Part shown: one piece after another, positions 1 to 64,000 of the stretch
Layout: each line of letters begins with the position of its first letter
How positions within the stretch are numbered: the stretch's first letter is position 1
Source: Negaprion brevirostris
Taxonomy: Eukaryota
DNA length: 64,000 nucleotides
Assembly: GCA_030324005.1 (NCBI GenBank)
Contig: JARDVH010000169.1
Span: 10,841,224-10,905,223 of the forward strand
Reading direction: 5' to 3'
Translations under genes and position numbers: made by a program
The notes under the pieces: generated by a model
The model's input: only the letters and a program-made list of their open reading frames with translations
Told to the model about the DNA's origin: nothing
Database searches by the model: none

Positions 1-1979
1 TTGTCAGGTCAACTTAAAAAAGTCAAAGAGATACTCTGAGTCATCTTCAATAATTAAACAGGATCATCTGCATCAGTTAATACAAAAGAATAAAAGTGTT
101 CTGGATCACTGCTGAGCAGGCAATTAATATGTAGAACATCAAGCCAGATGGAAAGGTTATTTTACTATCTATCAGTACTTGTATGGAGTCTGCAGTGGAA
201 TAACCACGATACAGCTAAACCAAATCTTATCACTTGTACTTCAAAACCTGTATTTTTAATAAGAAACATGAACACAATCCCCAAAGATGATTCAGCTTCC
301 CTTTGATCTGTTCATTTTTAATCATGCTCGCTTCAAAAACTGACATAAGTGATATGTTTATCATTTAAATACCTGCTTGTGCTTGGGTAATGACTTAAAA
401 ACTGAAAAGGGTGTCAGCAGTAATAACAGTTTTGTTACTAATGATAGAGCACATGGATATTTTCCTGGCGTTGCTACAATTACATAATATTAAACAACAG
501 GGATTTGTGCCTGCACTTCACACTTTCCACTTATCTCAAATGATTTGGACACAGGAACAAAAAAAATGTCAAAGTTTGCTAATAATACAAATTAAGGACA
601 CAACAAGCTGTGAGGAATAATGCAAGCAATTCCAGGAAATCGAAGGCTAGCAGAGATACTGGTCAACGCTGAGGAATGTGCAGTAATACACTGGGAAAAA
701 AGAAAAACAGAATACCTTGAATGTTTGTGTTCAAATATACTTTCCAAAGTGGAAAACAGGAAAAGTCAAGGGTGCAAATATATTAATCTTTAAAAAGTGG
801 CAATACAGATTGACAAAAGCCATCAAAATAGAATGAACAATGAATAAAAAAAACATGGAAGGAGCATTGCCGACAACAAACTATTATGGGAATGTTGGAG
901 CCATGGAAATGGTACATGAAGATTCATAAATATGCTGGCAGGAATGAGAGTTGAGTGATGAACAAAGGTTCCAGAGAAATTGAGAACAAAAACTAAATAC
1001 TGGAGACACTCAGCAAGTCAGGAAGCATCCACTGTGAAAACACAAATCAGTTAACCTTTAAGTTATAAATTTTACCTCACTAAATTATGTATACCTGAAA
1101 TGACATCATTCGATTGGAAGTAAAGAGATTTGATACTTCCAATGGATGTGAAGAGTGCGATATAAATACTAGTTTTTCTTCAATACAAGTTTTTGGACCA
1201 TCTAGACATAGATACGAAATACCAAAAATATAATTAGGACACACTGACAAGAGCTAGCTGCAACACAGCCAGTAAATTGGCCCTCTTGACCAAATAATAA
1301 AGGAAATTTCATTGACATCTCAGACCCACAATGCAACTTAAAAGTTAAATGTAAAATCATTCTACATTTGCCCACCAGGTTCTACCTGTCTTGTTGTGTG
1401 ACTCAATCATGTTCCACCTTTATTTTAGATTTCCAGCATCAGCAGCATTTAGGTTTCACTGACAAAACAGAAGGGTGGGCTGGAGGAATACAACGCATTT
1501 AACATTATGAAAATTCTTTATTGGGGCTGCCAAATAATTTCAGTTAACTTGTGAGATTAACAGGTTAATTCTTTGGAAAATCAACTTGTTAATGCACAGT
1601 AATGACTGAAGTGACAGCTGTAATTTAATACTTGTAAACGTGAAGTAGGTGGAAGTGAGTGGTAAGCCAAATTGGATATTCCGAAATCTTCTTAGAATGG
1701 AAAAAAGCACAATCAAATTACAAAAGCAGTTGAAGACTTTTTTTTAAATGCATTTTTCCTTGTCAGTTGACTACATCCAAGTAAAAATAAATGTAATTGA
1801 TATATGAAGATATATTTTAAAAGTGAAACCTTTTCAAATGTACCAATAATGACTAGAGCATTTAACCCAGGAATTAATTTCAGTCAGGAACTCGGGCCTT
1901 GAGCTTGCATCCTATCCTGACTTGCAACTTTTTGTTCATAGCATCCTTGAACCTGCTTCATTTGAAGCAAATTTTAAAA

Positions 1980-2164
1980 ACGGCATCACAGCCTTTTGGC
2001 TAAGATACAAATGAGATCAAGTCTTGGAGGAAGTGCAATGCCTACTCCAATCAGCTTGGATCATGTAGATCAAGCCCAAGACAGGAGGTGAGAGCCCTAT
2101 CTTGTCAGTTTGGATCGGGAATGTCTCACATAGGCAGGTAACACTTTGGAGGTGTTATGCTATG
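1980..2164 (+). ncRNA. U2 snRNA-headed structured element (candidate snRNA-derived SINE or ncRNA copy; not a U2 gene)
   Basis: 1980-2006 matches U2 nt 1-27 at 22/27 positions (GCCTTTTGGCTAAGAT exact). It is followed by non-U2 sequence that folds into several hairpins. Confidence 0.55.
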
Positions 2165-2181
2165 AATGAGTAGTATTTGAT

Positions 2182-2516
2182 TAGAACCACAGAATCCTGT
2201 AGTGCAGAAGGAGGCCATTCGATCCATTGAGTCTGCACTGACCACAATCCCACCCAGGCCCTATGCCCATAATTCTGTACATTTATCCTAGCGAGTCCCC
2301 CTGACACTCCGGGGCAATTTTAGCACGGTCAATCCACATCCACCGAACCGGCACACCTTTGCACTGTGGGAGGAAACCAGAGCACCCAGAAGAAACCCAC
2401 GTAGATATGGGGAGAATGTGCAAACTCCACACAGACAGTGACCTAAGCCAGGAATTGAAATTGGGAAACTGGCAGTGTGAGGTGGCACTGCTAACCGGTG
2501 TGTCACTGTGCCACCC
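2182..2516 (-). mobile_element. HE1-type (V-SINE) tRNA-derived SINE, near full length
   Basis: Minus strand shows a tRNA-like head (GGTGGCACAGTG...), V-domain GGGTGCTCTGGTTTCCTCCCACAG and a CR1-like tail GAATGGCCTCCTTCTGCACT. Confidence 0.85.
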
Positions 2517-3975
2517 TTGTGCATTTAATATTCAAGGATATACGTAACATATTAAAGCATTTAAAAGAAATACATCAGAAACACGGAAAAAGAAATTGCA
2601 TCTTTTTGTATCTTGATCATCTCATTCAAGTGGAAATTAAGTGCAGAAAACTAAGTCAATAAATTTGTTTCAGTTGCTGACATGGTGGTCTGAGAGTTGA
2701 TCACTAAAGGAAATTAATTATCAACTCATTTACTCTCCGAACTCCTCCACTATCTTAAAAATCAGACTATCAACTACTTCAGACCGCCATATCCAGATCG
2801 TGTTCTAACTTATCTGGATGAACTGAAACCAAGCTTGTTACTACAAGAAATTTATGAACAGATTCCTTAAATGATACTTAAATGCAAACAGTTTGACTCT
2901 TATCTACAGGTTATTTACTATGCTCATGTGGAAATTTCCAGAACAGTTTCTGTACAAAAATCAATAACAAATGTAAAAGCTTCAAAACAAGTCCAAGCTG
3001 ATAACTCAACCAGTCAAAGCATGTAGTTGTTGATATTCTAGACGATAATCAAACTAGTGTGTGCCTCAGCATGAAGAAATGTATTCATAAAAGTTGTCCT
3101 GTTACAACCTTTGGAGCTGAACCATGCCAGCCAGGAAATTCTCAAGTTCAACGTGAGTCTTTGTTGACTGAGTTGGTTACGCCGAAAACACTTAACTGTT
3201 GTAATACATCATTTTACAAAATACCACGCAGAATACAAGTCAAAGTGTCATGTTGTTCTTCTGTTTGAGGAACATGGTGGTATTATTGTTTCCATCTCTC
3301 CCCTACCTGTAGGGAACTATAAAGAGAGCTAATTTTCTACACCAGAATTGGCAAGATGTGTGCTATGCCACACAAATTCAAACATGCAGGACACTAGCAA
3401 CCAGTAGTCATATTTTTGTTAGGTATATGTTCTAACTCTAATGGTCTTTGGTCACCCCTCTGCTATGCCTCAGATGATGACCAAGAAATGCTATGCTTAA
3501 TAAATGAGCAATTTAGGATTTTCATCTGTAGACAGTAACCTATTCCACAGTTGAAATAAGTTTGCATAAAATTTAGGTTTCTTGGTCTTTTTAAAATTGG
3601 AAGCATTCTCATGTTGAAAGGTAGGTGTGTTTTTTATATATGATTGTAAGCCAATGAGATTTTTTTTTTCTGAAAGGAACTGTAGAAATGGAAATTACCA
3701 CATGTAACTTGTACATAAATATGTAATTATGAAATATTTGGAACAGGTACACTAAATCCTTCCACTCTATTGAAAGGTAAGCATTTTGATCATGGCTACA
3801 ACCAAATACAAATGTAAGGTGAAGATGAGCAAATATATTTAAAGTTACTGGTGCAGATGAGGTAACTTGTTTTATTTCGAACTTCTGTTCTAAGAGCTAA
3901 ATAGTATGTGGCACACTTGGTTTGATAGTTTCAGCTGAGTCAGCAAAAAGCCTTTCACAACAAAATTAACTTTAC

Positions 3976-4222
3976 ATAAGAACATAAGAAATAGGAGCAG
4001 GAGTAGGCCATCTAGCCCTTCGAGCCTGCCCCGCCATTCAATAAGATNNNNNNNNNNNNNNNNNNNNNNNNNNNNNNNNNNNNNNNNNNNNNNNNNNNNN
4101 NNNNNNNNNNNNNNNNNNNNNNNNNNNNNNNNNNNNNNNNNNNNNNNTCTATCCACGCTAACACCCTACCCCCAACTCCATGCCCCCTTACCTTCTGCAA
4201 TAACCTCTTGAGGTACCTTGTC
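3976..4222 (-). mobile_element. Young CR1-clade (HER1-like) LINE, gap-interrupted
   Basis: 3' tail ataagaacataagaaataggagcaggagtaggcc; after the gap, RT peptide RLLQKVRGHGVGGRVLAWI. Confidence 0.85.
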
Positions 4223-4428
4223 AATTATCTCATCTTTTCAGGTCATTTTTTTTCTTTTAAATATAATGAGCATTGTTTTAAAATCTATTTGTAAATGGTG
4301 CCTCAAGTAACACTATCCATTCAAGGCATGAGCAGAAATAACACACTTGAAAATATCTTACTAGAGACATTATTAGAAAATGGTTGCTTGAGAATATAGC
4401 AGCAACAATGATGAATGCTGGCTGGGGG

Positions 4429-4467
4429 TGAGGAAGGGAAGAGGAAGAGGAAGAGGAAGATAAGGAA
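4429..4467 (+). repeat. (GAGGAA)n purine microsatellite
   Basis: gaggaagggaagaggaagaggaagaggaagataaggaa. Confidence 0.8.
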
Positions 4468-4895
4468 CACAAATGCTTTTCAAAATAGTGGAAGTCTACC
4501 CACCAATTTATGCTACCTGCTCACTCTTAAGGAGGGAATCCGTGCTCTGCTAAGCACGTGAAAATGTCAGTGAATGTTTTCATGTCTATAAAGGATAAGC
4601 AAGACAATCAGCTATTTTCTAAGAATGACTGAGACATACAGAATAGATACATTTAAGGAGAAATTAAGGAATAAAAGAATACAGCAAATGGCTGAGTTGA
4701 AGCAAAGTGAGAAGAAACATTGCGTGAACCCGTTGAGCTGAATAGTCTGTTTCTGCGCTGCAAATTCAGTGCAAGAGCACCATGAATTCCCTCAGTGGGC
4801 TATTTAAAGGTCTTTCTTGACTAGATAATACATATGGTGGCATTGCATTGCAAAGGAGGGACTTAAATTACTTCATTCCTGTCCAGTAGGGGTAT

Positions 4896-5105
4896 ACACA
4901 GTAAAATGTCTGACAACACCAGGTTTCAGTCCAACCGATTTATTTTGTAGTAAACTCAATAGCTTTCGGGTTAGCCCCTTCGTCAGGTGAATGGAGAGTT
5001 CTGGCCTCAGGCAGAGCATATAAAGCACAGACAGTTTACAGATTACCGATTAGGTGTAAAGATTCGCATTCTAATCACATTCCAACACCGGCATATCCAC
5101 ATCAT
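4896..5105 (-). mobile_element. Penelope-like non-autonomous mini-element with hammerhead core
   Basis: Ends resemble shark PLE terminal repeats (CAACACCAGG..AGTCCAAC; CCAACACCGGCATATCCACATCAT). Minus strand carries CTGACGA...GAAAGCT. Flanked by a 10/12 direct repeat (4884-4895 and 5106-5117). Confidence 0.65.
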
Positions 5106-6834
5106 CAGTAGAGGTGTGGCAGATGATTAATTGAATAAATCGGTTACCAATCAGTCTCTGGATCCACGTGACCTGGTAGCCATTTCAGCATCTGGTAAGG
5201 AACTGTAGAGCTGTCATTGCTCTAAGGAGCATGGACAGGGTATTATGTGCAGCAACCAGCCAGCACACTTATCTCTGCAATAGAATAGTCTTTACAAGAT
5301 TTGAACCAGAGACTGACATGAACCGAAGCCCCAGGCTAAGAAACACTGAACGCCTGCATTAGCTCATGAATAGGTAAAAGAAAATGGCTATAGTCTAATG
5401 GATTTCAGTGCAATAAATTTACTTGTGAACAATGTTATTGCATGACCAGTTAAAAGAACTGATACCCATGGTAAACAAGGTACGATAGAAAATATATTTG
5501 AGCCCAGGATCGGGCACACTGTGCAACACAAGATACTAAATGATCTTTGTCTCCTTGTAGAAGCAATTTTTCTACAAGTTCTCTGATCTGTTGAAGCATC
5601 TGAACTTTTCAATATGCCATTGTCTTGTCCTGATTTTGTTGTGGTTTTGATCTTTCCAAAGGGATCATTTGCCAGGGCTTTTGAAGAGATCCTTGCCATC
5701 AGCTACTAGTGGCCATAACTTGGCATTCTCACTCAGAATGTATAGGCTGGCTGTGATGGGAAAAAAAATCCTAGTATAATAGCATTCTGATTTGGGATAG
5801 AGAAAAGAGAGTTTTATCTTAGCTGCACTATATTTCAGATGGGAGTGTTTAATGCAGGCACATGCCTGAAATGTGAAGAGTTCCATTCACCAGCACTAAC
5901 ATCCCTTCCCTTGATGAGTACAAAATAATTTTTTTGAATGCATAATAAATTTTACAACGCAAGTGCAGAAACAATAATACTTGTGCTTTGATAAAAGACT
6001 CTACAACATAGTAAGCAGGTACATAAGAATTGCATTGACATTAGGGCAGACATGGAATAAACAAGGACGCCAAATAACAAAAGCTGCAGTATATAACTGA
6101 AAGGAGAACCATTTCGCAGAAGTGTTAAACCAATTGCTTATGTGAAACTCTGATAAACAACTGAATAATAGCATTTTTGTCACTCTAAGTCAAAATGCTT
6201 TCTTCCAAGAATAATGAGAACTCATTTTCAGCAGGAAAAGACAATTACTTTTGAACAATACTGTAGCAGAACAAGAAGTCCAAATAGTTAATACGTAACA
6301 TAACACTGACACTTCTTCACAAATCTGAAATATTGAATCAGGATCAAAACTTCAGTAGATTAGGAGAGATCTAATTTTCTTAATGTGACACATCAGATTG
6401 GAGTTGGCATGATGCCTCTACTTATTTAATTATAGTGTAAAAACAAATTCAGAATCATTTCCCTCTGTGAACAGATGTTGATATTTTGACAGAATTATGT
6501 GAATCAGCAATCTTTATTAGAGATACAGATGTTTAACTACTCAATTCCAGTAAGCAGATTTTTCAAATATTTTGGGGTAACTTTAACAGACTAAATAATT
6601 CTCCTCCCCAAAAAGTAAAAACAAGAAACTGTCAGGAAGGCAATGTGTTCCTGTGGTTATATATTTAAACCAATTTTCATGCTAAGTGGAGAATGTGAGG
6701 TTGCTCGGAAGCCTGGAAGATACTTCACAGGCCTTACTCAGGTGATAACGACCATGCACGTGCAATCACTGCAAAAAGACTCAAGGGACTATGCACAAGT
6801 AACTTCTGATAGGAACACTGCTTATAACATAAGG

Positions 6835-7710
6835 TGTAGTAACAAATTACATTTATAAAGCACCTTTAGCATAATAAAATGTCCCAAGATGCTTCATAAG
6901 AGCAGTACAACATGAAGTATGACAAAAAGCCAGAGAGATATTAATTCAGATGACCAAAAGCTTGGTCAAAGAGGTATATTTTAAAAAGTATCTTAAAAAG
7001 AAGATAGCAGAGGGGTAGAGGGGTGATTGGAAGGTATTCAGAGTTTAGGGCCAAGACAACTGAAGTCATGGCCACCAATTCATAGAAACCATAGAAACCC
7101 TACAGTGCAGAAAGAGGCTATCTGGCCCATCGAGTCTGCACTGACCACAATCCCACCGGACCCTAACCCCACATATTTACCCACTAATCCCTCTAACATA
7201 TGCATCTCAGGACATTAAGGGGGCAATTTTAGCATAGCCAATCAACCTAACCCGCACATCTTTAGACAATTGTGGAGAGATTAAAATTTAGGTTGCAACA
7301 GAGATCAGAACTAGAGAATGCTGATATCAGGGGTTTTTTTTTTTAAGAACCAGAGGTTATTTCAGAGAGAGAGGGAGAGGTGAGCCATGGATGGATTTGA
7401 GGACAAGGGTCAAAATTTTAAAAATCAAGATGTTGTTTTGACCAGAAGCCAATGCAGGTCAACAAACAAGGGAGTGGTGGTTCGCCAGAGATCAAGACAG
7501 ATCCAACTTCATATGCATGCCATCATTGAGATCATCTATTTCCACCTACATAACAATGCCCATTTTCACCCTGGCTCAGCTCATCTGGTACTGAAACCCA
7601 CATTCATGTTCTTGTTACCTTCAGACTTGAAATTCGAATGCACCTCTGGCTGGTCTCCTACATTCTATCCTTGTAAATTTCAAGTTATCCAAAACTTTGC
7701 TGTCTTAACC
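6835..7710 (-). mobile_element. L2 LINE 3' fragment with an inverted 5' segment and a nested SINE
   Basis: L2-type 3' end at ~6835-6900 on the minus strand; 7490-7710 is plus-oriented and homologous to 15050-15290 of the L2 copy. Confidence 0.65.
7081..7266 (-). mobile_element. 5'-truncated HE1-type SINE/tail inserted in L2
   Basis: catagaaaccatagaaaccctacagtgcag... flanked by caatt at 7076-7080 and 7267-7271. Confidence 0.8.
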
Positions 7711-7996
7711 GAGAAGCTGTCTCAGGATCACATGTGTCACAATGATTACAAACACACTGACTTAACCTGATTGTTGCGAGGGAAAAGAATGGAGTCTGTA
7801 AATAGTAAAAGTGGAACATACTGCTTTATGGTCAAAGAGTAAAATCATTTTATGATATGCTTTGAATTATCTTTGAATAAACAGCACATAGTTGGATAAC
7901 ATCACAAAATGATTTTTGATGAAGCAGGTTTAATAAAGCAATGTTCAGTAGTATACCAGGCATACCCATTTCATCCACATTTTTGGAGAATTTTTT

Positions 7997-8338
7997 TTCT
8001 CTTTCGTGGGATGTCACTAAAGTTGGCACGGTCAACATTTGTTGCCCATCCTACTTGCCCCTGAACTGAGTGGCTTGCTAGATCATTTCAGTGAGCAGTT
8101 AAGATTCAATCACATTGCTGTGGGTCTGGAGTCACATGTAGTCCAGACCAGGTAAGGATGGCAGATTGCCATGATGATGGTTTTATGATCACCAATACTG
8201 GTACTTTTTTTCCAATTTCAGATTTATTAACTGAATTTAAATTCTACTAGCTTCCACAGTGGGATTTGAGCCAGTGTCCCTAGTGCATTAACCTGGGTCC
8301 TTTTACTAGAACGTGACATTACCACTATGCCACCACCT
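7997..8338 (-). mobile_element. tRNA-derived SINE, Meta-domain-like family
   Basis: Head GGTGGCATAGTGGTAATGTCAC, core CCTTACCTGGTCTGGACTACATGTGACTCCAG and tail GGATGGGCAACAAATG; homologous to 29316-29757 and 43278-43772. Confidence 0.7.
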
Positions 8339-9112
8339 TCCCTATAAAATATTGGCAAAAGAATCTAGGCTAAGGAAACAAAATGCAGGGCAGGTGCAAA
8401 TCAAGATCAAATACACCATTTCTGTCTTTTCAAATCATCTTAAAAGGTTTTTTAGTTAGAACTTTGCATCTGCCTTCAGCACATGAAATTCCTGGAACAA
8501 GCAACCTGAATATAATAGAAGTGATTATTTTTCAAGTTAAACATTTTGATGCAAGTCAAACAAGTACATGCCATTTGCAAATCCCAAAATGACTAAGTCT
8601 AATGTAAATTACTTAAGATCTGTGCATGGATTCAGAATAATTTTGTTTTAACAAAGTAATTTAGCAAAACAGAAAAAAGCAGCACGCAGATTTTTTTTGG
8701 TAAGAGACTTCATTTGTCACTTCCAGCCATTTAGCATTTATGCCAATCAGCAAATTGAAGATAAAATTTGTGGAATTTAATCAAAGGATTTCTAGGAAAA
8801 ACAAATTATTGAATGCCTAGGAATGCTACTGCAAACAACTCATGGCTGCTCTTAACGGCCAGTTCATTGTTCCTGGATGATTTAAAAAAACCCTTATAAA
8901 TAGGAAGCTAACTGGCGTCTAGGAGATTATGTAATAATAACATCTGATTTGCAATTATTTTTTGACAGCTAAATAAAATGAGTACAATCTAAAATTGGAA
9001 GTCTGTAAATTAGTTTTAGAAAGCAAATTTAACTTCAAGACTCATTTATAGAGCAGTAGCAATGAACGCTGAATTATAATAATTTTACCAGGCAACTCAA
9101 AAAGAAACAAAA

Positions 9113-9510
9113 CAGAATCCCTACAGTGCAGAAGGTGGCCATTTAGTCCATCAAACCTGCGCCAAAAACAATCCCATGCAGGCCCTACCCGCATAACCCA
9201 ACGTGTTAATCTCCATTACACTGAACGGCACTTTACCATGACCTATTCACCTGACCTTCACATCTTTGGACTGTGGGAGAAACTGGAGCACCCAGAGGAA
9301 ATGGATATATAGACAATTATACCTATATAGAATCCCTACAGTGCAGGGGGCCATTTGGCCCATCGAGTCCGCACTGACCACAATCCCACTCAAGCCCTAT
9401 CCCTGTAACTTCACTTATTTACTCTGATAGTCCTCTCCGGCCTTAACGGGTAATTTACTGTGGCCAATCAACCTAACCTGCACATCTTTGGAGGGTGGGG
9501 AGAAACCGGA
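9113..9510 (-). mobile_element. Two tandem HE1-type SINE 3' fragments
   Basis: agaatccctacagtgca... starts at ~9114 and again at ~9329; the second runs into an N-gap. Confidence 0.8.
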
Positions 9511-9844
9511 NNNNNNNNNNNNNNNNNNNNNNNNNNNNNNNNNNNNNNNNNNNNNNNNNNNNCAAGGTAAGTTCTTACTACGAAAGTGCTTTAAACTTAT
9601 TTAAACAGGTTTTTAACAGGTAATTTCTTATCTGTCTCTTCGCTCCAGCTATACTACATATAGACATAAAACACGTAGACTACTTACTGAAACACTAGTC
9701 ATTACAAAGTAAACTATAACAATTTTCAATGGTTAAAACAAGCTGCTGATCTTAATTCATCTTTAAGCATTGAATATTCCACTAACTACTAGGATATCAG
9801 CACTTAAATTGTACAATGAAGTAATGAAAGTTGCCAAAATCTCA

Positions 9845-10093
9845 GAGGACCATAGGCTGCTCTCTCCCCTGCTTTTTAAAAGAGGAAGAGAGAGGAAAGG
9901 AGAGAACAGAAGAAGAATGAGTCAGCACAAGCAAGAGAACTGATTGGTAGTGTTTCAATTCGAGGGTCACCACACTTCAGGTGAGAAGACGGGCCTTCAT
10001 GGGTAATCTCATCCAGTACAGGAATTGAACCTGCGCTGCGAGTGTCGCCCTGCACCATGAACCAGCTGTCCAACCAACTGAGCTAACCGACCT
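9845..10093 (-). mobile_element. Distinct tRNA-derived SINE
   Basis: Minus-strand head GGTCGGTTAGCTCAGTTGGTTGG (A box) ... GGTTCAATTCC (B box), followed by an unrelated body. Confidence 0.65.
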
Positions 10094-10714
10094 CCTGTAA
10101 CAATGAAGTAATAAGCAACATATCCAAAATCAATAATACCTGTAACCATCTACAAGACATTAGAACAATTGACACCAAAGGAACAATGCCAAAATTTATC
10201 ACTTCGCAACAGTCAATGCTTGTTTCCAGAAAACATTTCTCCACTTACCCAGCAATTCTCAGTTCAGGCACTTGTAATTTGTTTCCTGGTTTATCCACAC
10301 AAAAATATCCAACACAAGATGGAGCATATCTTAAATTGAGTATGCAAGAGGTGACAGCAATAACATCACCACTGCAGACACCAATGACAATTCATGATCA
10401 ATTAACAGCACTGCTCAAACTGATGAAAATCCCCAAATCAGCCAAACATCATTATCTTCCAGAAAAGAATGACCCTCCTTTATTTGTTCTTCCTAGATTA
10501 AAAGGAAGTCCACAAATCTGACTGCACAACTTATCAATGCACTGATGAACCATCTTGTTTTCGTTTGAATTTTTTTGAAAGCTCAAAAAATTAAATTGAA
10601 TCTTCATACTTTATCATAATGGCTTTAAATAATCTCAGTAAAGATTAGCAAATCCAGATGATGCTGAAATATAAACACACAAACTGATCTAATATTGTCA
10701 ACTTTGGTTCAGTT

Positions 10715-11130
10715 CTACCATTTTCACCTTGGAGTCAGAAGGTTGTGGGTTCAAAGGCCACACTCAGCCTAGAGCACCTAATCTCAATTTCTAGTCCAGC
10801 GCAGAAGGCAGAGTGCTGCACTGTCAGAGATGCTTATTACAGATTAAATATTAAACAGGGCTTCCCGCTTGGATGAATGCTTAGAGTTTACTGGATTATG
10901 GGATTATTCAACGAAGAACTCTAGAGTTCTGGTTTCCTGCCCAACATTTATATGTCAACTAATGCCACTGCCCATTTATCTCACTGCTGCTTGTGGCATC
11001 TTGCCGTGTACAAATTGGCTGTCACACTTTCCTACATTGTGGTAATGACTACACTTCAAAAGACTTAATTGGTTGTGAAGTGCTTTGGACATCCTGAATC
11101 GTGAAAGGCTCTTTATAAATCTAAATTTGT
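10715..11130 (+). mobile_element. Deu-domain SINE (SacSINE1/AmnSINE1-like) with an L2-type tail
   Basis: gagtcagaaggttgtgggttcaaa head; gagtgctgcactgtcagagatgc; gctgcttgtggcatcttgccgtgtacaaattggctg; tail gtgaagtgctttgg...tataaat. Confidence 0.7.
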
Positions 11131-11800
11131 TCTGTCTTGCTACTCAAGAACTTAATTGTAATCAAAGGTTTAACTCAAATGCCTAGCCAAGCGCTCTCAA
11201 AGTCAACATCGCAAATCAGTAAACAACGGGATTACTAGTTCAGATTGACAATGAGTATTACTCTCCAGAATATCTAATGAACTTCTACGCATGGGAATCT
11301 ATTGTGATAGTTTGTAAAATGAACAAATAGTAGGCTGTTTCTGTGTGCAGATGACATTCTGCATGCATCACAAATGTTGAAACATGTTCACTGGATGACA
11401 AACTCAAAAAGGAATTTCTACTTTCAGTCTATCATCAAACTATTTTCCTTCAGCAAGGATTGTTCCAATACAACCTGTCATTTTTCACCATTTCTGCTTC
11501 ATTCTGCTAACCCACAGTTTACTTTAAAAAGAAAATATTCTCATATTTGCCAAAGATTGGTGGCATCAGGTTTAAACTTCCCAGTTTTGGACAGTTGGAA
11601 AAAAACTTAAATTGTTCAGTCATTTGGGAGCAAAACTGCTCCAACTTCAGCCCTTTTAAGCTTTCTTGCACAGACTTGTTTGTGCCATTGAGCTGCTTTT
11701 CCTCATTGTCCTGACTAGCTTTTAGAAATTACATGAGAAAATACACAAAGTTTGTGTAGTATTATCACAGTTAAACTTATCCAAAGTAGAAAAGTAACTG

Positions 11801-11864
11801 AAAGTTTATTAGTGTTACAAGTAGGCTTACATTAACACTGCAATGAAGTTATTGTGAAATCCCC
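11801..11864 (-). mobile_element. Solo 3' tail of the alternative-tail V-SINE
   Basis: aaagtttattagtgttacaagtaggcttacattaacactgcaatgaagttattgtgaaatcccc, near-identical to the element ends at 41506 and 49520. Confidence 0.75.
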
Positions 11865-12189
11865 AGGAAGAAGTATAAGCAGACAATGAGCCAAGGATCT
11901 GACTTCAGGCATTTATAATATGGCATGACTTAAACATAGGATTTGAATGAAGTGTGTTCTGAATGACAGGACATTAAGGAAGATGCGATTTACAAATTTG
12001 GCACTGGTGATAGTTGATAGCTATATAACTAGACAAATGGATATACAGTTTAGAAAAAAAAAGCAGAATTTAGACCACGAGGGATAGAGACAGTGTCAGA
12101 AGATTGAGCTGTGGTAGAAATTCAGCCATGATCTTAATGAATTACAGAGCAGTCTTTGAGGACCTAATCTTCCTCCTATTTCATGTAAT

Positions 12190-13094
12190 GTGCAAAACAC
12201 ACTTTTAGAAGTGTGACTCTGTATCTGTTATTCTCCTCCTCCTCCAGGTCCCATGCCCAAGAGGGTGTTGGTGACCAGACTTCCATTGGATTTGTTATGA
12301 TAATGACTCGCAAATTCCTCCAGTGGTTTGCCATTATCTTTTCCAATATGCTGATCACGGCTCAACTTTGGATCTTCTTCAAACCGCTACCAATGCAAGC
12401 ATCTCACTATGTAAGTAAGGAGACCAAAACACAATATTCTCAGTGCTATTGCCCTGTACAGTTGTTGCAAGACTTCTTTCCTCCATCCTCCCTTCAAGAC
12501 AAGGTCAATACTCCATTTGCCATACTATATAATTGTTCATCTGAGTAAAACTTTGTGATTCATGTACAAAGTCTTCCTTATAACTCGTTAGAATTCTAAC
12601 TTGTGCCCATTTAAAAGACATTCCACTTCGCTATTCTTCCTGCCAAAGTGAACAATCTCCCGTTCCACCTACCAAATTTTTGCTCTGTTGATCTATCCAT
12701 ACCCCTTTGCAGATTCTTTGCATCTTCCTTTCTATCTTTGCATCATCAGCAAATTTAGCTACAATACATTTGATCCTTTCATTCATATCATTAACATACA
12801 AGAATTTGAGGCTCCTGCACTGATTCCTGTGGCACTACACGAGTTAGTCTGTCAACATGATAATGACCCATTTATCCCATCCCGATTTCTTGTTAGTTAG
12901 TCAATCCTCCAACTGTGCTAATATTACTTACACCACAAGTTCTTCTTGTATAGTAACCTTTTATCTGGAACCTTACTGAATGCCTTTTGGAAATTCAAAT
13001 ACAGCATATCTACTAGTTCTCCTTTATCCACCTTGCTTGTTACATCCTCAAAGAACTCTAATAAATTTGTCAAGCACTATTTCTGTCCCACAAA
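12190..13094 (-). mobile_element. Decayed CR1 LINE (RT region)
   Basis: gaatgccttttggaaattcaaatac (reverse of YLDFQKAF) and atcctcaaagaactctaataaatttg (reverse of TNLLEFFEDV). Confidence 0.75.
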
Positions 13095-14008
13095 NNNNNN
13101 NNNNNNNNNNNNNNNNNNNNNNNNNNNNNNNNNNNNNNNNNNNNNNNNNNNNNNNNNNNNNNNNNNNNNNNNNNNNNNNNNNNNNNNNNNNNNNNNNNNN
13201 NNNNNNNNNNNNNNNNNNNNNNNNNNNNNNNNNNNNNNNNNNNNNNNNNNNNNNNNNNNNNNNNNNNATACTGGTCTGCGATAACCTTTTCATTCCATCA
13301 ATAAACTCTGATCTGACTTTGAAATGTGATTCCTACAGGAATTTTACTGCAGGTTCCAATCAATCAGAAAAGACATACAATTTTGAATTACCAGTTTAAA
13401 AATGGCAATCTTATCAACATTTATCCAAAGAAAATATTACAATCAAAATATAGATGGAACAACTGATCTAATTTTTAATCAATTTTGAATTCTGGAATGT
13501 GTTTATAAAACAGCATGAGAACTCCACACCTTGCACAAGTGCCTCACGTTATGCATAAAGGTATGTTTTCTAGATTTGTTCCAAAAATAAAAGCTCTGCT
13601 TAAACTTGGAACAATAGACAGTTAAGACAAGCTAATAAGTGGTTGTCACACCGAATATTCTATTAGAGCACAGTGTTACTTAAAGCAATGAAATCATGGT
13701 ACACTTCCAAAACCTAGAGTATCAGAATACAAGAATTGGAATAGTAACAGCAGTTTTTAATTACAATTTGAATTCATATAATGGCTTTAATGTAGGAAAA
13801 GCATGTAACCTTGTTCCACTCTTACCTCTAAAAATTACACCAGCAGCTCACAGGCAACTGCACTTTCGAAATCCCAATAATCCAGCCTTTGGCTCTCCAT
13901 TTGCCACAACATTTGTCACCTCCACTGTACCGCACCCTCACCTCACCTTCGATATATCAGTCCCCAATAAAATCATTATTCTCTTTCAGCCTGGAGTACT
14001 GACCTTTC

Positions 14009-14185
14009 ATAGAATCCTACAGTGTAAAAGGAGGCCATTCAGCCAATTGAGTCTGCACTGACCCTCCAACAGAGCGTCCTACCCAGATTCACCCAAACCC
14101 ATAACTCTATGTACTTAGCCCACTTGGGGCACTAAGGAGCAATTTAGCATGATCAATCCAACAAACCTGCACATATGTGGACTAG
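14009..14185 (-). mobile_element. HE1-type SINE 3' fragment
   Basis: catagaatcctacagtgtaaaaggaggccattc...aatttagcatgatcaatcc. Confidence 0.75.
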
Positions 14186-14189
14186 CCCA

Positions 14190-15725
14190 CCTTGACAAAT
14201 TTCCCCTGCTACCTCAGCATCTTCTTCTAGTGTCTCTCCTATTTCTTCAAGCTCATTTTCTCGTTGGGTACCACCACCTGGGTTCCATTTCTACTAAACC
14301 ACTAACCACCAAATTCCCTCCTGGACTCCGTTTTAAACTTCTCTCTTCAGTTGTGTCTCTCTCCTTCAATTCAACACCATCAACTCTTTCTCTGTAAACT
14401 AACAGCTCACCTCCCTTTCTTGTCCCAGTACTTGAATGCATTTCTGCCTCCCAAATCTGTGCCCATCTTTCTCAGAACTTTTTGTGTTTAAATCCATCAG
14501 GTTAGATTTCCGCCCATATAAAAGTACTGAAATGATTCTTATCAAAGTTATCCTACGTTAGTGTGACAATGTAAACTGTTCCTCATCTTTCTTGATGTGT
14601 CTGCAGCCTTTGACATAATTGATCACACCATCCTCCTCCAACAACTCTCCATGATCACCAAGCTGGATGGGACTGTTCGCGCCTGATCTTATTCTTATCT
14701 AACTACAGCCAGAGTTCACTTGCTTCTGAGTGCTACCAAACCATTACCTTTGGTGTCTCCAAAGGATCTACTTTTGATCCTTCCTTTTTCTCATCTACAT
14801 GCTACCCCACAGCAATATCATTCAAAAACACAGCACTGGTTTTCATATGCACATTGACAACACCCAGCTTTATGACGATACCACTTCTTGCAGCTTCTAC
14901 AATGTTGCTAAGTTACCACAATGATTACCCTTCATCCAGCACTGGCGACTGGTTGAGCAGAAATTTCATCTGAAGCCATTGTTTTTGGTCCCCACTCCAA
15001 ACTGGTCCTCGATTACTGACTCCATCTCTCTCCCTGGCAACAGTCAAAGATTAAACCAGTCTGTCACATTTGACCCCAAAATAAGCTTCTGACCACATAT
15101 TTGTGCCATTAAGACCACCTACATCTCAGTAACACTGCCCAACTTCACCCCAGCTTATCGGCTTCTGAACCCATTATTCATGTCTTTATCTCCAGACTAG
15201 ACTATTCTAACATATTGCTGGCTTGTCTCCCATATTCTACACTCTGTAAACCTGAAATCATCCAAAGCCCTGCAGCCCATGACTTAACATGCACCATATC
15301 TTAACTTGCACCACATCCCAATGCCCTACCACTCCTGCACTCACAGACATACACTGGTTTGAGAAATATCTCAATTTTACAATTCTCATCCTTTTCTTTC
15401 AAATCCCTCCATAGACACACCCCTCTTTCTATAATCAGCAGCACCACAACTCCCAAATTTAATTCTGGTCTCATGCGTCTCCCGAATTTTAATTTCTCCA
15501 GTTAGTCTTCAGTTGTCTAGTCCCCAGGTTCTGGAAAATCATTCTTACCTCTCTGTCTCACTTTCCTTCTTTAAAACATCCTTAAAGCCAATCTCTCTGG
15601 TTTTTTTTGTTATCTACCTGCCATTGTGGCTGGGTGTCATACTTGGTTTTATAATGATCGTGTGAAGCTCCTTGGGACTTTTTATTATGTTACAGGCACT
15701 ACATAAATATAAGTTGTTATCATTG
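14190..15725 (+). mobile_element. Decayed L2 LINE (RT through 3' end)
   Basis: Degenerate LDxSAAFDxIDHTILLQ and GVxxGSxxxPxLFLIYMLP motifs; L2 3' end gtgaagctccttgggac...ataaatataagttgtt. Confidence 0.8.
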
Positions 15726-16404
15726 TTGAAAATATCCCAAGGCACTACTCAGAAGCATAAACAGATATGCCCAGGGGGCTGAAGGAACAGACAGCAGTAC
15801 TGGAATAAGGCAGATGGTGCAGGTGGGGAACTGGAAACATGGACAGTTAAGAGGCTAATCATGGGAACACAAGAGCTCTTGAAGGATTGGATGAGTTTAC
15901 AGTAATAGGGAGAGACAAAGAATCCATGAAATTATACAAACACCAGAATTTTAAATTATTGAGTGGCTGAATACCCTAAGTCTGCTCCTATTTTTATGTT
16001 CACATATTTGAAACACAGAGGGACCAGGAGCCAATGTAGGTCACTAAGAGCAGGGCTAATGAATGGTGCAGGAGGGGAAAGGACAGATCAGCTGTTGTTT
16101 TAATTTTTCCATGGATGATGGAAGGACACAACTATGATAGTTGACTCTGGAAGTGGTTATGTTGTGAATGAGGATTTCAGCAGAAATGAACTGAGACTGG
16201 ACATATGCAGGCAATGCTATGAAGGAGGATGACTGCAGACTTTCTGATGGTGCAAACAATTACATACTTATATTAGAAATACAAAATGCAACCCTTTAGT
16301 TTTGGCAGTTTGTTTTAATGTGACCAATATTGAGATAGTTCCTGTCCAATAACAGCCTGTTAGCTCGAAAATCCATTTCTTCAGATTAAAAACTGAATAA
16401 ATAT

Positions 16405-17690
16405 GAACATAAGAAATAGGAGCAGGAGTAGGCCATTAAGCACACTGAGTCAGCTCCACCCATTCAATATAATCACAGCCAACCTTGGGCCTCAACTCCA
16501 CTTTCCTGGCTGTTCTACATTCACCCGATTCTCTGTGGCATCAAAAATATGCCTGTCACAATCTCGAAATATGTTCAATAATGCAGCATCCTAAACAATC
16601 TGGGGTTGAGAATTCCAAAGATTCACAACTCTGAGTGAAGAACCTTTTCCTAATCTCAGTCCTAAATGATCAGCACCTTATCCTGACTGTGCCCCTACGA
16701 TCTAGATTCTCTAACTTTGGGAATCAACATCTCAATGTCAACCCTGTCAAGTCCCTTCAGAACCTTGAATATTTTAATGGGATCATCTCTCATTCTTCTA
16801 AACCTCAGAACATAAATCCAACTTATTCAGCCTCTCAGAGTTATAGAATCCCTACAGCGCAGAAGATGACCTTTCAGCCCATAGAGCCTGGTGCAGGATC
16901 AATCTCCATGACCCACATATTTACCTTGTTAGTGTCAGGGGGACTAAGGAGCAATTTAGCATGGCCAATCAGCCTAACATGCACACCTATGAACTGTGGG
17001 AGGAAACCAGAACACCTGGAAGAAACCCATGCAGACCTGAGGAGAATGTGTAAACTTTAGACAGACCATCAACCAAGGCTGGAACCGAACCGAGGTCCCT
17101 GGTGTTGTGAGGCAGCAGTGCTAATCACTGTGCTACCCTCAGCATGGGAGAACTCTCACCCCAGGGATCAATTTAATGAACCTTCCTTGTACCACCTCCA
17201 ATGTAAATACATTCTTCCTTAAATATAGAAACTAAAGTTAAAGAATTCCAGGTATGATGTCAGTAAAGCTCCATGTAATTGTAGCAAGTTTTTTTTATTC
17301 TTGTAACCCATTCCCTTTGCAATAAAAGCCAACAAGCCCTTTGCTTTCGTAACTGCTTTCTTTATTTGCATGCTAACTTTGCATTCCTTGCCTGAGCGTA
17401 CCAAAGTGAATAACCTCACACTATACTCCATCTGTCACCTTGTTGCCCATTCACTTAACCTGTCTATATTGCTTTGCAGCCTCTGTGTGTTCTCTTCACA
17501 GCTTGCATTCCCACCTGTGTCATCAGCAAACTTATATGTTACTCTGTCTCTTTGCCCATGTCATTAATACTGATTGTAAATAGCTGAGGCCCCAGCACTG
17601 ATCCTTGCGGCACTCCTAGTCACAGCATGCCAACTTAAATGTGCCATTTATCTCCACTCTGATTCCTGACCATTAACCAATCGCTATCCC
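16405..17690 (-). mobile_element. CR1 LINE 3' portion with a nested HE1 SINE (16843-17140)
   Basis: Tail gaacataagaaataggagcaggagtaggcc; reverse of VPQGSVLGPQLFTI at ~17575-17615. A full-length SINE interrupts it. Confidence 0.8.
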
Positions 17691-18865
17691 TCTCCATTAA
17701 CTAATCCTCCGTGGTAAATCATTTGCAATCAGTTAAGTTATATAAAACAAAGAAGAGTGAAGTGTTCTATATCTTCAGCATTTTTGATCAAGTTTCCATC
17801 TATTTTGCTTCCTTCCTGGGAGTCCAATTTATTTACAATGGATTATTTGTAAGCAACGACCCTGCTTTGCAAATATCCCTTTAGCTAATACTATCAAAAG
17901 TTCAGATTGGCTCTCATTGATTTTGTTATTGTTTGTAGCAGGTTATTAACATATGCTGCAGTTGTTTTGGTTATATTACAGTTGTGTGAAAATACTTTGT
18001 TACATAAGCAGAAATATAAACACGTGCATCTTGAAGAGCAGGAGAGAGTTCGCCCAGTGTCTTGGCTAATGCTAATCCTTCAACCAATATCACAAACAGT
18101 ATCTTTTGACAATTCATTTTACTGTGATCAGCAGGTCCTTGCTGTGTGTAATCTGACTGCCACAATGGCAGTGATCTCATTCAAAAGTAAATAATTAGCT
18201 GCAAAACACTTTGGAAGATGGATGCTATAACGTGCATAAGATAAAAACGCAACTTCTTCCTTTCCCGAGCCCATTCATAATATCGAGCTATCTGTAGCTA
18301 GAATAGTTCAAAATGATGAAAGTGAAATGCAAGGTCACCTTACTCTTCGTTTGGGATATCCTTAACCTTTGACCTTCAGAGGCCAATCAGATATCATGTT
18401 AGAACTGGTGAAAGCAGCAAACAACCATTTATAACAATCCTCTAGGTACACAGAGAAGACCACTTCCGTGAGAGCTCAAAGTGATTAATGCATCCTCAGC
18501 ACTTAATCAGATAATTTAAACATACTATATTAAATGCCTCTTTACATCTCATCAACATCACTGAGATCATTACATCATCATACAAAGTTTGAATTTTATA
18601 CTATTCAGTGGCCTATGTCAAACATCAGCCAATTCAGAGAAGTTCCCTAATTCAAGATGAATATAACCTGTCCTTTGTTTTTAACCTGAAATTTAAACAC
18701 AACTCATGTTTGTTTAAATAGTTTTGCAACTTGCCTCACTTATGATCATAAATTTCACTCCAAATTGTTCCCTTAAATTGACAGCTCTTGATATTAACAG
18801 TTCAAAACTAAGCAAACACTGCAAATTCATTGGTTAGGATTCTCTTTTCCCACCCATACACCTAC

Positions 18866-19487
18866 CTTTTCTTTTTCATGAGGAAGATGGGTAACTGGTA
18901 GAGACGAAGGGGAAGAATTATTGTATTTTGTTGCTCCCCTGCCTCCTGCATTCCCATAATTCAATCNNNNNNNNNNGGCCATCCTTTAATATTCTCCCAT
19001 TATTCACAGCACGCTTGGTAGCTAGTCTAAGCCTCTGCTGAAATGTTGAACTGCTGGTAATAGTAGCTAAATCACTTTGGCTTCTCAAATATTTCTCTAT
19101 GTTCTTAAGTGAGGAACCATTTGGTTCTGCCAATCCTTCAACTGCTCTCTTGAGTATCTTATTCCAGTCCACATTACTAATATCAATGCAGTTTCTTGAT
19201 GTACACCCTTGTGTGGATTTTGAAAGACTGCAAGGCTTAATGGGTGTGAAACGTCCAGGTTTCTCTGGATCCTTGTAGGATGAAAGCCCTTTATTTGTAA
19301 CTTTAAGAATAGTGCCATCTTTCACACTAAGTTCCAGTTGTTCTAGAACAGTCTTCCTATCTAATCCATGTGAAGAGGATACTGCATGGCAAATTCTCTC
19401 CTCTGAGGGCCTTTGCTTTTGCTTTTTCACCTTCTGAATAGCTTCTAGAATCCATTCAGTGTATAGTGGGTTTGCAAGCTTTACCAT
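18866..19487 (-). CDS. kat6b: Histone acetyltransferase KAT6B (MORF/MYST4), first coding exon: N-terminal winged-helix WH1 and H15-like WH2 domains
   Basis: Translates as [36 protein letters not shown]...[20 protein letters not shown]...[22 protein letters not shown]. After the 10-N gap (18967-18976) a shifted frame reads [34 protein letters not shown] and ends at a phase-0 donor AAG|gtaggt (18866/18865). WH2 residues and the adjacent adk indicate KAT6B rather than KAT6A. Confidence 0.95.
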
Positions 19488-19785
19488 GGTTGACCATTCA
19501 TATGTTGTTCAATTCCAATATGTTAGGCCTAGAAATTATTCCTCGTCTATGCATTCCATCAATCCCATGCCAGGAACTAAAAGGCTTTCCTGAGAAAATA
19601 ATTCGTTGAAGTGAGGACTAGAACATGCCTTAATACCAACTTCTGTAACATTTTTGCCAGTCAAAAATATCCATCAAAACTGCATTGAGCCCAATTAGCC
19701 TTACAACAGGATAATCTTCTGAAGGTTCAACCAACAGGTTTCCAAAAGACTCCCAATGGACTAGTTGTAAATGTGAGAATAGGTC
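19488..19785 (-). other. kat6b: kat6b 5'UTR portion of the first coding exon
   Basis: Polypyrimidine tract and acceptor ...ccttttgccttacag|GACCTATTC at 19786/19785; contiguous to the start codon (gtcaaccATGG). Confidence 0.7.
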
Positions 19786-20611
19786 CTGTAAGGCAAAAGG
19801 TAAACAGTGTTAAATGTGTCCTTGCAAAATTCATTGAAGTCAAGAAAATAAAAGCCCACAAACCTAACAACTTAGCCCCTACATGACATGTAGCATATCT
19901 GCAGGTTATGATGAGTTTGTTAGATTGACATTTTCAAATCCCTCATGTTTACATCAGAATGTCACCATTGTAAACACACGTGCAAGGCTGCAAGTTCTCC
20001 CAATCTCGCTGTAGATTTTTTTAAGGTGTAAATATATATATAGGGCATGATGTCACTCCCCTTCTAAAACAAAAATCAATAAAAGTAGGAAAACTCGGTA
20101 GCATCGGTTGTATATTTTCAGGTGAGCAACTTTGGCAAGGACTTGTTTGCTAACCTCTCCCGCAATCCAAATGTATCCTATAGAGGCCTGAACTCGGGTG
20201 GCGTTGCTTGCTTTCTTCTTCAAAAGGAGTAATAATTTTTTTGGAAGGGGGGAATTGCAGATGACCAACAAATGAACAATCCGCTGGTGAGCAGAGAGCT
20301 CTGCAATCAGCCCTCGACCTGCTGGCTGGCAGCAGCATCCTGTCTGTGTGAATCGGCCTCAATACCGCATCATCAGCATTCAGGGGGGGCACACCAGAGA
20401 ACCACTGCGTTAAAGCCCAGCCAGGATCTCCAAAAAAAGGGACATCTCGTCATTAACCATAATCACGGCAGCCCATAAGCCTTCCGCATTATTCCCTTCA
20501 GGTAGAGCACATCCCGTCTGCCTCTTAAGATGGAAAAAAAAGGCTTGGCTTCGAAACAAAAACAGCTTTGGAAGAGGAGGAGGAGGGGGGAAGAAAACAC
20601 AGATCACGCAC

Positions 20612-20745
20612 CTTGTTTCACACTTGAGCGCAGAATGGGCTGATAGCTAGCAGAGCGGGCGCCATTTTGTTCCAATGTTTGAACACCGGAGTTTACATGA
20701 AAGCGACATGACACTGATTACAGCCGAATGGAGTCCCATTATACC
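20612..20745 (-). other. kat6b: Probable non-coding first exon of kat6b
   Basis: Lies just downstream of the GC/CCAAT promoter cluster. Contains a sense-oriented YY1-type AAAATGGCG (20660-20668) and ends at donor AAACAAG|gtgcgt (20612/20611). TSS position is approximate. Confidence 0.55.
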
Positions 20746-20950
20746 CCGGCGTGCAACCTAACTCCAGCCTGGAAGTCCCGCCCCTCCGCTCTCCCATCAT
20801 TGGCCACGCGTCCCCTCCACCCCGGCCAGCCCGCACCACACCGCCGCCTGATTGGCAGAGGCCCTTGTCAATCATCAGCCCCCTTTCCTCCCCCTCCCCC
20901 CCGCCTCATCCAGCAGGTTCGGTTGGCCCGCAGTATTTATGTCATTTGCG
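20745..20950 (-). promoter_or_regulatory. kat6b core/proximal promoter
   Basis: ETS-like GGAAGT at 20771-20776 abuts GC box CCCGCCCC at 20777-20784. Two minus-strand CCAAT boxes (ATTGG at 20799-20803 and 20851-20855). C-tracts and high CpG density. Confidence 0.65.
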
Positions 20951-23900
20951 CACTGGGCTACAGCTAAATTTTAAGTTTGACGCGCTGCCTCCCAAGTTAA
21001 TTTGGCTGTGTCGCCGATGTATCACGTCGAATTATTTTTTCATCTCCCCCTCCGAAATCAGGTCACAAGTGCTGCAAAAAAAGACGCGAGTAGCGATCAA
21101 TTTTAAGTTTCAGCGAAATGCCGTCCCGAATTAAAACTGATTTTTGAGGCTTCTTGCACGGCAACTGAATGTCAAGTTGCTCCCTTTTATTCTTAAAAAA
21201 ACCCTCTCAAGGCAATATTTGGAAGACCGACGTTTTTAAGCACCCCCTCCCAAATCTATTATTTCTGAATGGTGAATGTTAAACTAGAGATCGATGTTTG
21301 GATGAACATTTGGATCAGTGTCGAGCGCAGTGCTGCCCTCACTGATACCAGCAACCACCCCCTATCGCTTAACGCAAAGGCGGGGGGGGGGGGGAGAGAA
21401 GGATAAAGAGGAAAAAAACACAACAAAGTGGGCCATTTCATAATTTCTTTTCCCCCCTTCCCTGCCCGTTGCAAATTAATATTTATGAGGGGAGGTTTGT
21501 CTTGGTGCTCGGCTCGCGCTGCTTTTGAAAATTCAAACGGGAGCTGGCAAGTTGCTGCCTTTTAAAACAACCTCAGCCGGGAGGAAAATGGCGCATAAAT
21601 GTGTAATGTGTTTCAGATATATAAAAATATATCTTCATATATATATATATAAACAAAGCATGCGGAACTGGCACCTCATTTCCCATTTTTTAAAAGCCTT
21701 TATTTTGTATTTGAGAGGTGGTGGGAGTAGGAACAGCGGCTAAGAGAAAGTATCTGAGGCGGTTGGAAGCTTCTGGAAAGTGCTCCCCGGCCCCCCCCGT
21801 GGCCCAACGGTCGCTCATTAAGCAGGCGGCGCGAGACAGCCCCGCGCAGTCGTGGGGGAGGCAGGAGTCACACGACGGCGGGCTGCTAACCGCCGCTCAC
21901 GGGATTCGGTCTCCCGCAGCCGCCTCATTACCACCTAGTCCCAAAGGTTAAAACATCTGCGCGCGCGCCATCACCAGTTAGTGCCCGCTGCCACCCGCGC
22001 CAGTTGGCGCCCTTGCCCCCCGTCTTGTTTTGTTCGTCAGGGCGCTTCCAACTCAGTAGCCTGCCAACTTGTCCAGTTTCCTCCCCCACCCCCAACCCTT
22101 CCAGCTTTTATTGTGAAGTCATTTTTTTCAAAAAACAAACTTATCATTTTTAGATTTAAGTTTATTTGTCTCCACTTCCTCTTCTTGGAACAATTTTAAT
22201 AACCTCCCAGTAAACAGGCTTGCGACCTGGTGGCTTTTTGGCTCAGATCTTGTGCTATATGCCAGCTGTCTCGATTTCTTACGCAGGGTAACAGATGGCA
22301 CACACAACCACACAGGCGAGGTACTGTAAACCACACAAAATAGCCCATCATTAATTCTGAGGGCATTTCTTCCAACCCTGTTTTGAACTGTATTTGAGGT
22401 CCACTTTGTGTACACTTGCATTTTATATATTGATATACATTAGTGAATGTTCTTTTTCACCAGTTAAAAATTACCTCCAACTAAAAATCTCTTAATTACA
22501 GCAAAAGTGTGTTTTGCAAAACTATTGCTGAGAACAAACATTGATAAATTAATATGGAATTTTTTTAGTAATGTTTACAAACATTGAACTGCTACTGCTT
22601 CCTGGAATTCCAAATCAAATGGATAAAATAATCATATGTGCACAAATATTTATCAACTATCTGATCCATAAAGATTAAGGGTAGTTCTGAGAGCTTAAAG
22701 TATATGCAAGTTAATTGTGGGTGACAATAATTCCAATACTTTCCCAAGGATAGCCAAGTTCGAAAACACAGTTAAACTTAATTGATCAAAAGTCACATGA
22801 AAAATAATATGTAATTTTGTGATTTTGGTACCTTTTTTCATATTTTAATCAGGGTCATGGACTTGAGTGCTTGTTAAATGGGGATGACTATATTGAAACA
22901 CACTAGGTTCAGTCATGTAGGATGCTGTTTTGTTTATATGAGGCTTACAATACCGTGGAACCTCATTGTGAAGTGTAGTGAAATATGAACAATTAGAAAT
23001 GTGCTCCAAATTAAAGAACATACTGGCATAAAGAAAGAATGGTAGAACACTGTTTGCCATTGGACTGTGTTCCCATTTTGTGGTAGAGTGGAATCTGCAA
23101 ATTCATTTTTTTTGACAATATGGCAAATAAACATGATGAGTATTTGCTAACTACATATCAGCTAAAAACAGAATGATTTAACGATCACTGTGTGGAATAC
23201 CAACAATTTTATTCTATTAACCATGGACCATGCCCCTTCAATGCAACAGTGTTTACATAATATAATCCCTATTCACTCCCTTTGTTAATTTGGAAGCTGC
23301 ATACTTCAAGATTTGTATCTTGGATCTTTGTATCTAGAAATCTTTATATAGGAAAGAGTCCATTCAGCCCCTCAAGCTTACACTTTCCAACTCAAATTTG
23401 TCATATACCTCTTCAAAATAGCAATGCACGTGGTATCCTGTGATTTTAATTAATTTTCTCCAAACATAGTGTTCATTTCTCATAGTCCATGTGATACCTG
23501 TGGAATACTTCACCTAACAATTTAATAAAGTTTTGTTTTGTAAATAGCACATCATGCAAACAATTCTCATACAGGTAGGGACACATTTACTATACACACA
23601 CACATATGTGCAAAAAACAATCAAAAACTACTTTCTCAAGAGCCATCAGCAGTTGAAACATTCAAACAGCTGTCAATGGCTCAACATCAGCAAGTGTACA
23701 GCTGTAGGTACTGGAATTTATGCTGAATAACTCTACCATTGTCCAAGAAAAGCATTAACAGATTAAAACCCCAGTTGTAAAAGGCAATTATAATTTCTTA
23801 AAGTTGGATCACTTAAATTACACTAATAAAATCTTACACATGGAACTGAATGCAATACTTATTCAACAAATAGATGGAACTGTTGGAATTCAAGTTGAGA

Positions 23901-25319
23901 TATATTTATAATTGTGGCAATCCGTTTTTTGTTAACTTTAAAATAAATTTGAGAAGACATTGCGATATGATCTGGGACTATAGGAAAGAGTCCATTCAGC
24001 CCCTCAAGCCTGTTCCACTATCCAATTAGACCACAGTTGATTTGCATCTCAATTACATTTTCCCTACCTTAGTTCCATCATCCTGGAAAACTTCACCTAA
24101 CAAAAATCTATCAATCTCAGTCTAAGTCTTGAAAGCTCAAATTGTCCCAGTCTCCACAGCCTTAAGGGGTAGAGAATTCCAAGCCAATTGTAACTGAATA
24201 ACTCAAACTGCATAAATAAATAACTGCAGAGCACAATGAATCTGGTAAATCACAAATCCAGCTATTTTACTTAATGTTCAAGATGAACATTTTTGTTTCT
24301 GGACAGGCTCAAAGGTACCTCAGTGACTTGGCCCACGGGAACGGCTTACATAAATCCTAAAAAAAGTTACATTCCTTCATTAATCTACAAAAAATATACC
24401 CAGTCGCCTCTTTTCAACCAAAATTAAGTTGGCACGGCTGTATGTGTGTTTCAGCTTCCAGCCAGTTCGTCTTTTTGCAAAAACATTTGTAGTATGAATC
24501 AATAGTATATTTATGGCTGCCCACTCACACTGCAGTTAAATATGCTTTGTATTATGGTATCAAGATATTCTTATTGAGCTCAATTCTTTATTCAATCGTT
24601 CCCCAGTGTTTTCTCATTGTAGAGTGCATTGAAACATGAAAATAACATTTTTCAAATGCTATGTGTAAAACAAAAGTATATTATCCCACATGCATGTACA
24701 TAGAGACAATTATTCCAGTTGAAAATGATACTTTTGTAAGTTTCTATAGAGGTTTGTCAACATGAGAGACTTTCTACAGTTTTGTATATTTCTATCACCA
24801 TGATCAAAACTAGTATTCCTTTTCGTGTATTTGACATGGAACCTTCAAAGTAAATGATCCAACATAAAAATATAAATCAAAATGGCAATAAACAACTGTG
24901 GTTAGTATGTGAAGGAATAGCATGGAAAAACAACAACAATTAGGATAAAAATCTATTACTATCTAGTACTTAACGCTGAGTGTTATTTCAAAACCTCTTG
25001 AAATGCTTATATACACCAACTATTGTAATGAGATTATCATGACAATGTAATCAATACTTGTCCATCAAGATGGCTAATATGTTAACTCAAGGACTCTGTA
25101 CAGTTATTTAATTACTTCAATGGGTTGATTTTATGATTCAGCGTATTTTTCAGTGGTTTAGGAAAGTTGTATGAAATATTTCAATGATCTAAGAAAATAT
25201 TGTTTGATGATCATACAAATTACGTTTTTTCTGGATCAATATATGACCAGTAGATTTTAAAGCTGGTTAGGGTTCAACAGTTGTGTTGAGGGAAGCATAT
25301 TAAACATTGAAGTATTTTT

Positions 25320-26640
25320 ACATAGAAGTCATGGCACAGAAACAGGCCATCAGAGCCAATTGTTTCATATTGATGTTTATGCTCCATATGAGCCTCCTCC
25401 CACTCAGCTTTATCTAACTTTATCTGCGTAGTCTTTGATCCCTTTCTCCTCATACACTTATCTCATTTACTGGCATTTACGCTATTTACTTTAACTATTT
25501 CATGTGCTCGCAAGTTCCACATTCTAACCATTCTTGAGAGACTTTCTCTCCTTCTGAAATTTTTCTGAATTTTCTGAAGTTCCTTCTGAATTTTTTATTG
25601 GATTTGTAAGTAGCTATCATATATTTATGGTTTCTTGTATTGGACCCACTACTAAAGTGGAAGTATCTTCACTCGATCTATGCAATGGAAACCTGTCAAT
25701 TTTAAAGATGTTTATGAGACACCTCAGTTTTCTGAAAAAAAACTTTGGCCTATTCACCTTTTCGTGATAGTTATAATCTCTCTGTCTGGGTATCATTCTT
25801 AAAAATTTTCTTTGCGCCATGGGGCTGACTTGGTGGCACAGTGGTTAGTACTGCTGCCTTACAGCTCTAGGGACCTGGGTTCGATTCCGGCCTTGCATGA
25901 CTGTGTGGAGTTTGTGCGTTCTCCCTGTATTTGTGCGAGTTTCTTACAGGTGCTCCCACAGTCCAAAGATGTGCAGTTTAGGTAGATTAGCCATGGTAAA
26001 TATGCAGGGTTATGAGTGGAGGAAGGAGCCAGGGTAAGAGTTGTTGCAGACCTGATGAGCCGAATGGCCTCCTGTATCAGAATGCACGATACTGATTCTA
26101 TGGATCATTGTACAGTCCCTTGATATTCTTCTTGTAATTTAACACTGCAACTTTTCACAATATTCTGTGTATGGTCTATCCAAAATTGTATGCAAATTTC
26201 ATATAATTTCCTTGTTTTTTAGTTCGATTCCTTTAGGAATGAACCACACTACTTGGTTTACATCTTTTAATGACCTTGTCAACTTGCATCGTTACTCTTA
26301 ATGATTTGTATAGCTGTAGCTTTTGATCACTTCTCCCCTCTACCTCAGTCAGATTGTTTTTTCCCAAGGAGTATGTGACCTCATTTCTGAATCTACCCAA
26401 ATGCACCACTTTACATTGATAGAGATACATTTTATTTGTTATTTACACTCCCTACTCTGCAAGTTCATTAACATTTTGTATTTTGTCAGCCTCCCTCTGG
26501 TATCATTTGCAAATTTTGAAATTGTATTTTGACTCCCAAGTTCCAATTGTCCAAAAAGTAGGTGAACTAGAGGTCTCAGCACTGATTCCTATGGAACACC
26601 ACTTCCCATCTACTGTCAGTCCAAGTAACTACCTTTTTCA
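25320..26640 (-). mobile_element. Decayed CR1 LINE with an oppositely oriented HE1 SINE (25821-26100, +)
   Basis: Tail catagaagtcatggcacagaaacaggccat; peptide remnant CKVVHLGR; SINE head ggtggcacagtggttagtactgctgcc. Confidence 0.7.
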
Positions 26641-26992
26641 TAGAGTCCCTACAGTGCAGAAGGCCATTTGGCCCATCAAGTCTGCACCGATCACAGTCAT
26701 ACCCAGGCCATATTTCCGTAACCCCACATATTTACCCTGCTAATCCGTCACCCCACATATTTACCCTGCTAGGGTCGATTTAACCTGGTNNNNNNNNNNN
26801 NNNNNNNNNNNNNNNNNNNNNNNNNNNNNNNNNNNNNNNNNNNNNNNNNNNNNNNNNNNNNNNNNNNNNNNNNNNNNNNNNNNNNNNNNAGTGGGTAAAT
26901 ATGTAGGGATATGGGGGTAGGGCCTGGGTGGGATTGTGGTCGGTGCAGACTCGATGGGTCGAATGGTCTCTTTTTGTACTGTAGGATTTCTA
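26639..26992. mobile_element. Two inverted HE1 3' fragments flanking an N-gap
   Basis: Minus-strand tail at 26639-26789 (internal duplication of accccacatatttaccctgcta) and plus-strand tail at 26890-26992. Confidence 0.7.
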
Positions 26993-27269
26993 TTTCCATG
27001 TTTAAATGAAACCCCACCAACTCTTCATTTTCAAATTCAAAACCCACTTAAAACAAAAGATGGGAGAAGAATCCAATTGCTTAATGGGATTATTACAGTA
27101 ATTTGCTTGTACCATGACTCAACGCTGATGTGAGGTCACATCATATCCAGGTAACAGATATCGACAGTTCAAACTGACTTTTGAGAGAAACACCTTCAGG
27201 GATTTCACGACCAGCCTCTATCAGAGAGAAAATCCTGCAAAGAATCACCTGCCACTGTAGTCAGCTAAG

Positions 27270-27480
27270 CAGTCAAAAGACAGTACCACACCAAGCGAGA
27301 GTCCAGGCTAGCCACAAGGACCCCCGCCGACTGTGGCAAGGCCTGCAAGATATAACAGGCTACAAGATAAAGGCAGGTAAAATGCCAACTCCAATATATC
27401 CCTCCCTGATGAGCTCAATGCATTCTTTGTCCATTTTGGGCAAGAGGTCAGTGAGAGCATGCCCTGCAAGCCTCGGGCAA
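27270..27480 (+). mobile_element. Rex1/Babar LINE internal fragment
   Basis: Peptide QASHKDPRRLWQGLQDITGYK, then a frameshifted LPDELNAF, typical of the pre-RT region of Rex1-type ORFs. Confidence 0.65.
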
Positions 27481-27590
27481 ACTTGTATCCACAAACTTGT
27501 GTTGCCTGCTCATTTCTGAGGTTTTTGCATCAAGCCTGCGCTGATTGCCTGGTCATTAGTGCATCTGGGGGTGTTCTGGCAGAGAGATAA

Positions 27591-27908
27591 TCATAGAATC
27601 ATAGAATCCTACTGTATAGAACGAGTCCATTTGGCCTGTCAAGCCTGCGCTGGCAAAAATCCACCCAGGCCTTATCCCTATAACCCCACTTATTTACCAT
27701 GCTAATCACTCTCACACTAAGGAACAATTTTGTATGGTCAATCAACCTAACCCGCACATCTTTAGAGTGTGGGAGGAAACCAGAGCACCCAGGGGAAACC
27801 CCATGCAGATACTGGGAGAATGTCTGTGTTGAGTTGCAGTCACCCAAGGCCAGAATTGAACCCGAGTCCCTGGCACTGTGAGGCAGCAGTGCTAACCACT
27901 ATGACACC
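27591..27908 (-). mobile_element. HE1-type SINE, near full length
   Basis: Repeated catagaat tail units, V-domain, and head ending ggcagcagtgctaaccac. Confidence 0.85.
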
Positions 27909-27919
27909 CTTGTTTTATA

Positions 27920-28700
27920 CCTATCTTGTTGTCCCTATATCATACCTGTCCCGATCCACATGCTCTAACCTTAGCCACATGCCTACTATAAGGTACCTTA
28001 AGATCCAAAGGGACAACATCTATTCTTTCTGTTGAATTCAGTGTGTTAAGAACGGCCATCCTTTTGAAAAGCATTTGGCTATTCTTTGTTATATTTTTGG
28101 TTTTGAGATGATTTTCTATTGCACCTTTGAGTAACGGTCCCATTATTATCATTCCCATCATTATGAATATTCCCTCAATTTTTTTTAAATGCATAACATC
28201 TTTAGTTTTGTTGTGCTGTCGCCATGCATTCGTCATTAGACACCAGCTTGTGCTCCCCCTGCATGGGGCATTCTCAGTTGTTGCTGGATGACTCAACTAA
28301 GGGGGAACATTGCCACTAATAAGCTGTGTAATCTAATGTTTTTTGGACTTGCTCTAGCTCCATTTTTAAATATAGGAATAATGTTCTTTAGTCCTCTGGC
28401 ACTACAACATTTTCTAATGAATTTTTAGAATTATATGATGGTGCCTCTACTATCTCTTTCCTAGCTGCTTTTAATATGCACGTACTGACCAGGGATTTTA
28501 TCTTAAGCTTCACTATTTTATAAATTATCTCCTCCATTTCCTGTCTTGGAGGTCTTGACATTTTTTTGATGTTTTCTTCTAATGTCAAGTTTGCCCTGTA
28601 GTCTCCCTAATAAATGCTGAGGCAAAGTACTTATTCAATTCTGTCATTACCTGCGACTTTATCTTATGCACTCTAATGGCCCTATCATGAGTTTTCCTTT
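27920..28700 (-). mobile_element. Decayed CR1 LINE (pre-RT/RT)
   Basis: Remnant peptides ILKAARKEIVEAP..SLENVVVPED and IENHLKTKNITKNSQ. Confidence 0.65.
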
Positions 28701-29315
28701 GTCATTTATTTAAAAATTTTTTTCCTATTTTAACATAATCTCAAAGTTATAAATTATGATTACTGAATTGCTTGTCATGAGGGAGGCAATTAATTTTCCA
28801 GATTGATTATTCAAATTCATAATTGCATTTGCTGTTTTACTATTCAATGCTAACATTAAATGGGGAGTTGATAAATGCCGCTATAAAATTTCTTCTAAAG
28901 TTGAGCCGGAAATGGATTTGTAAATGAACTTCTCCCTGATAAGTGTACAAGTAGTGATTGAGAAAAATCAAAATTGTAATGCTGCATTTGAACACCAATC
29001 ACCAGATTGCAAAAAATCATGGAATGTAAACATTCCAATTAAATTTCACTCTTTTAGAAATTGTGTTCTTTTAATTAGGTCTTCAATAAGGCAATTTTCA
29101 TTGTGCAACAATATGAAGTTATATCTTTATTATTGCTTTTCCATGTCTTTTTGCCTCCATTGGTCTGTTTTTGTTTTCTTTTGCCTCTGCTAAGAGATTA
29201 CATGGCTCTGGGTAAGTGGGGAGTCTCTGTGTTGTAATGTATGATGCATGAAACTATAAAGAACAGTGCATCTTTTCCTGTCCATCATTTCCATATGTTT
29301 GTACAACAGTAGGCC

Positions 29316-29757
29316 AATAGCACAGTGATATTGTTAATGGACCAATAAGCCAGAGGCCTGAACAAATGCTCTGGAGACATGAGTTCAAATCCTACCATGG
29401 TAGCTAAGGGAATTTAAATTTAATTAATAAATCTGAAATAAAATGCTAGTTTCATTAATAATGATCACGAAACTGCTGGATTGTGGTAAGAACCCATCTG
29501 GTTCACTAATGGCCTTCAGGGATGGGGGATAAATCATTCACCCTTACCCAGTCTCGTTTACACATGACTCAGATCCTAACTGGCCTTTGAAATGGCATGG
29601 CAAGCCACTTGGTTACACCAAATCACTACAGAGAAAAAGCACTGTGCATCTACCGACACCCCATGACTCCAGTGGTTCAAGGCAGTGGCTCACAGGCAGT
29701 TAGGGATGGGCAACAAATGCCAGCCTTACCATCAATGTCTACATTCCATGAAAAAAG
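29316..29757 (+). mobile_element. tRNA-derived SINE, Meta-domain-like family
   Basis: B box gagttcaaatcc; core aacccatctggttcactaatggccttcaggg; tail tagggatgggcaacaaatgccagcc. Confidence 0.75.
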
Positions 29758-29892
29758 TATTAAAATCCTAAACTGCTGAACGGAGTACTTGATATTAAAT
29801 CTGAACTGAGTTTTAATTCAGGTAACCAGAGCATTAAATCTACAATAGATTCATTCTATCATAATCAGTTAAACAGGTAAAAGATGAACTAA

Positions 29893-30200
29893 TATAAGAA
29901 CATAAGAAATAGGAGCAGGAGTAGGCCATCCAGCCCTTCGAGCCTGCCCCGCCATTCAATAAGATCNNNNNNNNNNNNNNNNNNNNNNNNNNNNNNNNNN
30001 NNNNNNNNNNNNNNNNNNNNNNNNNNNNNNNNNNNNNNNNNNNNNNNNNNNNNNNNNNNNNNNNNNTCAGGCCAACCCCATCCCACCTGAACAGGTCCCA
30101 CCTACCCCAATACTGATGCCAATGCCCCATAAATTCAAACCCAGTCCTCCCACACCAATCCCTGAGCCACCCATTCACTTCCTTAATCTCATCAACCTTC
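29893..30200 (-). mobile_element. Young CR1 LINE, probably near full length, collapsed into a 100-N gap
   Basis: 3' tail on the left of the gap; ORF1 esterase-like peptide EIKEVNGWLRDWCGRTGFEFMGHWHQYWGRWDLFRWDG on the right. Confidence 0.8.
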
Positions 30201-30499
30201 GGCCCGTAGGAGTGGCATAAAACCCTGTTGCAACCAGGATCGTAGTATAATATTGAAGACCTGCTTAGAGAACAGCCAGAAGCATTTAATATTAATCTGA
30301 TGCTATTACTGGGCACAAGGTACCTTACCTATGTCACCATAAAGCCCAAAATTGAAAAATAACCAAGAGCCACAAACAGTTACAGATGCAGTCCACCCTT
30401 GTTACAAATTCAAAGGGACAAAGCAAAGATGTTTCTGCCTCAGTTGATTTTAAGACTCTGGCCTGACTATGGGAAGTTGATTTTGGAGAGATTCAAGAT

Positions 30500-32200
30500 C
30501 AGAATCATTTACGGCTTAGGAGGCCATTCGGCCCAGTGGGTCCAGGTAGGCTCTTTGTGGAGCGATCCAGTAAGCCCCATCCCCCTATTTGGACCCCAAA
30601 GCCTGGCAAGTTTATTTCTTTCAGATGCCCATGTAATTTCCTGTTGAAATCACTATTTCCACTCCCACCACTCGAGTGGGCAGCAAATTCCAAGCAATTA
30701 CCACTCACTGTGTGAAAAAGTTCTTTCTCACAATCTCATAGCATCCTTTGCCCAGAGTCTTAAATCTGTGGCTCCTAGAGCATGTACAGCTAACGGGAAG
30801 AGTTTTTCCTAGTCTACCGTATTGAAACCTGTAATAATTTTTTAATCCTCAAGCAAATCTCCTTTGTTCAAAAGAACAACCCAACTTTTCCAATTAAACC
30901 TTGTAATTAAAATCCACCAACTTGGAATCAACCTGGCAAATCTCCTCTGCACCCTCTCCAGAATCTTCACATCTTTCCTACAGTGCGATAACCAGAGCTG
31001 GATGCAATACTCTACTGAGGCTCCTGAGAGCCTCTACAAGTTCAGCACAACTTCTGTACACAATACATCTCTAAGTAGTTCACAATCCTATAAGTTTTGC
31101 TCACTAGTCTCTCAATAAATCCTGTCATCTTCAAAGGTTGATGCACATGCATCTTCCAGCTCCTCTGTCCTTGTTTGCTTTTCAGAATTGTGCCATTAAG
31201 TCTCCCTATCCCATTGGCCAAAATGCATTACTTCACACTTGTCTATTGAATTTCACCTGCCATTTGTTTGCCCATTCTGCTAGTCTATGTCTTGTTGAAG
31301 GCAATCTACATCATCCTCACCATTTGCCACCACTGCAAGTTTGGTATCAATAGCAAATTTTGAAAATTTTACTCCATTTCTAAGATAAAAGTCATTTATA
31401 CATCACAAACAAACATAAGTCCTAGCACTGACTCTTGAGGAACATCAAAGTCTACAACTCTTCCAGTTCGAAATTCAACCATCCACAACTGCTTTCTATC
31501 ATTAAGCCAATTTTTTATCCAATTGCACACAGCCTCTCCTTTCCAGAAGACTCAGTTTTATAACCAACCTTTTATGTGGTATTTTGTCAAACGTTTCTTA
31601 AAATTCAGGTAGACAACATCCATAGCATTCCCTTCAATAACCTTCTCTGCGACTTCATCAAAAAATTACATTAGATTTATCAATCATGATCAGCCTTTTA
31701 CAAATCTCTACTGGCTCTTATCTCAAACCCCCCTATAAGATGATATACTTTTTCCTTTTACTAAGGATTCCAAAATCTTACCCATAACTGACATTAGATT
31801 AACTGGCCTGTAGTTGATATTACTGTCTTTGCACCCTTTCTTGAATAAGGATGTCACATTTGCATCCTCTTGTATCTCCCCGATATCATAGGGAATTTTG
31901 AAAAAGTAAGACAATCCTTTTCATTGTCTCCACTCCCATGTCTTTTAACAACCTGGGCTTGCAAGCCATCTGGTTCAGTGATATATCTACCCCAAGCATT
32001 GCCAGCCTATCCCAATATCCTCTCCCTTTAAATTTTCACAGTATTAATTGCCTTCATTATTTCTGTTTTGATTAATATTTTGTCAAATTTCCTACTTAGT
32101 AAATACCAATACAAAGAACTTATTAAGTATGCTATCCTTGCCCTTCATCTCTAAGCATATATCACTCTCTGTGTCCCTACTGGACCCAATCCACCACTAT
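30500..32200 (-). mobile_element. Decayed CR1 LINE (~1.7 kb)
   Basis: Peptide ANVTSLFKKGCKD..NYRPVNLMSVMGKILES; CR1-type tail ggaggccattcggccc at ~30520. Confidence 0.8.
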
Positions 32201-32579
32201 TTCAATTTTTGGGTTACCTTTGGTCAAAGATGGCAATGTATAAGTGGACCCAGTGTGGAAGACAACCCTGTTTTTATGGCCTCATGTTTTTGCATTTACA
32301 CAATATAAAGTTGTCCCATTGCTTTATAGCTTTCCCATTCTCTCAGTGCTCTCAGATCTGCTGTGTGGTTTCAGTGGACATTGTTTTTGAAGGTGATATG
32401 CTGCTACTTGTTCTTCTGTTCTCTAATTATTTTAAATTAGTCAATAATTAATTCCTATGTAAGAATGCTTTCCGAATCCACCAATAACTGAAGATTATTA
32501 GCATTTTAAATGCTACCAGCATGTTCAAAGGTGTAACTATTTAATTTCTTGATAGGAAAATTACTAAAGGCAAGGAAAC

Positions 32580-33433
32580 ATCTACGAGAATCATCTTTGT
32601 TTATTGTCAATATCAAATTATAAAGAAAAGAATGTTGTTGTCATAACGGCATACAGTTGTCTTTCTTTGAACAATATTACAGATGTCCAAATAACTCCAG
32701 AGCTTTAGGATTTTAAAAACTGTGCGTTTGTAGATTTGATTTGGTATTTTACAGCAACATTTGCCTGCATAAATATTTCTGTGCCTCACTTGATTTTATT
32801 TTCACTATATAAGTTTGCTTTTCTGAATAAACTCAAAAACAGAAGATACTGAGGTAATCTGCTAAATGGAAACCATTTCATGATGATAATTTGTACATCT
32901 TTCAAATGACAAAAAGCTTGAGGTCAGTTACAACTCTCATTTGGGTTGAATATAAAAACTGTCAAAATAAACTCAAGACTAAACAAGTTATGCAATTTGA
33001 AGCTATTCTCCATAAAACAGCCAACATAGTTTTTAACCTCATGCTTTCATCCATTACGAATGCCATAATTATTGTCAGGTGGATAATAAAATTAACTACT
33101 AAAACATTCACCACCAAAATCAACATTTCATGGTTTCAGTTAGAGATGCAAATAAAAATCATGAAAAAACAAATCAAGAAGGTAGTTTATGATCACCAAC
33201 TTGATCAAAATATTTTCAAGGCCTTGTCATCTACTCTTAAGGGGTTCACATTTTTTTGGATATTAGTTTTTACTAGCAGATTGACAAAAACAAATGAAAA
33301 GCTAAATACAGAATTCTTAATGCAGGTTGTGGGAAGAAAGGAGAGAGGTTACTTTTTAAATGGATAGCAGTTCCTGTTCGTAGATTTAACAAAGGGCTTC
33401 TTGATCCCACTAATTTTTACATTAATGAAAACA
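32580..33433 (-). other. adk: adk 3'UTR with candidate poly(A) signals
   Basis: Repeat-free AT-rich stretch after the stop codon; minus-strand AATAAA at 32795-32800 and 32600-32605. The 3' end is inferred. Confidence 0.55.
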
Positions 33434-33580
<147 letters not shown>

Positions 33581-36429
33581 TTAACAACAGGCAAGAGGAT
33601 TAAAAAAGCTTTATGTTGCAACTAAATATACCACATTTTTGCTTCGGCCATGGATGCATGCAAGATACTTGATTATATTTCATGTTGATAAAATTAGCCT
33701 TTTCTAAAATCTTCAGCACCTTTGTCTTTGGGAAGTGGCCAGCTTATCAAGGTCAGAAGTACTAAGAAATTGCAGTTTTTCTTTTCATAACTTAAAAAAT
33801 GTTAATTAATGATTTGTTTCTGTTTTATGTATGGCATTTGAGTTAATGAGATGCAGTGTGACATATTTTGAAGCTTGATGTTTCAAGATGAGCCAGACAC
33901 ATGTCAAAATTAGTGGGAAGGTTCCTTGACTTCCCTTGGTGTTCAAGGAATCCCATAACATGCACTGAGACACAGAAACAAGAAAATTCACTAGTTTCAT
34001 CTCCTGGTCTGTGGTAAATTAGTAGATCTCAGATGGTAATGGTTCCTTTAACAATTAGACTCAAGCATTACCCAAAATAATGGTGTGGGAGGGGTTAGGC
34101 TAGGACTTGATGCTGATGCCTCCCACAGTTCAGCAGTTTGCCAACATTCACTTTAATGAAGATTGCCCACGTAGGCAAGGAACTAGAAACTGCTTTTGCC
34201 TTAAAATACCATTATTCGCAAGAGGTTAACTGCTTGGTTTGGGTGAGGATGGGGGGGCAGTAGTGATTAAATAGCATTATTCTTCATCTTTTCAAAAAGA
34301 TAAAAATAACTGCAACTTTTAATGGTAACATGGATTTCTCTTTGAATGTAGGGACATCTGTTTCCCCTTTTCCTTATATTGTTAAATTTAATTCCAAGAG
34401 TTATTAGTCTGGCACACCATGATGGTCTTTTTTTCATTCTAAATTATTTATCAATGATTAGGTGAGGTAAAAATGAACAACAAATATGCTTAAGTAATCA
34501 CTGAGTTAAGGGAAGATTTATTTAAATATTCAAGTCACACACACGTATAAATCAGTTTTAGGAAGATTATTAAATTAATGAGTAATTGGGATGAGGGGCA
34601 AATAATTATTGCTCATCACATCATCTGAATGAAGGAAAATAAATGTGATCAAAAGCCATATTTTCAATGTTTTTATTTTTGAAGCATCATTTGTCACCCT
34701 TATTCTTTCTCAAGTACATTTAAATAAAGCCAAAACATGATGAAATAAAAAACTGCGACGAAATCTATCTACTCTGACACACTGCTGAGTACCAATTTCC
34801 TTCTCTTGCAGTTAAATCAATATGGTGTTTGAGTAAACAAAGTTAAAGCTTTATTAGAGTGGTCTGCTTGTTCTGTAACAGCTACTTGATGTCCTGGTTA
34901 CAATTCAGCCTAACACATAAGTAATCAGTTGTTAACTGAACAAAAGTACCCAGAAACTGGAGCACTTGTAAGCACCTATAATACCTGTATATAAATGCTC
35001 CAAAATTCTGTAACACTAGGTGCTTTGAGCTTGGTTGTCTATTATCACATTCCCTAAATGATTTACTGCCAACATTTTTGCCAGAAATATGGTTCATCAG
35101 TAAAATTGCAAATTAGAAAAAGACAGAGACTAATTGAATTTATGGTTTGTACTAATTATCATGAACTGTTTTGGCTTAAAACATTGTCTGAAAAACAATA
35201 TCCTATGAGTCAATTCACCTATGAGTTGGCTTATTACTAGCTTCTTTTTTTCAAAATGATGACATGTAAACTGAGTAAGATTACAAAACCATTTGAACCA
35301 GGCTTTGGCCTGAACTGCTAGCAGCTTAAGGATCAATAGATATGTAATGAATTCAATAATTTTACATCTTTTGTCACAAACGTGGTACCCATTTACAAAG
35401 CAGCTGTATTTTTATTAAGCTAGTGATCTATTGTAATCCCACAGGGAAATTAACTTAGCACTGGAAATACAAGTATTTTCAATATATTATGTTGACTTCA
35501 CATACAACAAAACTATAATGTAAAATAATGTGTTTTCTTTCCTTTTTCTTCATAGTCCTCAATTAGTTCTCCCAATTCAAATGCTTATCATCCCACTGAG
35601 TTTGCACTAATAAGACATTTAAAATTCCACCTGATGGGCATCTGAAATTTCATTTGCTAGGCATGTTGCTTCCATGCCAACTACCTTTTGGATTTTATAA
35701 ATATTGCCGACAGATATCAATACAAGCATTGTATTGATAGTATTAAAAGGCAGTTCACAAATTTCATTTTAATCAATGAAAATATACATCCTGTTGAGGA
35801 ATAAAAACAACAAAAGAAAACTGGTCCATTTGTGCCTAATAAGGGAAGTTAAAGAATAGCAAGTCTGAGAAGTGAAAGGATGGGCATGAAATTGATAGAA
35901 AATAGAAAACAGATAATTAAAGCTTCTATTAGTATGTAAAAAGGAAACGATTAGTGGAAGTAAATGTGGCTCCCTTACATGTAGAGACAGAAGGAATTCC
36001 AATGAGGAACAAAGAAACAAATTCTTTGTATCTGGAGACAAAAATATTTCAGAAATAGTGGGCAACCAAGCATCCAGCAATCCTGCTCCTATTTTGTTTG
36101 CTCTTCTGCTTGCACAGCATTCAACTACATTTGTTATCAATTAAAACTTTAGTGTAGCATTTCAGTCATAGTATGCTAACTTTTGAAAGTGTTGCACCAG
36201 AGATTGGAAGGCTGTGCGTTTCTGGATAATTCTCCATGTTGTAATTCTCAGGATCATCGAGAATTTCAGATTCTGAGAAATGGAACTGCCAATCGGAAAG
36301 AAAGTCATCATCACAGGCTGTTCATGTGCCTGTCCTCGAATAGTAGACTGAAATCAGCAGTCAGAGGACCATGAAACAAATCATCCACTTGCCCTCCCTC
36401 CTGGTTAGGGAATTACATGTTATATTGAA

Positions 36430-37300
36430 TCTATAGCTCAGAACCACACCATTTTAGTCCAGCTGGTTACTGCCAGATTTTATGTTTCTCCTTTATATCT
36501 CTCTATTCCCTTCTTTCTCACACATGCAACAAGACTCCCCTTAAATGCTTCAGTGCTCTCTGTTTCGGCAAATGCAACATTCTCTGAAAATAAGTTTCTC
36601 CTAGGTTCTTTATTTGGCCTGATCATGTCCATCTCATGCCTGCTTGATTTGGACACTGGCTGGTGCAAACTATTTATCTACATCCATATTATTACTTCAT
36701 TACCTTTCTTTGAATATCTTACTGAGGTCTCCTCTTAGTCTTTTAATTTCCTGAGGACAGAGCTCAAGCCTGCTCAATCTTTTCTGATGATTGCCTCTTT
36801 ACATTTTGGTAACATTGTTGTGAATCTATTGCTTCAATTCAATTTAGTAGAAACCAGAACTGTACATAGTACTTCAAAGTGTGATTTAACCAAGGTTAAA
36901 GTTTATCATCTTCCTCCTTCCGTATTCTCTTTCTATAACAAAAGACTGTAGTATTTTGCTTGCACTCTTTATAGTCTCATCAACTCGTACTACTACGTTT
37001 AGCAATTTATTCGTCTATATTTCCAGACCTCTTCTTCTAAACCATTTATTATCTTAGTTTCTAGGAATAAATGGTTTCCTTATTCCTCCTATCAAAATGA
37101 ACTACTACACACTTGCTATACTGACTTTGATAGGCCATTCCTCCACCCACTCAAAGCCTGTTTGTGTCTTCCTCTATATTAGTGTAGTTCTTAAATCAAT
37201 TAGCGATACCCCTGCAGTTTGGTGTCATTTGCAAATGTTAGCAGCACACACTTCCTGTTCCCAAAATCAAATCATTTCTGTATATGGTAAACAACAATGG
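36430..37300 (-). mobile_element. Highly decayed CR1 LINE 3' portion in the last adk intron
   Basis: tttggtgtcatttgcaaat (reverse of FADDTK), ccagaactgtacatagtacttc (reverse of EYCVQFW), ccttaaatgcttc. Confidence 0.6.
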
Positions 37301-37519
37301 TACTCCTCTAGCAATACAAATGTACACTAGTATATAAATATTCCTTTTGTTAAACTGAATACCAAGTTAAATATTTCCGGTTATAATTTTGGCACAAATC
37401 AGTTTCATAGTGTTTAAATGAGCAATGATCCCTGATTGCTTGAATTGCTCCTGTACTGGTTTGAATAAGGATAGGAAGATAACAAACATGTAGGGTTTAA
37501 GTTGATACAGCATTTTTCA

Positions 37520-37711
<192 letters not shown>

Positions 37712-37982
37712 CTATCAACTGGAATTCTCCACTAAGCAGAATTTCTCATGTTTACGAATTGTCACTTTGCCATCTGGAATTACAAAGTGAATGTAGATCC
37801 AAGGCCACAATCAAATGAACCATTATCTTACTGAATGGTGGATCAGGCTCGAGGGGCTGAATGGCTTAAATGTGGTCCTAATTTGTACATTTGTAAGTTA
37901 CCCAGAACACACTGTACTCATTTATGTTTTAATGCACTGTTGAAGATTTGGAAGTAAAAACAATATGTTTCTTTACTTAAAT

Positions 37983-38130
37983 AAAGTAGAAAGTGCTGAA
38001 AAAACTCAGCAGATCTGGCAGCATCTGTGGAGAGAGAAACAGAGTTAATGTTTTGAAACTGACCTGCTGAATTTTTTCAGCACTTTGTTTTTATTTCAGA
38101 TCGCTAGCATCCACAGTATTTTGCTTTTAT
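37983..38130. mobile_element. Short fold-back (Penelope-associated/MITE-like) repeat
   Basis: aaagtgctgaaaaaactcagcagatc is the near reverse complement of gacctgctgaattttttcagcacttt; related pieces at ~985-1060, ~1410-1460 and 49400-49885. Confidence 0.65.
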
Positions 38131-39419
38131 TTTACTGTTACTTACTTTCTGAATACGTGCACATTAATTAGTTTATGCAACGAGTATTGCACTGGTAAAT
38201 GGAATGTACTGTTGACAGGCATTTTGATTAACAAGCGCCACCAATTTCCCATGCATGCCAATAGTAAAGACTTTGCTGTGCTACTTTATTCTAAAATATT
38301 AGTTTTCCTCATCCATATTAAGTAGTATAAGGTGCTTTAAAATTAACATTAACTTATTGTGAACAGCTTTATGGAGCTCTGTGACAACTGTTTCCTTTTT
38401 GGAGTATGCTTGTACATTGATACAAAAGCAAGATAACAAAACTCAGAAGATTCAGACAACTGTGGGCCAGTTTTCTTGTACAGTCCTGGAAGATGAACAA
38501 GATTGTGAACACTGAGGAGATACAACTGTCTATGTCAAAGCAAAATCATGATCAGTAAATACACAGGCCAGTTATCTCTGCTTTCAAATACCATCACCTC
38601 TATTCAACTGCAGGCATACCAAAGTTGTCAAGGTATCTTTATTACAGTGATAATTGGGGTGGTGATTTCATAATAATTGTACAGATCTACAAAGCAGAAC
38701 TTTCAAATGAATACAGGACAGAAATGTGTTACACCGCTTTGCTAAAAATGCAAATGATTTTGTTTCTCTTATACACATTATTTGACCCTTATCTATTCTA
38801 ATTGATGCTCTGACACACAGAATAAATGCCCATAATGCTAATGAAGGGATAAAACAGGCGCATTCAAGCTGACATGAACATGTTTTCACACCTGGGTAAT
38901 TACATTTAATGTGCCTGTAATCACATAGTCAACAAACATTTGTTTTCAGTTTCCTGCTAGTAATTTGTCGAAATTCAAAAATAGCTTCCCTCCTCCACAA
39001 ATTGATCTTTTTTTTCCCTTATGTCTCTCTGGTCCATGCAAGCGATTCAGCAATGCATGTTACCTGTTCTCAAACTGACACTAATGCTGCTCTTCAATCA
39101 ATTTTGAGCAAGTGCTGGAACAATGGAAGTGGGCTTCTTTTCGACTTACTGTAACTTCAATAACCATGACAAAAGTAAAGATTTTGTTGCTTGTCAGCTA
39201 GACCTCATTAGTTCTTCACTTGAAGCTCACTGACTCAAGAACTACCCTGATTACACTTCCTAAACAGACTGTCTTACTGTCTTCTGTTCTCACAGTTTCA
39301 AAGCTAGTGATGATAACACCTTCCATACCAGCCCTTTGAATACGTATTTTGCCCTGAGGTTTGTCCTTCGCAGTAGCTCACAGGGCCCTCAACCTGTTTG
39401 TTCCATTGTACACATTTCT

Positions 39420-39800
39420 GAATCAAATACTGTTGAAGTGTGGCAGATATTATAATGTAGGAAAACACAGCAACCTATTTTACACACAGCAATGTCTCAT
39501 AAATAGAAATGAAACACATGACAAGGTAATTTCTGGAGATGTCAGTTGATTCATATTGACGCGGACACTGGTGGAACTCCACTGCTTCTCTTCAAACAAT
39601 GACGTGTGATCTTTCTCATCGATCTGAAAATCTCCAGCTGAATCTCTGTTTCATGTTTTACCTGAAATTCAGCACTTCCTTAATAAAATACCAAAGTATC
39701 AGCTTGGATTCTGATCTCAAGTCTCTAGGGTGGGGCTAGAATCTGCAGCCTTCTGAACCAGGAGGTGAGTGTTTTGTTACTAAACAAAGACTGACACATT
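39420..39800 (-). mobile_element. Decayed Deu-domain SINE
   Basis: Reverse-strand similarity to 10715-11130 (tgtaggaaaacacagcaacc; ctcaagtctctagggtggggctagaatc...ccttctga). Confidence 0.55.
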
Positions 39801-39889
39801 GCTAGTCTAATAATAGTCAATATAGATTCTTAAATGGAAGATCCTGTTTCAACTTGTTTGCTAGTTATTACAGCTTCAAAAAATTGAAG

Positions 39890-40653
39890 TGGATCTGTAT
39901 AAACCTGATCTAGATTTCCAAAAGACATTTGACAAATTTCCGTGAGAGAGATCACAGTACTGGGATGTTTTCTAATTTACAAAAATGACTTGGATTTAGA
40001 AACAGTGCACAGTGGTTACATTTGCTGATGATACTAAATCAGAGTGGTTATTTGAATGAGGAAATAATTACATAATAGGTTGGGTGAAATATCTAAGTAG
40101 GAAAATAATTTAGTGCAGCAAGAAATCTGACATATATAATCCAAGAAAGGTGTTGAAATAGCCATGGGCCAAGCTACGAGAGACATACAAATCTCAGATG
40201 GCTCAACATTCAACATATCAAACCAACAAAGTCAACACAAATTTGAAAACATTGTCAGAATGTAGAATTTAAATCAGAGGAAGTTAGCACTAAACTACAG
40301 AATGCTCTGGACAGATTGCACCTTAAGTACTGCATCCAGTTCACATCACTGTGCACTGCTCCAGTTAACATTGTGTCACAAAGTTAACTTCTAATATCAA
40401 AGGATGAACTATAAGAAAAGGCTGCAAAGAATCAGGCCTTTTGATCTTTGAAGGGGGCATCTGATAGGTGATTTTATGACAGTACATATTAAGTTACAGG
40501 AATGGAGAAAGTACATTTGGAAGATTAAGTTGTTGGGAGAGTAGCCTAAAGGGACACATTTGAGACAGTAAAGGATACATTTAAGACTGATAATCAGGAC
40601 ATTATCTTCAGAGAGTGATAAATGTAAAGAATTGAGTTCCACATAAAATACTG
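39890..40653 (+). mobile_element. Decayed CR1 LINE
   Basis: ctagatttccaaaagacatttgacaa (LDFQKxFDK), tttgctgatgatactaaa (FADDTK), aagtactgcatccagtt (xYCIQF). Confidence 0.7.
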
Positions 40654-40843
40654 NNNNNNNNNNNNNNNNNNNNNNNNNNNNNNNNNNNNNNNNNNNNNNN
40701 NNNNNNNNNNNNNNNNNNNNNNNNNNNNNNNNNNNNNNNNNNNNNNNNNNNNNTCCGCCCACTTTAAAAGCCAGCAAAATGCAGCAAGAGGGAGAAATAA
40801 TGATGTTCCCCTGGTAACAAAGTCGGCGGGACAGGATGAAGCA

Positions 40844-41156
40844 GGGCACGGTGGCACAGTGCTTAGCACTGCTGCCTCGCAGCTCCAGGGACCCGGGTTC
40901 GATTCCCGGCTTGGGTCACCGTCTGTGTGGAGTTTGCACGTTCTCCCCGTGTCTGTGTGGGTTTCCTACGGGTGCTCCGGTTTCCTCCCACAATTCAAAG
41001 ATGTGTGGGTTAGGTGGATTGGCCGTGCTAAATTGCGTCAGTATCAGGAGTACTAGCTAAGATAAATACCTGGAGTTATGGTGTTTGGGCCTGGCTGCGA
41101 TTGACTTGAAGGGCCGAATGGCCTTCTTCTGCACTGCCGGGATTCTACAGTTCTAT
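40844..41156 (+). mobile_element. HE1-type SINE, full length and low divergence
   Basis: A box TGGCACAGTG, B box GGTTCGATTCC (40896-40906), V-domain and tail gggccgaatggccttcttctgcact; CpGs retained. Confidence 0.9.
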
Positions 41157-41505
41157 CAAACTCCTCTCTGGTGAATGCCCATCAGTTTGCTTGTCATTTG
41201 ACCCACAAATCTATGTAAACTGCTTTGAGCTACACACCCCCTTATCATCTTAACACCCTGAATTATGATGTATGTCCCCTCAGCATATGAATCCTTTCCT
41301 GCAGTGCATGGGGTTGTTTCAGAGCTTGTGATAATTATCCCTATCAGGGCAACACAGCAGAGTAAGGGTCACCTGACCTGGTTGACCAATCAGGACTCAG
41401 TATGGGGAGCCACCCGAGGGGGAGGACTCCTCCTGGAGCAGAGATATTTTAGGATTGGCTGCAATCGCACTGCTGCTCTTGAAGATCAAAGTAAATAAAT
41501 TCCTT

Positions 41506-41787
41506 AAAGTTTAAATTGACTTATTTATCACAAGTAAGGCTTACATTAACAACGCAATGAAGTTACTGTGGAAATCCCCTAGTCGCCACACTCCAGCACC
41601 TGTTCAGGTACACTTACGGAGAATTTAGCATGGCAGTGTACCTAACCAGGACGTCTTTTAGACTGTGGGTGGAAACTGGAACACCTGGAGGAAACCCAAG
41701 CAGACTCTGCACAGAAGTGATCCAAGGTGTGAATCGAACCCAGGTCCCAAGTGTTGTGAGGCAGCAGTGCTACCTACTGTGCCATCC
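41506..41787 (-). mobile_element. V-SINE with an alternative (non-CR1) tail
   Basis: HE1-like head and core joined to tail ...cacaagtaaggcttacattaacaacgcaatgaagttactgtgg. Confidence 0.75.
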
Positions 41788-42300
41788 TGAGGGGTGACAA
41801 CTGGTTTTAGCAGCTCTGAAAGGATGAATTGAAATAGGCCAAATGACATTTCTCAAGTGTAATTATCAGTTGCTTTCCCAGCAGAAGTATCTTCCCAACC
41901 ATGCCAAGATTGAGATCTCATCTAATCTAGTGAAACCCACTGTTATTCATTCTAATTCTTTCTGAAGAAACTTAAGTTCCTTCACTTCTGATTAAGATTT
42001 TACTTAAATCATATCTACTTTATCCCAAACTCATTTCAGCAATAACAATATAACACTGATAACGTTTTTGAGGATTATAAAGCTTTGTAGACAATAAGCA
42101 AAGAGCTCAAATGTTACTCTCTGACAATTAATCATAAATCAAGTACATATTTGGTAATGGGAGAAGATAGATAAATCGATAGGAATGACACCAAACAGGA
42201 AAATTACCAGTCTTTTAGAAGAACTAAAATGAATGGACTGATGCATTCATGTTTCCGGAAAAGCAATTTTTAAAAAAATCTGGAGTTCAAGTAAGGTATT

Positions 42301-43041
42301 GAGTGGAATTCTCTAATTTTGAGACCAAGTGCCATGATGGGGATAGGAACATGGAGTTTTTTTCCCCACTGCAGAGGCTGGTGAAACAACATATCAAATC
42401 TCCAACCTCATCAATTATGCAACTGGGTGTTTTATGCCATATTCATTGGTGGGGCAGGCCTGATGATGTGTAGTCATGATGTAGAGAATATGTATTCTAT
42501 CTTGGTTTCCATGTGATGTGTATTGTCAGCCATTGTTTCCGGGTGCCATATTGAAAGCTGAGACCGGAAGATGGGATTCCTGAGAATGGAGATAGATGTC
42601 CTGGAACATTATGAGGCTGGAAGATTGCCTCTCTTGAGAGCACAGAATCTGGAAGGTCCACCTTCAGATGCACTCCTGATTCACTGCTCTGGTGTTTCCA
42701 ATGTCCAGAATTGCGGGCAGCCTCCATTTTGAATTCCAGAGGCATTGTGCAAATGAGTCCCAGCTTCTGCATGTCACGTTGTTCCACATGGTGGGTTTTC
42801 CTGCCAGCATCGTGGAGAATCTGGCATGGGAGGTTAAAGTCTTCATCTGCATCCCATTAATTGGATGCAAATAAGGTTCACGCTGGCCTCTGGTGGGTTT
42901 TTGACTTACCTTGGCTGGCACTAGCAGTAGATCCCGCTGTGAATTCACACCAGCAAGAAACCAGTTTCTAGTTCCCCTGCCATATTCTCCCTCCACGCCC
43001 ACCACTGAACTTGCCAGCAAGGGTTTGGGAGAATCCTGCCC
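42301..43041. mobile_element. Non-autonomous DNA transposon (PIF/Harbinger-like MITE)
   Basis: GC-richer block bounded by degenerate TIRs gagtggaattctct ... ggagaatcctgccc, differing only by transitions. Confidence 0.5.
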
Positions 43042-43277
43042 TATGGTTATGTACTTTCATATGAAAAATAAAATGCAAATCTGGAAATAAACAGAGCCAA
43101 TCATATTTACCCTTCACTTACAAGCGATTCAAATGATTGGTTAACTATAATCTTGATTAATTTTCCCATTGCAAAATGAAATTAAAACCAACCTTTTCAG
43201 GTTTGTCCTTGGCTTTGAAACCTGCAAATATCTGGTGCAACTGTCTTACAAACAAAACAATATCTGAAGGTTTCTTA

Positions 43278-43772
43278 GCAAGCCATAAGTTGCCCACCCT
43301 AATTACTCTTGAACTGAGTGGCTTACTAGGTCAATTCAGAACATAGTTAAGAGTGAAGCACATTTCTGTGGGTCCAGAGTCACAGCTAGGCCAGACCAGG
43401 TAAAAATGGCAGATTTTCTTCTCTAAAGGACATTAGTGAATTAGAGTCTTAGACGTTTGCAGTATGAAAACAGACCCTTTGGCCCAACTTGTCCATGCTG
43501 CCCTTTTTTAAAAACCCCTTAATCTAGTCCCAATTGCCCGCATTTGCCACATATCCCTCTATATACCCACCGTACCCATGTAACTGTCAATAGAGTCATA
43601 GAGGTTAGATTTTTTTTTACAACAATCGATGATAGTTTCATGGTCACCATTACTGGGACAAACTTTAGATGTATTGATTGGATTTAAACTGCACCAGCTG
43701 CTTAGTGGGATTTGAACCCATGTCCACAGAGCATTCTGGGTCTCTAAATTACTATCCAGTATTGCCTCTATG
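43278..43772 (-). mobile_element. Meta-domain-like SINE interrupted by a CR1-type tail (43441-43600)
   Basis: Homologous to 7997-8338; the core breaks at ...ggacattagtgaa and resumes after an insertion starting ttagagtcttagacg...ggcccaacttgtccatg. Confidence 0.7.
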
Positions 43773-44005
43773 CCCGTGTCACGTCCCAAGCTGCCCTCTT
43801 CCCTCCCAGCATCACAGTTACAATATTTAAAATTCATCAGTTTCAAGTGTTAACTGTTTAAGCAAACTTGCTCTTCAAATACATATTCAAAATCTACAAA
43901 CAATATGCCAAATATAAGACCTGGGTGAGATGCCATAATTAAACTGCTGTTTTATGGAAAACATAGTTCTTATTTTTGCCTATAAGTTTCTGCCACTGAT
44001 GAGAT

Positions 44006-44281
44006 CTTTCTTGGTGCTCAGCAGAAATTTATTCTGATGGTTAAAAAGGACCGTAGGAGGAGAGGTAATAAGCCATGGATAACGAAGGAGGTGAAGGAAA
44101 GTGTTAAATTAANNNNNNNNNNNNNNNNNNNNNNNNNNNNNNNNNNNNNNNNNNNNNNNNNNNNNNNNNNNNNNNNNNNNNNNNNNNNNNNNNNNNNNNN
44201 NNNNNNNNNNNNTATTGAATGGCGGGGCAGGCTCGAAGGGCTAGATGGCCTACTCCTGCTCCTATTTCTTATGTTCTTATG
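44006..44281 (+). mobile_element. Young 5'-truncated CR1 LINE collapsed into a gap
   Basis: ORF2 linker peptide KPWITKEVKESVKL before the gap and the standard 3' tail after it; possible TSD atgagat (43999-44005 and 44279-44285). Confidence 0.8.
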
Positions 44282-46483
44282 AGATTTTCAATCATTGGAC
44301 AAAGTTGAAGAGCTCTTTACTATCATTCAAAACTTTAAAATGACACAGCAAAGTACTCAAGTTCTAAAATTTAAGTTGGCCATAGATGACAGCAGCATGA
44401 AGGGTACAAGGTAGTTGGTTTCAACTGCACTTGCTACAGGCACCAATTTAGAAATTGGAAGCACTCTACGCATTTGATGTTGATACAATGAGAAAGATTA
44501 TGCTGTACTGCTGCCAATCATGCTGTATAACAGAGGCAAATAATTTTATTACGTTCCTCCTTTAGGTTATGGAGATGTATGTACAGTAACAACACAAGCC
44601 TTACATCAAGAATTATACCACTCCACTTGTCGCTTTAAGAAGCAGACCGAATCATTACTCACTTTGTCCACACCACATTTTTGAAAACAGTCTATAATTT
44701 GAAATACAGCATAATTTGGAACAAAAAACACACTCCGGACACAGAGCAATGCAATTTTAAGTAGAACTGGAATGTTAATCATTTCCTTTTACTGCACATT
44801 GAATATGGTTTCAATCATATATGATTTTTAGGTTCATCAGCTTTGTCATTATTTACTGTTAAAATATTTGGCATGTTCCAATTTTGGATTTTTAACGCAA
44901 CTTCTCCCAAAGAATGTTTTCACAGCAGATTCTGAAAATGTATTTTCTCCCTGCCATGCAGAAATTGTACCCTTTCTAAAGTGGAAAACAAAATGCCTGG
45001 ACAACTGGGGAAAGAGCAGGGACAAACTGGATTGGCTGAGTGTTCTCTTGTGTAGTACATTCCATGTTTTCCAACTTGTCCTCAATAATTTTGATGGATG
45101 AACAATTACACCAAACAGTGTTGTTGTATTTACTAAACTTTCTTTGAAAGGTTAGATCGACAAACTAGTTTTACAGACTACAGCAAATAACACAGATAGA
45201 TTAGCCACCCAGTATGATTAATCTTCGTCCTCCAGACAAGAGAGCACACATCCAAATTGTTACTAGTGAAACCTGTACAGAGCAGACATGCAGAAATGCT
45301 GGCACGACTGCAGAAGTCTTCTATTCCTGGGTCACAGAGTCCCAGGATTTCATGGCATTGGAGCAAACTCATAAATTCTGATACGATAGGACAGCATTTT
45401 TTTTTTTTACAGTACTTAGCTGAGTAGAAATCTACTGATTCATGCTGAGAAACTTTGCAAACTATGCGTGGAGATTCTACAGGATTGCTCTGGGAAAAAC
45501 AAAGCCATAGCTTCTGAGACGTATTCAGATCTTGAAATTAAAAAAATGATTTAAAAGGCAAAAGACAATCCAACTGATAAGGTATTATATTAGTGATTTT
45601 TTTTCAATTGTATTCAAAATCTTGCTTTAGACATTAGCTATTTAGTAAAAAATGGTAATGACAAAATCTTTTTCAAAAAGCAGTTTGAGTGATTCCATTG
45701 GTTCATCTGTTCTTTTCTGCTAATGGTAGGTTCCCTTGATTGGTTAATTAGGATTCCAGTCATTTCTTAATCCACTTTGTCAGTTGCTTTCCTCATGAAC
45801 GTTCTCAACCTCTTTGGATCTGATATGCTTTTGTTTTACTTTCAGCTAAAGTGTGAAATGGAAAATATTACCAGAAATGCAGAATAAGCATATTACACAC
45901 ACCCAACTGCAGTAGTTCAAGCAAATCTTTCGAAGAGCATCTTGTGAGGGAGGATAGGTCCTGGTAAGATTTTTGGAAATGTAGCCCAGTTTCTGACACA
46001 TCAAACTCATTTTTGTTTGTCTTCTTACAAAACTTTCTGTATCAATATTGCATTGTAACACAGAATGATACAGCACAGGAGGAGGTCCATTATGACTGCA
46101 AGCTCTTTGAAAGAGATATTCATATTGCCACATTGCCAGGCCCTTTTGCACAGCCCTACAAATGTTTAATCCTTAAATTATTTAACCAAATTCCCATTGG
46201 AAGTTACTGTTTCATGTTTATTTCGTTCTTGCAAGTTTTGTATACTCTTCGTGCAAAGAGGATACAAGTGAACCCAGAAACCCTAAAATTGTTCTGATTT
46301 TGTAATGTCCTGCTCTGGTGTTGAAACCCCACCACTAGTACATTTTATTAACAGATAATGGGAAAACATTTCATAAAATTAAACATATTCTCGAAGATAT
46401 CAAAAACTTTGGGCAAACCCAACAGGTTCAATGGAGGGTAGTACCATACATAATTTGTGGGAGTGCAATAATCAGTTTTATGC

Positions 46484-47121
46484 TAGCGTGAATTTCCCAT
46501 GGTGTCCCCCATTGGTAGCCGTCATGGTGGATCGTGAAACATGCTGGAGGGTGAAACTGATTTGCATTCTGCTAAAACGGTCAAGATGAAAGCCCGACCA
46601 TAATATTCCACCCATGCTCAATTCTCCATGACACTTGCAGGACAACCCAACAGTGCAAAACAAGCCGGGAACAACATGGCATGCAAATGGTGGAACTCAG
46701 TTGAACAATGCCTGGAAATGTCTCCGGAGTTTAGAAAGGAAGCCACCTGGATCCTGGAACACCATAGCAGTGGGTGGAGTGATCAACTACAGGTGGACCT
46801 TCCAGGTGTCTTGGAGGGGCTCCACCTTCTAGCATCAGTGTGCTCCTGGAGATTCATCTTCATTTCATGACTTCCATCTTCTTTCTTCAAAAGTGGGTCA
46901 CTGGTGTTGGGAGACTTTTCAAGATGGTGCTCAGATACAGTGGCTGACCATGAACCATCAGGTCTGTCTTGCTGCAGAATATGGTGCAAGACACCCATTT
47001 GCATAATTAATGAGGTCAGAGCCCAAAGATAGGTATGGTTTCTTGCTGGCCTCTGCAGCATAACACACTCCACATTCCTGCTGTCACCACGGGGCTTTGT
47101 CCAGATGAGAGAATTACGCTC
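46484..47121. mobile_element. Possible second Harbinger-like MITE
   Basis: GC-richer block with degenerate inverted ends (agcgtgaatttc ... gagaattacgct) and internal motifs (tttgcataattaat, gcatgcaaat) like those in 42301-43041. Confidence 0.4.
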
Positions 47122-48809
47122 TTTACATAGCTCTGCCATTATCGCAACGCGACACCGTAAGTTGAATAAATTGTTTCAGTTCAAAGTTAATTAACAAACC
47201 CATGTTATCTTGATCAAAACATACTGCCTAACCTTTAGGTACTTAAACTAAGTAGGTCATTTCTTGCAATGGGAAGAATTTAATTTTAAAGTGACACCAG
47301 ATTTTTATTCTGTTCCAACGTTCCAAGGTATATTGTTAACTTCATTTAATAAATTTCAAAATAATTACAAATTCAGTTTAACATCTCAATGAGAATGCTA
47401 TTTTTACAGCAAATTCAAAGCAGAACAATTAAGTGATCCCAGATATTGTAGATGGTTGGCAATTTGAATTCAGATCCATATTGATGTAATTTCTGTACTT
47501 CTTCACAATCCTTGGCCTGACGTTTCAAAATGCAGCCATTTTGAATATTATTTGGCAACTTTACGGAAAAATGAACATAATCTGCCTAGGAGCAGGCAGA
47601 AGGACAGCCAATTTTAGTCAGAACTTTGGTGAAGATAATTTGGGTAAATTAACAGGGAACTCCCTCTGTCCGCCTCCAAGAAAATGTACTACCAATATAC
47701 TTGTTCAAATTAATTGAATAATTTTAGCTATTAATTAGCATTACATAGATAATTTTATCACCCAGTTTGCAAATTTCACCATGACTGCCAGCCCCCAACC
47801 ACTTATGCCAGTGCTGCAGCTGTGTGTTTGGTTGGCAGAGGTGGGAAGAAACATGGGACAATTTAATTCAAGGCATTTTTTGGCTTGATTTAAAACAAAA
47901 CCACACTCATTCAAGTGCTATTGGAACTCGAAATCACCAAACATGTTAACCCTGCTTCATTATTAAAACTATGGTGCATGGAGACACTACTTGAATATGG
48001 AACATATGATGACAGCTGGCACAAACTTTTTCACAAAATACTATTCTCACCTGTTGTTTACTGTGCATTTTGAATTTTAAGTTATTTAGGTCATATCTGC
48101 CATTAATTTACAGTTTCCAATTTTTGTCAAATTTTTGATGTAACAGCGCATGTCACTTTTTGTGTACAAAGTCTGCTTGAACATGGCACCCCGATCAATT
48201 AGGCCAATAGATAATATAATATTTTCAGTTCATGTGCCATATTTAACAACAAAAACCCTGTACCATATTTAAATTACAACACTGACTACAGTGGCATGAA
48301 TTTGCACCACGAGGTGTCTTTTTTTTCCTCTGTCTCCTACAAGTGTATACAGCTCATTTTTCCTGTCTTCATGCATATCCATAAAGAACAGCATTAGAAC
48401 CTTTGGATTCATCGCCTTTAGAGATTTCCCCAATGGGAACTGCTGCCAAAAATGTAAAGTCATAACTTTCCTTCAACTGTCCATATATAGTGTTTCTTTT
48501 TTCGTCTGCATATCCTTTAATATTATTCCAGAACAGAACACTCTATGGTGTGTCAATATCTTTATTGTAATACACAATGATTCTTCTTTAAATGTGTGAC
48601 CATAGTATTGAGGCATTCCAATTAAAATTGCTGCCCCTTGTCGCAATTGCATCTAATTTGCATGATTAACTCCACAAATACTGTATGTCTAATTATTCAA
48701 CGAAAGACCGGGATAGCAAACATGGAATCATAGTTGGGCCGACACTAGTAGGAAGGAAAATGCTAAAATTTATTTTTAAGAGATCTGGTAACAGGGTACA
48801 TTGAAAAGC

Positions 48810-50450
48810 AGAAAGAGAAATCATGTTTCATAAACCTATTTGGAGCTTTTTTTGAGAATGTAATCAGCAGGAGTGATAAGGGAAGAAAGAGTAAATTTGG
48901 ATTTTCAAAAGACATTTGCAAAAGTGCCATACAAGAGGCTGTGGCACGAGATTTAGGGTGTATGGGATTGGGGGAATATCAGCTTGGATTGAGGATCAAT
49001 AAACTGAGAGAAAACAGAGTAGAAATAAATGGGTGACAGTTGGCAGGTTGTAACTAATAGTGAGCCTAGAGGATCAGTGCTTGACCTCAGTATTTACAAT
49101 CTATATCAATGACTTAGATCAGAAGACTGAGAATAATGAGTCCAAGTCTCCTGTCAATACAACGCTGGGTGAGAAAGTAAACTTCGAGGACACAACAGAA
49201 AGGCTGCAATGTAGTATAGGCAAGTTCAAATGATTGGGCAAGAAAATAGCAGAAGTAGTTCTCCACTTCAGTAGAAAAAACAGGAAAACAATATTTTTTT
49301 CAAAACTAAGAGACTCGTTAATTGTTGGCACGCAGAGCGATTTGGATGTCCTTGTACACAAATCACAACGCTAACATTCAATTAAGAAACAAATGGTATG
49401 AAACAGAAAATTCTGGAAATACTCAGCAGGTCAGGCAACAGCTGTAAAGAAAGAAACAGAGTGATTATTTCAGGTTGACGAACGTTCATCAGAACTGAAT
49501 GCGGTGCAGGTTTTTTTTTAAAGTTTATTTATTAGTGTCACAAGTAGGCTTACATTAACACTGCAGTGAAATTACTGTGAAAATCTCCTAGTCGCCGCAC
49601 TCCTGCGCCAGTTCAGGTACACTGAGGGAAAATTTAGCATGACCAATATACCTAGGAAGCACATCTTTCGGATTGTGGGAGGAAACCGGAGCACCCGGAG
49701 GAAACCCACACATACATAGGGAGAATGTGCAGACTCTGAACAGACAGCGACCCAAGCCAGGAATTGAACCCCGGTCCCTGGCACTGTGAGGCAGCAGTGC
49801 TAACCACTGCGCCACCGTGCTATTTTGAGTGTTTCCAGTAATTTCTACTTTAATTTGAGACTTCTAGCATCTTTAGTTTTGTGTCAAAGGTAAAAGATAT
49901 GTTAGCTTTTATACAAAAAGATTGGAGAATAGAAATCAGGAAGTCTTACAGCAAACATATAGAGCCATGGTGAAACCACACTTGGAGTACTATGGAGTTT
50001 TGGTGATCTTATTTAAGAATCTACTTGCCTTAGAGGTAATGCAGTCTAGTGTTTCACTAGACTGATTCCTGGCACAAGAGATTGTCCATGGGGAGAGATG
50101 AAGTAATCTAAATTGATTTGCCCTAGAGTTTAGAATAATGAAAGGTGCTCCTATTGAAGCATATAAAATTCTTGAGGGACTTTACAGGATAGATGTTTTC
50201 CCTGGCTGGAGAGTCCAGAATGATGGGTCACAGTCTCAGGATAAGGGTCGACCAGTTAGGGCTGAGATGAGGAGAAATTTTTTCATTCAAAAAACATTTG
50301 GGAGTGTTTGGAATTCTCTATCCCAGAAAGCTACAGACATTCAGCTATTGAGTATATTCAAGACAGATAGATTTGGAGATAGAAATACGAGGATAGGGCA
50401 GGAAAGTGCAATTGAGAAAAGTAGCCACGATCTTACTGAATGGCAGAACA
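48810..50450 (+). mobile_element. CR1 LINE (RT to 3' end) with nested insertions
   Basis: ttggattttcaaaagacatttg (LDFQKxF), ggatcagtgcttgacctcag, ccacacttggagtac (PHLEY); interrupted at 49400-49890. Confidence 0.8.
49520..49820 (-). mobile_element. V-SINE with an alternative tail, full length
   Basis: Head GCACGGTGGCGCAGTGGTTAGCACTGCTGCC with B box GGTTCAATTCC; tail ...AAGCCTACTTGTGACACTAATAAATAAACTTT followed by an A-run. Confidence 0.85.
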
Positions 50451-50454
50451 GGTT

Positions 50455-50670
50455 CACAGTGCAGGAGGCCATTTGGCCCATTGAGCCTGCACCATCAACA
50501 ATCCCACCCAGGCCCTATCCCTGTAACCCCGCAAATTTACCCTGCTAATTCTCCTGACATTAATGGTCAATTTAGCATGGCCAATCAATTTGATCTGCCT
50601 TTGGAGTGTGGAAGGAAACTGGACCACCCAGAGGAAACCCAGGCAGACACAGAGAATGTGCAAACTCCAC
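50455..50670 (-). mobile_element. 5'-truncated HE1-type SINE
   Basis: cagtgcaggaggccatttggccc...agaatgtgcaaactccac. Confidence 0.8.
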
Positions 50671-52075
50671 TTGATTTGATATTATTACATGAATTAATAT
50701 ACAGTGAAAAGTATTGTTTCTTGCTCACTATACAAAGCATATTGTACATAGAAAAGGAAAGGAGAGAGTGCAGAATATAGTGCTACAGTCATAGCTAGGG
50801 TGTAGAGAAGATCAACTTAATGCAAGGTAGGTCCATTCAAAAGTCTGATGGCAGCAGAGAAGTTGATGTTCTTGAGTTGGTTGGTACGTATCCTCAGATT
50901 TGTGTATCTTTTTCCCGACAGAAGAAGGTGGAAGAGAGAATGTCCAGGGTGCGTGGGGTCCTTAATTATGCTGGCTGCTNNNNNNNNNNNNNNNNNNNNN
51001 NNNNNNNNNNNNNNNNNNNNNNNNNNNNNNNNNNNNNNNNNNNNNNNNNNNNNNNNNNNNNNNNNNNNNNNNNNNNNNNNNNNNNNNNNNNNNNNNNNNN
51101 NNNNNNNNNNNNNNNNNNNNNNNNNNNNNNNNNNNNNNNNNNNNNNNNNNNNNNNNNNNNNNNNNNNNNNNNNNNNNNNNNNNNNNNNNNNNNNNNNNNN
51201 NNNNNNNNNNNNNNNNNNNNNNNNNNNNNNNNNNNNNNNNNNNNNNNNNNNNNNNNNNNNNNNNNNNNNNNNNNNNNNNNNNNNNNNNNNNNNNNNNNNN
51301 NNNNNNNNNNNNNNNNNNNNNNNNNNNNNNNNNNNNNNNNNNNNNNNNNNNNNNNNNNNNNNNNNNNNNNNNNNNNNNNNNNNNNNNNNNNNNNNNNNNN
51401 NNNNNNNNNNNNNNNNNNNNNNNNNNNNNNNNNNNNNNNNNNNNNNNNNNNNNNNNNNNNNNNNNNNNNNNNNNNNNNNNNNNNNNNNNNNNNNNNNNNN
51501 NNNNNNNNNNNNNNNNNNNNNNNNNNNNNNNNNNNNNNNNNNNNNNNNNNNNNNNNNNNNNNNNNNNNNNNNNNNNNNNNNNNNNNNNNNNNNNNNNNNN
51601 NNNNNNNNNNNNNNNNNNNNNNNNNNNNNNNNNNNNNNNNNNNNNNNNNNNNNNNNNNNNNNNNNNNNNNNNNNNNNNNNNNNNNNNNNNNNNNNNNNNN
51701 NNNNNNNNNNNNNNNNNNNNNNNNNNNNNNNNNNNNNNNNNNNNNNNNNNNNNNNNNNNNNNNNNNNNNNNNNNNNNNNNNNNNNNNNNNNNNNNNNNNN
51801 NNNNNNNNNNNNNNNNNNNNNNNNNNNNNNNNNNNNNNNNNNNNNNNNNNNNNNNNNNNNNNNNNNNNNNNNNNNNNNNNNNNNNNNNNNNNNNNNNNNN
51901 NNNNNNNNNNNNNNNNNNNNNNNNNNNNNNNNNNNNNNNNNNNTGTAGGAATAATGGTGTTGAAGGCTGAGCTACAGTCAATAAATAGGAGTCTGATATA
52001 GTTGTCTTTGTTATCTAGGTGTTCCAGGATTGAGTGCAGGGCCAGGGAGATAGTGTCTGCTGTGGACCTGTTTCG
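50671..52075 (-). mobile_element. Rex1/Babar-clade LINE (RT to 3' end), mostly within an N-gap
   Basis: RT peptide [43 protein letters not shown]; 3' UTR with TTTTCACTGTA and an ATCAA-type tail. Confidence 0.85.
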
Positions 52076-53671
52076 GTTTAGGCAAACTGTTGTGGATCCA
52101 GACAATCTGGGTGGCTGGAATTGATTTGTACCCTGTAAAGTAGCAACTATAAAAAGGTTTGTAGGAGATCTACACACGCAGTTCCGTCTATTACTGAATA
52201 GTTTGATGGGGTTAGACCATACAGGATTTCTCAGTGGGCAATTTCCTCATCTCTGCCAATCAGTCTGAGCATGTGATTCCATAGGTAGAGTGGGAAATCA
52301 GAGGGTGAATCTAAGTGCCACTCTGACACATTTGATCAGCACAACCTGAGAATAGGTTGGCCATCTGCCCATCCTACCCTCAGAGTATAGAGCAGAAAGA
52401 AAATAACTTGTGATGAGGAGATGAAAAAAATACAGTAAATACAAATTATTTTGCAGTATATTGCTTTCATGTTTAATGATGCATAATACCCTGGATGGTT
52501 CTTACAACGTCGCATGGTGTTCTGCAGGCTGCTTCCAGTGACATGATTAACAATAAAAATATGAGAACAGCTGTGCTAAGTGGCGTGACACTGCTTCCAG
52601 ATGTACCAACCACTGGAGAAAAAGCATCCTTTTGGATTACAAAAATATATTCTGGATCTATCCCATTCATAGGCAAACTCAGTTAAGTTATGCAACATAA
52701 GGTCTCTGCATTTTTCCTCACAATTATAGAATCCATTCAAACAAAATCTTCACATACCAGTGAAAAGAAACCTGCTTTTTATACGCTGGTGCTTCCTGAT
52801 TAATAATGAAACATTTCCTGTATTTCACCTAAAAATACAGCCTGCAAAAAAATGTATTTTCCTCTATTTTTATCTCAGAAAACATAATTCCCCATGGTAT
52901 GTGATCTCCTTCCAGGTCTCTGCTAATGCCATTTTTTAGCTGTATGCTACTAGAAAGAATGTCCAACATATTAAAGCATACATAGATGTGGCCAGGTGAC
53001 CCATGATGTCCAGGATTGTTGCAGAAATATTGATATTTTTTCAAGAGTATGGATAAAAACACAAAACATGGAAGCCAAATTTCAACCTAACCAGAACCTG
53101 CAAATTTGCAAACTGCAGAGCTGGAACAGACAGTATTCATGCAGCCAGGCATTGGACAATCAACTTCCCGTCAAAACCACACAGGCCTGGAACTGCCTGG
53201 CAAGGTGCTAAAAGCCACATGTTTCAGAATGAACTGTTGTTTACACTTCCAGTGAAATGCTTTGTTAGAAGAATGCTATGCAGACTTGGTGGCACCCAGC
53301 TCAAAGGCCAGAGGCATAGCCTGACAAGACAGCACTAGACAGTTGAAGGTTCAAAACTATGTTCTGCAACCTTCAAATATGGGAACCTTATTAGATCTTC
53401 CTATCCAGCCTGATGCTAATATTGGACAAAGGACACTGAATCCTCGGGAAGGTGTGAAGCGGGGGATAAAAGGGGCAACCTGGAGCCCCAGCTGCTCTGG
53501 TTTTGCACCTTCTTCAACAGCATCTCCAGAGAGCATTTTTGACTGGCAGCTGAGTACCACAGCATCTCCCCTCCTTGTACCTCATGGCAAGCATCATCAG
53601 ACTGACAGACACAAATGACCATCCCAGTGAGATGACCTGGACATGAGGGGATGCCCAAATCCAAAGATCCA

Positions 53672-53865
53672 AGTCCAGAGATGTGCAGGTTAGGTTGATT
53701 GGCCATGCTAAAATTGCCCCTTAGTGTCCAGAGATGAATAGATTAGAGGGATTAGTGGGTAAAATATGTCAGGATATGGGGGTAGGGCCTAGGTGGGATT
53801 GTGTTTGGTGCAGACTTGATGGGCCAAATGGCCTTTTTCTGCACTGTAGGGTTTCTATGATTCTG
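53672..53865 (+). mobile_element. HE1-type SINE 3' half
   Basis: agatgtgcaggttaggttgattggccatgctaaaattgcccc...ctgcactgtagggtttctatgattct. Confidence 0.85.
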
Positions 53866-53917
53866 TGAAATTGATGACTGTAGTTCCTGAAACATCTGCC
53901 AACCCTCCAAGACCAAG

Positions 53918-54190
53918 GACATAAGAACATAAGAAATAGGCGCAGGAGTAGGCCATCTAGCCCTTTGAGCCTGCCCCGCCATTCAATAAGATCATGGCTG
54001 ATCTGTCGTGGCTCAGTTNNNNNNNNNNNNNNNNNNNNNNNNNNNNNNNNNNNNNNNNNNNNNNNNNNNNNNNNNNNNNNNNNNNNNNNNNNNNNNNNNN
54101 NNNNNNNNNNNNNNNNNNCAGATCATCTATATAAATGGTAAATAGCTGAGGCCCCAGCACCGACCCCTGGGGCACTCCACTAGTCACCAA
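53918..54190 (-). mobile_element. Young CR1 LINE, gap-interrupted
   Basis: Standard 3' tail; intact RT motif VTSGVPQGSVLGPQLFTIYIDDL after the gap. Confidence 0.85.
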
Positions 54191-56954
54191 CAGCCTTATT
54201 GAATGGGTATGAACAATCTTTTCAGACATAGGTCCCTTTCACTTTATTTAGACTATGTAAAGGGTGTAGCGAATCCTTAGATGCATGTGTCAGAAGTAGT
54301 AGTGTAGATTTGAGACTGTTTACTTGAGAAATTTAAGGCCGTTTACCGAAGAGTCTTGTGAAGAGATTGATAGAATTTGAAAGAGTTTAATTAAAGTACA
54401 ACAGTAGAGTCTGATAAATACTATTTTTCCATGATAAAGTGTTCAATAAAGTTGTGTTGGGACTTCATCTGACTTGTGCCCTCTTTATCTATCTCATCAC
54501 ATAACATGCCTGAGTTAAAAAACGTTACTGTAAATTAGTCAAGATTAATCCGGTACATTTTACTAACTTTCACTTTATAAAATAGACTTGTGGTTGATGA
54601 CTTACGACAGTTGTATTACTGTAACAGGTTTTTGAAATGTTTCTAACATATTACTGTGCCATTTTGCATTCTAAAAGGTTTTTGCTATTACAGGAGTTAA
54701 TTTATGCTGCAATAGAGTAATTGGCTTTATAAATTAATTATTTGTAATCCAATGGTGCACTCAAAGTACAAATAATTAACAGACAAGTTCGCTTCATGGA
54801 GTGTGTGAATCCTACTCCATGAGACTATCATCTTAACTATAATATCAAAGCAAAAACTAAAGTACATTTTCATTACTTACTATGGAATAGATTTATGCAA
54901 TTGGTGATAAACGTAATCCTGTCAAGCTGCAACACCACTGACAATTCAAACACTAACAGTGTGTCCAGCAATGGACACACCCAACCCCAAATATTCAATC
55001 AATTATGACAAACATTAGGTTTAAAAAACACACAAGCAGTTAATATAACCTCAAATTTAAGCCAAAAAGTCAAATTCTGACAAAACATTTTTGATAAACA
55101 CATGTGTTCTCATTAAAAGCAAAAATCAGAAGTAATGTGCCAGCTGGCAAAACAATGTGCTCCCCAAGATGCTGACATAATGAGATGTTTAAGCGGTAAA
55201 ATATCATTTAGCAATAGCATACAGACATGTGTGCTTGTTCTACCACTACTAGTCTCTCTTGCATGCCAGAAGAAGCAGGTGCAGTGTAGCTCTGCAGAGC
55301 GGATATATTTTATTAAATGCTTTCTCTGTAATTTTATGCCATAGTTGCATATTATTTCGGAGCTCAGAATAACATTAGAGAAAAAACATTCAATATACAG
55401 GCTAATTTATGCATTCAAAAGCTGTGTCAATATAAACTCGACACAAACAATTTTGTACTTGCACCAATTTGGCTTTTTTAAGAACAAAATTAAATGAAAC
55501 CTCCTTTCTTTGTTCTGTCTACAACAATGATCAACTTAATACTTCATTTCCAATATCAGGCCCCACAGTTAACCGGTCTCTCCTATTGACTTTGCTCAGA
55601 GGCGTACATACAAAATGTAAAAAATATAAATTGGAAACATCCCCAATTATAACCATTATTCAATAACCTGGGAGTTCCTTCCAGACCATGTACAGCTTTA
55701 TTACAACTCAAAGTTTTGATATGAACACAACAATAGCATCTATACTCTATAGCATGGAGGCCACACATTTTTAGACTGACAGGATAGATTTGCAATATAT
55801 GGTCCTGTCAGCATTTCTTACTATTGCCTACCATTTGATTTGTTCAAGATCAGTGTCCATTAAGGTCAATTACATAGTTTTTATTAATACTAAGGCTGGA
55901 ATCAGTCCAAATCCATTATCTCTTCACAATTCCTCTTTCTTCTGCCAGTTCAAGTCGAGAAAACAGATCATCATATGACTTCTTAAGCATTTTGATGAAC
56001 TTACTAATTTCTTTGATGCTGAACTGCCAGCATCTTCCCCGCAGCATTAAAAAGTCTTGTTTCCTTCTGTTCGTGCTCACTTTCACAGTATGCAACTAAC
56101 CTTAAAAAATGTGGAAATGCCTTTTCAAGCAAAAAGTAAAGGAAAATTAACTATTCTCTTCTGTAAACTACTTTAGTTATTTTGGAGAATTGCTGCAGCA
56201 CTTTGCATAGTGACCTTTCTTTTTAACATAATAGGAATAAGATCTCAACTGTTTACGTATTAATTGTGCTCCCTCTAAAGATGTTGCCATTGTTAAGAAT
56301 TTTGTGCATTTTTTAAAAAAAATTGCCGTCAGAGATTTTGCTTCGATTCAACAGTATGTCATCTCTCGGAAATTGCACGTCTCCTTAACATACTTCAAAC
56401 AGAATAGCAGACAAATATCAGCATAGAAGTACATCAGAAGTCATTACTAGCATTAAGTAGCATTAAGAAACTTCCTATTCAGTTAAGTATGGGATACAGC
56501 CAGCCAGAAAATTGTTTAAATCTTGTACCATTTCAAATAAATAATTGTAAAACTCAATTCCTAGAAAGACTAATTCTAGCTATGATGGAGCAAAATTACT
56601 GAGTCTTTTTGATCAATCAGTTGACTACCAATTTTTCAGTATTGTGATTGATTCACAGGATCATGTCTAAATTGCCTCATCTGACACTGGTCTGTGATAG
56701 TGACTGCTCATTGGTCCCTACTGCTGATTTTAAGTAGCAACAATGGCTCCCTACTGAGAGCTGCAGTTGCCCAGAGAAAATGGGATTGAAAATTCTCATT
56801 TTATTTGGGGCAGGATGACCATCGCGAACAAGACAGGAAAGAGTTCTGCAAATCTCCACATCAAGAGTTTACCAAATCCTGTTAAAAAGCACTCTATTCA
56901 TGCAGTTTCAGTCAGTTTTGACACTGAGACATTAGAAGTTATAGCATACAAGGC

Positions 56955-57649
56955 AATGACCTGGTCCATGGTATCATACTGCTAGGTCTTCAATTGGACT
57001 CGTCTGCATGAATCCTACTTTCTTAGATCTTTTCAAATATTTAACCGCAACCCTTTAAAATTATGCTACAGGTAAAGAATTGTATGTTCTAATTTGTCAG
57101 TGAAACAATCTTCCAAGTTTCTCTTTTGCCAGGCCTCAATTGCATTTTATTAATTTAGCAAACGTTGGAAATCACCATAGGGTGATTTTGATAAGTATGT
57201 AATGTATGTTTTAATGTGAATAAAAGGTACTGGAGACAGATAGATCAAGTAACCGAAGGAACACTCATTAAGAACTTGGAACATAGTTAACGACATTCAC
57301 CAAATGTTCAGCGAGGGTTCTGGGATTTACTGGTAGATTGGTGAATTACAAAATTAAAAGTAGGATACCCAGGTTTCAATTGCACTTGTACAATTTAATC
57401 CACATTTCTGATGATGCATATGGTGTTCAGAAAAAGGCAAGTTGGATGATATGTAAACATAGTTTTCTTGATTATTGTGGCTATTTATCTTGCAGAAATG
57501 GTTGATGAAAGGGGATGCAAGTGATATTTTTAAAATCACGACTTAGGATAAGATGAATGACCTGGCCCATGGTATCATACTGCTAGGTCTTCAACTGGGG
57601 TTGTCTGCATGAATCCTACTTTCTTAGATCTTCCTTTTCAAATATTTAA
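56955..57649 (+). repeat. ~90-bp dispersed direct repeat (56955-57044 and 57556-57649)
   Basis: aatgacctgg[t/c]ccatggtatcatactgctaggtcttcaa...tctgcatgaatcctactttcttagatctt...ttcaaatatttaa occurs twice. Confidence 0.9.
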
Positions 57650-58199
57650 ATGATTAGGGCTAAAAGACGATACATGACTAGGAAATCTGGATAAATTCCA
57701 GGAAATACTTCCTTTTCTTAAACAGTTGTCATCAATTGCTATAACTTACTAGTGGATGTGGGCAATATACCACTGTCCTTCAAACTGAACTGGAGAAGGT
57801 TCTGAGAGATGGTACTGGAGTGGTGATTTGTGGGAACACTGAACTAGTGATGCACCATAGCAATCAATTACTTTTGCTCAATTGTCTTCTGAAATTACAG
57901 AAATATTTCCCAGAGGTCTTCCCTGAAGATGGTCAAAGCTTAGCTCCTGTAAAATTGTATTATCAGCAGCTTTGCACAGCGATGGATGAGATTGCACCAT
58001 CTAGTGCATGGGATAAACATTAGTGGACCACTTTAACGTTCTCACTGTTATTTCCAAAGTGCAAATGTTTGTATAGATTGCATTGTATTTTAATTTGACC
58101 GAAAATCCCATTTGCGACTTCTTGTTTAGCTTCCACTTGGGGGCATGTTCTCCTTGTGTGTTTAAAATTGCAACTTTTTCTGAGGTTGTCTCCTGAGGT

Positions 58200-59018
58200 C
58201 TGTAGCATTACAGATTCCAGTCTTCAGCTAATTCAATTCATTCCACATGGTAACAACAAACGGCTGAAGGCACTAGATACTGACAACATTCTGGCAATGG
58301 TACTTAAGAATTGTGCACCAGAACTTGCCACGAAAGTGTCCTGTATCTCAGTTACAGGACACCACTGCAAGAGCTCCTCGGGGTAGTGTCCTGGGTCCAA
58401 CCATGTTCAGTGGCTTCATCACCATTAGGTCAGCTATTCTCTGCACACTGTTCATGAAACTATAGTTATTGAAGCAGTCCGTGTCCATATGTAGCTGGAT
58501 TATATTCAGGCTCGTGCTGATAAATGGCAAGTAACATTCGTGCCACACAAATGTCAGGCAATGTCCATCACCAACAAGAAAGAGTCTAAACATCTCTGTT
58601 TGATATTCAATGGCATTGCCATCTCAGAATACCATACAATCAACATCCCGGGAATTACCATTCACCTAAAAATGACTGGAGTAGCTATATTGCGGCTACA
58701 AGAACAGGTCAGAGGAAGAGCAGGAAATCTACCGAAAATAGCTGACCTCTTGACTCCCCAAAGCCTGTATACCATCTACAAGGCACAAGTCAGGAGTACA
58801 ATGGAATACCCTTCGCTTGCCTGGATGAGTGCAGCTCCAACAACACTCTCAAAACTCAGAACGAAGCAGCCCGCTTGATTGGCACACCATCNNNNNNNNN
58901 NNNNNNNNNNNNNNNNNNNNNNNNNNNNNNNNNNNNNNNNNNNNNNNNNNNNNNNNNNNNNNNNNNNNNNNNNNNNNNNNNNNNNNNNNNNACCCATACC
59001 CACGAATGAATTAAAAAA
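58200..59018 (+). mobile_element. LINE (CR1/L2 group, second family), decayed
   Basis: Peptides VLKNCAPELA, PQGSVLGP and LYTIYKAQVRSTMEY; ends with cccacgaatgaatt. Confidence 0.75.
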
Positions 59019-60090
59019 GCCTTTCTTGAACTAAAACTTAGTATTCATCTAGTTTTTAGCTCATCTGACATTCATTCCTCTGCAGTTTTCTTTTTAAAAT
59101 TACATGCTCCAAACCTGATCCTTACAGGTGATGATTACAGGTAATTTAGCCACATCGTGATCTTTGATCCACAGATGTTTTGCTTAATTTACGAATAGAA
59201 ATCTGTTCACCAGCACAAACCAGATTTGAACGTGTTATCCATCTCTCAGATATTAGGGTTGATATTGTTCAATGAAACATTTATATATACACATCAATAG
59301 ATGACATTTTTCTGTGTTATTTAAGCAAAATTGGTTAAAATAAACATTACTGCTGACAGCAGGAAAAAGTTTTCCTGTTTTTTCCAAATGTATTACAACA
59401 TTTATGTCTGAGTCACAGCACAATTTCAATTATATTAGGTGAAAATGCAGGCTTGTAGACCAGTCAGTGGTTGCAATTCTGGAACCTCATGTTCATTAAG
59501 GAATTTCTAGTTTATATTTCACTGATTGAAGTTACTCATTATGACAACATTATTATTCTACATATCATATTTAATCTTAGTATGTTATTATCCTTATCTT
59601 GCTCAGGGGACTATGGCAGTTTTCTGTTGTTAATCCTGGCCTCCACTTGCTTATTAATTCACATCTGAAATATCATCTGTTCTCAGGAACTTATCAAGCT
59701 CTTTCTTGAAGGACTGTGGAGTATAGATCACATCCACCAATAAGCCATGAGATTTCAGCTTTGAGGTAAAAGAAATTAAAAAAAAGAGATGTATAGAATA
59801 AACTAAAACTCTAAATGCCTTTCGTTTGGATGGATCACATCCATGTATTTTATAAGAATCCAGGAAAGAGATTATAGAGGAATTACACAAATGTAACAAT
59901 TTATTTGAGAAAAATGTCTTCCCAGAGGATTAGTGGATAGCAAATGTAATTTTTCGAGTTTGGGACAGAACAGGACAAGTCCTGGAAATTAAAGATCAGT
60001 CAGCTTTATATTGGTGGTAAGAAAAATAATAGAATCCCCCTTAAAGGAGAGAATAGAAGAACATCCAGGAACAAACTAATCAAGAGTGAA

Positions 60091-61970
60091 CATGGATTTA
60101 AGACATCGCTGGCCAGGCCAGCATTGTTCCCCATCCCTAACTGCCTTAAGATGATAGTGGCGAGCTGCCTTCTTGAATCTCTACAATTCATGTGATGCAG
60201 ATATACCTACAGTATTGTTGGGGAAGGAGTTCTAGGATTTTGACCCAGCAGCAGTGAAGGAACGGCAATCTATTTCGAATTAGGGAGGGTGAGTGGCTTG
60301 GAGGGGAACTTTCAGGTGGTGGTGTTCCCATATGTCTGCTGCCTTTCTTCTCGGTAACGAGGTGCTATCGAAGGAGCTTCACGAGTTGCTGCAGTGCATT
60401 ATGTAGATGGCACAAGCTGCTGGCACTGTGTATCAGTAGTGGAGCGAGTGAATATTTAAGGTGGTGGATGGGGTGCCAATCAAATGGGCCACTTCGTGCT
60501 GAATACTGTTGAGCTTCTTAAATGTTGTTGGAGCTGCATCCATCCAGGCAATTCCAACACATTTGTAACTTGTGCTTTGTAGGTGATGGACTTTGGGAAG
60601 TCAGGAGGTAAGTAACTAGCCACAGAATTACCAACTTCTGACCTGCTCTTGTAACCACAGTATTTAAATGGCTAGTCCAGTTTAGTTTCTGGTTAACTGC
60701 CAGTATATTGATACTGTAGCTATCAGCAGAAAACGTCAAGGTTAGATTCTCTCCTATTGAAGGTGATCATTGTCTGGCACTCGTGCGGTGTGAATATTGT
60801 ATGCCACGTATCAGCCGAAACCTGAATGACGTCCTGATCTTGCTGCATATGGATACAATTGCTTCAGCATCTGACAAGTTGTGAATCGTACCACATATTG
60901 CACAACCATCAGCAAACATTCTTACCTCTGACCTTACAATGGAGGGAAGATCATTGATATTCAGCATGGTGGCACCGTGGTTAGCACTGCTGCCTCAGAG
61001 CATCAAAGCCTTGGGGACTGTGTGGAGTTTGAACTTTTTCCCCACGTCTGTGTTATTTTCCTCTGGATGCTCCAGTTTCCTCCCAAAGATGGTTAGGTAG
61101 ATGGGTCATGATAAAATTGTCCCAAGATGTATAGGTTAGATGGACTAACCATAGCAAAATGTGAGGTTGCAGGGATAGGGCAAGAGAGGGGGCCTGGGTA
61201 AGACACACTGTCAGAGAGTCGGCACAGACTTGATGGTCTGAATGGCCTCCTTCTCCACTGTACGGGTTCTGTGATTCTATGAAACAAGTGAAAATGGTTG
61301 GGCCTAGGGCATTACTCTGAGCAAGTTCAACAGCCTTGAGACTGAGATGATTGATCTCCAAACAAGCACAACCATCTTCCTTCATACTAAACCTGACTCT
61401 GATCAGTGGAGTGTATTCTCCCTGATTTCCATTAACTTCAGTTTTTGTCAAGCTCCTTGATATCACACTACATTTAATGCAGTCTTAATATCAATGTCAG
61501 TCACACTCGCATCACCTCTCATTCAGTTCTTTTGCTTACATTTGGACCAAGACTGTAATGAGGTCAGGAGCTGAGTGTCCCTGGTGGAACTCAAGCAGAG
61601 CATCAGTGAGCAGGTTATTGCTGAGTAAGAATCAAGTGACAGCACTGCCAATGCCACCTTTCATCACTTAAATGATGATCGGGAATAGACTGATGGATTG
61701 GATTTGTTTTGTTTTTTGTGGACAGGATATGCCTGGGCAATGATCCATGTCATCGGGTAGATGCCAGAGTTATAGTTGTACTGCAACAGCTTGTTCTGAC
61801 CAGTTTGGCCCGACAAGTTCTGGAGCATAAGTCTTTAAAACTGCCAGTGTGCTGTCAGGGTCGATAGCCTTTGCAGTTTCCAGTACTTTCAGCTGTTTCT
61901 TGGTATCATGAAGAATGAACTGAATTAGCTGAAGACTGACATCTGTAATGCTGGGGACTTCAGGAGGAGA
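60091..61970 (-). mobile_element. LINE of the same family as 58200-59018, with a nested plus-strand HE1 SINE (60964-61281)
   Basis: Peptides INDLPSIVRSEVRMFAD and LGPTIFTCFI flank the SINE; 3' end GGGATGGGGAACAATGCTGGCCTGGCCAGCGATG. Confidence 0.8.
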
Positions 61971-61974
61971 CCAG

Positions 61975-62935
61975 TGGGAGTAAAGAGTAATTATTCAGAA
62001 GGTGGGAAGAGGTGATTCACAAAAGTCAATACCAGGATTACGACTATTCACAATTTACATTAAGAACTTGGACTTTGGAATCAAAAATACTACTTCAAAA
62101 TTTGTGGATGACACCAAATTTTGTGGTAAAACCTGAGGAGGACTGCAAAATTAAACTTTCAGAACGGGCAAATAAAGTTCAACAGAGCCAGATGCAAGGT
62201 AGGACATTTTGGTAGAAATATAAAAAGATCACATTATCTGAAAGATCCAAGTCCACGTGGGCTAGTGTTACAAAGAGATCGTAGTGTACTAATACGCAAG
62301 ACACTAAAAGTTGAACCACAGATTAGCAAGGCCTTAAGGAGGACCACCAAACACGAGGCTTTAGTACTAGAGGGGTAGAATTGGAAAAATAGCAAAGTTA
62401 TGTAAAACTGCATGGAACCTGGGTTAGACCACACTTTGAATACTCCCTGCATTTCTAGTTGCCATATTATAGAAAGGGTATCGAGATACTACAGAAGATG
62501 CAGAGAAGATTTAAAAGGATGATACTAGAAATATCTGAGTATTCATATCAAGAAAGGATTGGCAAGCTATATCTTTTATCCTCTTGCAAAAAGATTTGAG
62601 GGGCTAGGTATTTACAATTGTGAAATATTTTAATAGAACAAATAGAGAGAGAATGTTTTCTTTTGTGGGGAAAACAAACTTGACTAGGGGCCATCAAAAA
62701 GGTAGTCATTAAGAAATCCATGAAGGAATTCAGAACATACTACTTTACCTACAAAGTGGTGAGAATGCAGAACTTGCTACTACAGGAGTGGTTGAAAAGA
62801 ATAGTACAGATGCATTTAAGCAGAAGCTAAACAAGCAAAAGAGGGAGGAGGTAACAGGGAGTCATGATAATAGATTCAAATTGAAGGAGGCTCAAGTGGG
62901 GCATAAACACTGGACTGGTTGGATTGAATGCCTGA
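61975..62935 (+). mobile_element. Decayed CR1 LINE 3' portion
   Basis: aaatttgtggatgacaccaaa (KFxDDTK) and gttagaccacactttgaatac (VRPHxEY); probably continues the CR1 remnant at ~59880-60090. Confidence 0.7.
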
Positions 62936-64000
62936 TTNNNNNNNNNNNNNNNNNNNNNNNNNNNNNNNNNNNNNNNNNNNNNNNNNNNNNNNNNNNNNNN
63001 NNNNNNNNNNNNNNNNNNNNNNNNNNNNNNNNNNNNNNNNNNNNNNNNNNNNNNNNNNNNNNNNNNNNNNNNNNNNNNNNNNNNNNNNNNNNNNNNNNNN
63101 NNNNNNNNNNNNNNNNNNNNNNNNNNNNNNNNNNNNNNNNNNNNNNNNNNNNNNNNNNNNNNNNNNNNNNNNNNNNNNNNNNNNNNNNNNNNNNNNNNNN
63201 NNNNNNNNNNNNNNNNNNNNNNNNNNNNNNNNNNNNNNNNNNNNNNNNNNNNNNNNNNNNNNNNNNNNNNNNNNNNNNNNNNNNNNNNNNNNNNNNNNNN
63301 NNNNNNNNNNNNNNNNNNNNNNNNNNNNNNNNNNNNNNNNNNNNNNNNNNNNNNNNNNNNNNNNNNNNNNNNNNNNNNNNNNNNNNNNNNNNNNNNNNNN
63401 NNNNNNNNNNNNNNNNNNNNNNNNNNATTTAACGCAATTTAACTAACTATGTACTGCCTACATGTCAATTTCAATGATAATACTAAGACATTAAAATCCT
63501 GTATTGTTTCCTTCCTCTAAATGTCCACACCTATACATCATGTTATGCATTTTGTTAATTTTTGGTTTTAGTCATTTTTGGGATGTAGGCAGGATTTGAA
63601 CCCAGGCTCCCAGAGCATTATCCCAAATCTCTGGATTATTAGTCCAGTGACACTACTGTAATGCCACTGCCTACCCAGTCAAAGAAAATAGATGAAGCGA
63701 ATAGTATAGATGCATTCAAGAGGTGGCTAGAGAAGTATATGGTAGAGAACAGGGTGATTGAGTTAGATGCGAAAGATTGGGAAGATCAAATGGAGTATAA
63801 ATGCCAGCATGAACTGGTTAGGCCGAATGGCTTATTTCTGTGCTGCATGTCCTATGCAATAACTAATTCAATGCGGCCTGAGATTCAACCTGGATTTTAC
63901 TGATTTGTATGCATCAGACATAATATTTCTTACCTTGATGTTTTCAGTGAAATCATAGTGAAAGCTGAATATATTTTACAGTTATGAATTACTGTTAAAG

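Follow-up and report, generated by a model that had tools for sequence, protein, structure and literature searches.

A U2 snRNA-headed twin-hairpin insert in a KAT6B intron of Negaprion brevirostris, tentatively read as an old low-copy retroposon

What kind of element begins with the 5' end of U2 snRNA, continues with two similar hairpins in tandem and lies in an intron of a shark gene? This question is raised by a short stretch of the Negaprion brevirostris genome, located near the start of the 64,000 nucleotides that we analyzed (hereafter, the window). The stretch is a non-random feature, an insert of ~190 bases. Our favored explanation, possible rather than probable and based on the one copy examined, is that it is an old copy of a low-copy, U2-headed non-autonomous retroposon working like the SINEU elements of crocodilians. 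The features needed for the argument are the following.

1972-1980, plus strand: tract at the 5' junction, TTTT (1972-1975) followed by AAAAA (1976-1980)
1980-2006, plus strand: U2 snRNA 5' head, nt 1-27
2007-2015, plus strand: degenerate stretch resembling U2 nt 28-36 in a gapped alignment (one insertion, one mismatch, one deletion)
2014-2062, plus strand: arm 1, with an 8-bp basal helix carrying a bulged G, a 1x3 internal loop and a 6-bp inner stem
2067-2116, plus strand: arm 2, tandem duplicate of arm 1 with the same architecture (period 53-54)
2050-2078: alternative central hairpin, formed by the 3' strand of arm 1 with the 5' strand of arm 2 and excluding both basal helices
2125-2170: third hairpin, longer than first reported
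1976-2175, minus strand: host-sense reading, comprising a hairpin, a three-stem multiloop, a 10-bp terminal hairpin antisense to the U2 5' end and a T5 run
2176-2516, minus strand: neighboring tRNA-type SINE, outside the element, with 14 BLAST matches elsewhere in the window (69-86% identity)
18866-19487, minus strand: first coding exon of KAT6B (ATG at 19487, donor near 18866)

The 169-residue translation of the KAT6B exon matches entries from Scyliorhinus torazame and Cetorhinus maximus at 100% identity and that of Callorhinchus at 89%. No later KAT6B exon was found in the window; therefore, the element is located ~16.7 kb downstream, within the intron that follows the first coding exon. Its U2-sense strand is antisense to KAT6B and its minus strand is the host-sense one. 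The exon itself is interrupted by a gap of 10 N (18967-18976), probably an assembly join, across which the frame shifts, and a GC-rich KAT6B promoter region is found at ~20700-21000. Four copies of a 68-74 nt repeat (3973-4047, 29894-29965, 44213-44281 and 53919-53992), 96-100% identical and each beside an assembly gap, mark the end of a young repeat that the assembly collapsed. The SINE that adjoins the element, which we take to be HE1/V-SINE-like, may hide or split its 3' end. L2, CR1 and SINEs abound in shark genomes, and the same source cites SINEU for crocodilians only (PMC5381603).

The head was compared with U2 genes obtained from a scan of GTDB for the head pattern, which gave 46 loci, of which 41 were inspected; among the 16 scanned with Rfam, 12 exceeded the U2 gathering score. 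These U2-bearing loci are evidently eukaryotic contigs inside MAGs. The reference used here, L002, is a GTDB contig carrying a full-length vertebrate-type U2 gene (183.5 bits with the Rfam U2 model), and its U2 5' end is the same as the human U2 5' sequence in the supplement of PMC4640811. As initially annotated, positions 1980-2006, right after the tract, match U2 nt 1-27 at 22 of 27 positions by eye, and the match was recovered by nhmmer and local alignment; positions 1991-2006 are identical to nt 12-27 of the reference (16/16) and five of the 11 opening nucleotides differ from U2. Stem I of U2 is kept, with one pair lost, one wobble changed to a Watson-Crick pair and one pair gained. With a profile of 11 U2 genes run over the whole window, nhmmer found the head at E 0.0035, covering only U2 nt 7-27, and nothing else below E 6.9 in the 64,000 bases. 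Furthermore, the strict local score of the head is 33 versus best per-window scores of 24-31 in Markov null windows (40/40 lower), and the U2 21-mer of the Rfam consensus matches it with two mismatches, which none of 100 shuffles does. The U2 match thus exceeds chance, though modestly. The Rfam U2 model (RF00004) does detect the head, but weakly (12.7 bits versus a gathering score of 46, E 1.9-9.8), and recognizes none of stems IIa-IV in the element. Hallmarks of a full U2 gene or pseudogene (gathering score of 46, branch-site region, stem IIa, Sm site, PSE) were not found in it.

The sequence had been described as leaving U2 before the branch-point recognition sequence. This sequence is indeed not intact in the degenerate stretch at 2007-2015, which nhmmer does not score. 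However, a lenient gapped alignment carries the U2 match to nt 40-47 across the broken branch-site region, so that there is no clean exit from U2 at nt 27. The extension past nt 27 is not secure because, with the same lenient-gap scoring, a gappy match elsewhere (46780, minus strand) reaches 42 versus 44 for the head.

The two tandem arms with a common basal motif hold beyond 187 null windows. In a generic scan for tandem twin hairpins, the locus ranks first among 198 candidates with a consensus energy of -12.6, versus best values of -0.5 to -8.4 in 187 null Markov windows. The basal arm pattern, which was derived from these two arms themselves, occurs in the window at exactly two places, 2015-2062 and 2068-2116, and in none of 100 shuffles; likewise, a covariance model of the arms run over the window matches only the two arms. 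Basal motifs differ between the arms at two of 22 positions versus 14 of 29 for the inner parts (Fisher p 0.005). The inner stems had been considered as different and separately complementary. Pairing is kept in both, but 15 of the 29 inner alignment columns are identical; the similarity of the loops is matched by 45 of 5000 shuffles and that of the whole inner part by 283 of 5000. As judged from this alignment, the inner sequences are homologous, and the inner stem of arm 2 carries a C-A mismatch on the plus strand that is a G-U pair on the minus strand.

Do the differences between the arms preserve pairing? All 13 shared pairs (26/26 cells) are paired in the two-arm alignment, with three double and two single (wobble) changes, and sliding the pairing partners cuts pairing to 23-58%. 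The shuffle control (59/500) cannot reach significance because the alignment has only two sequences, and is therefore uninformative. In neutral simulations with at least eight differences, all pairs were kept in at most 11 of ~78,000-143,000 runs, a result that overstates the case for pairing since the pairs were picked from the observed arms. Moreover, the three double changes are adjacent and amount to the strand swap of one triplet with its complement; if they are taken as one event, the remaining pattern is obtained in ~8-11% of neutral runs. These three changes may be a single template-switch event. The initial annotation considered neither this mimicry of covariation nor folding of the opposite strand, that of the host pre-mRNA.

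It had also been suggested that the arms are built from duplicated U2 sequence. Arm 1 opens with a 9/9 identity to U2 nt 24-32. Arm 2 begins like nt 24-31 (8/8) and ends like nt 44-55 (11/12); a motif like U2 nt 44/49-55 ends both arms, and the spacer shows a likeness to nt 25-40 with deletions. When tiles were scored specifically against U2 nt 24-61, 122 and 88 of 11,023 equaled the scores of the arms, which places each arm in the top 1%, the two arms being not independent of each other. In contrast, the body is unremarkable in an unbiased test with 11 whole U2 genes and both strands, as 120 of 358 tiles score as well. The U2 origin of the arms is thus suggestive only. Two further likenesses near the element lie within the chance range: a 10/12 likeness to the 3' motif of the arms at 1891-1911 (plus strand), upstream of the head, and a 10-bp perfect inverted repeat (1935-1944 and 2157-2166) that brackets the element.

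The third hairpin was recovered (z -2.7) and extends to 2125-2170; the z score is -2.5 on the plus strand for 2124-2170, and -3.1 on the minus strand and -1.8 on the plus strand for 2115-2175. Each of the three body hairpins contains GGAGG on the plus strand (2026, 2084 and 2148), a pentamer found 115 times in the window, and the arms may have an older relative in the third hairpin. The earlier interpretation is partly supported, as regards the U2 origin of the head and the kept pairing in the two arms. The whole U2-sense strand folds no better than shuffles (z -1.05, 26/200, or -1.6). On this strand, a model with four hairpins is 5.4 kcal/mol above the minimum, and the pairs of arm 2, like the lowest four of arm 1, have a probability of 0.01-0.02 in full context. 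The whole minus strand reaches z -3.09 (0/200) or -3.4, with a minimum-energy fold close to the centroid, and its terminal hairpin reaches z -4.9. For the body alone, z is -3.4 on the minus strand versus -0.5 on the plus strand, and six of 218 window tiles reach -3. The minimum-energy fold of the minus strand uses the alternative central hairpin, and the U2-sense strand gives the better two-arm consensus (-12.6 and 15 pairs versus -9.2 and 12 pairs on the other). Elsewhere in the window, a hairpin of ~26 consecutive pairs at ~37990-38086 (z -5.6), part of which recurs at 49405-49470 (79%), is probably a small foldback repeat and has no Rfam match at gathering score; a multi-branched fold is found at 33780-34020 on the plus strand (z -3.0, 1/200; -5.4 for a 196-nt tile).

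The minus strand was compared with the intronic scaRNAs that guide U2 modification according to the general rules for H/ACA and C/D guides. As in these scaRNAs, it has a pair of similar hairpins whose internal loops are conserved and whose upper stems vary, along with an H-box-like hinge and stretches antisense to U2. The hinge, ACATGA, is located between the arms (2066-2061) and overlaps the next stem. However, TCA instead of ACA follows the second hairpin, the distance from pocket to box is 10 nt (canonically 14-16 nt), and the U2 segments are 16 nt apart instead of 2, although a contiguous target is expected for an H/ACA guide. C/D guides have a 5' C box and D boxes after the antisense elements. 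Each arm contains one CUGA on the minus strand (CTGA at 2108 and 2054), but a C-like box occurs solely at 1989, downstream of both, and no D box follows the stretch antisense to U2. Neither strand of the element carries a canonical Sm site; a U1/U7-type site at 2012-2007 was rejected, its hexamer occurring 98 times in the window. Rfam 15 gave no match at gathering score over the whole 64,000 bases; when the element was searched at E values up to 10, no family of guide RNAs was matched. The loop of arm 1 on the minus strand matches the Rfam consensus of U2 stem-loop IV at 17 of 20 positions by eye, but this likeness is not significant and the loop heptamer is found 13 times in the window. A likeness to non-vertebrate U6 (14/16; score 22, near background) and a hammerhead core, judged by eye against its consensus, were also rejected. 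No tRNA gene was found. Downstream of the element, on the host strand, a weak match to SNORD18 (2563-2609, minus strand, E 5) includes part of the guide stretch and CUGA, and is probably due to chance. Since neither a PSE-like match, nor an octamer at the expected distance, nor a 3' box was recognized at the locus, it is not the master snRNA gene whose presence had been envisaged.

The 5' junction resembles an endonuclease site of the L1/Tx1 type and fits the target consensus TT/WAAAAWW at six of seven positions by eye (consensus TT/AAAA and TT/WAAAAWW, PMC5322556); this likeness is weak because the background is AT-rich. The antisense orientation within an intron is also counted among the hallmarks of retroposition; the others were searched for around the element. 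No run of at least four A occurs on the plus strand in 1981-2530, the 3' end abutting the SINE insertion, and no poly(A) signal was found in 1970-2185. No target-site duplication (TSD) of at least 9 nt was found at 2150-2190, and only AT-rich 9-10-mers at chance level occur after the SINE; by eye and by a downstream search, no duplication of 8-35 nt flanks the head or overlaps the 3' end of the U2 part. The 21 of 79 flanking open frames that were scanned contain no LINE Pfam domain, although decayed ORFs could escape this search, and no open frame of at least 100 amino acids is present in 1-4047.

Nor did BLAST, local alignment or a covariance model detect a second copy in the 64-kb window (next match at E 0.87). 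Candidate partial copies at 16144, 18205, 22233, 39698 and 48978 have scores within the shuffled range, and terminal inverted repeats of a DNA transposon were rejected, only 10-bp pairs being present among 20 inverted pairs in 1.8 kb. The twin-arm pattern has no occurrence in GTDB genomes, blastn against phages and against plasmids gave no match in either, and these blanks, which shark DNA would be expected to give, say little because the collections are non-eukaryotic. None of the 41 inspected loci, out of 46 GTDB loci with a U2 head, shows a likeness to the body (best E 2.2). A text search of the literature with six 12-mers from the arms retrieved no paper on repeats or structured RNA by title, and in the literature searched, chiefly open-access papers, we found no description of this element, of a shark snRNA-headed SINE or of a KAT6B intronic guide RNA.

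Among known systems, the closest likeness is to SINEU-1 and SINEU-3 (Kojima 2015, PMC4494074). As these SINEs, the element is short and non-coding, has a U2 5' head and no internal promoter, and contains an internal oligo(T) arguing against polymerase III. In SINEU-1, subfamilies came about through partial duplication and the repeated joining of U1/U2 pieces to the 5' end, which recalls the repeated U2-like pieces and the partial duplication seen here; SINEU-3 has a 32-bp U2 head (PMC4494074). Unlike SINEU, the element is found in a shark and shows neither poly(A) nor TSD, whereas all SINEUs are poly(A)-tailed and the study reports them in crocodilians only; in old SINEU-1 copies, TSDs are nevertheless hard to discern (PMC4494074). 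Its body is a twin hairpin, that of SINEU-3 being the 3' half of U2 (PMC4494074). SINEUs were probably mobilized by Tx1-Mar, and the study leaves their mode of transcription open (PMC4494074). As no poly(A) was found, we do not file the element as a member of SINEU.

A second comparison is with Keno (Tx1) and Utopia (NeSL), which insert before U2 nt 39 (PMC4640811). The element shares with them a U2 5' sequence directly upstream of foreign sequence, and its degenerate match ends near the nt 38/39 insertion site. Unlike them, it has no nearby ORF or LINE domain and no 3' U2 sequence from nt 39 onward, and it is located outside any U2 gene with a promoter. Among the inspected GTDB loci, 37 of 41 (within L001-L046) begin with a U2-like 5' end, some of them beside 5S, U5, U6 or tRNA genes; they are eukaryotic contigs placed in bacterial MAG records. 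Two eukaryotic U2-array members, L004 (316-431, minus strand) and L016, leave U2 after ~nt 40 and nt 33, respectively, and each may mark the 5' junction of a retrotransposon that targets U2. In L004, the stretch that follows resembles the U2 5' stem in inverted form. Contigs assigned to a Rubritalea MAG (L037 at 390-579 and 840-958, L003, L025 and L028) carry a full-length U2 gene (150.8 bits) with an unusual branch-site region and tandem U2 5' heads joined to other sequence. The element also resembles tailless or chimeric snRNA retropseudogenes, its U2 part being complete from nt 1, 3'-truncated in an A-rich single-stranded region and located at a TT/WAAAAWW-like site; it differs from them by the absence of a TSD and by a structured, duplicated body with more U2-like motifs (PMC5322556, PMC4476161).

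An explanation that we consider unlikely, though the strongest of the alternatives, is a one-off chimera: a twin-hairpin element of unrelated origin was already in place, and next to it came a U2 fragment that was either 3'-truncated (tailless) or template-switched. The 9 nt that arm 1 shares with U2 nt 24-32 would then have helped U2 to dock and prime there, as a cause of the insertion rather than a trace of shared ancestry. Tailless copies prime internally, in A-rich single-stranded regions and at sites complementary to the RNA (PMC5322556), and chimeras of snRNA and LINE form with several LINE clades (PMC4476161). The fit of the junction, the restriction of the significant match to nt 7-27 and the lack of U2 likeness of the body in the unbiased test all agree with this scenario. 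However, the head has no flanking duplication of 8-35 nt, and docking leaves unexplained the U2-like ends of the arms (top 1% of 11,023 tiles) and the spacer like U2 nt 25-40. Furthermore, tailless copies are known, among the vertebrates screened, only from therian mammals and anole, and the available part of the report does not mention sharks (PMC5322556). A retrocopy of a real unannotated U2-variant snRNA, which would keep stem I and part of the U6-pairing region with the rest replaced, was proposed initially and is very improbable. Stem I is indeed kept, the length is near that of U2, and other eukaryotes have U2 genes with an altered branch-site region (L037, 150.8 bits); against it stand the lack of an Sm site on the plus strand, of the promoter and 3' box signals sought above, the broken branch-site region and the failure of the U2 model to recognize stems IIa-IV.

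The minus strand may be the functional one, as a structured RNA from the KAT6B intron, or its relic, that binds U2 or guides U2 modification: it is antisense to the U2 5' end in its 3' hairpin, and complementary to nt 25-32 and 49-55 in its conserved internal loops. In favor of this rather improbable proposal, the minus strand is the host-sense one and folds significantly, it carries CUGA in each arm, the ACATGA hinge and the likeness to stem-loop IV, and at the two positions where the basal motifs differ, this strand has A or G facing a U of U2 (by eye), so that either base can pair. But box, spacing and target contiguity fail for H/ACA, the upstream C box and the Sm site are lacking, no Rfam family was found, the stem-loop IV likeness is not significant and the terminal hairpin is partly inherited from the stem of U2 itself. 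Slightly less credible still is a history at the DNA level without RNA function, in which a short inverted repeat would have been tandemly duplicated and kept paired via replication template switching, the U2 piece being a decayed fragment or due to chance. Template switching makes or repairs stems and gives multi-base compensatory changes (10.1101/2021.04.15.439925), and the double changes adjoin one another. Words of the basal stem recur in the inner stems (by eye), single arms reach only z -1.4 to -1.8 on the plus strand and the two-sequence shuffle control gave 59/500. In contrast, the bulge and the 1x3 loop are unrepaired in both arms, basal parts are more conserved than inner ones, four successive hairpins are separated by short spacers and the U2 match is beyond chance per window.

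We therefore return to the SINEU-like retroposon, which would account for a U2 5' end joined to two tandem copies of a 53-nt hairpin and to a third hairpin, the whole lying antisense in a KAT6B intron at a TTTT/AAAA site. A LINE reverse transcriptase of the L1/Tx1 type would have switched template to U2 RNA, adding its first 27-36 nt to a structured RNA, and a partial duplication would have doubled the hairpin unit. The two units would then have diverged in a master copy with pairing kept. Read-through from a polymerase II promoter in its flank would have transcribed this master; polymerase III is made less likely by the T4 run in U2 stem I. The present copy would have been inserted by target-primed reverse transcription, its 3' end having since decayed or been hidden by the later SINE insertion. 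We count in favor of the SINEU-like retroposon that the U2 match is significant and starts at the 5' end of the RNA, together with the endonuclease-like junction, the basal conservation, the kept pairs and the two-arm consensus of the plus strand. We count against it the absence of a second copy in 64 kb, of poly(A), of a TSD of at least 9 nt and of a LINE domain in 21 of 79 frames, the poor fold of the plus strand, the clustering of the double changes and the fact that SINEU is undetected outside crocodilians. Concerning copy number, SINEU families have ~137-7,700 copies per genome (PMC4494074), so that no second copy is expected in 64 kb.

A bolder possibility, to which we assign a low probability, is a lineage-specific structured RNA made from U2 pieces. 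It would be either a retroposon family with an snRNA head, the first one outside crocodilians, whose twin-hairpin body selection has kept, or, boldest of all, a host-strand intronic RNA presenting three antisense segments (5' stem I, nt 25-32 and nt 49-55) that would bind or remodel U2 without known guide-RNA boxes. A single U2 fragment beside a decayed hairpin would be of little importance. If the host strand is the conserved one, the locus would represent a new kind of U2-binding intronic RNA. If a shark family does exist, snRNA-headed retroposons would have arisen independently or be far older, and, if its twin-hairpin body is conserved, this body would be a candidate for an RNA structure recognized by the LINE partner.
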